Position numbers and translations under genes: made by a program. Under the pieces are notes generated by a model. That model saw only the letters and a list, made by a program, of their open reading frames with translations. It was not told the DNA's origin and made no database searches. This document shows, in pieces, positions 1-64,000 of a DNA stretch of 64,000 nt. Source of the DNA: Ginglymostoma cirratum (Eukaryota); NCBI GenBank assembly GCA_024137785.1, contig JAHRHZ010000267.1, forward strand, positions 21,475,307-21,539,306, read 5' to 3'. Each line of letters starts with the position of its first letter. Positions within the stretch are counted from its first letter, which is position 1.

Positions 1-2344
1 TCTTAGATAATTGAAAGCAAGAAGAGAAACGGCAAACAAATATTTCAATGAGTTAACAGTTACTGTCACTGTTTATGGAGGAGGCAGAGCAGGTAGAATA
101 AATTCGCATTAATGTATCTAGGGGAATGTAAAGTGATACGCTGCTGGTGGTGATAGCTGAAAGAGTAACGTGATCTATAGTCATTTGAAACAAAGTTGAA
201 GATTCAATTGTTAAGAAGTAGGGATTTTTCTTTGCAAAGAAACTGTGCTGTTAGTAAAGGAAGGAATAAAGGTGCAGAGGATCCGAGAACTTTGTGGGAA
301 AGCTGATGACGCCGCGTTGGAGAAATTGAACATTGAGCTGTTGGGATTAAGACCTACTGAAATTTTGCAAAATAAGTTTCGAAAGAGAAAGCTGTCTACA
401 AACTAATAATCAAGGAAACAACCTATTGAACATGCCAATCTTGGAAAAAGACCTTTTTTAATACCACACTTAAATTGGATTCGCCACCAAAAACTAGGCT
501 GGGGATTGTATATATTATCCAAACGTATTTTTTAATTTAAAATCAACGTGTTTAATTAGACTGAGCCCATGTCGATGTTATTTATTATGCAACACATGAG
601 ATGTTGAATGGCTAATGATATAATTAATCATTATTAACTACAATTTTCCATATTTGTTGCATCACTGCTTCCTGTGATTAGGTCTGCATTTTTTTGATGG
701 GAGGAAGGGATTATATTCAAGCCTATTCCATAACTAAAGCAAGATCCCAGCGGATTGTTCAATCAGTATTGCAATGTGGAAAGTTGTTGGAAATCTGTTA
801 AGCTAAATGCAATCTCTAAAGGACTGTGATTTGTGATCATTTGGGACATGATTACGGGCCAGTCTGATTAAGTGACTTTCTTTCAGCCAGGACAATTTGA
901 TGTCCTTCAATCTTATTAAGTAAAACTCTCAGTTGTTTTTTTTTTTACTAGAAATTAGTCTATCAGTCATCTTTTAGTTATGCAAAAACATTGGATCACA
1001 TCTATCTTTTTATTGAGAACTTGTTAAGCCTGGTTTCACTTGGATAGCTTCACTGATGCACTAGAGTTATGGAAAATAGCACTTCATCCGTTTTTAAAAT
1101 TGCCTTAACCAGACTTCCACAGTAATTTTATCCTATTCTGCAAAATATTTCCCCGACTTCAGTAACTACAAGTGAATTAACTGAATGTCAAAACTCGTCA
1201 CAGCAATGCAGATATAAATTCAGGGCACAAAATTGGCAGTAACATATCCTAACCGACAATCGTTGTGCCATTCTGTCTCTACTAAAGTTAAATTTCATTC
1301 CCAAGCATGGGTCTGAACACTTTGCCAGGGATCATCTGTTTAGAATGCATATGTTGCTCATGATGTATCAAGAATCAAATTCAGAATGAAAGTTAGGGAA
1401 TTAATCAACATATACGATGGATAAATGACAGAAACCGGACACCTCTTAAGCAGGAGGAAGAACAAGGATGTTGGGCAAACAAAAGCATTGAGAAGAGGGA
1501 AAACATCGAAAAAATAGGATGAAGGAGCCAAACCCAATTAATTAAAATAAACTGGGAAATTTAACAGAAATGCTACAGCATCTAAAGTGGTTCCCGGATG
1601 CAATCACCAAGGTGTATGTGCAAGAGAATGACGTATGAATTCAAGTTCATTCCTTATGTAAAAGATAGTGGATGCCCAATAAACTTTTAAATGTATCTCA
1701 CTTCAGTGTTTACTGCAGGACGAAGACACAATCGATGTGCATACTCTTCTTTTAGACTTATAAAAAGAAATAAAGAAGCAAAAAGAATTCGCATCAATTT
1801 ATTGGTTGATCACGTGTTATCAAAGACTAATATTGCTGCACTGTAACTAGGAATATAATGGAGCATATTACAATGAAGCTAACCAGGGTATAGCAAGATT
1901 TCCTTTAAAAAAATCAACTTCATTTTGTTTTGGAGGTCAGTTAGTTGAAGACATTGCTTTATTTTGCATTGCTTTCTGGATTTTTAAAAGAGATAACAGC
2001 TGTATTTATAGATTAATTAATGTTGCAACAATCAACTTTACTGTAAAATTACTACATTTTTATTCTCGTGAGCTTTGTTTTGGACAGCAACTGTATACTT
2101 CTGGATTGCATTCTGCAACTTTAACCGACCCCATTGATTTAATTTGTGTTGTCAGCTAAAATATGATACTGCATATTGTTTCAACATAATCAATCGTTTA
2201 AAGTGCACTTTGAAATATTTAGATAATAGGATTGATAATTTGTTATACATGTTAATTCTATCTTCACCTTTTCCTCTGTGTAGATGAATTTGTTTCTTCT
2301 GTACAACTTGCTGCCAATTAATTGCTTGCTGAAATGCTAAGCTG

Positions 2345-2590
2345 GTTATCTATCCCTCCACCAAGGGGGAGAAAAGTTTCTTTTCAGTCTACTCTCTTTC
2401 TGCCCCTCATAATTTTATACATCTCAATCATGTTCCCACCGCTCCCCCACCAAATCAGTCTCCTCTGATCTAATGAAAACAACCCCAGTCTATCCAACTT
2501 TTGGATTCCAGAGCTGTAGATAATAGCAATGGCCTAATCAACATTTTATATAGCTCCAGCATAACCTCCCTGTTTTTAATCTCTACGGTC
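2345..2590 (-). mobile_element. Degraded CR1 LINE ORF2 fragment
   Basis: Minus frame gives KNREVMLELYKMLIRP (CR1 KSREVMLQLYRTLVRP motif); typical ccctcataattttatacatctcaatc segment. Confidence 0.7.
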
Positions 2591-3039
2591 CTCCATGCTT
2601 CCAAGTTCAAAGGCACTTGGTATCCGCTCGAGGGATCCCCATGTGAGGAGGGGGGAGGGTGGAAGGGGCTCCTGAGAACCACCTCCATGCCTTTGTAACG
2701 GACCCTGTGTGAACTCCACTCCCCCCTGTTTCCCACTTTCACTCGCCAGGGCCATCAATGATCCCAGGTCTTTGGTTGGTGTTGTACGGACAACAGACAC
2801 CCCGCACCAGCCTCCCACCAATGGCTCTACTCAGCGATGAAGAACGGCCAATCTTTGACCAACAGCTCTTGTTAGCTGCGCCCTAGGTGTCCTTGATCAC
2901 TGGGACATGCAATCACTTTGCTAAGTTCCCGACCAGTACTTAGTTCAGTGGTCTTCCCCAAAGACCAGGGGCGTCAGTCACCTCCATTGTGCAATCTCTC
3001 TCTCTTCTGCCCCTTTTGATTAAGCATAAGTTATCCCCT

Positions 3040-3140
3040 CAGCTCAGTGTTCATTTTGTTTACACCTACCGTGAAGCACAATGGCTTAATTTTTCTACAT
3101 TAAAGTAACTATATAAATGCAGGTTCTTACTGCTGTTTGT
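3040..3140 (+). mobile_element. L2-type LINE/SINE 3' tail
   Basis: gtgaagcac...ctacattaaagtaactatataaatgcagg resembles the tail at about 18975-19040. Confidence 0.45.
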
Positions 3141-3386
3141 AGCTAGCTAATTACTACAATTTTGCTACAAATACAATAAATGTTTCATCTTATTTTAACA
3201 TGAGGCAGTTTAAATTTACATTTATGGATGTCCTTACCTTCAGCTGCCACTGCATCTGCCCAGCTGGGTTTTCCTCCCATAATTTGAAAGCAACGGGTTG
3301 CTTAGCAAACCATTAGCTCACAATAAACACACAGTAATGTCCATTGTCTTTCCCATCCATAGCTTTTTGATGCTATTTTAGTTTAC

Positions 3387-3532
3387 CTGAATATTGGTTA
3401 GAAGTGTTTCTATTGAAGATAGTCCATCAGCAAATAAAAATGGAGCAGGAAACCCAGGCGGCAAGGCTTGCCCAGCCATGTGAAACTTCTCGATGCTGGT
3501 TCTAATGGCAGGCATCATGAGCTGAGTCTCAT
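3387..3532 (-). CDS. DACH2: DACH2-like coding exon, 146 bp, phase 1 to 0, start of DACHbox-C (DD2)
   Basis: Encodes (D)ETQLMMPAIRTSIEKFHMAGQALPPGFPAPFLFADGLSSIETLLTNIQ; SSIETLLTNIQ is the hallmark start of DACHbox-C. Acceptor ttctgtgctatgTAG|AT, donor CAG|GTAAAC. Confidence 0.95.
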
Positions 3533-6419
3533 CTACATAGCACAGAAATTGAATCATTAAGTGATGAAAGTATGGAATATTCACAATAGATAACAGTACA
3601 ATTCTAGTGCATGAAATCCATGTTAAGCAGCATGCTTTCCTCACTGGAATGATCAAGCTAACAAATAGTTCACTTACACAGAAGAGATCAAAAAGTTGAA
3701 ATCAGCCTTGTGTACCTTTGCATCCTGTTAGCCTTTCAATTATTTGATTATGTATGAACTTATAAATGGTGTTTTGAAGTTGACGTGTTGACTGCATGGG
3801 TAAAGAAATTATTGAGAAAGAACACTAGTCTGTGACATTAAAGATACCGCAGTGCAATAAATAAATGTCATCAGAACTCTGTCCACCACTCCTCCTTTGA
3901 GAATTTGTAAGTGAATTTATATTCCTGTTATGTGGGATATATGTATCCTGCCAAATATAAAAACAGCAAACATTTGTGCAAACATTTAAACAAAACAAAT
4001 CACCAGTTTAGCCAACATGCCTTAGAAAATACATCCCCTCTCATTGGAAAATGCCTGAATAGTCTTGGATAGAAGTTCTCGCTCCCGCTGCATGAGCTCC
4101 CAACTAATTAGCATGGTACTTTTTTTTAAAAGCACAAGTTGATATGGATATTGTCTAAATTTTAATTTCTCAAAACCTCTTGATGATCCAATATTTAGCA
4201 ATAACACATTATTTCCCATCGTTACGCCATAATTAGACATTTGATTCCTAATTGCATGTCGAAAAGCACCCCTTGATCGGTAAAAATGAATCTTCAAACA
4301 TTTTATTCACAGCATTATGTTTGATTCACAGATCAAATTTAAGAAAACATAGTTTATGTAATCTTGCCATTCACTTCTCTTTGCCTGTGTTCACTGAAGG
4401 AAAACCTGAAGTCACACCTGGCCTGAGAAATACCATTCTAGTTTGACTAATTCAGCTGTAACTAACATATATAATGCCTGTTTCAGGGCACTGCAGTACT
4501 AAGTAATATCTAGCTGTAAATTATATCTACTTCTATGTCTGTTACAAGATATCTTTCCACATCCCATTAGCTCAATAATTGACCGTTTGTCTCTAGAGCA
4601 GCAGATTAGTTGCTTGACTCTCTTGACATTGTCCAAACTTTCTGTCCTGACTGAAGAGTTCCACCATCACGGCAAGTTAAATCACTCCTACTGGCAGTTA
4701 ACTTTTAACAATGCTTCTAGGAACGTCCAAGGCCTAACCTGTCTTGTTGTACTAACTCAAAGCACGATATATGGTCAGAACTTCTGAAAAATGACTTTAA
4801 GAAACCAAAATAAAATGCACATCCAACTCTGAATAGACAATTTCCCAGTTTTCTGATTGCAACACTGAATTGAGTGCTCTGCTATACTGACCACAGTTAA
4901 TGGTTCGTAATGCTTTTGCAATGCTTCAAATTCAATGATCAATATAGTTTCAGCTGTATCTATTTCAATACTTCTTTCCCATAAGCAAACAGCTTTGATT
5001 TATCCATCTCCAATCCAATAATTCAGTGAGATAAAGTCATCCATGTTTCGGTTGGTATCTACTTGATTGCTTGTCATCCTTTTATTAAATGCCTTCCTGT
5101 TGTTTAAAAATTCATTTTTTATGTTTTGTTTCAGTCATTGAAAATATCTGCAAAGTTGCCAGGAATTCTGTCTCCGCAGTGCAAGCTGTGCTGGGGACCC
5201 GGACTAGTGTAGTTGCTCTTCAATCTACAGTTGTCACTGTTGAAATAATTCATTGCAAAATAGCCTGAAAACTGAAATGTAAAACAAATACTGATGATAA
5301 AATGCCAGGTCATATAAATTTTCTGGGCTGCATGTCTGCACTGTTGCAGGATTTTCCAGCAACTGTCAATAACTGTGTGTAAGATTCATTTCACAGCATT
5401 AAAGCAGGATTTCAAAACAAACCAAGACAATTTCCCTTTTTACTGCCTAAGCGTAAGAGTGGAGATGTTGATGCTAACTCACTCCCTGCTCCCACTGCTC
5501 ACTGGATCATGTATCATTCTTGGCAATCAGCTTGTTAAGAACTGGTTAGTGAGTTCTCGATGCCAACAGTAGCATCCCAGCTTGAGTCTGCAGCTTCCTC
5601 ATTCTAATCTCAGTTGGTGGGACAGTAAGTCACTTGTCTCTCAGAGTGGAGGTAACAGGGAGGGAGATATCAGAGGCATGAGCAGAGTGGTGGCTTTTAG
5701 CAATCATCTCCTTGTCCTTAACCATGACTCTGATTGCCCTGAAATTAGGACATGTGGAGACCCCTTCTAACCTCCACCTTCCCTCCCTCCCCTAAAAACT
5801 GAGAAGTCAGGTCACCAGCACTATTCTCCCCTGCCAGGAACACAGGTCATGGGAGAGGTGGTGAGATGAGGCCCGTTAAATGGTCAGTTAACTAACCACT
5901 TGAAAGATGTAATTGCTAGCAAGTCAGGAGTCCCCTCTGCATCTCCTTGTTTAGTGCTTAATTGGTGTGCTGGCCAGAAGGGAAATGAGATTTTCTCCAG
6001 GTCCAAGTCATCCAACTGTTTCCCATTCTCACTACTTCTCTCTACACCTCCCTGTGGAAGAAAATTCCATAGTATTATATTTCAAAATTCTATTATATTT
6101 GAAAAGAACAGCACATGCGCTTTAAGATTTTTTAAAAATCTGTACATCTATCTGCATTTTTCTAATGGTGCTTCAGAATGCTCTTCATCATAATTAAACC
6201 AACTTTACGTCCTGCCCCTTCCTCTTTCATCATCCTGACTGCCAGCAACAGGCTTTTCAAAAACAAAATTGCTAAGTACTTAAATGCCTAAGTCATCTCA
6301 GTCTGTTTCAGTGATGTAATTTAGTTTACAATAATTTACTTTTCACATACTGGGGCAAAAGTTCATACCTCCTGGTGGGCGCGGAGCGTTTATTCAGGCA
6401 GGAGGGAAATTTTTTTTGT

Positions 6420-6532
6420 ACTTACTAATCAGTCTGTTCAGTGATGTTATTACATATCTCTGAAGCAGGTGAGACTTGAATCCAGGCCTCCTGACTCAAA
6501 CTGAGGATACTACAATTGTGAACACATGAGCT
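6420..6532 (-). mobile_element. Short tRNA-derived SINE
   Basis: Reverse complement has a B-box-like GGATTCAAGTC and matches the plus-strand copy at 15932-16026 (gctcttgtggtgcagtg...ccagaggtgtg...gattagaaaata). Confidence 0.6.
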
Positions 6533-7126
6533 TTTGGCCATGAGGGAACATCACAGCCTTCCTGCTTCTGCATGGTTAGGCCAATGGCAGGGGTAGGGAG
6601 AGTCTTCAGCAAGCAGGTGAGCAACACTCCTCCACCCCCACTGCCAACTTTAAATTCCGTACATTGGGATACAGCTACGCTGAAGTTGCTCCACAAAATT
6701 AGCAAAGGAAGTCTGTTCAATGGGAACCAGCAACCTTAAGCCAACCTTATGTTTTAATTGTCAGCAAACAATAGAAATGTCAACTGGAAAATGAAAGCAA
6801 AACATGCTGTGAAAATTTCCTCATCATTAAGATGATCACTTGCTATTAGGAAATCTTCACTCTACTTGAATATGTCATTTCACACCTTTTTGGAAATGTA
6901 GCTTTCGGACAATCCACCTGCAAAGTCACGACTGAAGGAAAATAGGACTTAGAGAAGGAGTAGCCTATTCTATCCTCCTTCCTACTCCACTATTCAATAA
7001 GATCATGACTGATCCAAGTGCTGTCTCAATTCCTCTTCCCTGATTGCTACCCCATAACCCTTGACCCTCAGCCCGGAATAAACTCACTCCCTCCACTGTA
7101 CTCGAGTGAAGAGAGTTCCATGGACT

Positions 7127-7695
7127 AGAGTCAGAGAGATGTACAGCACAGAAACAAACACTTTGGTTAAACTCATCTACGCCGACCAGGTATGCTAAAT
7201 TAATCTTGTATCATTTGCCAACATTTGGTCTATATCCCTCTAACCCCTTCCTGTGGCCTAACTAATGTCCAGTACAGCTGCAACATGACCTCACAACTCA
7301 CTTCATGCACTGACCAGTAAAGGCAAGCATACCAAATGCCTTCTTCAATATCCTGTCTACCTAGGACTCAACTTTCAAGGAACTATGAGCCTGCACTCCG
7401 AGGTCTCTTTGTTTGGCAACACCTCACGTTTATCCAGATTAAACTCCATCTGCCATTCCTTGGCCCATCAGCCCATCTGACCAAGCTCCCGTTGTACTCT
7501 GTACGCTGAGATAACCTTCATCGTCCACCAATTTTGGTGTCATCTGCAAACTTACTAACCAAACCGCCTAAATTCAGATCCAAATAATTTATATAAATGA
7601 GAAAAAGCAGTGGACACAGCACTGATCCTTGCGGCACACCATTGGTCACAGACAGTCCACCACTACCCACTGTCTCGTATCTTCAAACCAATGTC
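7127..7695 (-). mobile_element. Second CR1 (HER1-like) 3' fragment nested in the older CR1
   Basis: Starts tagagtcagagagatgtacagcacagaaaca, the reverse complement of the 3' tail at about 27240-27275; gtgtcatctgcaaactt reads KFADDT on the minus strand. Confidence 0.75.
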
Positions 7696-8958
7696 TCTCA
7701 AGAAAATTCTCCCCTGCTCGACTATACAAGTGAGATCTCTTATTTTTATACTGTCCCCCTCTACAGGAAACTCCCTGGTACTCACTCTATCAAGTTCCGT
7801 CAGGATTAGTATGCATTGCGAAGAACACCTCATTCTTTTAAACTCCAGTGAGTATAGGCCTAACCTGCATGACCTTTTTCACATAAAGGGGTTAGTTTAT
7901 CGTAAGATTCTGTCAAGTGAACCTTCACAGACCAGCTTCTAACACTATTCTAACACTATGCTTTTCCAAATAAGGTGGCTAAAATTGTTCAAAATACTCC
8001 AGATGTAGTCTCACCAAAGTCCTGTACAGGTGCAGTAAAACTTTCCTATTTTTTACATCCCATTCTCCCTGTTATAAACACCATCATTCTATTTTCCCTT
8101 CCCAAACACCTTCTGTAACTACTCAATAACATTCTGTGATTCTTGTTAAAGGGTCTCTAGAATCTTCTGCACCAGATATTCTGCAACCTAAGATTAAATG
8201 TTTCTACATTTAAACTCCATCTGCCAAATTTGTGCCCATTCACTTAACCCACCTTTAATCTTTTCTGGACTCATGTCCTTTTCACAATTTAGTTTTCTAC
8301 CTATTTTGGTGTCATTGGGAAATTTAGCTTCATCCAGGTCATTGATATAGATTGTTAAAGTTGAGATTCCAAAACTGATCCCTTTAACAATCCACTAGTC
8401 AGTGCTCGCCAATCTGATAATAACCTATCTTTCTCAACTCCTTGCTTCCTGTTAACTAATCCTTTGTAACGTACTCATGTCATTCTCTACAACATAAGCT
8501 TTCACTTTGTGGAGTAAATTTTGTCACACCTTTATCAAATGCTCTTGGAAATTCATACCTACAACATCTGCAGATTTGTCTTTCTCTACCTTGCTTGTTA
8601 CTTCCTCAAAGATCTTGATAAAATGATTAACATGATCTCTCCTTCACAAAATGTTAAATCTGCTTGATCCCATTGTGCTCTTATTATCCTAGTATAACCT
8701 TTAAATGGATTTTAACAACTTCCATATGACCAATGTTAGGCTAGCTGACCTATGGTTTCCTGCTTCTTGTCTCCCTCATTTCATTTGGAAAATTATGATA
8801 GCTATTTTCTTTAGAATCTAAAGATTATAACCAATACCTTTAACCATGTCTCCAGCCACTTCTTTTACAAGCCTGGGATGCCCCCATCTTATGTTCTTAA
8901 CAAGCCATGAGGCTGGGTCTTATAGTTTTCCAAACACTTTTTTCCACAGTTAATGTTT

Positions 8959-9075
8959 CCCAAAACATCAACTCTGATTTTTTTTTTCACAGATGCTGAC
9001 AGACCTGCTGAGCTTTTCCAGCAACTTCCATTTTTGTTCCTGATTTATAGCATCCTCAATTCTTTCGGTTTTACT
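8959..9075 (+). mobile_element. Penelope-like element terminal repeat (pLTR) fragment
   Basis: cacagatgctgacagacctgctgagcttttccagcaacttccatttttg is related to the reverse complement of 29350-29380; flanked by an imperfect direct repeat. Confidence 0.6.
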
Positions 9076-9924
9076 TTTTCCATAGCAATGAGTGACTTTT
9101 AAGTTCTTCTTTCACTTCCACTTCCCGGTTTTTGAACATGTCTGGGAAAGTATCCATGTTATCTACCCTGAAGACTGACAACACTCTGGCTGTTCAATGC
9201 TTGCCTTATTTCCTGATTTTTCCATTATTAATTCCCAGACCCAATCTCTGGAGGTCCAACACTCAATTTAGTTGCACTGTTCCCTTTTAAATACTTGCTG
9301 AAATGCTTACAATCTGTTTTGAGAGAAAGCCAGTCTGCAACAAAATTGTAATTCCAAGGCGTCACATCAGTAGAGTAAAAGAAATTGTGACTTGTTCAAG
9401 AAGCAACTTTCTAAGTAACAAATGAAATATCCGACTGCATAAATGTAAATAAGATTCGAGTAGCTAAACATACTAAACTAGTATAACTAACATACAGAAA
9501 TCCAAATCAATTGCTTTACTTTGTTTTCTCAAAGCCGTGATTTGACCTGGAGTACTACAAACTGCTCAACTAATTTCTTTACATGGAAATGAAACGTTTT
9601 GAGCTAGTAGAATTCTATTTAAAGTAACATTTTATTCTTAAACTACAAAACTATGTCCATTCCTAAACAATATGTTTTTGCCCATTGTGGTGAAAGTGCA
9701 ATTAATTTTGGGCATGAATTTAAGGTAGAAATCCCTCTAAGGATGCCCTGCAGTTTCACTACCGGTATAGACTAACATAGCCAGCGATTAGTTTATCTGG
9801 ATATTTTCCTGGGCACTGAAGGCTTCTAGGAGCTATGTATAAATTTGGTTGTGCTGCTTTGTGGGAATAGAAATTTTCATTCTGCTCCTGTGGAATGCAC
9901 CAGAATTACCAATATAGGCGAGAA

Positions 9925-10635
9925 CTGTTACAAATGCAAAGGGAGGCCTCTTGGCCCATTGTGTGTACTCTCTGAATGAGCATCATGACTTAAAGCCATT
10001 GTCCTGGCTTTCTCCCATAATGCTGCATGTTATTGCTATTTAAATAACCTCTAACACTGTCTTGAATGCCTCAATTCTTAAAGCTGCCACTGTCATGCTT
10101 CCAAGCAGTGCATTCCAGACCCAAGCCACTTGCTGTGTGGAAAAGGATTTTATTTTTGCATTACATTTACTTCGTTGCAAATCAATTTAAATCTGTGCCC
10201 TCTGTTCTTAAACTTTTCTGTGAGCTAGAGCAGTTTTTAGCTGTCAACTCTGTCCAGATTCCTCGTGATTTTGGAAACACTAATCAAATCTCCTCTTAGC
10301 CATCTCCTTTCCAAGAACAGCAATCCCAAATTCTTAAATTTACCTTTTTAACTGAGGTGTCCTATCCCTGGAACCATTCTTGTAAATGTCTTCACTTTCT
10401 CTCTCTCATGCATTCACATCACCTTAAATTGGGTCCCAGACTTGTACAGCATTCAAGCTGAGGTCTAAGCAGTATCGTATATGGGTGTAGCATAATCTTG
10501 TTGCTCTTGTACTCTCTGTCCCGATTTTAAAAAAGCCAAGGATGCTGTAAGTTTTGCTATCTGATCTCTGCACTTGTCCTACCATCTTTTGATAACTCAT
10601 GCACACATTGTCTTTCTGCTCCTGCAGCTTAGCAG
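9925..10635 (-). mobile_element. Degraded CR1 LINE 3' fragment
   Basis: 3' tail ggaggcctcttggcccatt; the minus ORF 10424-10675 has remnants such as ILGFFKIGTES...LSLNAVQVWDP (CR1 ILGFI.RGIEYK...LEYCVQFWSP). Confidence 0.7.
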
Positions 10636-11419
10636 GAAGGCAAAGTAGAAAATAATAATCAAGTGGTGTGAACATCTGTGGAGAAATTATACAGTGAGGG
10701 ATGACGCAGGAGAGAATTTTTGGATGAGACTGTGTTCACAAGTAAATGGAATGAATTACAGATTCTCTCTCCAAACACTTTTGAATTCTATACGATTTAA
10801 AAATAGGATTTGACTTGCTCAATGACTGTCTAAACATAAGTGTTCCTAATTATGGAAATTGTAATCTGTAACCTGTTCCCCTCAAAGTACACCAATATTA
10901 TCCCTGTTACATAATAACTGGCGTATGAATAGCAGAATGGAAGGAAAACTATGTCTCTAAGCAGGATTTCACGTTTTCACCATCTACCATAAAGTAACAA
11001 CATTGAGTGAATACATTTTGGGATTTTTGTTTTTTTTTTGATTTGGTGTTTGTCATTCAGTGAGGATTGATGCTGGTACCAAGGCTCAGTGAAGATGTTG
11101 GAGCTGTTTTCACGCTGATTTTTAGATAATGTACCCGAGAATAAGAATTCTATGAAGAAGTGAAGAAAACTACTTCCACAAAAGATTTTTTTTACACTCA
11201 GTGTCACCAAGGGGTGAATTTTTGCCATGTCCTTTATTTAGTATAGGTTAAGCAGGATCAGAAGAAGTGTGAAAATTATTCAGTTTCCACATAGCAGCTA
11301 TCACTGAGAGTGCTGATTTGTCTGTCTTGAGACAGAAATTTGTGACTTGTGCCAAACCCTTCCACTTTTCCATAAGTAAAAAAGCAATCACAGGAGCTGC
11401 AGGCTTAGAATGTAGGGCT

Positions 11420-11530
11420 GGACAAACCTTTGCTGCATTGATATTGACCTGAAATTAATGCTGGAGGCCATGAGGGAAAGGAGGAAGATCCTCCTCCTCC
11501 TGGAGCGTAGCTGGAAAAGGCCGGAAATTG
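11420..11530 (+). mobile_element. Possible PIF/Harbinger Myb/SANT-like ORF remnant
   Basis: DLKLMLEAMRERRKILL resembles the first helix of Harbinger Myb/SANT-like proteins (LEVLLEAVRERREVLF); short match only. Confidence 0.35.
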
Positions 11531-12436
11531 TGGAAATTGTGCAGCAGGGATCCTCTTTACTTCCCTGCCATCTTCCTCCAGCTCCAGTTTGTCCTTTTCG
11601 TCATCTGCACATACTCCTCCCCGATGAGCTATTTCCTTCCAGGTTCACTCCTCTATGGAGGGCTATGTTGTAGAGAGGACTGCAGGCCAGCGGAAGAATG
11701 AAAACTATTGCAGGAGCACCACCTGACTAGTCCTGGCACCAGAATCATACCTTCAGAAGCCCCAGGACTTGTTCAATAGCTATCCAGTGAGCAGACTGTG
11801 TCAATCACATTACATTTGTGCTTTTTTCCTGGAGTTCACAAGATAACCCTTGTCCCTGAGGATCCATCCATGCGTTTTTGAGAGTAAAAGTGAAGGTCTG
11901 AGGCTGCCTGGACTGCTAACTCCAATTTTAGCAGTAAATATGTGTTTGATCTCCAGTGCCTTCCTGCCCTGCGTCCATTTGCTACACTAGGTTCTGCCCC
12001 CACCCCCCCACCCCGTGGAGAGTGTTGCCTTCAATGCCACATGACCCCAAATCCAACCGGCTATGACACCATTGGCAGCTACAGCTTCTGTTCTGGATAG
12101 GGTAGCTGCTCAATTGTCTCTCTCAGTATTATTCTCTACTCTAATGCCCCAGTGATACCAGATCGTTGCTGAACTCGTGTTTTTTTTTAAGAGCTCAGGC
12201 ACTGGATGCCTGCTCTCCCTGCGATATGTGCAATGCCAAAGTCACCCCCTTACCAACTGTCCAGACCCGTTTACCCCACTCATCAGGAGCCAGGGCGATA
12301 CCTTAGGCAACCATGAGTTGGTGACCCATTTCATAGCTGCTTTCCTTCAGCTGGTCATCTTTTGTGTTTGTCTGTAACCTGTCTGTCCTTTTTTTTTTTG
12401 CACAAACAAAAATTCCAGCCTTACAAATTCGACCAG

Positions 12437-12615
12437 TTGCTTGTTAGCTCAGTTCTCTAGAAAGCTAATGTGTGGTTCAGAATAATATCAGCAACATGGG
12501 TTCAATTGCTGCTCCAGCTGAGGTAGACATAAAGACCTGCTTTTTGTTGTGTCCCGTGTTTGATGCAGAGTGGTACCCTTTAGGCTGTACAATGTCTGCC
12601 CTCTCTCTGAGCTGG
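12437..12615 (+). mobile_element. Old tRNA-headed SINE
   Basis: A-box-like TAGCTCAGTT and B-box-like GGTTCAATTGC; the 3' part resembles the reverse complement of 51065-51190. Confidence 0.5.
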
Positions 12616-15314
12616 TGTTTTACTGCTGACGCGAAAACCGCCACACTGAAATTGTCCTGGTGCCGGAATTTTTTGTCTCCGGCCCCCAATCCTCTCGTCT
12701 CCATTTCAGATTTTGAATGATGCCAACAAATCAGACCTCAAGTTCCAATTCTGCTTTCAAGTATCTGTTGCTTATACTTGGATAGATCAGTAACTGTCTA
12801 CTAACTGTAGAAGGGAGAAGAGGTGAGAGCATATTCTAGGATGACCACAATGCTCAAAGTAGTCTTAAATGATCTTCCTATCATCTTGTCTCCATTGCTT
12901 TGTGTTCTGATGGAATTTCTAGTGTTGTTAATCTCAGCAGTGTTTTCCCTGTTGTATCAAAAGGTTAATAGTTGTTTAGTATTTTACAATAACAAACTGA
13001 TTCCTGTAATGTTTATATAATGTGTTTACAATTGTAAATCACTAAAGTGGTTAAACAAATGTTTAAAACTTTTCATTTCCTTTCAGGGCAGACTTTGAAA
13101 CATTTATCAAGGCTGATTCCACAGTCAAACGAAAAAAAGTTGCGATATTTCTAGATGTGAAAATAGGTCATCCACTCCCGGTTATAATTTTCATCATGCA
13201 TGAGCCCACAGCAGCAGGACTGAATTATGGGACATTCTCACTACTTCATAACAGAAAATGTGACCTGTGTGGCTGAACTGAAAACACACAGACCTTCAGA
13301 ATGACAAAAACAACACACTTCAATGTATTCAATGAGATGGTTGAATTTTTTGCTTTCCGGTGCCAGTTCTAGTCAATATTTTAAGACTGGCAGCACAATG
13401 TAATTAATTCTCCTCTATCGCTAACCCAGTCCATGTTATATGTTTGCCTGCCATTTAAACTGAATTGATATTTTCATGTCCCCTCCCCCACTCCCCAAAC
13501 AACATCCCCATTCCCTTGTCAGCATCCCATCAGCACAGGGAAATAAATAGAAGTGTGAAAATTGTCTAGGTATGATTCATTCTCATAATCTGCCCGTGGA
13601 GAAGCAGGAGGAGATCACACACTAGATTGATCTTCTAGGAGAAGACAAATAGGACAGGTACTGCACCGAGGGTGGGAATTGGGATGACAGTGGCAAAGGT
13701 CACATTGACTTCCAATGATAACATAACCTCTTGCTCTCTCTTACCTATTATTTATTGACTATCTACCCCATAAGAGAGTGGTTTTAGATTTGTTTGTAAG
13801 GGCATCATTTGGTTTCGAAATTTTTAAGGCAATTATTTAATCGTTATTTTCCCTCTTTTTGTCAAATCTCACGGGAGAAGATTTTAAAATATTTTAAATA
13901 TTTTAAAAACGTCTTAAATTGTCTGCTGTCAAATTTCCAGAAATACCTTTTCGGACGAAGGAGGCAGACTGTAGCCTAGATCCCAGCAGTGAGATTTTAA
14001 AGCACATCTGTGATTATTTTGGGTCATAACTATCCATTTCAGTCATTAACAAGTATTTCTGGTGCCGGGACTCATTTTTGTAATGTGTTCTCTTGACCTT
14101 TCACTCCTAATACACAATTTTCTGCAGCAGTTTACTGGTTTGATCCATGATGATAACAATGACGTCCTCAAAAATAACCAACCATTTTTTTCACTACTGC
14201 CATAATTGAAACAATGTGTAAAATGATCACAGTATTTTAATGACAGATTTGTCTGTCTCAGAAACATTTTCAGACTCTTGCCTTGGGCCAATATGGCCTG
14301 TTAAAGTGATTTAACTTGTATACACCTATTGTGGGATTAATTTCAAACAGCATACGGATGACCAGCCATTACATTTCTACATTGACGTTTTCAGTCAAGC
14401 TTCTCTAGCTAAGTTCATTTTTATTGTGATATGGCTGATAGTTAAGAGAGAATTTGGCAGCATTTTAAAAAAAAAAGTGAGGTGAAGCAATAGATAGTGT
14501 TTAAAAAATGCCTATCAGCACAACCAATATGTAGTAACAATGTGAAATTTCTTTTACAACCAGGAATTGCAGCATTTGTAAGGCCAAAAGCATCCATTTG
14601 ATTTACAAGTTGTCACCATTGGCTGATCATTTAAAGATATAAGAGATTTTGCTTTGTATACATAAGCCTAACAGCACCCTGGCAGCCAGAAATATCTGAG
14701 TAGCTAAAGTGACTAAGGTCAAAATTAATTCAAGAGGGTTTAGTGTAAAAAAACTCTACAGATCACTTAAAGGCATTTTGGGCTCACTATTCGCACAACA
14801 TATTGAGTCCAATATTTTCAGAAGTTTGATTTCTTAACCTGCAAAGTGATCTATTCAACCTCTCTCAGTTTAAATTGAAGTAAATCTGTCAAAATTAGTT
14901 CCATCTGTTCTCATGATTTTATCACGTTTTCATTTCAAAGTGGGCTTTCAAACGAAAGTGTTCAGAAATGTTTTCAAAAATTAAAGCAGCCAACAAAGGC
15001 CAGCAATTTTGTCACGCCCAGCTTTTTGCAACGTCCCAAGCTCATAACTGGACTGTGCCATTACGCGCGACCAGCTCATCCCAGTTCCACGGAGCTGGGT
15101 GTTTTGTAAAGTAATGGTTCAGAAAGTGTGAAAACTGAAGTTGCATTATCTCCACTCGATCTGATAATGTGTCAAAATCTTTTGATGGAGAATCTAGCTG
15201 TCTCCTCAGTATCCTGAAGGAGAAAAACATTATCTCTTGCTCCTTGTATAATTGTAATTATGACTAACTATATTTGATGATATTTGTACCTACTGCTATC
15301 ATACTATAAACTAT

Positions 15315-15792
15315 GAGATAGCAAGAACTGCTATCTGCTGGAGTCAGAGATAACAAGGTGTGTTATCCCTGGGTGACATGTCCATCCTGGGCTTCCTCCA
15401 GTGTCACAATGACGCCACCCACAAACTGGAGGAGCAACATCTCATATTCCGTGGATTTTACCAGTTTCAAAATCTCCCCACCCCCGGCCTCATGCTACGT
15501 CCAAGCTTCTGTCTCATTGCTCCCCACCTTGACCTGACACAACCTGTCCATCTTCTCTCCTACCTATCTGCTCCTCCCATCTCACTGACCAATCCTCAGC
15601 ACTGCCTACCCACACTCACCTATCATCATCCCACTTACCTTCCGCAGCCCCACGCCTCCTCTCTCTCTTTATTTCGGAGCTCCCTTCTCCCTCCCCCGTT
15701 TCTGAAGAAGGGTCCCGACCCGAAACGTCAGCTTTCCTGTTACTCCGATGCTGCCCGGCCTGCTGTGTTCCTCCAGCTCCACACGTTGTTAT
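15315..15792 (+). mobile_element. Penelope-like retroelement 3' end: GIY-YIG C-terminus, pLTR with hammerhead, and an inverted pLTR piece at the 5' side
   Basis: SLGDMSILGFLQCHNDATHKLEEQHLIFR is the PLE GIY-YIG C-terminal motif. 15350-15362 ATAACAAGGTGTG is an inverted copy of 15780-15792 CACACGTTGTTAT (12/13). Same family as 59670-59793. Confidence 0.85.
15702..15729 (+). ncRNA. Minimal type I hammerhead ribozyme motif in the PLE pLTR
   Basis: CTGAAGA-A-GGGT(CCCG)ACCC-GAAA-C-GTC: both core boxes, a 4-bp stem II, a palindromic ACGT in place of stem III and a GUC cleavage triplet. Confidence 0.7.
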
Positions 15793-15931
15793 AGTATGGC
15801 TTTTTACACAAGACGAGCACTACCTCTTGTTGAGGCTCACCCCCAGTAGCTTATCCCCTGCCGTTGATAATTAGACAGAGCTTTACATGCAGCATAGAAA
15901 GGGAAAGGTTAAAAGAGTAGAAAAGAGGGAG

Positions 15932-16026
15932 AGCTCTTGTGGTGCAGTGTGAGTGTCACCACCTCTACACCAGGCAGCTCCAGAGGTGTGAAATAATATC
16001 TCGCAATAGGATGATTAGAAAATATC
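15932..16026 (+). mobile_element. Short tRNA-derived SINE, internally deleted
   Basis: A-box-like TGGTGCAGTG; B-box region missing relative to the copy at 6420-6532. Confidence 0.55.
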
Positions 16027-16064
16027 TGGAAAGGAGTGAACTACCCCAACCAAAAGCTCCCAGA

Positions 16065-16985
16065 ACCTATCTTTTGTCTCTGCTCTTCTAGGTGATAGAA
16101 ATTGCCTGTTGAAGTTGTCCGTGAAAACTTGAATTACTGCATCTTGTACTTGGTACACATTGCCCCACTCGGTAGGAAACAGTGTGAATGTTGAAGTGGT
16201 GGGCATGTCATCAATCAATCCAACTGCTTTCTCCTGGATGGTGTCAGGCTTTTTGAGTGTTGGAGTTGCACTCAGCCAGGCAAGTGGAGAATATTCCATT
16301 ACACTGACTTGTATCATGTAGATGGTGGACTGGCTTTGGCGAAATGCGATGAGTCACTTATCGCAGAATTCCTAACCTCTGACTTGCTCTTGTAGCCACA
16401 AAATCCCACTGTTCAATTTCTGGCCAATGATAATCCTCCGAATGTTAAATGAGGGTTTCAGTTACGATGACTGGGATGGTCATTACCTGGTACTTTTGTG
16501 GTGTAGATGTCACCTGTCAGGCCAAGCCTGGATGTCGACCTGCACATGGACAGCGACCAATTCAGTGCCTGAGAGGTCGTGAATGATGCTGAATACTTTG
16601 TGCAATCATGGGCAAACATCTCCCTTTCTACCTTTTGTGACGGAGGAAAATTCATAGGTCCAGCCATTTTTACCTGGATCAAAGAGAGTACCATGAGAAA
16701 TTCTTGGGGCTGAGATGGTTGAAAATGATGCTGGGAATGACTTCAACAGGCATCCCTAATCCCCACTGACTGCGGTTTTGCTACGGCTGCTCGATGCCAC
16801 ACTCATTCAAAATGTGGCCTCAATATCAGGAACAGTGAAGATTACCTCATCTCTTGAGTGCAGCTGTTTTTGCACACATTTGTCCACAAAGTTAAAATGA
16901 GGACAGCAGTTTTCTGGCCATGGTTTAATCCAACCCGAGTGTCAATGAGCAGGTTATTTCTAAGCGATTGCTGCCTCATAGCACT
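16065..16985 (-). mobile_element. CR1-group LINE RT/C-terminal fragment (second lineage)
   Basis: VSVMEYSPLAWLSATPTLKKPDTIQEKAVGLI and a decayed LDIKAAFDRVWH motif near 16800-16830; homologous to 43545-44390 and 63284-64000. Confidence 0.75.
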
Positions 16986-18099
16986 GTTCAAGTTTAAAAA
17001 AAAAAGGCAATTGCCTGGTCCAGAAATCAGGCATACAGCAAGAAAGAAAAATACTTGCTCAACAGAGCAGACATTGCTCATGATGGGCATTTATAAGACT
17101 AAAGATCCCCCAGATGATATGAGACAATTATGTAAGTCAGCAGTAAGATTTCCTGTGTTGAGGGAATTCACAGGATTCAGCATCCTCCAGATAAGTTAAT
17201 GGATCAGGTTTAGCAACAATGACCTCCTCTACAAAAGACATCTAAAAGATAAAACACTCTCCACAGAAATTGTTAACTGATTAATCAGGTTCAATGGTAG
17301 GTCTTTAGCCTGAGAACCAGTCTTGCAAGTCAGAAGGGAAGTGGACATCACATCAGCGGATAGGAATTTGGGATGTCATGAAAACATTAGTTTAGCTGCT
17401 TCTGGTAGTTTCAAGGGGCATCCATCCTTCTTGATATTGTGCACTGCACACACAATACATGCAGCATACATCCCAGGGAGCCAGTGGCTTCAGCAGCACA
17501 CCGATCTAAATCGCATGTCCAGTATGTTTGCATCTAGCTGTTCAGTTCCTCTAATGCTTGTCAAAAAAACTTCAATTATACCATTCATCCTCGTTGAGAT
17601 CAGTGTGCGTAATTAGTTCAAGCAAAAATTATTGCAGCTTTATGTTGGTTGCTTGCTTGAAAAAAGTCTTTAAATTGCAGATTGGTTAGGAACATGTTCT
17701 CTTGTATTTTGAAGTCTGAAATATTTCTAATTTTTTTTCTGTCTGACAATTAAGTGTTATTAATTCTCAAAATGTTGGGGGAATAATCTGCTTTATTATT
17801 GCTCCTATTAAGTGAGTTGGCAGTTTTCAAATAACTGGTTCTCTCCAACCATTTCTAAGTGACAGAATTACTCCATATCTGATCAAATCAAATTGAACAT
17901 ACCAGGTCAAATTTACAAATGGCAAAATATAATAATATCAAGATGGCTAAAACGACGAACAAGTATTTGCTGATCAAATCTTTCTCTGTTTGTATTTCAA
18001 GTGACATTGCACATGGTTGTGAAAAAGGCAGATTTTCCCTCATCCTCCTTCAACGCTTATCCACTGTCATCCAGCTGGGTAGGGCAGCTGTTGTGTGTT

Positions 18100-19040
18100 T
18101 CCATTCCTTTCCATCTAAATGTACCCTGAGAATTACTTTACAATGGCTTCTCTTCCAGCTCCTGCGTTGTTACTTTGGTGTCCTCCCAAGAATCTATCCT
18201 TGAACCTCCTATTTGTCAACTGACCCTTGGTAACATGCATACAAAGGCACAACATTAATTTTCACATGTAATCTTGATAACACCCAAATCCCCCTCACCA
18301 CCACTTCTCCCAACTCTTTCATTGTTGCTAGCTTCTCAGTCTGCTTATCCTTTTACTGGATGAACAGAACCTTCCTCCAATTGGAAAGACTGAAGCAATT
18401 ATTTTTTACTCCATGCATCAAAAACAATTCCCTAGCTACTAATTCCATCCTTCTCTCCGAAGCAGTCCGTTTCTACTTCTCTAACATCACCCAATTTCCC
18501 CCATCTTCACTTATTTACCACTGAAACACTCGTTTGTGCCAGGGTTACCTGCAGGCCTGAGTATTCAATGGCTGGTCACCTAATTCTATTCTTTATGACA
18601 TTGAGCTCAGCTGCCTGTATCTTAACTTGCAGCAAATCACATTCCTCATCACCTTTTTTGTATTTGCTGACTTAATACATTAACTCTTGGGCAACCTTGT
18701 TTCCAAATCCCTCCGTGGCTTTGATGCCCCCATCTCTAATCCCCTCTAGCCCTACAATCCTCCAAAATATTTGTGCTGCTCCAATTCAGGGCTTGGATGA
18801 ATTAGCAATTTGGTCAATTTTCCACCTGTCGTGGCTGTGCTTTCAGTCCTTTAGGTTCTAATCTATAGAATATCCTCTCTGCCTCTCTCATTTACTGCAC
18901 TTCTTAAAACCCACCACTTTGGCCAACTGATCTAACAACTCATGGTCTGATCTAATACTTCATTTTATAATGCACCTGTGAAGTAACTTGGAGTTATTTC
19001 ATTGCATTATAGGTGCTATATGAATAAAAGTTGTTATTCA
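18100..19040 (+). mobile_element. Degraded L2 LINE 3' part
   Basis: tggatgaacagaaccttcctccaattggaaagactgaagcaatt (WM..NFLQLN..KTEAI), ctgaaacactcgtttgtgcc (ETL.HAF), and an L2 tail ending gctatatgaataaaagttgttatt. Confidence 0.65.
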
Positions 19041-20539
19041 TGTTGACTACAGGCTCCACATTTGAAGACAATTTCTCGCTTTTCTCAATTTCACAGATCT
19101 AGGGTAATTTTTCTTCCTTCTGAGACTATGGGTGTGGACATGGTGTTTAAAAAAGGGGAAGGACTTCTCTTCAGAGGCAAGGCGAGTTTTCCTTTGTGAT
19201 TATGTTCTTCTCAGCTTATTAGATATTCATGCGTGTAAAATTGTAAGTTCTATGAGAATTTCTGAATCTTACGGGGTTCTTCCAGGCTCCAGCTTCCAGA
19301 TTCCGTATTTGAAAAGCATCCAGGCAGCACTTCACTCTCTACAATCCAGGAATGTCAGGCAGCCTCTGCTTGTCACACCCAGCCATTACTGAAGACGTCA
19401 GAGACCAGAGAAAAAGTGGTGCCAGCCTTTAGCAATACATCCCTAAACGTTCTCCTGAAGCAGGAAATTTTTCCCATTAAGTGATGATTCTTTCTGTTCA
19501 CCTCTGAGAACTCAATTCTCCTCTCTTTCCCAATTACCACAGCTAAGCTCCAACTCTGATTCCCCTCTCATTGCAGTCACAGGCCTGACTGTCTAAAGCA
19601 CATGAAGACAGTTATCTTGATATCAAGTGGTTAAAAGGTGCTGTTCGTTTACATTTTTAGATTAATGCTAGGAGTTTATTGACCACTCTTTTTTTTTAAA
19701 CGTAAAGTAAAGAAGTGTCCATCAAAGATTTATGATATTTAGAAACAGTTCCAATTTTTAACTTAATCGCTCATTATAAATCCACACGAGTAAACATGTT
19801 GCAAAGCTGAGATCAGTAATGTACACAGACATTCTAGTGCTGCAAGACAAACGAATAGACTGAAAAACCTGTGTATCCAACGAGAAAGACATGATCAACT
19901 CTCAGAATGGCTGTTATAGATGTAAGGAGTAGTTGAAAAAGCATTTCTTTTTGTGCAGCTAATTAATGATAATGCAGTTTATTTTGAGAATTTGTAGCAA
20001 TAAATGTACAGCCCTTCATATTAACAGTTCAATTGCTGAATGATGCATAACTATCTGTACATATCGAACCGGCTGTTTGAATGCATACTAGATAATAGGT
20101 TTGGTGATCAAAATGGAATTATAGAATATTTCTCCTTCAAAATATTTTCTAACTAAATCACGTATTTACACAGTGGTTCCCGTTCTTCAGGAATTTGGGA
20201 AGTTAGTTTGTTCAGCCATTACAAAGTCATACAATTCTATAGCATGCATCGTGTACACAGAAATTGCCCAAAATATTTTGAAGAGCAGTGACAAAGCATA
20301 TACACTGAGCAGAAGGTGAAGTAGGGCTAAGAAGGGAACAGAAAATTTAACAAAAACCCTGGAAAGCAGGGTGGGAGGTAATTAGGTGGAAACTTTAGAG
20401 AGTTAACATTAGAAGGTAAGGGTGCATTGTAGCCAAAACGGTGTTACCAATGAGGGAAAAGGGAGCCAATGTTAGTGAGAACAGGGAGACAGTGTACTGG
20501 AAAGTACAATTGACAGCAGACAGCTGATTTTATAAAATG

Positions 20540-21440
20540 GAGGACAGAAGTAGGCCATTCGACCATCATCTACTATTCAATGAGACCATGGCTGATCTGA
20601 TAATCCTTCTCTCCAGTTTCCTGCCTTTTCCTTACAACCAGCAATTCCCTTACTGACAAAAAAAATTCTGTTTCAAACTTGAATATACTTAATGACCCAG
20701 ACTGTACAACCTTCTGCAATGAAGAATTCCACAGATTCACTATCCTCTGTGAGAAGAAATTTCTCCTCATTTCTGTTTTAAATGTGTGGCCCCTTGCCCT
20801 GAAATCATACCCTCCGGTCCTCGATTCTTCCCACGATGGGAAACAACCTCTCCACATCTGCTTGGTCAAGTCCCCTAAGTATCTTGCAGATCTGAATAAA
20901 GCTGCCTCACATTCTTTGAAACTCTAATGAGCACATGCCCAATGTGGGGTGGCATGGGGCTCAGTGGTTAGCACTGCTGCCCCACAGCGCCAGGGACCCA
21001 GGTTGAGTTTCAGCCTTGGGCCATCGTCTGCACATTCACTCAGTGTCTGCATGGGTTTCCTCCAGGTGCCTTGGCTTCCTTCCACAGTCCAAAGATGTGC
21101 AGGTTGAGCGTATTGGCCATGCTAAATTGCCCATAATGTTCGGGGATGTGTAGGTTAGGTGGATAAGCCTAGTTGCAGGGATAGAGTAGGGCTGTGAGTC
21201 TGGGTGGGATGCTCCTCAGAGAGTTGGTGTGGACTTGTTGGGCCAAATGGCCTGTTTCCACACTGTAGGGATTCTAAATATGCCAGTATATCTTTTCTTA
21301 GCAAAACTGTTCACAATATTTCAAATGGTCTCATGTCTTCTTTAGTTTTGGCAAGACTTACCCATATTTATACTCCATTCCATTTGCCTTCCCTATTACC
21401 TGCTGAGGCTAGAGGTTAACTTTGTGATTTATGTAAGAGA
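20540..21440 (-). mobile_element. CR1 LINE 3' fragment split by an HE1 SINE
   Basis: Minus ORF 20573-20869 contains ESRTGGYDFRARGHTFKTEMRRNFFSQRIVNLWNSSLQ, a classic CR1 ORF2 C-terminus; CR1-like sequence resumes at about 21280. Confidence 0.85.
20946..21276 (+). mobile_element. HE1-type V-SINE (tRNA head, V domain, CR1/HER1 tail)
   Basis: ggctcagtggttagcactgctgc head; tgggtttcctcc...ccacagtccaaagatgtgcagg V core; tail ggcctgtttccacactgtagggattcta. Confidence 0.9.
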
Positions 21441-24400
21441 ATTCACATTTATTTAAATAATTTTTTTCAACTTCTGATTAAATACGGATCAGGTTTTGGT
21501 TGAAATTGGGGATGAATAGAGGAGCTACGTATGAAATTGTTAGTACATCTGCCTCCTTGCAAGTCCAGAAGCAAATGGTGGGGCCTACTTAATGGATATG
21601 CGCCTGTTCTGAACAATAGCAGAAACAGAACCGAAAGGGCAAGATGCTATGGCAGAAGATAGCAACCCCATTGTCCCTGTGGCATCATTATACCTTTGTA
21701 GTATAATCAAAAGTACTCCACAGATAATGGTAGACTCTGGCCAAAATTTTGACATAGTTTCCGCAGAAGTAAAATTCAACAAGTTCTGGGCTAACTGTTA
21801 CTGCCCTTTTTGTAATGAGGATGTTTTCCTTTCTGATTACTAATTTGGAAAAATGGTAGTTTGCATGCTGTATGTATTTGTTGCACTACCTCCACAAACA
21901 TACAAGTCTTGAAAATAGTTGAAATAAACTAGCATATTTTAACTTTTTGTGATTTTTGGTGCAGAGGAAACATTCCTTAGCAGATATAGTTAACAATTTT
22001 CAATCCCCTGATTGAAATGTTTCCTGTAATTGAATTTGCAATTAATGACATGTACAAGCGTTATGAATCACTCGGGAAGTTCGATCTGATATAGGTTGGC
22101 TACAGTTTGGTAACCTCGCAGGTACTATCTTTGAATCATGTCATTCCATTGGTACATGGTTTGGATGTACTGTTTCGACAACGCAACAAATCTAACTTTC
22201 ACAAAGCAATGGATAATGAATCCACTTCCTGTCATGTAAGCAAATCCCCCTTCTCCAACTTGCAGGCAAATGTCCCACATCACAACCTATGGAAATAAAA
22301 GGGTCATTCCATCACCCTAGCAGCACCAGTTCAGCAAGGTTTATGATACCATAGCAGTTTTCCTTAATGGCCTCAAAATAATATTTCACTGCCGCATGGC
22401 ACTTTGTCAAACAGTTTGCTTGAGTGAGTACTGATCAAGTTCATCCAACTAACAGCCAGAATACGGTGCTATTAAACTGTGCTGCTCTGCCATAAACAAA
22501 ATATCTGGGACAAATTAGAAACTCCTTGATCTCATCATCTTGACTACATCCAAAGTCTTCAGTTATAAATTACACAGAAACTATCTGATTGTCCAGGAAA
22601 GACATTCAAACCAGCCCAATATTATGGAAGTCATCTGTTAAAGTTTAGGTGATTTGGCAAATTTAGTACATCAAATATGATATTTATGATCCTGGAATGT
22701 ATATTCCCAACCTTTCCCTTAATCGCTTGTAAATATTTTATGCATTGAATTAAAATTAGAGAAACAGATGGAGTAAGGAATCCATGAAATATTATGCACA
22801 TTATATTAATCCATTTTTCTTAGTTTCCCTAAACAATTTGTGTTTTCCATACTGGGATCCCTCTGTCACTTAACATAAATTATAATGAAAACCATTCTCT
22901 TCACAGTTTCTGAAAACCGAGTTCTAAACAGAAAAGAAAATCTTGGCAGATCAAGGAGCAAATTCCAATGAGACTGTGATACCTATTAATGTAGTTGGTT
23001 ATTAGTTTGGGTTAATGCCCAAGAAGATTAACTAGTCAGCTTTCTTATTTTGTGATTGTTTTTGGATTCATAATCATTACTAACATCCTTTATCATATGC
23101 CAGTGTTGTTCAACAATCACTTCTGTCAAAAGCATAAAATGAAGCTTTAATTGAATTATATTAAGCTTAACTTTCCATCTCAATCACCATCTAAACACTG
23201 GTGTGAATTATCTTCTTGGTCCATTAGTAAGTTAAACGTTTAACATCTATCTAATATTGCAATCCATAATCATACAAAAAGCAATACTCTGGTTTACTGT
23301 TGTTTGCTGAGTCATGATAATCTAATCTAGTATTTTTCTATTTGCCTGTAAACATTTATATATGCACTGGAGGTATGCTGGGTCAATAAAGCTGGTTCTG
23401 CAGTTGCCCAGAGTTTGTTGGGGCTGTGTACCATCCCTATATTAAGAGAGATTAATTCAGTCCTACTGTTTGATGTAAACAAAAGCTGAACAAGACCATC
23501 AATTATATAATCTTAACAAGTCATGCAATTTTCTTTGAATAAAACATAAGGAAAACACAAAATAACCTTGGCTGGAGTTAAATAATAAATACAAGTTGAA
23601 TGATATATCTGATCCGCTTTAAAATGCACAAAGTAATTTAGCTTTTGTGTTTCTTTTTCTACACTCTTCATTGTACCTATAATACAGAGGTGGAGATTTA
23701 TCAGTGAACCAAAGCAGTTTGACTGCATGTTATGCCTGGTATTATTCAATTTCACTGACTGCAGTAATAGTAAATATCAGGCTCTGTGCATTGGGGTGAT
23801 CGATCTGATTCTGCTTGTTTTGCCTTGCCATGCAAGGTGAATTTCTATCCCCTGGAGTGCAATAGTTGAATGCTGTTGCAAGTACCAGCAAGATACCTAT
23901 TCTGTTGTGGAGAAAATAGGTAAGGACTTACACTGCTCAAGACAGTCAAAGCGAGGCAATCTTTTGGTGATGCCGAATTATTTGCAACGTGTAGTACACC
24001 TGTATATTTCAAACAAATAAGCTTATATAAATATTCTCTGCGGGCATTTAGCTAAAAGTGTGGTTTTTGAAGAAGTCCGTTCATCCACATGACTCCACAT
24101 TCTCCCAGAAATCAGAGAGGGGGAAATCTGATTGATTTGACTATAAGCAACAAGTTTGAGCTATGCCAAGTCTGATAGACAGAAGCAAAATTGTTATTAG
24201 CAGAAGAAAATAGTTTGTCCAAATTGAGCCTGAATCTGTTTATCAGTTAGAAATACAGAACATTGTGTAATGACTCAGCAAACTGGTGTAGTGTATCGAA
24301 CAGGAATTGGTAAGACACTGCAGACTGATAAACTAAAGGAGGGTAAATGAGACTCGTTCCAATCTTTACGTAAGGTGTTAAGATAATAGTCTGAGAGCAA

Positions 24401-26756
24401 GGACATCTACTATCAGCACTAGTAAATATTACATGTAGATGAATATTAAATTGACAGTAAATATGATCCTGAGCTAGTACTTAAATCCAGGTAATTTTAT
24501 AAATGGGTAGTTTCTACTCAAAGTTAATGGACTGTGGCTGTTGTCTATATGTGATTATGTGAAAGTGCCCAATGAATGTTTAATACAGGATCTTATTTCC
24601 AGTGTCATACTTTTATAAATGTGTTTGGACTGAGAATGTGGGATGTTTGAAGACTAAGACCGATGTTAATACCTGAAGGTATTTAAATTTAACTCATGGC
24701 AACGCATCTGAAGACATGTGTCTGATTTATTATTGAGCAAAGTATCCAAACTAATAAATAGTAAATAATTAAATAAATAGACTGCCAGTTGAATATTCAG
24801 TGAGAAGGAGTTCAGACTTCACCAGATATGACTGAAAGATATGCATTTGCCACTAGGAGAAATTATTTAGCTTTTCAGCATCGAATTTTACACAATAGTT
24901 TCACGGCACCTTAATGAAAACATACCTCAATTAACAAGACTGCCAAACAATCCTAATTCCCAACCACCTACAGACTGTTCTGCCATTGAGACACTATGAT
25001 TCAAATCATAAGGAATCTTAAAATATAACTCATTTCCTAATAAATTCATACAAGGTAAAATATTTGCATTCGTGATCACGTAAGAATGTGTATAAATCAT
25101 TCTTTTCACTTGTTCTGTTCTTTACCAAATAAAATTACGTAAGCCTATGCTATGCAACAACATTTTATCTTGTGGAAAAATGTGACTTTTGATAATCTTA
25201 TTGAAATATAATGTTATGCCTGAAAGCCTCGAGTGTCGTAAATGCCCAACTGTTCATTCTTGCGTGAGCTTAGTATTTGTTGATGGTCTGTATTCTATCT
25301 GCTGATGTCCTCTCTCCTTTGTCAAACATGCTCACTGTTACTGACATTGATCACGGTATCTGAATTATGTGGAAGAGAGACAGTACTGATGGAGGTTATC
25401 CAGCCCACTATGACAGTACTGGCTAAAAGTTCCTAAGTAGTCCCCACTACCCACCTTCTTCCCTGCTGCCATCGCAATAATTCTCCTGGTAAGCAGTAAT
25501 CGAGATCCTTCCTAGCCAGCTTCTGCACCATGCATGATCAGTTAGTTTATTCATGAGCTTTGATTCAATGGACACCTCTCTGCTTTATCCACTTAAAGCT
25601 TCCACTTAGCCAGATATAAATATTTGGCCATTAGTCAACATTCTAAATGAGTAAATAAACAATCCTTGGGATTTGTTAATGGAACATTACTTTTTTTTGA
25701 ACAATGGTAAATAGTGGAAATTAGTCACTTCAATATAACTATTGGGTTTTTTAGGATGGCCATGAGTCATTAGGATTTCTGGCTCCAGTTATGTACCAGG
25801 TGTCAGGAAATTCCAGAACAAGTAACGTTGCTGGATTTGATCCCGGTTGTCAACACAACCATTGTCAGGACAAACTGGCTCTGGCTCTGTAAATGTGAAT
25901 TTGGGTGATGGTTTAACCTACTTTGTTGACCAGATTCATACTAGTTGAAAAGAAGACGCACATAATAATCTCCTGCAAGAGGTACTGATCATTTTAAATT
26001 TCTAACCAATGATGAGTACCTGCTGACTATCGGAACACACCAAGAGGTGAAGATGGGCTATTCAACAGTATTTCCTTGACTTTTTAAAAATTTTTCAAAG
26101 TAAGTACTTCTCATAATTTGAAAAGATTTATAAAAGGCTCTGTGAGTAATGAAAACATAGCAGCTGCAGTCTGCAGGAGATTAATTAGTTATATTGGAAG
26201 AAACACAGGATGGAATTTTCTCCTCATGCATCTATGAATAAAAGGGGAAACTCTGTTGCATTTAATAGAAAGCAGCTTGGTGTTCCAAGAAGTTATGTGG
26301 TACTGTGCCATCCTATCTCAGCCCGTGGAAAGCCCCATGGAGTGCTAGCATAAAACAGTTTGCAGGCAGATATCCAGTCCAGGCTTTTTCTCTTTCTGCT
26401 GCAGGAATTGGCTCCTTATGCTGCAACAGTTTGTCAGGCATCAAGCATCTTCTAATATCACACCCAAACGCTTATTGTTCCTTCTATGACGTTATGAGGG
26501 CAGAAGGCATTGCCCATCTGTCCAGTCCTGTCTTAGCTTCCAATTCTTGGATTAAGGAATATTCAGGAGATTAGCTAATTCAATGTAGTCAGGCAATGGA
26601 CCTGGAGCCATCTTATTCCATACAGTTCAGCTACATGCTCGATTTTCAGGATCATACAGCCTTTTCTACAAACAAAAAAATATGCAACCCAGCTAGACAA
26701 ATTTATTTTTCACCTGGCAGTATACCACTCTTCTGAATTAAAAAATATTTAATTCC

Positions 26757-27275
26757 TTCTATTGGAAGGGCATTGTGAAACTTGAAAGCGATTCAGAAAA
26801 GATTTACAAGAATGTTGCCAGGGTTGGAGGGCTTGAGCTATAGGGAGAGGCTGATAGACTGGGTCTATTTTCCCTGGAGAGTTGAGGCTGAGAGGTGACC
26901 TTATGAAGGCTTATAAAATCATAAAGGGGCTTGGATAGGGTGATTAGCCAAGGTCTCTTCCCTCGGGTGTGGGAGTCCAAAGCTAGAGGGCATAGGTTTA
27001 AAGTGAGAGGGAAGACATTTAAAAGGGGCCTGAGGGGCTACTTTTCTCACGCAGAGGGTTGTGTATGTATGGAATGAGCTGCCAGAGGAAGTGGTGGAGG
27101 CAGGCACAATAACAACATTTAAAAGGCTTTTGAATGCATGTATAAACAGGAAGGGTTTAGAAAGATTTAGGCCAAATGCTGGCAAATGGGACTAGATTAA
27201 TTTAGAATATCTGGTTGGCATGGACGAATTAGACCAAAAGGTCTGTTTCCGTGCTGTACAGCTCTATCACTCTAT
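26757..27275 (+). mobile_element. 5'-truncated CR1 (HER1-like) LINE with intact 3' end, relatively young
   Basis: Encodes QKRFTRMLPGLEGLSYRERL...FFSRRGL-type CR1 C-terminus with frameshifts; ends ctgtttccgtgctgtacagctctatcactctat. Confidence 0.9.
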
Positions 27276-28419
27276 TGAAGTGATGCTTTACGATTAATAT
27301 TGGCACATTTAACAGTTTAAGTTGTGCTTTACAGTTTAAAGCCTTAATTTTCAGATCTTGATGCTAGGAGATGACCTGAATACTTCAGGAATTAAAACTT
27401 AATCTTATTTTCTAAAAATAAGTAAATAAATATGAAGCAGGGATGCAAAGGTTGTGTGCTTTTCAACAGCTTTCCAAATGGGGTGTACGTGCCCCTACAT
27501 TTAAAACATAAAATTTATCACTTAGTTGAGTTGTTTAGGTTCACTGCCACTGTTTTTTTTTAAAGCCATGTATTCTGTGTGTGTGGATTTAAAACAGAAT
27601 TACTCAGCAGCTTGTTGATATTAAAACATGGAATTTGTCCTTTTTATTTATATAAAACAAAACATGTGAGCTCAGACTAGCCACGGGGCTGTCATTAATC
27701 TTTGCAATAAACTGCTCCAAATAGCAGTAACTGTTAAGCATTAGTTCTGGCTGAAATTAGCATTTTTCAACAGTCCTGTGAGGCATTACTGTGTTGGTGC
27801 ATTAGAACCAGCTTTCAGCATTAAAAGCTGCAGAAACTGGCTGTAAGATGTGTTTGGTTACTGGCCAGGGCAAGACCTCTGAAGGAAAAAGAAAGTCACG
27901 ATTTCCATAAGAGGAAAGCAAACAGTAGAGGAAAGATAGTACAGCAATCTGCTTAATTGGCAGACATCAAACATGACGATTAGAAGCACTTTTGTCAAAA
28001 ATCTGAAATATGAAACTAATTTCCAAGTTTCCCTGCTTATCAGAAATGATGATGTTTTACACCATCACAGTGGAACAAAAGGTTCAATTTTCAGAAAACC
28101 TTCAACTCAGATTTATTTGCACTGCTCTATTAATGACATTATTAATGAAGATTTCACAGCAAATCATCATTGATGCTTTGTCTGCTTAACTGATCTTGAG
28201 AAATGTAAATTAGGTTAATCTGAAAGCTTGATCAGAATTCTTCTGCTGCCTGAATATACAACTTGTCAACTGTCATATCAAAACAGCATCTGTCAATGTT
28301 TAGTGCTCCATATAATCTAGGAATCTGAATTTTCTTATTCCTTTTAAGAGATTACAACAAAGCTGCTTGGGACATCCTTTCATTGGTCCCAAATAGTGAC
28401 TAGACTAAGGCAAGACTGT

Positions 28420-28605
28420 CGGTCAAAGTTCCATCTCCTATTCCATGTTTCTTCCCTGACAGTACTGTAGATGCACACACACCAAATGGGCTGCAGCAAT
28501 TCAAGAAGGTGGCTCTCTAACACCTTCCTTTGTTCTCCAGGACATTTGGGGATGCACCTTAAATACTTGCCAGCAATGCCTACATTTCAGGAGCAAATAA
28601 ACCAA
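28420..28605 (+). mobile_element. LINE/SINE 3' tail (second CR1-group lineage)
   Basis: gggctgcagcaattcaagaaggtggctc...gccagcaatgcctacat resembles the tails at 44290-44385 and 63284-63360. Confidence 0.55.
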
Positions 28606-29347
28606 AAGTTGGAAATCATATTAACGCATGCTGACGCGCTGCCACTCTGGCCTTGTAGAACTGGTGCCAGTGTGGTTAGGGTTTGGGAAAACAGGATAAG
28701 AGTTAGAAGACTGCTGGTCTTTAGTAGAAATGCTACTTTTGACAGCGAACACAAGCACTTGCTTTGTAATTTCATTTCTTTTTACACTTGTTAAGCACCG
28801 AACACCACTCTTGATAGAAAGATCAGCACTATTTCTTTTTCTTATGGGCCATTTGAGCATGCAGTGTTCCGCTTGACATTAACTGCATTTATAATTCAAA
28901 TAATTTTATTGAGTCGAATAGTCCAGTAGTGTTTCAATTCCAGATTTGCTTGCATACTGCTCAGCTCAAGGCCTGTGTTGAGTTTCAATGGAATGGCTAT
29001 AAGAGACAGTAATTGGGCAATTTACTTCTTCCACCACTCATCGGGGCATAGCACTTACTCTGGAGAGCAGTGGGAAGGAAAGATGCACACATCTGTGCCA
29101 AGGTTGCTAAAAATCTCGCACCGTACAACATTGATCATCACATACTGTCAGTATCTGTTAAAGTCAATGTGGCCTTGAAATTCTTCACTTCTTTTAGCTA
29201 ATTTTGAAGATAAGCCACACATTTTGGCATCTTTACAGGTTGCTGATGCCCTCTTTGCCAGGACTGGACATTACATTCATGTTATGGTAGGCATGATAGC
29301 TCTGGCAGCATGGTAGTATTGCCTCTGAACACAATAACCTTTTCAAA

Positions 29348-29910
29348 TGAAAACAGAAATTGCTGGTGAAACTCAGCAAGGGGAACAGGTGAGTGGAGAG
29401 AGGGAGAATAACGGGATTGTTGTCAATGGGAGCTGAGAGTGGATGAGAAATGGGTTGGCTATGCTAAAAGCAACCCATGTTATGACAGGGCCAAGTATGG
29501 GATTGGATAAAAAACATGGGAGGACGGAATCTGTCTCTAAAGTTATTGAACTCAATGTTGAGCGCTAAAGGCTGCAGGGCTCCCAATCAGAAAATGAGAT
29601 GCTATTCACCAACCTCACACTGACTGTCACTGGAATACTGCAGCAGGCCTGTGACAAATGTTGGCGTGCAAGGCAGTCATCCAGCCTGTGTTCCAACTCC
29701 CCGGCCTATCCCCAGAAATGGAAACCAAGATAGCAATAAGAAAAGAAAGGAGTCAGAGATGGACCAGGTGAAGATGAAAGCAGGGTAGAACTTGATCAGC
29801 TTTTTTCAATTCCGGATGAGGGAAGCAACACCGATAATGTCATCGATGTAGCGGAGAAAGAGCTGTGGGAAGGAGCCCAAGTAGGACTGAAACAAAGGAA
29901 GTTCCACATC
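29348..29910 (-). mobile_element. Internally deleted Penelope-like element (RT, GIY-YIG end, pLTR piece)
   Basis: Minus strand reads LFQSYLGSFPQLFLRYIDDIIG (YIDD at 29850-29839), FTWSISDS, then HLIF*LGALQPLALNIEFNNFR, then a pLTR remnant. Confidence 0.85.
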
Positions 29911-29924
29911 GTAGCTTTCTCTAG

Positions 29925-30275
29925 ATGTGCACTCATTTTCTAGGAAACTACTATGACTCCATTAACTTCCAACAGATCTGAGATCTTCACTCCAAATCCC
30001 AAAATGATGATGAATCCTAGGAGATAAGGAATATCCCTCGAAGATGAGGCTGCTATTGACTATTGTGGTAACTGCAGACAGAAGAACAGATGCAATACTT
30101 CCAATCCCACATCCTCAATATGATCATCATTGAGAAGGGCATCATGCTTCTGAGGATGTTGTTCCCATGCCTGGTCAGTTTGTGTGGTACTATCAAATAC
30201 CCTCCTGCAAAGCATTCAATCATAACGGTGGAATGCTGCACTTTCCATAATGTAACCCCAGAGAGGTGTGGACCT
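29925..30275 (+). mobile_element. PIF/Harbinger (HARBI1-like) transposase pseudo-fragment
   Basis: Three collinear frameshifted motifs: CTHFLGNYYDSI (PGS.HDS.I), LGDKEYP (LGDKGYP) and YFQSH...IIEKGIMLLRMLFPCL...IKYPPAKHSIITVECCTFHN (YN.SH...IE..IGLLK.RFRCL...LQY.P.K...I...CC.LHN). Confidence 0.75.
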
Positions 30276-30404
30276 CAAACCCAGTGAAGTCCTGGAAGGA
30301 GAAAGCTCATCCAGGGAGAGAGGTTGGAGTAGGAGTTGAGATGGGAAGAGGGAGATGACACTGAAATCAAGAGCTTCTCTTGCTACATGATGATAAGGTA
30401 GACC

Positions 30405-30600
30405 TCCTACTTGTTACCATCCAGGAAGAAGATCACCCTCCTCAGTGTCCAGCACTGGATCCAGGTTGACATCAATGAAGTGGCAACTACCCTGCCCCAG
30501 CTGCTAAACTTCCTGCTCTCTCGTGACATCTTGCTTCCCTCTGGTGCTGTGGAAAGGGTTTTATCGTAAGCAGCAGACTTCTTTCTTAAGAAAACCATCA
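30405..30600 (-). mobile_element. Possible Harbinger Myb/SANT-like ORF remnant convergent with the transposase
   Basis: SSWGRVV...TWIQC resembles Myb/SANT-like EVSS..V..RTWIQC; the position fits the two-gene Harbinger layout. Confidence 0.35.
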
Positions 30601-33432
30601 GCCTCAGTAATGGCTGCCTGGGGTGAATAAATGAGTCCCACAGTTTACCTGACCCACTTCCATTCCTGATCTCATTTGGCTCTAAGTGGACAGGAAGCCT
30701 GACTGCTTTATCAATTGAGGGCTATAATCCATTCACAAGGACAGTCTGTCACTGGAAGCTTTTAAAAATTGAGTTTTTAGTCTCTTTTTAGTATCTTTCC
30801 TATTTGTAATTCTGATCAGCTAAGTTTCCCAGGTCTTAGGGAAACGTGCCTTTAAAGCGCTGCTAATGGACAAGAATGAGCAGGAGTGTTTCCACCAGCC
30901 CAGCAAATTAGCTTATAAACCACCTGCATGCTCTCTCCACCACCCCCTGTCATTTCCCCTTACTACAAAAACGGTCACCTCCACTTCACAAACCATCATC
31001 TTCTCCCATCCTTGCCTGCCCACTCCACTCCCCGCTGGCTTTCCTGCCCGTCGAAGATCGGGCTGGTTGTCTGGCAAGAAGCCTTGGGAAAGGATTTTGA
31101 CAGTTAATGAACGTTTACAGGAAGCCAGGAAGTATTCTCTCCACATCTCCCAGCACTGAACACACCGCTCAGTATGTTTGGGGAGCAAAGTAAATATTGG
31201 GAGCAATGTCATTTAATACTGTTTTAAAAAACCCACTTTTGATTGAGTTCTTGCACTGTTATACTCAAATGTAAGAAATCCCTAAGACACGCTGGTTATC
31301 AAAGACCACCATCACAGTTGGAGGGGGAGGCGGGGAGCTCAAAGGTTTGGCATGGGTTCTGTACTTTAGTTCACCAGAACTGATCGCAGGTGCATTCTAA
31401 AACAATTCATATTCTTATCTTTAAGAACATATTACAAATTGCTGTAGAAATAGCCAGATCCAAACTGCTTCTGATGTGCTTGTGTGTAACTTAAAAGGAA
31501 AATGTGTTGATCAACTCCATATGTTTTATCTACTTTGCACAAGTGGCTATTTTTCAGTGCAGTATTTCCTTACTATTGCCAAGGCACCTCTGCTTTCTTT
31601 GCATCTATGACAAGGTCACATCCTTTTGTTGCTTTCAGTGTACTTTTTTTAATCTTTCTTTGTAAGCGGATACAATGTTCAGGAAATATCCCATATTGAA
31701 GAAACCCACAATACCTGTCTCACTCTCTGTGGCCATGTCAAGTGTTTTGCACCTGTCTTTTTATGGTCTCTCCAAAGATCTAATTTTACTTGACAATGAT
31801 GAATTGGAAGTTTACTACAGGGAAACCCTTAGACATGAAACTGAGTGGAAGAACATAAGATGGCTTTATAAGTGAACACAAAAAATTTGCATCACGCAGT
31901 TATCACTGTCTGAAATAACTGCGCAAATAATAATATATTTTGAGGATTCTACCCACTAAAAAGTTTTCAATGTCTTCTTTCTCTAGTCCATTCATTTAAT
32001 ACTCTTCCCACCTCATCTCTTTTCTCAAAATTTTGCACTATTCTTCAAGCATGACAGGGCAAGTAACCTAACTCTTAGGCTTCTGTTAAGATTCTTGAAC
32101 TGGGTGCGGAAGAGGCTGACTTGCTTTCTGTGAAAACACTTCTGCTTGGTATGGCTTTGATGACCCGCTGTGTGAGTTGGTATAGATATTGTGGCTAGGT
32201 ATCCTATTTGTAATACACCATCCCATCGACGCCCTCCAACACTGTGTAGCCATACCAAATTTTTAATAAAAGTTACAATCTGATCCAAGCAATGATGCAC
32301 ATTTTTATTTCCTTTCCAGCATGCACATGTTTAATAATTTCCGATGCTGAAAAGTACGCTGATGACGAAATTGTAGCCTAACATCACTTAGCATCAGTAG
32401 GATGTCCACCACGATTAGCAGCTGCTGCTTCAGATTTTTCTCTCACCTGCTTTTCTTTGGTAAATTTTGAATGGCTTTTAAATGTGAGTCATAAATTACA
32501 ACTCATAAAAACAAAGTTTGTCCCATTTGTTTTCTATTTAAATAATTCCATTTAAAGTAAGTTTCACAGCTAAAAGCCTTGTACTTCAGCAACAGAGCAC
32601 CCCAAATATCTAAGTGGTTGTACCTCCCCTGCTTCAGCTCTCCATCCCGGTATCAACTATGCAGGATTTTAAATATACACATTGGGATTTATATTAATCT
32701 TATTGAACAAGAATAGCTTATTGTTCTGTTGAAAATGTTGGATCAATGTTTATATCAGCAATGAGAATTCCTGTTGAGATCAATGCTTAATAAAAGCAAA
32801 AGCTTTATTGGAAAATCCTACTTGTGCTTAACTGGAAGGAAATGACTGCAGCTGGAAATGTTATGCAACAATACATCAATCCTAATGTATAAAATATGTG
32901 GTCCTTTATTTGGGCATTTTTACGTGGTAATATTTGCCTAATTATAGGAACCATTACATGTCAGAGTAAATTATTAAATGACTTATGTACCTTTTTTGTT
33001 TGTTTGAAAACTCATCTGCAATAGCAGCAGTTTTTGTAAATGTGCAGGTTGACATTTTGTGAGTATCCGTGAAAATAGCTCACCAGTGAATTCCTTCTGC
33101 ATTCTATTTTTAGGTCACCCATTTATATATTCCCATCTGCTATATTTTAATGGTGACTTTAACTCTTAAAATAAGCCATGTACATTTTTCAAGTAGAAAT
33201 GTAAGACGAAGATGAGAAAATTGAGATGGGGAAGTGAGTGGGAGAAGAAAGATTTTCTGCAAATACATTATAAAAGTGATAAAGCCTTTGCTGACATATC
33301 TGAATATGATCTTTCTGATCTCTTCCAGAGAAACTGGGATCAAAGCATATTCCGGGAGCTTTAACAACATGGTTATGTAACTGTTGTCTCTCTCTTCTCT
33401 TACATTAATATTAAATTAGAAAGCTGTCCTAC

Positions 33433-33513
33433 CTTTCTCCTTTTGACTTCTCTTTATATTGGGTCCATTATCATGATCATTGAGTTCCCCTTCTCTAGTC
33501 CCAGGCTGACCAG
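33433..33513 (-). CDS. DACH2: DACH2-like short symmetric coding exon, 81 bp, phase 1 to 1
   Basis: Encodes (S)GQPGTREGELNDHDNGPNIKRSQKEK, similar to DACH1 PGPKEGDLAGHDMGHESKRMHIEK. Acceptor ttttctttgccaaCAG|CT, donor AAAG|GTAGG. Phases fit both neighbours. Confidence 0.85.
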
Positions 33514-34154
33514 CTGTTGGCAAAGAAAATATGTAATAATCTAATTTATTCAACTGGACCAACACCAGAGAATTGGTTCTTTTTAAACTATTCACATTAT
33601 ATTTGCATTCTTGCAAATCCAAGACTTTAAACTTCTCGTTAACCTGGGGCCCCCTACTTCAGCATACTACTTGTGCATATAAAAAAAAATTACAAATATC
33701 TGAGCACATACTTCTAAGCAATGCCACATTTCCTGGCTTTGTTGTCATACTAGCTCTATATTCTAATATAATAATGCTTTTAAACATATACTAATACAAA
33801 AAATAGTTTTTAACCAACCAACAGAATGGTTTACCTGCCCATTACAGACTGGTTAGTTTTCATTTTCAATGAAGAATTGTTTTATAGTGGATAGGCAATC
33901 TGTCCTGTGATTGACTGAAGTTGATATTTACCCCTTTATAATTGTGTGTGGTATTGATCTTCCTGTAAGTGATGCATTTATTGTACAGTGTCACACTTGG
34001 AATTGCATTTTGTGAATTCCACCATTGTAAATTAAAATTTCTGACTGGCTTCTAATTTGCATTCACAAATCATAAAAGAAGAGACAGACAGCGCGTGAAA
34101 CAAACTTGGAAAAAGTTGATAACTAAATGTTGAATGAAGAACCACTAAAACAAT

Positions 34155-34839
34155 GGGCTGTATTTTACAGGGGGTGCCAGAAGGAAAGTCAGCCAGAGGT
34201 CAACTCACTCCAAGTAATCTCACCCTGTAGCCACAGCCCATTGTGTGTTAGTGTTAGGGGAATTACTTCTGCCCTTCAGTGGGAAGGGGTCCCTACTTAG
34301 GTGCTGCAGACCAATGCCATCGGCTTGCAGAGCTAAAGGTCAATAGAGTACGCTGCTGGGACTGCAAGAACCATCCTAAAGTGGAGCACGGCTGTCCCAG
34401 AAAGGTATTTTAGGACAGGATGGGATCCTAGACGATAGGGAGCTGGGGTGGGGACATCCATTTTGTAGGGTAAGCAGCACAGAAAGGGAGAGGTGATGTC
34501 TCATGTGTAGGCACCCTCAATGGACAGAGGTCACCTGTGAATGATATGCCCCCTTTACTTAGTACCTTTTTATCACGTACGTGATTAAAACACAGCCTAT
34601 TCAATCCTGCCTGACTACACCTCTCAGCCATATTTTGGTAGAGGCGGTTTATTATTCAGATCAATAAGCTTCCTAACAAACTTAATTGACCTGGACTGCA
34701 GATATCAGCTCCAGCACACCTAGTGTATTTCTAGAGGTACACTCTGGAGCAGAAAGGAAGGCTATGGACTGGCCACTCAACCTGATTTAAATGCTTCCTC
34801 ACTGAAAATGCATCCAGCAGGGCATGCTAAATTCAACCT
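34155..34839. mobile_element. Putative non-autonomous DNA transposon (MITE-like)
   Basis: GC-richer block bounded by GGGCTGTATTTT and TAAATTCAACCT (8/12 inverted match), with AAT on both sides. Confidence 0.35.
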
Positions 34840-36009
34840 AATGCATTAATCATGAGTTATCAGCAAAATCATGTATTACGGGGCTTAAGGCCTTTCAGCA
34901 GAATAGATATTAAATCATGAAGTTAAGATTTTAGTAACTTGTTTATACTGTAGCATTTCTGAGTTTAAAATTGTGGCTTTGTTGCCTCTAGCAGGGTATT
35001 TTACTTGACGTGTCAGTACTGATATTATCCCTCGTATAATGAGAATCTAGGCATTGATATTGTAACATGAAGAATCCAATAGACTTTTATTAATGCTAAC
35101 TATTACAAATGTTACATTTTGCAGGCACCAAGTGCCTGGGCTGATACACAGCCGTTTACATAGAACTGTGTGTTCTTGTAGTGAGTCATGCTTCAAATGA
35201 TTGAGGAGCAAGATAGAGTATGACACCTTTTTATACCTTCAAGTCATGTGCTAAGATGCAGTGATGATATCATAACCATGTCTTTTAAAGGTACACTGAT
35301 ATACAACCACCACACAGATGCCTGTACAATGTTTTCTGTTGGAGCACTGCACCTATCTTAAACTTTCTGATCATGCAAGTTCCCAGACTGTTCACAATTA
35401 GCCAAAAAGATTCTAGGAGGTGGGTTTTCAAACACTGGGAAGGTTGGAATCCAATATAGGTGAAACTGGAAATCACTGTCTCAAAGGTCACCTCGGAATC
35501 CCAAATTGTTTAGAGTTTCCTTCATGGGTCGGTGTGGGTGGGGGGAATGAAGAATTGGCGGGTAGGTATCGGAAATAATCATAGTTCACTATCGATCATC
35601 ATTAGACTCTTGTTAAGAAACTTGTTAACGAGAATCTCCAGTCTTGAATGCAATTTTTGTTTGATTTCAGCAAACCCCTGAACGGTTTGGTGCTCGTTTG
35701 TGCCCAGTTGTTGGGTTTATCAAAGGTACATTAGTATGTTCAACAGAATGCATGGAAAACTGAAGTTTGAGAAACCAATGAGCACTGGTGCAACTCTACC
35801 TTTTTTTTTTGGCACGGTCACTGTCCTCACTTCCGGTTCCTTGTCTTCTGCTGACCTACCTGCTATAACACACCAGCTCTGACAGTTAACAACTTGCCTT
35901 TGTTGCTGTCAGGAGGCAGGCAGCTCCTATCTCCTGAAGGTACTCAATGCCATTCTGCCCGTAAGCGAAGTCTGCCTCCTTTCCAATTAAGCAATTTTAA
36001 AATAAGGGT

Positions 36010-36347
36010 AGATTGTGGCAAAGTGGAAATGGCACTGGACTGGTAACCCAGAGACCCAGACTGCTGGAATTTAACTTCAATGAATAAATCTGGAATTAAA
36101 AGTGAGTCTAACTAATGGTGACTATGACAACTAATATTTATTGTTGTGAAAACTCAGATGGTTCATTAATGGTCCAATAGAGAAGGAAATCTGTCCTAGA
36201 TGTGGCTTTTGTCCTGCAGCGATGTGGTTGATTCTTAATTGCCTTCTGAAATAGTCTAGCAAGCCGCTCAGTTCAAGGGCAATTAGGGATGAGTAACAAC
36301 TGCTGGCTTTGCCAGTGATGCCCACGTTGCATGAAAGAGCAAAAAAG
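36010..36347 (+). mobile_element. tRNA-headed SINE with a LINE-derived tail
   Basis: gtggcaaagtgg...actggactggtaacccagag head; atgtggttgattcttaattgcc core; tail gggcaattagggatg...gccagtgatgcccac; second copy at 50915-51365. Confidence 0.75.
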
Positions 36348-36664
36348 AACATTTTAAAATAGCATCAAAAGAACAATGCTTTTAAGGAGCAGGATCAAGA
36401 TTCTGAATTCTTTGTTTTGAAAATCCAGATCCAGATCACAATATATCACACCCAGCATATGGTCTGTCCCTGCAAATTGCAACTTTTGTTTTGCAGTTTT
36501 GCAACCGCAAGATTGGGTATTTGCAGAATACAGCAGGACTTGCTGGAACAAGTCCTCCCTGCATTCTGGCCTTTCCACTGAAAACTGCTAGAATAATAAA
36601 TGGGGTAATTTCTTTTGTGACTACTTCTGTATAAAATATTAAAGGTAGAATGGACAACCAGCAT

Positions 36665-36785
36665 TCTTTGCTCCTCAGTACTATATAGGAAATGGCAATC
36701 TATATTATGCACTCAAGTCTGTGGAGTGGGACTTGCAGCTTGAAACTTTTGAGTCAGACATAAAATGGGAGTGCTGTGTCAAGGT
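36665..36785 (-). mobile_element. DeuSINE-like (SacSINE1-type) 5' fragment
   Basis: cctcagtact...gcactcaagtctgtggagtgggacttg resembles the reverse complement of the tRNA head and Deu-domain start. Confidence 0.45.
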
Positions 36786-39086
36786 GAACACTTATCCACC
36801 AATTGCTACAAGCAACCTTTTGTATAAGATTATGAAATATGATTTTTTTTCTATTCCCCCACACCCCCTTCCAACACCAAACATGTATTTACTAAGCTCT
36901 GCGCTACCTACTAAACCCCGACTCATCGTTATCATTACCTCTTCCTCTTTGAAATGTCTTCAATGTCAGGACCCTTCTCCCTCAAAATTGACTGCTGCTT
37001 ACCTCACCTTTTGAGCTTCTATTCACTCTCACTCACCCCTCCTGACTCAGTCAGTGGAGCCCAAATGTTTCAAACACCTGAATTTGTTTCTTGTCTTTTT
37101 AGGTTCTCTGAGGCCATTTTCTTTCATGAGTCATATGGTGTTTTTCCAAATAAAGCAAGTAAATAAAAATAGAACATGCAAAAAAAAACTAGCTTGCTCT
37201 TCATTGATCTTTCTTGCCACAGTTTGCAATTTATTTCTCTGTAGTAGAAATTAAAATCTCCCTCTCCTATCTAGCCTTCAGTAGTAGACATGAGAATTTG
37301 ATTTTGTTTCACTCTGTATTAACACTAATATGAAGAAGAAAATCTCTTCTCTCGACCTCTCTGACCTTGGGTTGGTATCTGTCCCTTTCGGTCCAGACGT
37401 TCGCTAATATCAGTTGGTCTGCTCTTGCTCTAAATAATACTGAACATCATCCTGTTTAACATGTTTTCTGAAGTGTGTCATAAAACAAAAAAAAAACAAA
37501 AGAAGATGATTGTGATTCATGCATCAACAACCCTATTTGAGCCTTACGTGCACTAAACGTACCTCTGAAATTGGTCTGTCTTTAAAACAAAAATCTTTAA
37601 CAAGAAAACCAGCAACTGAAAATTGTGAAAAGCTGAAGAAAAATGCTCTATCAAAACAAGCACCTTCAGAAATTGGCACTGCCCAAAATATTGTCCATAT
37701 CCCAGCATTCTGGAGAAGCTGAAATCTTCAATAAGAACTTTAATGAAAACATCAAGGTGCTTGAATTTATACATTTAATGATGTTATTACAACATACGCC
37801 TACTTACTTATATTCTGACCTCTAGAATTGGTAGCCACTAACAGAAAAAAAAGATTAATTATGAAAAAAAATCCAGAAGTGTTTTGAGAACTTTCTGAGA
37901 ACCCAAGGGACAGAGTACTTCTCACAATGACAAGGTCACAGAGGACAACCAATTACAGCTATGGGCATAGAAATTTAGATGTGGGAAAACTTTGAAACAA
38001 ATATTTATGCAGACAAACTCTGCACATATCTAATATAAATATTCAATGGGTTTTGACATTAATTTCCAAATAATATGAAATATCAAAGTTTAAGTGTTCA
38101 AATAGTTACAGCAGTTTGCATTTTTTAACCCAGTTTTGAGTTCAGAATGTCACTATTCATATAAAAAAAGTGACAGCCTCTGAAAGGACTTCATTTTAAA
38201 GCTTGAAGGATAGCCTCTAAGCTCTTTGCATAAATGCAGTAGTAACATTTATATGCATGCTTTCTTAAAGGAGGGACATTGCAAATATATTAGTAAAAAG
38301 CTACATAAAAACGTATATATGATAAAACAAAATTGACCTCACGCAGAAGTTTCTCGACATATTTACGGTACCTCTCTGCTCTAGTAGAAAAAGTTGTAAA
38401 AGCCCTTAAATTGCAGTGTCTGTAAAATACTTTTACAAATTGATTTCCAACTTCCTTTGTGAGAGATTTTACTTCACAAACAACCCTAGTTATAAATGTG
38501 TTAGGTGACACACTGACAATTATCTTAGAAGATCGACCTGCATGCATGTATTTGGAATTTCTATATATATTCATACAAGCATTGGCTATATTTGTTTACC
38601 AATATTCTAACGTTGACTTGTCACCTCCTAGCATTTAACTGGATTATGATATGATTTATAAACTACAATAATTACTTCAGTTTTATTCACTCCGTATCTC
38701 CATTGTCATTTTGTGCTCTGCCCGTTGATGTCCACATTAATCTGTCAATGAAATAAAACCACTGTCTGTATGTCAGATACATACAGGATGATGGCATTAT
38801 ATAACTTCAAGACAATTGGTCTTTCGACTAAAGTGAAGTAGCAATTTTTTTTTTTAATCCTGGTTCATGCCAGTATGTAAACCCCCAACCAAAGTAACCA
38901 CTGAATTGTTGTCATCATTATTCTATCTTATAATAAGGTGATAATTAAAGCTGCGAAATAATGCTCAAAATTACTTATGGGTTAAACAGCCTATAAATTT
39001 CAGAAATAATTAATTCGCATAAACAAGAGCTAGAATTTTTGGGCTGTGTAATAGCTCAGAGAACTCAACAACGAGAACTTGCTTAC

Positions 39087-39222
39087 ATATTCTGTCAGAG
39101 GCAATGTCATGTTGGGATGGTGAGCTAGACACACTGCTGCTCTGATGTGAAGAGGGGTGACTTCCAGGTCGATGAGTGTCTTCAAGGGATGGTGCTGGGG
39201 ATGGGCTATTATGAACCCGCTC
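39087..39222 (-). CDS. DACH2: DACH2-like internal coding exon, 136 bp, phase 0 to 1
   Basis: Encodes ERVHNSPSPAPSLEDTHRPGSHPSSHQSSSVSSSPSQHDIASDRI. Acceptor tttttgttctgccacCAG|GAG, donor T|GTAAGC. Phase joins the previous exon in frame. Confidence 0.93.
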
Positions 39223-40994
39223 CTGGTGGCAGAACAAAAATTCAAGAGGTTGTCCAAGTAGATGACTGTAACTTTTACTGGCTTGTACTGGCATTCCCTA
39301 CATTCCGAAATACAAGGTTAATTTTCATTATTCATTCAGGTTTGTACATAGTTAAATATATTGTTATTACTGATGTAACAGTGGAAAACACTGAAGTTAC
39401 ACATTTAGCACTTTCAACACATTTCCATTCAAAAACAAATCAAATCAATATTTAGAAAACGTTATGTTCTTATTTAACTCATCACCTGGGTGGTTTCTGC
39501 CAATTTATATCTAAAAATTACTCATTGATTGTATTACCATTCCAAACAGAAAATGAATCTCTCTGTACATGTTTACCTACATGCTTATGGAAGACTGTAT
39601 TAAATAATAATTTACTTAAAATTGACCGAACAACCTACTGGGCCAATTTTGTAACTCACAGAACATAACATTTTTTCTGGCACTATGTTTCATGCAGTGT
39701 ATTTGCTTTATATTGTAAATGATTTCCATTTTCTATATATTTTAGTCTGTGTAGACTGGATGCCAACATGATTAAATCCAAAAACCTACACACCTTGCAT
39801 ATGCTTTAAGTCTAACATAACGTTTCTGTTAGTGGCATGAAAGTTGATCAAGTAACATTAGTTGAATAATGAGTTATGAGTTCCTGTTGACTTCCAATAA
39901 GACCAAAAAGTGATTGTCAGTCTGAAGGTGTCACTCAAACATTTCGCACCTTCAGTTTTAGAAAACCTGCTGGGTGGCAGATTTTTTGAAAGAAATGATG
40001 AGCTCAATTTTGGCATAGTCTCTGGACAGAATTTCTATCAACGTCTACTGGATATACAGACATACAACATCAAGTCCCTATGTATCCAAGTTTCCACTCA
40101 AATGGCTGAAGGAGAAAAGAGGTAACAGCAAACAGCTAGAATAAAATGAACATGACAGAGGTTTCTCAGAAAGCTTTGGTGCAGTATAGGTTTCAGAGTT
40201 ATGTAACATGAAAATCATTACATGATGTTTCTAAGAAAACGAATCCTTATTTTTCAAAAAGAAAATGTACAAATTGAGGATAAATATAAAAACAATGGGT
40301 TTGCATTGCAGCTGAAAGAGCAGACAAAGTACAAAAGTACTTTGGGACTAAGGTTTTCAAAAATGATCTGATAAATAAGCTTCATCATGATGCTACCAAA
40401 GAAAATCCTTAAGTCACTGCTGTAAGGTTCATCGTCAGGCATAATTCACTGCAGATCAGATAAATCAGACTTGCCAAGTTCACATTTATGACAATATCAT
40501 GAGTTTCCAGTCCAGTTCCTAGCCAATAAGAAACCAACGTTGTCCAACTGTGTTCCACCTCCAAAATGGATGATGTAATTGAGAAGCTCACAAAAGAGGC
40601 ACTTTAAGTTTGAAATGAAAATATAGAGTGGCTATGTTAGTCAGAATAAAACAAATGTAAGAAGTGTGGCTTTTTTCTTTAAAAACTGTGGACTGCAATG
40701 AGAAAGAACTGTTTTCAAAAACAGGGATTTACCAAGATGCCTGCATAATTTCACAGCAAGAAATTCAATAACCATTTGTGAATACCTGTCTTTTTATGGC
40801 TATGGATTCTTGCAATGTGCAGGTGGAACCAAGGTGTTTGTTTACAGGTGTAGCTGATTTTTCAAACCTGCTCAGTTAGCTAAGAATAAGAGACACAATT
40901 TACAGAGACATGGACAGAAAGAGACAGAAGGGTGTGCATTTGTTCTCCCGAGCAGTAGATGTCTGTTTTCTGTAATGAAAAGCTCAGTTTAGAA

Positions 40995-41300
40995 ATCATA
41001 GAATCCCTACAGTGTGGAAACAGGCCGTTCGGCCCAACAAGTCCATACTGAACCTCAGAGCATCCCACCCAGACCCATCCCCCTAATCTACACATCCCTG
41101 AGCACTACAGGCAATTTAGCATGGCCAATCCACCTAGCCTGCACATCTTTGGACTGTGGGAGGAAACCGGAGCACCCGGAGGGAACCCACGCAGACATGG
41201 GGAGAATGTGAAAACTCCACACAGGCAGTCACGCGAGGCTGGAATTGAACCCAGGTCCCTGGTGCTGTGAGGCTGCAGTGCTAACCATTGAGCCACCATG
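40995..41300 (-). mobile_element. HE1-type V-SINE, well preserved
   Basis: Minus strand has A box TGGCTCAATGG, B box GGTTCAATTCC, the V core and the tail ccacactgtagggattctatgat. Confidence 0.92.
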
Positions 41301-43544
41301 GATTGAAGAAAACCAGATTACTTTCCTTCAGCAGTTGCTGTGAGGTATGACTTTCAATTAATAAATTAGAAACATTTTCCAAGTGGATCTGTGATTTTGT
41401 ACTTCTGGCAAACCAATGGAAGCTAACAGACAAAAACAATGAAACAGAACAGGATGATCTCAATAGGAATCAGGAAGCAAAAACCACCACACTGACTTTC
41501 AAGTTTATTCTACCTCCACCAATAATCCATTTTAGTGTGATAGCTCACTGTTGCAATGGGACATAACACAATGTAATTCTTAAAGATTGAAATATGAAGT
41601 AAATTTAGAGGCAGAGGTCAGTTGACTTCAATCATACACTTAATAAATATGAAGATCATAGAGCAGGAACTGGAGGGAGGTAAGGAATGCAGCTGTTTTG
41701 CAGCCCTGAGAAAAAGTAGGGAACTGTGATCAGTCTGGTTTTCTTGGGAAGAGGAAAGCCTCTTAATGTAACATAGTTAGAGCTTGGAAGAAATTATAGA
41801 GGGAAAACTCAGACATACTGTTTATAAGAGACATGAGGAAGGTTGGAACAGGATGCAAAAGGTGGGAAGAGGCTATCTATTAAATAACGAGCTTTATTGA
41901 TATGTTTGGGAGTGCTGAGGGTTTGATGGTCTTCCTCTGATGAGGCTAGAATTCAAATTTTGCACTTAAAGGAACGAGTATGCAGAGAAGAAGATGATGC
42001 ATGAGTGTTAAAATGTACCCCTTCATGAATTTTGTTAGTTTTTAGTTTTTAATAGTGCTTCACTTGACACACCAAGGTCTATTTCAATGAAAACTGAATG
42101 TATTTTTAAAATGTTTAGTCGAAGGAAACTGGAAATCCCCCAGAGCTGTCTGAGATCTAAGGGCTAACCATCTGCTCACAGCAGCATACTCCAGGAAATG
42201 TAGAAATTAATTTTGGGTCAGGCAGCACTGAAAACAAATCCCAACTGTGTAATAACAAACATATCCCATATATGTTCATTGTCTGCTTCATTTATCACAT
42301 ACTGTTCAGTGAAGAAGTTTTTGTAGGCTTTGCATAGTCAACAAGGAGGTGAGGTCACGTATTTCCATTATTGACCTTGTTGACCCTTGCAGGTAATAAT
42401 GCTGTGTTTAGCAGGCTGAGCTGACTGGCTATTTGGCACAAATACTCTGAAAAGGTTTAAAATAAATTACATTCTTGAATAGTATTATTTTATTAACTGG
42501 CCAGTGAGCAGGTGCTAATCCCTAGCAGTCTCACATATGTACATATTTTGGAAGGGGGAGCACACTAAATTTTTAAGCATAAACCAAATAAGAATGCATA
42601 GACTTTGTTATTTAACAGGTTGCTTTAGCTAATTACGGCTGTTACCTCTGTCTTTTAAATTTCTCCTCTTCACTCCAGCATAAGTCCTTGCTTGTTCGTG
42701 CACTATGGTGACTGCTTAGTACTTCAGAGTGACATTCTTATTTGTCCACCTACTTCACTTCCTAAAAATACTAAGTCAAATGGTCATGTTTCCAAAGTGG
42801 GTTGCAGCTATTTCTGAATTCAGATCCAAATCTATCCTGAGCTTAAAACAAAAGATTTACATTTATTTAATGACTTCTAATATCTTCTACAAATGCCTTA
42901 AAATGCAATGACTTAGAAGCAAGCTTTTTCATTCATGTAAAACCATTGAACAACAGTGAAGTAATTGACCAGGAAGATTGGTTTATTGTGGTTATGATCT
43001 CAAACACTCAGCTGAGCCAATAGAGGAAGCAAAGCCTCAAACAGTCCAGCTGTTGATTCTGGAGATTGTTTAAATTTTAACCTCAAATTCTGGCATCCAG
43101 TTCAAATCCAAAACATTTTAAATGGTGGATGTGCTGTCAATTGAGCCAGGATAACATCAATCTATACCTACAAGTACTTCAATGGTTTGCTGTTTAAGCC
43201 AGAGAGTAATTATTCCTTAGAGGCATGGCATGGTTTAAACTCAGGTCCAATGCTGAGCTGCCAATAGTAGGATTAAAAGAGGAAATGGTGCCCAAAGATC
43301 TGTTCCTGATCACAGTAATCCCCGTCAGAATGAAACTCTGCTGTGAACAGTTAATGTCAAATCGACTTATATGCGCTGAGGGTCATTCATGAGTAAAGTC
43401 TATTTAGACAAGGTAACATTTCAGCCAGGTGCCTTCAGAGTATGAAAGATTGAGAAAATTGCTGAGGACTTATAGGCAACAATCTCTTAAAAATCTATTC
43501 CTAGCAGTCTTGAAGTGGGACTCTGCATCAGGAAATACCCGTCC

Positions 43545-44390
43545 CACTGTCACAAGGTCTGATATGGGCGTTTTTGTGTGTGATTTCACAATGTTCAGCA
43601 CCATTCACCACTTCTCAGATACAGAAGAGGTCTACACCCAAGCGAACGATGACTTGGATAATATCCAAGATTGGCAATAAATTTTGTACCACACGAATGC
43701 CGGACAATGACCATCTTCAACCACAGAGAATCTAACCAATACACCTTGACATCCAATAGCATTACCATCACCATCACCCAACCCCCATCAAATTCCCAGG
43801 GTTTACCATTGGCCTGAAAACTGAAATGGACTAGTCATCTAAATACTGTGGCTATAAGAGCAGGTCAGAGATTCGGAGTTCTGCAGTGAGAATTACTCAC
43901 CCTCTGACTACTTCAAGCCTATCCTCAAACTGCAAAGTACAAGCCAAGAGAGTGATGGAATATTCTAGATCTGCCTGAAGGAGTGCAGTTCCAACTACTT
44001 TCAAGACACTTAACACCATTATAGGACAAAGCAGTCCACTTGACTGGCACCCCATCTAACGTTTCAACATTCACTCTGTCCTCCATTGATGCACACTGAC
44101 AGCGGTGTGCAAACTCCTCTAACCGTATGTTCCAAACCCGTGAGCTCTGCCATCTAGAAGGTCAAGAGCAGCCGATACATGGGAATACCACCACTTGCAA
44201 GTTCCCCTCCAAGCTACACGTGATCCTGACTTGGCTGGGTCAAAATCCTGTAACTCCCTTCCCCACAGCATTGTGGGTGTCCCTACACCACATGGACTGC
44301 AGCACCACAACAGAACAGCTGTCACCTCAAGGGCAAACATGGATCAGTAATGGTCTCGTCAGCCATGTCCACATCCTGCCAATGACTATA
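43545..44390 (+). mobile_element. CR1-group LINE 3' fragment (second lineage)
   Basis: RSDMGVFVCDFTMFSTI...SDTEEV...DDLDNIQDW is a decayed FADD region; agagtgatggaatattct motif; 3' tail present. Confidence 0.8.
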
Positions 44391-44938
44391 AGTTAAATAA
44401 GGCCCTTGAGGAACATTTAGATATGAGACTAGGTAACTATTTTAATGCAATATTATTTATTTTAAGGCATGAGTAGTTTAGGAATTATGCTTAAGCATAG
44501 AACTAAACAAACCTATTATCAGTCAGTGAGCTAATGAGTCGACGTGTATTCTGTTACTCAAGCCCTACAAGCAGCGCCTCATTAGGTAGCTACTATCCTG
44601 TGAAAGCCTGGTTTAAATCTGATAAGTAACTATATCATTTGCTAAATAAATCAACTGACTAATGGCATGATATTAAATCTAGCAATGAGAGTTTAATGGT
44701 GAAAGTAATCATACATGTACGAGCAAATGAAACTATCTTGCCATTCTGAAAGGAAACAATGTTGAATGTGTTTATCCCAAATCATTCTGGCCAGCCAGAA
44801 AAAAAAAATGTATGAACATTGTTTTGATTTATATTGTTTAGACATTGCTGATGGAATATTTGTAATTACGTGGTGGATCACAATATTAGAATGTACTTCA
44901 CACAGTCAATTATTGTTGGACTTTAGCAGCCATAAAAT

Positions 44939-45255
44939 GGGCAGCACGGTGGCTAGGTGGTTAGCACTGCTGCCTCACAGCACCAGAGATTCGAGCCTCT
45001 GGTGACTGCCTGTGTGGAGTTTGCACATTCTCCCTGTGTCTGCGTGGGTTTCCTCCCATAGTCCAAAAATGTGCACGTTAGGTGGATTGGCCATGCTAAA
45101 TTGCCCTAGTGTCCAGGGATGTGCAGGCTAGGTGGATTAGCCATGGGAAATGCAGGTTACAGGGATAGGGTGAGCCTGGGTTGGATGTTCTTTGGAGGGT
45201 CAGTGTGGATGCAAGGTGACAAATGGCCTTCTATCACACTGTAGGGATTCTATGA
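44939..45255 (+). mobile_element. HE1-type V-SINE
   Basis: gggcagcacggtggctaggtggttagcactgctgcctcacag head with two small internal deletions; tail cacactgtagggattctatga. Confidence 0.92.
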
Positions 45256-45319
45256 TAAATGCCATTATTGCCCTACAAAAATGAAACCATGAGACAGAAA
45301 ATAGTCTGATTTATTTAAC

Positions 45320-45450
45320 TTTCTGATGTGGAAGAGGAATGATCGGCTGAGAACGTTGGAAAACTGCCTATTATAAATGGAATAGAGCTTTATTGTCCAA
45401 CAGAACAGGAAGACTAAGCTTTAATTTAACATCTCATCAGAAGGATATGA
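45320..45450 (-). mobile_element. Deu-domain SINE remnant
   Basis: tttaacatctcatcagaagga resembles the reverse complement of Deu core CTTTCGGATGAGACGTTAAA. Confidence 0.4.
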
Positions 45451-48111
45451 TTGCCTGACTAAAGAAAATGGTATTCATTTCTCCCAGTAGGAATCCTCAC
45501 GATGTAAAGGTTGCGAATCCAGTATTAGCACAGTCATGGGTAAAGGGCAGCTCACCACTAATTATGATTGTAGATAAAAAGGTCACCTACCATTGCAGAA
45601 AGTAGTGATTTTATTTTTGTGTCCAAATATGAAAACAACTAATGCCAGTTGTGACAGGTTTGTAAAGGTTAAGGTGGTGGAATTTTGATTTTTGCTTCGA
45701 GCAATGATGCTATACTCGAAAAGCTTGTGCCATTACTTTGTCTCTGCAGGAAATTTTCCAAACTGTAAAATGTTTTGAATGCTGTGATTTGATCTCCATG
45801 TCATATTCTCACTGTACTCAAAGAAAAGGAACTATTTCCCATTTTTAAAACTTGAAAATTGTCAAGTGGCAGCCAATTAGTCAGCAAATGTTGTTCAAAG
45901 ATCGCCAACAATTACTCTTAATTTAATGGAGGTGTAAACCTATTGAAACTGTGCTAGAAGGGCAGAGTTGCATTTCCTAACTCTGCAAACCCAAACCTGC
46001 AGGAAGTGACCCAGAAAAGTTGGGATTTTTTTTTGGGATGGATGAGTCTTTCGGAGGGGAACCAGGCAATTCCAGAACTGGAGTGGAGACTGCTGGGTGG
46101 GAGAGGACTGGGTGGAAGGCCTGCCTTCATGCACTGGCGCTGTACATAACATATTTAAATGTTAATAAACCTCAATCCCCATGCCCCATCCATGCTGCTT
46201 CATACATAACTTTGCATACTCTCTATGCCCCTCAATCCCCCCTTAACTTGGTATACCCTCCATTCCAACCTATACTCCTTACTGAACGCCATGACACCTT
46301 AAAACCCCTCCCAACCCATGCACCGATCCCCGGACCCTCCACCATATTAATTCACCCAATCTGAGCCATGAGAAATCTTTGGGACCCAAGCTACAATTAG
46401 ATGAAATAAAGCTCTAACCTTATATATTGCACTCTTCACTATATTTATAAAAAAACTGACTACATTTAACTGTCTTCCACTTCATACTTTCTTATAGCAA
46501 AAGCATTTCATTCAAGTGTAAAACACTTTACAACAACAAGCAACAAAGTGTGAAATTCCACTTCTAAGAGTTTATTGCACTTGGAGTTTTTGATCAAACT
46601 GAAATTGCAGGCAGTCTACAACTAGAATGTTAATTGGGAAATCAGTCATGTTGCTCAAATGCAGGAATGCCCGAGGCTTATGTCAACTGACAAAATAGAC
46701 GAGCAAGAGTATTCTTTTTTTGAAAAACACTCAAAAACATTTTTCCCCAAAAATTTAAAGGGCATGGGCTAAAAATGTTTTGACTCTTGTGACAGCTTTT
46801 TATCATGACCAGTCCTCTTGACGATCACTGTTCCAAATTAGTTTACACACATTTTCATGCTTACTTTTAACAATTCTGTTGGGCACTTGGCCTCCCTCAA
46901 AAGTGTCCCAGGACACATATACAAAAGAGTATCTTATCGCTCCAAAAAAAAGGTACTCTGACCATCCAAACAACTTCAAAAATTTCAGAGGCACTCCTAT
47001 CAGGTGTAATCTGTGTCCCAGACACCAAAAGCATCAAGAGCAGAGGCTACAGCTACCTCAGCAAAATGTGCAGGTGCAAAGCACATCTTCCCTCTATCCC
47101 CATCACTACCAAAACATCCGCATACCTGATTCATGGTTGGGGCTTCCAATTTTTGGCCACATCTAATAATTTCACCCCAATGGTGAGTCTCTCTATCATG
47201 CAAAAGTTCAGGTCTATATATTTTCACAGTGTTTGCAATATAGACAAGGACAAAATTCAATGCGCATGCATAATATCCGAACAATCCTTTTGAAGGGAAA
47301 AAGCTGCTGTAGATTCTTGACCTGTTTCTACCACAAAATATATGTATAAGAGGTCAATTACACAACTGTATTATTCTGTGTGTAAGAAAATTGCCTTTGC
47401 TCGCAAATTGTAAGATGCAACAGCAAACATTGAAAGTTCAAACTCTGCTCAGATTGACATGAACACTGAGCTGCAGTGATTAGTGACCTTCAGCATTCTA
47501 CAATTCAAGAATGAGCTTCAATTAGTTTGTAACTTTTAGCTTTTACTCTTAATGGGCAAATTACACTACAGCTTACTTACACAGATAAATTAGCATAGAA
47601 AAGTTGTTGGTTATTGCTTCAAAAATTCTAATCTAAAACAAAAATTAATTATCATCTTAACTCAGTAAAGTTGGGAAAAGATAGTGACCCAACATTTACT
47701 GACATGGGGCATCTTACATTGTTGCATCGTTTCCCTGAACCCTTCAGCTCAAAAATGTTTTGTCTTGTACGCTGTTGAGAATACAACTTGAGAATAGCAT
47801 GCTGAGGGTTACAGGACACTTGAAAGACAAGGCCAGTAGTCCAGTGATTAATAAAAAATGGCAAAGGAGTGTCTATGAGATTGCATGAGCTCAGTGCCAA
47901 ATTGGGTCCAGAAACAGAGAAAAGATTTGGTTAATAGAGAGGAAAGAGCAACGAAGATAGTGAAAAGAGTAATTAAAACTTTGACATTTAGAATCTCCAC
48001 TGTCAAAGTTACTGCAGAAATGAATGAGGGTCCACACTTTCTTCGTTGTTCACTTTCTGGACCAGAGAGGCTGATTTGGAGGTATTAATTTTAATGCAAA
48101 ATTATGAGAAG

Positions 48112-48454
48112 CATAGAATCCCCACAGTGTAGAAACAGGCTATTTGGCCCAACAAGTCCACACTGCCTCTCCAAACAGCATTCCACCCAGACCCATCCCC
48201 CTACCCTTTTCCTGTAACCCTACACTTCCCATAGCTAATCCACCTAAGTTCCACACCCCTGGTCACTACAGGCAATTTAGCATGGCCAATCCACCTAACC
48301 CACACATTTTTACCCGGTGGGAGAAAACTGGAGCACCGGTGGAAACCCACGCAGACACAGGGAGAATGTGCAAACTCCACACAGTCAGCTGCCTGAGGGT
48401 GGAATCAAATGTGGGTCCCCAGCAGTGTGAGGCAACAGTGCTAACCACTGAGCC
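48112..48454 (-). mobile_element. HE1-type V-SINE
   Basis: Near full-length reverse copy from catagaatccccacagtg to gctaaccactgagcc. Confidence 0.92.
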
Positions 48455-50165
48455 TTAAAAGGGTACCTGTGCTGCCAGTTATAAGATTTACATTTCAGTG
48501 ACAAGTTTAATGGACAAATAATGCATGAATGCAGAAACATTATGAAACTCTCGGGAATTTCAAGAGAAAGATGCCAATTTCACAATGTTAATGGCAGAGT
48601 GATGCAAATCATCCACTAACTTATGGCAATTCACAATTTACAGGGTTTATCCTCTTCATCTTTGTCTTTGGCTGATTTATGCATAAATAATTGCATTCAT
48701 CAGTATTTTTCAGTAAATTCCAGTCCGCAAATTTTCTTTTAAGAAAAATGCCCATGCAATGCAGTAACTTCATTAAGAAAACAGTTTAAAATCTGAGGTG
48801 AACATATGCACTATGAAATGTATTATTTCAATTTTTATTTAAAAAATGCATCTGTGAACAATAGCTTGAAATTTAACATTTTCTCGCCTATGGGAACAGT
48901 TTATTCTGGACTTGCCCAAACTTGGGACCATTCTGAAGATTCATAGTACACAATTGGCCATATATCCTGAAGCAACTTTATGCAAACATTTGCATATTGA
49001 TCTTTCAGGTAGCGTCTTCAGGGTTGAAATTAAGTTGAAGCAGCTGGAACATCCCAGTACTTATTAGGTACTGTTGTCCATTCATCACTTTGTTGCTCCA
49101 ACTTCTTGGATCAGTGCAAAAATGCTAACTTCTTCATTACTGTAAGGAGGCATATTAAGTCATGAGCAGGCATCCTACGTACTTCCTTCCTCAGAATAGC
49201 AAAGGAGTGTGCTTGAAATGGACAGAATAATTACTGACTGAAGTAAAGATGCCTAGGAAGATGTCCTTCTATTTCAAAACATACATATGGGTTGGGATAC
49301 TTTTGTACTGGAAGAAGTCCTTTAGATTTTTCATCTTTTAAGAATGATAGTCAAGCTTTTAGATGACCTAGGGCACTGATACTTTCCTACTTTGTCACAG
49401 AATGGTTGGCATCCAAGAGGAGGAAATTGCAGAGCAAGGGTGCCCATACAACTCTCTGTGTACCTCCTTGTAAGTCAGTCACAGAATAGCAAGGACAGAT
49501 GTGTTAGTACCCATTCTCAGTGAGGAGAGATAAATTGAATGTTGATAAGAAAAAGATGTGGAGAAGTAAAAATTCCAAAGCAGGTTGTGGTGAAGTGGAA
49601 TTGGCAATTGAAATAAAAAGAATAAAGATTTTTGAAAAGAAAGTTATCAGCCATTTGAAGGGTATCTAAGACTATCCATCCTAATGGCCCACCACTCTTG
49701 CATGCATACCCACCATTAGTGAGGTTAAAATAAGGACTTAACATTTTAAAAATATAACTGTGTCAGGTGATATACTGTATTGATTCAATATAGATAAGGA
49801 AACTGATGTAGGAATGTTGATCTTGGCTTTAGGAAAGGCCCAACAGTTGTTTTTATATATCAAGCTGTGTGTGTTCAGTTATTTGTACAGTGACACAAAG
49901 TCAAGTTTACAGACTGAAGATTTCAGGTCAAAGTACTGTGCAATTGATTTGTGGTGCATTCTCTTATTTTGCAACTTAACCTTGAGCATTAAGGCTTTTC
50001 ACTCCCATCATTCTCAATTAATAAGTCAGGCCACATCTGGATGTGGAATAGCTTTTGGAAAAATAAAACCATTCATCAGTTCTTTTCAGTTATTGATTAC
50101 AGGTGAAAACATAATCCTGATTACCAGCTATTTCTACACAGAGATAACATTGGTTTCAGTCTTAC

Positions 50166-50338
50166 CTTAATAACAGAAGCTCCTGCTCGGGAAAGGGGAC
50201 TGTGCATTTGGGCTGCCACTGCCATGTTAGCTATGGTGCTGAGGTGACTCATCTGGCTCATTGCCATGGTAACCGATGCAGGAGGTAGGCTGACAGGGAT
50301 GAGGGGGTGGGGCATCATCATGAATGGCAACTCTAGTC
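50166..50338 (-). CDS. DACH2: Dachshund homolog (DACH2-like) internal coding exon, 173 bp, phase 1 to 0
   Basis: Encodes (G)LELPFMMMPHPLIPVSLPPASVTMAMSQMSHLSTIANMAVAAQMHSPLSRAGASVIK, the conserved vertebrate DACH1/2 central segment. Acceptor ttttcccctgtataaaAG|GA, donor AAG|GTAAG. HSPLSRAG favours DACH2; the family call is firm, the paralog call less so. Confidence 0.93.
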
Positions 50339-50914
50339 CTTTTATACAGGGGAAAAAAAAGATTATATGCATTAATGTCTTTACATTCTGCTTGAATGTG
50401 ACCTGTATTCATTTGCTATATTTTTTGTTACAATGAACCCTCATTATGTCTCCGATTAACATTTTGTGGTTATTATAATAAGTATATGTAAGAACTCTTG
50501 AGTATCTGACAACAATGTTAGTATAGATTTTAACATTGCACTGTTGCAACATAGTACCTAGGGACACTTCTTTTGTTTGGTTAACTTCTAACCAGCATCT
50601 CAATTATAAAGGATTCAATGATTTCTTAATACCTAACTACCCGTTTAGCAGATATTTAACTCACCCATGAGGCTGACATTAAAAATGTTTTTTGTCATAG
50701 CTTTAATCTTACTTGTCTGATCCCTAATGAATAACAATTTTCTGCAAAGCTTTCACCAGAGACCGTGCAAACAAATGCAAGAGATCAGGCAACACTTCAC
50801 TAATATTGAAGATGTAAAGAAATGTCAGCAGCAGAATTTCACATAAATAACAGTTATGACTGAATGGGTAATGACCTGTCCTGTACCAGGGCTGGTATGA
50901 GCGATAACATTCTT

Positions 50915-51365
50915 GGGGAAGTAGCGGCTTAGTAATAATGTCACTAGTAATCTGGAATACCAGGTTAATGTTCTGGGAGCATGTTTTCAAATCTCACCAT
51001 GGCAGATGGTGAATTTTGAACCCCATGAAAGTATGAGATTAAAAATTTGGTCTAATGGTTAAGGTAGTTTGTTAGAGTCCCAGAGGACCACAGGGCTTCT
51101 CTCTAATTAGAAAGACTTGAATAATGGTGGATTCAACCTGAGAGTCACCGTGGTTCGGATAAGGGATGAGATTGAGAAAGTAGGATCTTCTCATGAAAAC
51201 TCATCTGGTTAACTAATGCCTTTTTGAAAAGGAAATCCACCCTCCTTTTCTGGGGCTGGCCTCCGTGTAACTCCTGACCCACAGCAATGTGGTTGACTCT
51301 CAATTGCCCTTTACAGTCAATAAATGGTGGCCATAATAGGGCCATCCACATCTTAACGAATGATT
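50915..51365 (+). mobile_element. tRNA-headed SINE (same family as 36010-36347) carrying a nested antisense SINE fragment at about 51065-51190
   Basis: gtcactagtaatctgg...caaatctcaccatggcagatggtgaatttt head; cacagcaatgtggttgactctcaattgccc core; foreign segment in between. Confidence 0.65.
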
Positions 51366-54300
51366 TTTGTTTTAAAAAGTGAAATTTAAAATGAAATTTT
51401 GGAATCTCCTCCTTAAGTATATATGCCTTTCTTTTAACTCAAGCATAATGCTGAGTTTAACTCTTTTTAATGTAAGTTACTTTGTACAACAAAAGTTTAA
51501 CATTGTCGTGGCTGCATTGTTTAAGAAAACCTTAAATTGTGGCTGTTTAGAGGAATGTGTTTGTGCTGAGAATGGGGGTAAATATCCTAACAATGTTGAT
51601 AAATGTATTCTGTGGAAGCTGTTAATTACTCAATGGTTGCCATCTTTCTGATTTTTACGCGCACATTTTCCAACATTTATAAAGACACTGTAAATATAGA
51701 TTCTTTTAAGGCACGCTCATTATATTTAAAAGCTAACCAATGGCAGGTTACACTTACCTTGCACAACATTAAAAATTTAGAACTACATCTGGTGGGTAAT
51801 ATGCATGCCATTATCAATGCTACTAAATAGGCCATTTCAAATGTGGGGCAGACAGTGATATGTACACTGAATTTTGAAACATAATTAGGTATACAAAAGG
51901 AACACTTGGTGTAAGTTTCATTCACAGTTTTACATTCAATCAGACCTTTTCCACTGTTGGGGGATTATCTAATGCACGTGCACACTTTTGGAAATAATGG
52001 TCCTGGAGCTAGATATAAAAGTTTGAACTTCACCTTTGGCATCTATCATGGCTGGGTTCTGTTCACGTTAACCAGCGGTCACTAGTGATCAGAGGAAGCA
52101 GGCAATACCTCAGTTAAAGGGAACTTTGGAGCCTCAATAGTACTAATTAGTTACTTTATCATCAGAGGCAACAATCAACAACCAGAAATTCAATAACTTC
52201 CTACTAGGAAATTATGCCAAGGCAATTAACAGGAACAAAGTTAGATAAATTGAAGTAATTTTGCTTATTTAAAATCTTCTAAAAATGTTTTACATTACGA
52301 CTAAATACTTCTAGCAGCAGATGTGCAGATGTTCTTCTCACCAAGGGGTATTATTGATTTAAATTATTATCACTTCTAATCATTAAACTATTTATTACTC
52401 TATTCCAGTAGAACAAATCTTCAAAGCAATATTGCAGAATTTTGACTGGTCACATGACAGTTGAGCTCCACAAAGTTCCTTAGGCACATTTTGAGTATAT
52501 CTTTCAACTCTTCATGTGTACACAGCATCATACGTGTTGTGCATACTCGACAGAAGTTCATTCTTCTTTTACTCGGAACTGTGTGTCAAGAAAAATCAGC
52601 TTCTGTTGCTATAGAATAAACCAAGTATGTCACTCATGATGGCAGAATTGAAATGAGAGTGATAGCAGGGCATGTATTGTTTTGGGAGTGATAACCTTTA
52701 TTCAAAAACGTATCAGAATTCAACATAGGTCCTTTTGACGGAATAACATCTCGGTTTGCAAAAATTCATGTGGTCTTGCTTTGCTTCCAATAGCTGGAAC
52801 ATCAATGTGCAGAAAACCGTAAGGTTAAAATGGTCAATTCTTGAATGGATAAGTAGCCTATACATTTTAACTGGCCTCCCATCATGTTTGCACCTCTACA
52901 TTGGAATTCAAATCAATACACTATCTTTTATTTAACATTGGTTTACATCATAATTTTTGTATCATACATATGAAATAAAATTATGTACAGGTTTTCTTTT
53001 ATATATGAATACAGGCACAATCCTCTTTTTCCCCCAAGTGCGGGAGTCTGTCAGGTGGCAAATAATACGGCACCACGCTCGGTGAAATGCTCATTGGACC
53101 ACTTACCAACCAGATTGTTAGAGTTGACGGGCATGTGAGACAATTATCTCACCCTATCACAGAGCTAGAAGCAAGCCCAGAAGGTTCCAGCTTCTCTTTG
53201 AAGTTTGACCAGCCTACTCCTCGGGATCGAGTGGTGGAAAGGTGTTTTTCTTCTTTCTCCTTATCATGGCGGGTGGTTGCAGAGCAGAAGGGGTTAGGTG
53301 GTTGGAGGAAAGGTTGGAGCATTTGTTTTTACAGGCTGACCACTGACCATCCCCACCCCATCACCTTGTCTTCCTACTGTCCACAAAGTGTCAGCAGGCA
53401 AGTTGTCTTGGTTTCCCAATTGGGAAATTGTTAGCAAGTCAAGTGTGCTATGGACCTCCTCACCCACCACATAATTGCCAAGGTGATGAGAAAGAGCTGA
53501 GCTTCTCTCCAGGGCATTCAATTATCTGCCCTTTTCACCATGTCTCTCCTCACCGCCAGGGTGAGGGAGAATTGCACTGTGTGTATATACGTAGCAAGCA
53601 TTTCTGACAAAGTACACTCCCAGCTAAAACATATTCCATGTGCAATGTTATACTTTGTATAAACCCACTTGGTAGTGAAACGGCATTGTACATAAACAAT
53701 TGATTTCTGGTGTCAAGTCTGCACAAGCTTAATTATTGAAAATGTTGACTCTTTATAGCTTGGTAAGTTAGAGCCTATTTCAAAATAGAGAATTTTTAAA
53801 AAAATTCTGACTCCCATTTTCAAATAATTGGAGCTTAAACGGAGGCCTGGATTCTGAAATACAGTAATCTGAACAACACTACTGCGCAGAATGGAGCCTC
53901 CAGTCATGGTTCCATCCCTAATGACAAGGACATGGTTGTTCAGCTAGTGGAAGCAGGAACCCACTGGTGTACTCTCATTACTGAGTCGCCTGAACAATTG
54001 AAATTTCTCAACCACTTCCTGCTACCCCTGGAGAGGGAGCTGCAGGCCATACAAATCTTCCTTCTCTCATTGCAATCCAAAGCTGGTAGATCAAGAATCG
54101 AGGGATGATCTCTTGGAGGTCCATTTGAATTCAATTCTTGCTTCGAGGCCTACACGTAACCCAGAACCATGACTAGACCCTCAAAAACATCCCTTGGCAT
54201 TCATTTAAGTGGAACCAGCTTTTTTTTTTTTGCAGGGCCATTATAGCAATCAAGGTCAACATGTAGTTAGGAAAATGAATAACCCATAGGAAAGCTCAGG

Positions 54301-57300
54301 ATATAAGTCTGTTGGAAACGTTATCCAGTGGGGTGCTGGGAGTAGCCTAAAATCTCCAAGTGTTATTAGACAGCAGGTAGAGAAAGCTTGCACTGAATTA
54401 TTCACCAATCAAAAACAGCAATCGTATTGTGAACGAGACACAAATCTAGTAGATCCAAATTCCACTTCAAATTCTGCTGGCTCCCATTCTGACCACACCA
54501 GAACCCCATGCCAAGATTGGAAACTCTGCATATGGGACAAGACCAGGCCAGTAACACTGGAAATTGATCGGAGGAGGAGGGCTTATTCAGATGTCAATTC
54601 AATTAATGGTATTAACAGGTGTACATAAAACAGATGACACGTGAACACTTAGTCAACAGAGTTCAATCCATCTCTCTCAACCATTTAATTATGAATGATT
54701 ATCAGCTCTGTCGTCTTAGCGTTCAGTTTCAGCAGTAATTATGAGCTCATCCATGAATAACTTTGCAAATGGAAGGTCATTTGAGACAAATATTAAGGGA
54801 AAAAATTGAAATATAACACCATCATTGCCAAATCAGTAGTTGCAGCTGTCCAAGGAAACATGTTCAGATATATAACTTTGCATATCTCCATTCTTTTCAG
54901 CTATTAAATTTGTTCTGCGCGAGAAGCAATTTTTTTTTTTTTTTTGCAAGCCTGCATTAATCTCTTGTGGAATTCATGGGCAGAACCTTTGTCCTCTCTT
55001 TATTTAGTAAAATTTATTTCAGTCCATTCCCTGATCAACTATAATTGTGATCCTTCCAGCAAAAGCACAGTGAAAGTAACTACTGATGCGGATACAAACG
55101 GACTTTCTGTATATCTTTGTTTGGTGCTTGATCAATAGTAGTACTTAAGTAGCGTTTAAGTAACTCATGGTGTTTGAGAATGTAGCTATCAATTGTAGCA
55201 GAAGCAGGCAAATTCGACCCCCTTTCCCACAACAGTACCACTATATACATATAGATGTCACACATGGATATTTGGCACATACAAATTACAATGTTAAATT
55301 ACACTTGCATGCAAATGATTTCCATATAATTAGAATGTTTACAAATAGGCATCAAATAGTGGTTTAATGTACCAGATTGTACTGATGATGTGATGAGTTG
55401 TTTGGAGTTCTCAAGAAGACCCATGGGTGTTAAACTAATTGCTGCAAAGAATGAGGATCCCTGTGTTCATGACTGGCTATAAATCCTCCCATCCCTGCAG
55501 GCCAAGGAATTCCTCGTGAGTTTGATACTGTTATTCTTGCTGAAGGGTTAGATACAGAGAGTATTTTCTGATTGGCAGTAATGCTTAACATATGACATGA
55601 ACTGAGCACCATAATGTCACTCTAACATTATGATATGGCCAAAATATGTAACCAATTTAGACACTCTGCTATAAGGTGCAGGAAAATTACAAATTAAATT
55701 AATTTGGTTTCTGTTCCAATTTCTCTCCCATCATTTCCACGTCTGAAAGTTTTTGAGGATATGATTTTTGAAATACTACCAAGTACTTCAGTATCAAGTG
55801 ATCATACTTGCCCACCACATTCTGATGGCTTTCTGAAATCTGAAGTTTTTTGGCACCCTTTAACCCATTTTCAGTTATTTTCTATGCAGATGAATAATTT
55901 TGGCATTCTTCCAAAGCTACCGTTCACACAAAATTTGCACATGCACACACATACATCATTACATCTTAGTGGTCTGAGCAGGTGAGTTTCGGCAAGGTTG
56001 TATAATCTGACAGCGTGGCATGACCGGCTGTGTTTTGACCCCGTGGTAGTGGGGGACTGTACTTTTTCCTTACCCCACAAAGATTCACTCTTACCTCAAG
56101 GAAGTGAACTATTGGATCATAAATTAAACACCATCTGAGATAACTTGACACCTCACTGAGCAATTGAATTCATGAGTACCAGTTAAAAATGTACGACTAT
56201 GAAACAGAGTCCATAAGATGATACATTAAATGAAACTGTGCTTTGTTAAGATTAGCTGTGGCTATTATATCATCCACTAGTGGTGTTACATTTCAACAGT
56301 AATGACTTTAATACTCGCTGTTCAGATTGGCAACATGAGATCTATAAGAAGTATACTTCAAATTAGTTTAATCATGCGCCTGAATTTTCAGTTAGCTTTT
56401 ATTCAATTTATTCGCAACATGAGATTTCAGGTCTCAAATGATTATTTAAAGTGATAGTTCAATGTCTGACAAAATTACACCTTGGATAAGATTTTGCACT
56501 AACTTTATTGTTGCTTGCCTACTAAAATGTTCCAAAATCTGTCATCGAATTAAAAAAGGTACTTGGGAAGCTGATTCTGTGCGTACTTCAGATGCACTTT
56601 TGAAAAAACAAAGCTATGCTTTTTTAAAGCTGAGGATATGGGTCTGCTTTAGTAATGTATTGCTGGTAATCTATTAGTGTTCACGTAACACTAACAATAC
56701 ATGATCTGTCTATCACTTTAGACTAAATTCACTAATATCTTCTTCACTACAATTGTGTTTCTCCTTTGAGACATTTTCAACAACTACCATTGTTGGCTTT
56801 ATTCAATGGCTTGTGAACTGCAAGTTTTCTGAATTAACCCAAGTCATTTAACAGGATTCTGTCATTATTTGGCACAGACCACTGTCTTGGAACTGTGCAA
56901 TAGGGGTAGCAATATGCTCTGCTCTTCAATAACACACAGCACTTGCACCATGTCCTCTATCGAGACAATCGCAGAAGGACAATGGCTTTTATTAGCTTCC
57001 CAAAAGGTTAAGCTAAGGAAAGAATTCTTAATCATATTTAGTGTCAATTTTGTCCATTCTCCAAATAATTTAGAATGAGAAAATATTTAATGGTTAATAA
57101 TAAAAAATATCTACAAGAACTCTGATCTCAGTGAAATATTTTAAATGACTTTATCACATAACAAATATTGGATAAAGTACATAACAATATCTAGTTTAAT
57201 TCTTCCTATTATTCAAATTCTTTATAATAGTCTAGTTTATAAATATACAGGATAAATGTGCCATACAAAGTAATACAATTTGTAAGATGCACCAATGCAA

Positions 57301-59669
57301 ATTTGATTTCTTTTGCAGTCTTCCTATTATTTAAGCGTTGTTAGAGTAATATATCCATTCAGTTGTTTCAACTGAATGTACTGGTGATGCTCAGTGGAGT
57401 AGTCGTGTTGGAAATTAATATTTTTATTGCATACTGGTGTGTCGTATTTAAAATGAGAACACATTAAATTGGTAATAGAGAAATCTTAAAATCAATGTGC
57501 ATGAGATTGCTCATTATGCAGATAGAGATCTGTGGGTAAACAAGCAGGTGGTGTTTTTCATTACAGATTTGAAGACTGATTATTTTTGATGATAATATGA
57601 ATTAAATTTCTTCTCTGTAGAGTTCTGACTATTACATAAGGGAACATTCTTAATAGATAGAGAATGCCTACAGCAACACTAATGGCTTTGGTAAATACCT
57701 GAGGCAAATGTGCTGTCACCTTGACATCCATAATTCACCGGATGCTTGCAGAGAGATATTTGTAGTGGTGTATTAATTATAACCTTCTGACCTTAAAGAA
57801 ACAATGGGGCGTCCTTCATTGTGAGTTAACACTTGGACTAAATTTGAAACAAAGTCAAATTTATGACAGACTGGGACTATACAGTAATCATTAATTGTAT
57901 CAGTGTTTCCGTTGGGGTTTTCACCCTGACGTATACAAAAAGTTTAATCAAGTACATCAGGTTGAATAAGGTAAATAAGGAGAGAAACTCGTGATAGCAG
58001 GTAAATTTAGTAGTAATGTCAGTTGTTTTTCCACACAAAGCATAATTAATTCTTGAAAAGTACTTCTAGGTAGAACAGTGGAAGCAAAATCATTTAGGAA
58101 ACTATTCGATGTTTCAGAGATGGAACTGTCAGACTTTCTGGATGGGAATAATCCAGGTTGGTTGGATTCATCTCCTGCCCATATCTACCTTGTCACCTTT
58201 GGTGGTGTTAAAGTCCTGAAATTTTGCAAGTTGCACCTACTCTAATTCAAGTAAACCAGCATTTCGTTCTCTGTACTGGGAAGCCACTAATGTAAAACAC
58301 TCTCTGATTAAAAAATATGCTCCTCAGAGTACTGTATCATTAACATACTAGACTTTGTTCCCTTGATAAGGCCAACGATCATTTATTGTGAAAGAAAAAA
58401 ATCTCAATTTTAGACCTGAATATTGAGATCACAGCTTCTAAGTCAGTCTAGATACTAAAGGTGCTCATCAATGTTATGGCCAGCCACAAGTTCAATAAAA
58501 ATTCTTTTATGTTAAGAGACACTTTCATTCAAGTTGAAATAAAAGCAAAATGTGATTTACACCATGACAAAAAGAACCTTCTTTAACATGACTGAATTGT
58601 AGCACACAGGTCCAATCATTTTGTGGAGTTATATGTATGTAAAATGAATTGCTATGAAATGCACTTTCATTGTGCACTGTCATTAAAGTTTGATCAAACT
58701 TGAGATTTAAAGCTCAGAGAGGTTTATAAGTGCACTAAAACCAAGTGGCATGAGATCGCCTCCCTGAGACTTATTCTCACAGGTTGCGTTTGCACTTAGA
58801 GCAAAATAACTTCATGCTTCATTTGCGTCTTTTCCTAGGAAAAGAAAATTGGAAGCAAAAGACTTGACCACAGTTGATGCTGCCCTCAAACATTTTTTAA
58901 AATGCTTTGAACCTTCACAGCAGGCAATGTAGAAACTGGAAAACAATTTTTAACATTTCTTTTACTTACGGGTAAGTGCTTGTCAAAGATTTTTGCTATA
59001 TGAAAATGTTGAACTAGTAATAAGTTTTAATAACTGACCTATATGTTAATTAGCTTGCTATCACCAACACTACAATGTTTGTGGATTAGAATATCAGGCT
59101 TATTATCACCTGACTCTTAAAGAAAACTTATTGCAAAACAAGTCAAAAGTAGCTCAACAAAATGTATGGGGAACATGCTTTTTTAATTCAGTATCTACTA
59201 ATTAAAACATGATTCTCAGGCCCCCAAGGATTCCCTAAATCCTCAGGATAACCCAATGCAAATTCACTAACATGTCAGCATGCTTTCAACAGCTAGTCCA
59301 CACAGGGTTTAGGGATGCTTCTATCTGTAAATACTTTCAAAATAATATCCAAAACAGGTATTTTTGCGCAAAAGGTTACGGCATTTAGAACAGTTGACTG
59401 TTGTCTGCGTGAGAATCTCATCTACAGTTTAGTTTCTCGCAGTCGTAACTGATGCTTGACAGCTAGACACTTGCCTTGACACCAGTTAGGGGATGCAAGT
59501 GGGTGTTGGTCCTAGTTACCGATGCAATCAGTGCCTGGTGTACCAATACCAAAGGTTCAGGATCTGTTCACAACAGTCTTCTTATCCCTACGGATTTATG
59601 GTTTATTACTTTCCATTTTCCAGCTAAACTGGATGACAAGATTGTGCCAAGCAGGATAATTAAGGAGGA

Positions 59670-59793
59670 GAGATAGCAAGAGCTGCAGATGCTGGAGTCA
59701 GAGATAACAAGATGTGGAGCTGGAGGAACACAGCAGGCCAGGGAGCATCAGGAGAGCAGGAAAGTTGACGTTTCGGGTCGGGGCCCTTCTTCA
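59670..59793 (-). mobile_element. Solo Penelope pLTR fragment with a damaged hammerhead
   Basis: Reverse complement matches 15703-15792 and extends into the sequence seen inverted at 15315-15362; the core reads TTGAAGA-A-GGGC(CCCG)ACCC-GAAACGTC. Confidence 0.85.
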
Positions 59794-61351
59794 AAAAAAG
59801 CCAGGAGGATTTGGGATCAGTGGGATTTTGTAATGTCTGTGCATTGTACACTACACACTTCGTGAGAAATGTGCAAGGATTGAAATACAAAGGAGTGGAG
59901 GTGTCTCCCATTAGGCATGAGAAGTCAGGTGTGACCTATAACAGTTCCGATTCAGAACACCAGACGATGGCCCTGCAGCACACTCTGAGCACGTTTCTAT
60001 GCTGTATGACTCCATGACTTTATGTTGGCACCAGCACGATTGCAATGAGGCAAATCAGGAATGGGAAATGTGAAGAGAAATTTTACAATAGTGCTTAATC
60101 CCATTCTTCTCAATTGCATTCCAGAGGATGAGGAGCCTTGCTCATTGCAAACAAAGCAGAAAGATTTATTTGGAAATAACGGACTCACATCTTTGCCTCT
60201 ATGTGGTGGAGGGGGATGGGAGAAGAGTGGAAAATGTGTTCATTTATACATGGAGTATTTTCTGCCTCCAATATCATAACTGAACCTTCCCAAATCAGGT
60301 ACAACATTAGGCATAATTGAGTTTGGTTCAATGGGCCTCAAGTCCAGCAGGATAATAGCAAGAAAGACAGGGAATAGGACAGTAAGTCCTTCTATTGCCT
60401 CATTGCCCTGGCCTGATTCCTATCCTATCAACACAGCAAGGCCTGCTGCTGGTTATTGGCTCCCCTAGGTAAGGAGTGGGGACCTAGCCCCTTAACTGAA
60501 ACTTTTCCATGCACCCTGTATACTAACTTCTAGGACTACCCAGTGAAGATGGTACAGACCCAACACTACCAATGAGTGCACAAGAGGCAGCCTAGAAAAG
60601 GCTGCTCATCCCTTTAGTTTAGCCCTAACAGGTCACAGATTTGGATTTCAGACTAAGTCGAGGTGAACCAAGAAAGCTAATCCACCTGAATCTTTGAGAT
60701 CTGCAGGTGCGACCAGCAGGAAATCTAAAAGATCACTTTTGGATCCGGGGACTACGCATTCCCACATCCAGGTGAAACTGCCAGAGAAGAATGAGGTAAA
60801 GAAGAGATCACTTACTCCGCAGCATGAGGTAGCCTCCTAGTAGTAATTGGCTCTGTTAGTCTGGATCAGATCAGGGCTGGTACCAGAATCTTGCTAAGGT
60901 GATCACTGTGGGTGAACCCCAGCAGATCACTGGAAGGGGCCCAGAAACCCCTACCCCTTCACCCTGGAGCCACACCTAGGTCATAGAGCCAGAGCAGCAG
61001 CATCAAGCCGCTACAGAGCCCTCCTCACTGATCTCTTTGCAGCAATGGATGCAAATCATTTTAAACAATTTTTGTATTCTTCATCTTTAGGCACCCTTGA
61101 CGTTCTGTTGCTGCAGCGTCCATCTCTCCTGTTACCAGCACAACTCGGTGTGCCCTCACTTGGTGCCAGCTGGGTACTGGGTCAACCCAAGTCCTGAATT
61201 AGATGGCACTCTCCAGGTGGCCTCTAAAATCAGCCAGCTCCAAAGGAATTGTTTGGACAGGGGTACAGACATCAACAGCAGGGTTGGAGTTCACATTTGG
61301 TCCTGATTGTGGCATACGATTTAAATTGTTTGTCATTGGTCATGCCTCTTC

Positions 61352-61835
61352 AACTGAAAGTAGGAACAGTAGGGCATTCGGTCCCTGGAGCCTGCTGTAC
61401 CATTCAGTATGTAATCCAAGTTAGCACCCTGTTCCTGCTTTCCCTCCCATATTTTGACCTCTTCAGCCCCAAAAGTTATATTTATTTCCTTCTTGAAAAA
61501 GTTCAATGTTTTGGTTTTAACCTCTTTCTGTAGCAGAGAATTCCACAGGCTCATCACTCTCTGGGTGAAGCCATTTCTTCCTTGTCTCAGTCCTAAATGG
61601 CCTACCTGTTATCCTTAGACTGCGACCCCTGGTTCTGGAATTCCCAGGTTCGGGAGCATCCTTCCTGAATTTCCAGTCCTGTTAGAATTTTATAGGTTGC
61701 TTTGAAATCCCACACCACCCACCCACCCCCACCTGCCCCGTGCCATTCTTCCAAACAACAACGAATACAGTCCTAACTGATCCAGTCTCTCTTCATACGT
61801 CAGACTTGGCACCCCCGGAATCAGTGTGTTAGCCT
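61352..61835 (-). mobile_element. CR1 LINE 3' fragment
   Basis: Minus ORF MMSLWNSLLQKEVKTKTLNFFKKEINI is a CR1 C-terminus; 3' UTR gtagggcattcggtccctggagcctgct. Confidence 0.85.
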
Positions 61836-63034
61836 GATAAAGATCCTATGCCACCTGCAGAAGTGACCCCGGTCCCAGAAGGGTGAACAAAAGCCCTGTC
61901 CTGCCAGAACATCACTGCCACGAGGCAAATCCACACCATATTGCCAACAGTTTTGTATTACAAGTTAACGCTCTTGTAAACTGAGAGTCTAAACCCTTTT
62001 TTTGAATTCTTACCTTCTTCCCCAAGAAGCTATTTTTATCTCATTGTTTGAATGCACAGTGGAACCTTACTGATCTGTTTGGTTTTTACCACCCCCAAGT
62101 GATATAGGTGCTCTGTGAACCATTGGTATGTTATGGTTGCTGTACAGTGAAAAAGAGATTATCAAATCACAGTAATGTCACTTGAAGTCATGGGCGTTTA
62201 ATGCAAGTTGAAGGCTAGTATATCTAGGATGAGCTTAACTGTAGCTCAATAGTTGCATCACAATCTTTCTACCAATAGTAATAATTAATGTTCCAGTCTG
62301 CTTTATGCTGATATAAGGGATTCAAGCTGATGAAAGCATTCAGCTGTACCTCATGTTTTAATCAACTCTCTGACAGCCTTTCCTGCATAAAGTACACGAG
62401 AGTGGTCATTATAACCATATTTAACCATCGGTCAAGTGTGAGAAGATATTATGATAATACTCAACATTTGAAAGATTAATATCAAGAAATGAATATTTAA
62501 ATCCATACCTATGTTCCCAAACATTTAATCTTGTAAATCTAATCGTAAGGTGTCCTACAAGTTTTGCTGAAGGGCAGTGTAACTTGGTAAAGACTACTGA
62601 TGGTGTCCTGATATTGTACTGGATTCAAGAACAGGCAGTCTTAAACAGCACATTATTTTTCTTATTTTTGAGTAAGACAGATAAGAATCGTAAACCCCTT
62701 GATAAAAGCTGGGCAAAACAGCAAAAATGGAGATCTGCGCAGATTAGCATTCGGTCCATTTGCAACTGCAGATTCTTGTTTGATTTGAAGGATACGTTTG
62801 CTGCTCTTTTCCATTAATCAAGCTATTGCTGCTCCCTCACCAACCACACCCCCACCCGGATACTCTCATGTACATTCACAATGCTTGCCGCTTAATGTGG
62901 TGGGCTTCCTCCAGCAAAGCTGATGCGGTGCTCTTGCCTGATCTCCAATCTGTCGTCAAGACCCATGATGCAAGCAGTAACTCCTGCCTGTTAAGTCTCT
63001 TTAGTATATCGTGAAAGGATGGAGAAAAACAGAT

Positions 63035-63215
63035 GAAGGTAGGCTGGGGCTCTATCTCCTGAAAAGGAGAGCTGAGTGGTGATTTAATTGAGGTCTTTAG
63101 AATTAGTTAAGGTTTTAGTCTTACAGGGAAAAGATAAGAAAGTGGAGTTGAGGATTATCAGATAAGCAACGATCTCATTGGTTGAATCGACTCAATGAGC
63201 TGAATGGCCTACTGA
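63035..63215 (+). mobile_element. Collapsed CR1 3' fragment
   Basis: aggctggggctct...gagtggtgatttaattgaggtcttt (RGDLIEVF) and the tail gatctcattg...gctgaatggcctact. Confidence 0.55.
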
Positions 63216-63283
63216 TTGAACGGATAGAAAGAATGCTTTCCCTATGGGGAATTGAATAACTTAGAGGGTAGATTTGTTTTTAT

Positions 63284-64000
63284 TCAATCAGGGAACTTGA
63301 GCGTTGCTCGGCCTCGGTCGCCCCGGAGAAGGTGGTGGTGAGCTATGTTCTTGAACTGCTGTAGATTAGCCCATAATGCCCTTAGGATTTTTGATCCAGC
63401 GACAGTGAAGGAACGGCAAGATTTGCAAGTCAGGATGGTAAGTGGCTTGGAGGGGAACTTGAAGGTGGTTGTGTTCACACATATTTGCTGCTTTTGACCT
63501 TCTAGATGAATGTGGTCATGGGTTTGGAAAGTGCAGTCGTTGGATCTTTGGTGAATTGGTGCAGTACATCTTGCAGATAGAATACACTACTGCTACCGAT
63601 TGTTGGTGGTGCTAATTAAGCAGGCTGCTTTGTCCTAAATGGTGTCAACCGTCTTGAGCACTGTAGCTGAATTCATCCAGACAAATGGGGAGCATTCTAT
63701 CGCACTCCTGACTTGTGCCTTGTACATGGTAGACAGGCTTTGGGGAGTAATTTTCAGGCCCAAGTCTGAAAATTGTCTAGATCTTGTTGCATTTAAACAT
63801 GGCTTGCTTCAGCGTCTGAGGAGTCATAAATGGTGCTGAACATTGTGTAATCATTGGCAAAAACCCCCACTTCTGACCTTATGATGGAGGGAAGGTCATC
63901 GATGAAGTAGCTGAAGGTAGTTAGCTTTGGACACTACCCTGAAGGACTCAGGCAGAGATGTCCTGGAGCTGAGATGGCTGACCTCCAACAACCACATCCA
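63284..64000 (-). mobile_element. CR1-group LINE 3' fragment (second lineage), runs off the window
   Basis: Reverse complement is homologous to 43545-44390 (aagttcccctccaagccact, cgatagaatgctccccatt). Confidence 0.8.

Follow-up and report, generated by a model that had tools for sequence, protein, structure and literature searches.

Hammerhead ribozymes of a minimal kind are known from the pseudo-LTRs (pLTRs) of Penelope-like elements (PLEs). As set out in the available portion of Cervera and De la Pena (2014; PMC4209133), these PLE hammerheads combine a CUGANGAH box, a helix II that starts with G, a GAAAN box, a palindrome and an NUH, with the base between positions 9 and 10.1 named as a conserved trait; the same source reports no cleavage by monomers and low cleavage by dimers. 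Likewise, the PLE hammerhead of Anolis carolinensis is described as inactive alone and as dependent on the PLE protein for cleavage (Frangieh et al. 2024; PMC11167929). According to the accessible text of that study, mutants of the Anolis hammerhead still insert in vitro, uncut RNA is the main template in vitro, and the reverse transcriptase begins synthesis within the RNA, at a tail flanked by two internal RT start sites. Craig et al. (2021; bioRxiv 10.1101/2021.04.23.441226), in the part of the preprint available, describe the role of the hammerhead in endonuclease-bearing PLEs as unclear, and report that Naiad PLEs spread without one. A literature search that took in few subscription papers found no published description of PLE hammerheads in sharks, and there are no cartilaginous fishes among the 56 published rows in Fig. 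S3 of PMC4209133.

In the Ginglymostoma cirratum window (the whole stretch of 64,000 nucleotides analysed), we identify a genuine hammerhead motif of the type already described for PLEs, and consider it very probable that a PLE hammerhead of known type survives here in a dead copy, 5'-truncated and decayed, that lies antisense in a dachshund intron and is likely inert. Each letter that a first-pass annotation had assigned to the motif is present in its place: the plus strand reads CUGAAGAA-GGGU(CCCG)ACCC-GAAA-CGUC at 15702-15729 or, with its parts set off and the next two letters included (15702-15731), CUGAAGA-A-GGGU(CCCG)ACCC-GAAA-C-GU-C↓AG. The CUGAAGA box (15702-15708, with C3 at 15702) is followed by an extra A (A15709), a 4-bp helix II (GGGU 15710-15713 with ACCC 15718-15721, loop CCCG) with the closing pair G10.1-C11.1 (G15710-C15721), the GAAA box (15722-15725) and C-G-U (15726-15728); C17 stands at 15729, so that the predicted cut falls between 15729 and 15730. 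Both core boxes, CUGANGA and GAAA..UH, match in full, and an A-C-G-U palindrome (15725-15728) takes the place of helix III, with C-G as the 15.2/16.2 pair. The annotated identity, a minimal type I hammerhead with palindromic ACGU replacing helix III, fits the published PLE consensus. The extra A, which had been called unusual, proves to be ordinary, since 54 of the 56 rows of Fig. S3 of PMC4209133, judged by eye in the copy available, carry an extra base (A in 30; 11 of 11 vertebrate rows); 13 of the 56 share the GAAA-C-GU-C ending.

The core pattern of the first pass occurs a single time in the 64 kb, and none of 100 dinucleotide shuffles contains it. A structure-aware descriptor, which requires helix II, its G-C closing pair and the palindromic pair and tolerates one deviation, finds the 15702 site alone in the window and nothing in eight of eight block-shuffled windows. 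Searches with the Rfam hammerhead families returned no match (E ≤ 5 over the window, E ≤ 10 over 15600-15850), and the minimum-energy fold of 15680-15800 is unremarkable and not a hammerhead (z = +1.09).

Table 1. Features of the PLE insertion, its family and its host gene in the window.
Feature	Position	Strand	Evidence or detail
Inverted PLE end piece	15315..15362	-	48 nt, matches 3' end of copy 2
C-terminal scrap of PLE GIY-YIG endonuclease	15363..15486	+	tblastn with relatives
3' pseudo-LTR: pyrimidine-rich stretch, hammerhead, downstream segment	15487..15792	+	Repeat depth, copy 2 match
Helix I arms	15698-15701 vs 15730-15733	+	U-A, U-G, U-C mismatch, then G-U
Minimal type I hammerhead core	15702..15729	+	Letter check, pattern and descriptor scans, consensus of PMC4209133 Fig. 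S3 (as available)
Copy 2, same family, 128 bp	59670..59797	-	Hammerhead 5' edge to tail end
dachshund a (DACH2-type) exon closing host intron	3387..3533	-	100% over 49 aa to P0008
dachshund a exon opening host intron	33425..33514	-	tblastn; GT donor adjoins exon end
Further dachshund a exons	39297-39079, 50339-50166	-	tblastn

The motif was correctly placed in a Penelope pLTR: it lies inside the pLTR of a 478-bp PLE insertion (15315-15792), downstream of an endonuclease remnant, and repeat depth falls to the flank level outside these limits. The insertion, 5'-truncated and decayed, runs from an inverted tail piece through a GIY-YIG endonuclease end to the pLTR (Table 1). Its inverted piece consists of a 35-nt tail (15315-15349) and 13 nt complementary to 15780-15792, and is 89.6% identical over 48 columns to the 3' end of a second family copy (copy 2; 59670-59716); the 34-35 nt tail occurs in the inverted piece alone, the direct pLTR stopping just before it. 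From 15699 to 15792 the insertion is 89.5% identical to copy 2. A search for target-site duplications around the 478-bp insertion revealed none of 4 nt or longer, and no tandem array was present in 14500-17000, where the motif stands without a tandem partner. In its 5' truncation, adjacent inverted piece and one-ended tail of 30-40 bp, the insertion resembles the EN+ PLE unit of Craig et al., as far as that source could be consulted; unlike that unit, it has no RT and about 124 nt of ORF left.

Decay is extensive. At least 28 of the 38 positions listed in the element read otherwise at more than 50% in both DNA runs, and the divergence of the intron copy from its family is at least 6.5% of 430 nt. 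One point that tells against an inert copy is that, among the 40 differences listed, none falls in 15699-15739, so that by the positions listed the core equals the family majority; at a 7% rate the chance that 15699-15739 stays unchanged is about 0.05, for a copy that was picked as intact. A 6.3-kb contig from a second organism carries the left flank together with 17 nt of the inverted tail, and we estimate that the relative sharing this junction is about 4-6% diverged; as a related species has the left junction too, the insertion has persisted, which likewise counts against inertness. The intron copy is a broken, truncated piece of a protein-coding PLE.

Comparison by tblastn with relatives bears out the GIY-YIG C-terminus proposed about 250 nt upstream, which ends 216-250 nt before the hammerhead. 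All seven relatives match 15366-15452, six at 85-93% identity and one at 52%, and a second frame is matched at 15448-15486; the scrap has an internal deletion of about 32 nt with a frame change near 15450, and family contigs carry 33-38 extra letters across 15445/15450-15452. Pfam gave no relevant match for the 42-aa scrap or for a 146-aa frame; across the 25 proteins found with the scrap, it gave sub-threshold GIY-YIG matches in 11 and RVT_1 in one. Because the intron copy keeps only the last part of the ORF and no RT, the clade must be read from the relatives. Four of six aligned relatives have a Cys-rich linker before the GIY-YIG motif, in a region outside the portion retained in the intron copy; a CX2-5CxxC linker between RT and endonuclease marks Neptune/Nematis (bioRxiv 10.1101/2021.04.23.441226, as available). 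By these sequence comparisons the element is likely a Neptune-clade retroelement.

The host intron, about 29.9 kb long, belongs to dachshund a, and the exon that closes it shows no difference from dachshund a in several cartilaginous fishes. The intronic location given in the first-pass annotation therefore stands, although it entails no link to the host gene: the gene is on the minus strand and the motif on the plus, which makes the hammerhead antisense to the dachshund a pre-mRNA, and a descriptor scan of the host-sense strand of 15301-15800 found no hammerhead core. The exons themselves differ in how they match two reference sequences: that at 39079-39297 is 91-92% identical to P0008 and P0031, those at 50339 and 3533 are 98-100% identical, and the exon that opens the intron is matched by P0008 and not by P0031, differences that at the sequence level suggest alternative splicing.

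With the published PLE hammerheads (PMC4209133, in the part available) the shark motif shares the core, the extra base, the G10.1-C11.1 pair, the C-G palindrome and a place in a pLTR after the endonuclease; the published motifs, too, are mostly lone copies in truncated elements. The nearest row is a Neptune element of Acropora digitifera, with a 4-bp helix II, a 4-nt loop and CGUC followed by AGCUUUC, seven bases that also come next in the shark motif. Helix I sets the two apart: Acropora has three Watson-Crick pairs, whereas the shark has only U-A and U-G (U15701-A15730 and U15700-G15731, then a U-C mismatch), as had been claimed and as the letters confirm. Published helices I span 2-6 bp, and the six cases of 2 bp consist entirely of G-C pairs, unlike the shark's. 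At 15698 the family has A (95-99% of depth, in four of four runs) against the G of the intron copy; this A contributes no more than one A-U pair on the far side of the mismatch. Among the 40 variant positions listed, none offers an alternative letter at 15699-15701. The weak helix I is a true departure from the published examples, not the sign of a new kind.

Folding predictions agree with this picture of a feeble helix I. The U15701-A15730 pair is given a probability of 3e-5, and a competing CUGA/UCAG helix one of 0.50; with helix I near zero and this competitor present, unaided cleavage by the monomer is predicted to be unlikely, and the weak helix I points towards low or no unaided activity. 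Helix II, by the same kind of modelling, is well formed in RNAs that start at 15690-15699 (pair probability 0.84-0.99) and falls to 0.02-0.18 in longer RNAs, in which 15682-15688 pairs with 15706-15712. We considered whether this upstream segment is a designed 'off switch' and rejected the idea, since shuffled upstream sequence behaves alike, with helix II probability at or below 0.2 in 131 of 200 shuffles and at or below 0.05 in 71 of 200. Two-molecule folding prefers a non-hammerhead dimer (-26.2 kcal/mol, against -12.7 kcal/mol for helix II plus an ACGU duplex), a preference that carries little weight because the model has no ribozyme-core term.

The claim of a high-copy family is amply borne out. 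In four sequencing runs 5,269, 8,588, 42,543 and 41,963 contigs align to 15200-15900, nearly all of them on the repeat, so that each of the two DNA runs (the last two figures) contributes about 42,000; summed contig depth, which is not a copy number, is 5.3-5.9 million at the motif and 13-22 in the left flank. Viral contig scans yielded no family copies (0 and 0), and two metagenome matches and one bacterial genome match were set aside as chance, all three being without family flanks.

The ends of the family copies are informative. A pile of loose ends just before 15699 is among the six largest in four of four runs (108, 258, 892 and 814 contigs), and the letters that precede 15699 in it are unrelated, mixed and A-rich (agreement 0.34-0.35); the cut site, 15730, is not among the 24 loose-end positions listed. 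In contig joints the tail abuts 15699, which is also where copy 2 begins, with the caveat that G15698 of the intron copy can draw nearby starts onto 15699. The pile at the 5' edge, together with the lack of one at 15730 among the positions listed, fits the copying of uncut RNA, and the template RNA probably began just ahead of the ribozyme. Family contigs also contain opposite-strand joints of 15699-15700 with 15743-15761 (15699-15784), fold-back insertions at the 5' edge of the hammerhead. We suggest tentatively, as a reading that we think doubtful on balance, that the short family copies are akin to strong-stop cDNAs, with tail-primed reverse transcription extending to the 5' end of an RNA that begins just before an uncut hammerhead. 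Were that so, in a family whose helix I has eroded the motif would be retained as a signal for starting and recognition and not for cutting, and the function of PLE hammerheads could be tested against the very large natural record that shark genomes would contain. The single locus matters little, since the ribozyme type is known and the copy is decayed and antisense; the family matters modestly more, in that its abundance and its 5'-edge ends let the role of the hammerhead be tested by junction counts in an assembled shark genome.

The Poseidon element of Anolis (PMC11167929, as available) offers a further comparison: it too has a hammerhead in its pLTR, and the shark tail follows the cut site at a distance of about 65-100 nt. 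It differs in that the relatives of the shark element carry the Cys linker of Neptune/Nematis and not of Poseidon. By analogy with these published cases (PMC4209133 and PMC11167929, both as available), the motif in the parent element, which has no helix III of its own, would act as a pair, two copies in a tandem transcript joining through the ACGU palindrome and cutting slowly after C17, probably only with the help of the element's own protein. To account for the intron copy, we propose that reverse transcriptase of the element, primed near the tail, read across a hammerhead that was uncut (or re-ligated) as far as the endonuclease end and halted there, which would have left the inverted tail at the far junction. 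The intron copy spans the cut site unbroken; deprived of a partner and facing away from the host transcript, its motif is likely silent.

The alternative that fares best holds that the hammerhead of the whole family no longer cuts, helix I having eroded family-wide, and that the motif survives in the role of 5' start of the RNA, whether as a promoter or as a folding or protein-binding signal; it is compatible with an inert intron copy, and we regard it as a serious if unlikely possibility. Helix I is weaker, by eye, than in all 56 rows of PMC4209133 in the copy available, and it shows no alternative letter at 15699-15701 among the 40 positions listed; the end piles before 15699 and not at 15730, among the 24 listed, and the 5' edge of copy 2 point the same way, as do the insertion of Anolis hammerhead mutants in vitro and the spread of Naiad PLEs without a hammerhead, both as reported in the accessible parts of those sources. 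Yet every catalytic position is retained, and the Anolis motif is inactive alone yet cuts with the PLE protein (PMC11167929, as available), so that loss cannot be read from a weak predicted fold; moreover, the variants and loose ends listed are a subset of those recorded, and G15698 can pull starts onto 15699.

A non-autonomous, retrozyme-like system, making circular RNA from tandem units, appears improbable. The first-pass annotation had proposed one, and the family does resemble non-LTR retrozymes in its type I hammerhead and in being a high-copy repeat tied to PLE pLTRs (PMC7229834; bioRxiv 10.64898/2026.07.22.740005; both in the parts available). Short copies from hammerhead to tail are common, and the preprint, so far as accessible, traces the retrozymes of animals to PLE pLTRs and reports their presence in the single chondrichthyan that it sampled. 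For the intron copy, however, the proposal fails: it is a truncated piece of a protein-coding PLE and still carries part of the endonuclease, where retrozymes have tandem units, and with no tandem partner in 14500-17000 it is not a retrozyme. The two copies in the window lie 44 kb apart on opposite strands, helix I of the minimal motif is shorter than that of canonical retrozyme hammerheads, and eight of nine Xenopus dimers tested in the same preprint did not cut.

Takeover by the host, for cutting or regulating dachshund a RNA in the manner of the conserved intronic hammerheads of amniotes, is very improbable. The intronic position, the intact core and a left junction shared by a related species would suit it; against it, the motif is antisense to the pre-mRNA, is one of very many copies, and needs a partner of which there is none nearby, while in copy 2, the sole sense-oriented copy, C3 and one pair of helix II are gone. 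That the motif is a chance match, as the lack of an Rfam hammerhead match and the non-hammerhead local fold might hint, is refuted by the shuffles (0 of 100 and 0 of 8 yield it) and by its PLE context, for it sits where PLEs carry such motifs and has traits beyond the search pattern, so that this reading can be virtually dismissed.

Copy 2, the sole other family copy in the window, is sense to dachshund; its C3 has become U with G8 unchanged, and a C-A mismatch breaks one pair of helix II. The 7-nt sequence TCCTCCT flanks it as a direct repeat, one instance lying 5 nt upstream of its 5' end and the other immediately following its 3' end, and may represent a target-site duplication. Elsewhere in the window, 29536-29907 on the minus strand holds what remains of an older PLE in more advanced decay, with stops and with pieces of RT and endonuclease that are 27-53% identical to the relatives used for the endonuclease scrap; no hammerhead was found downstream of it. 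A dispersed repeat of about 300 bp, likely a SINE family, is present in four copies and both orientations (20958-21276, 40994-41300, 44945-45256 and 48109-48454).
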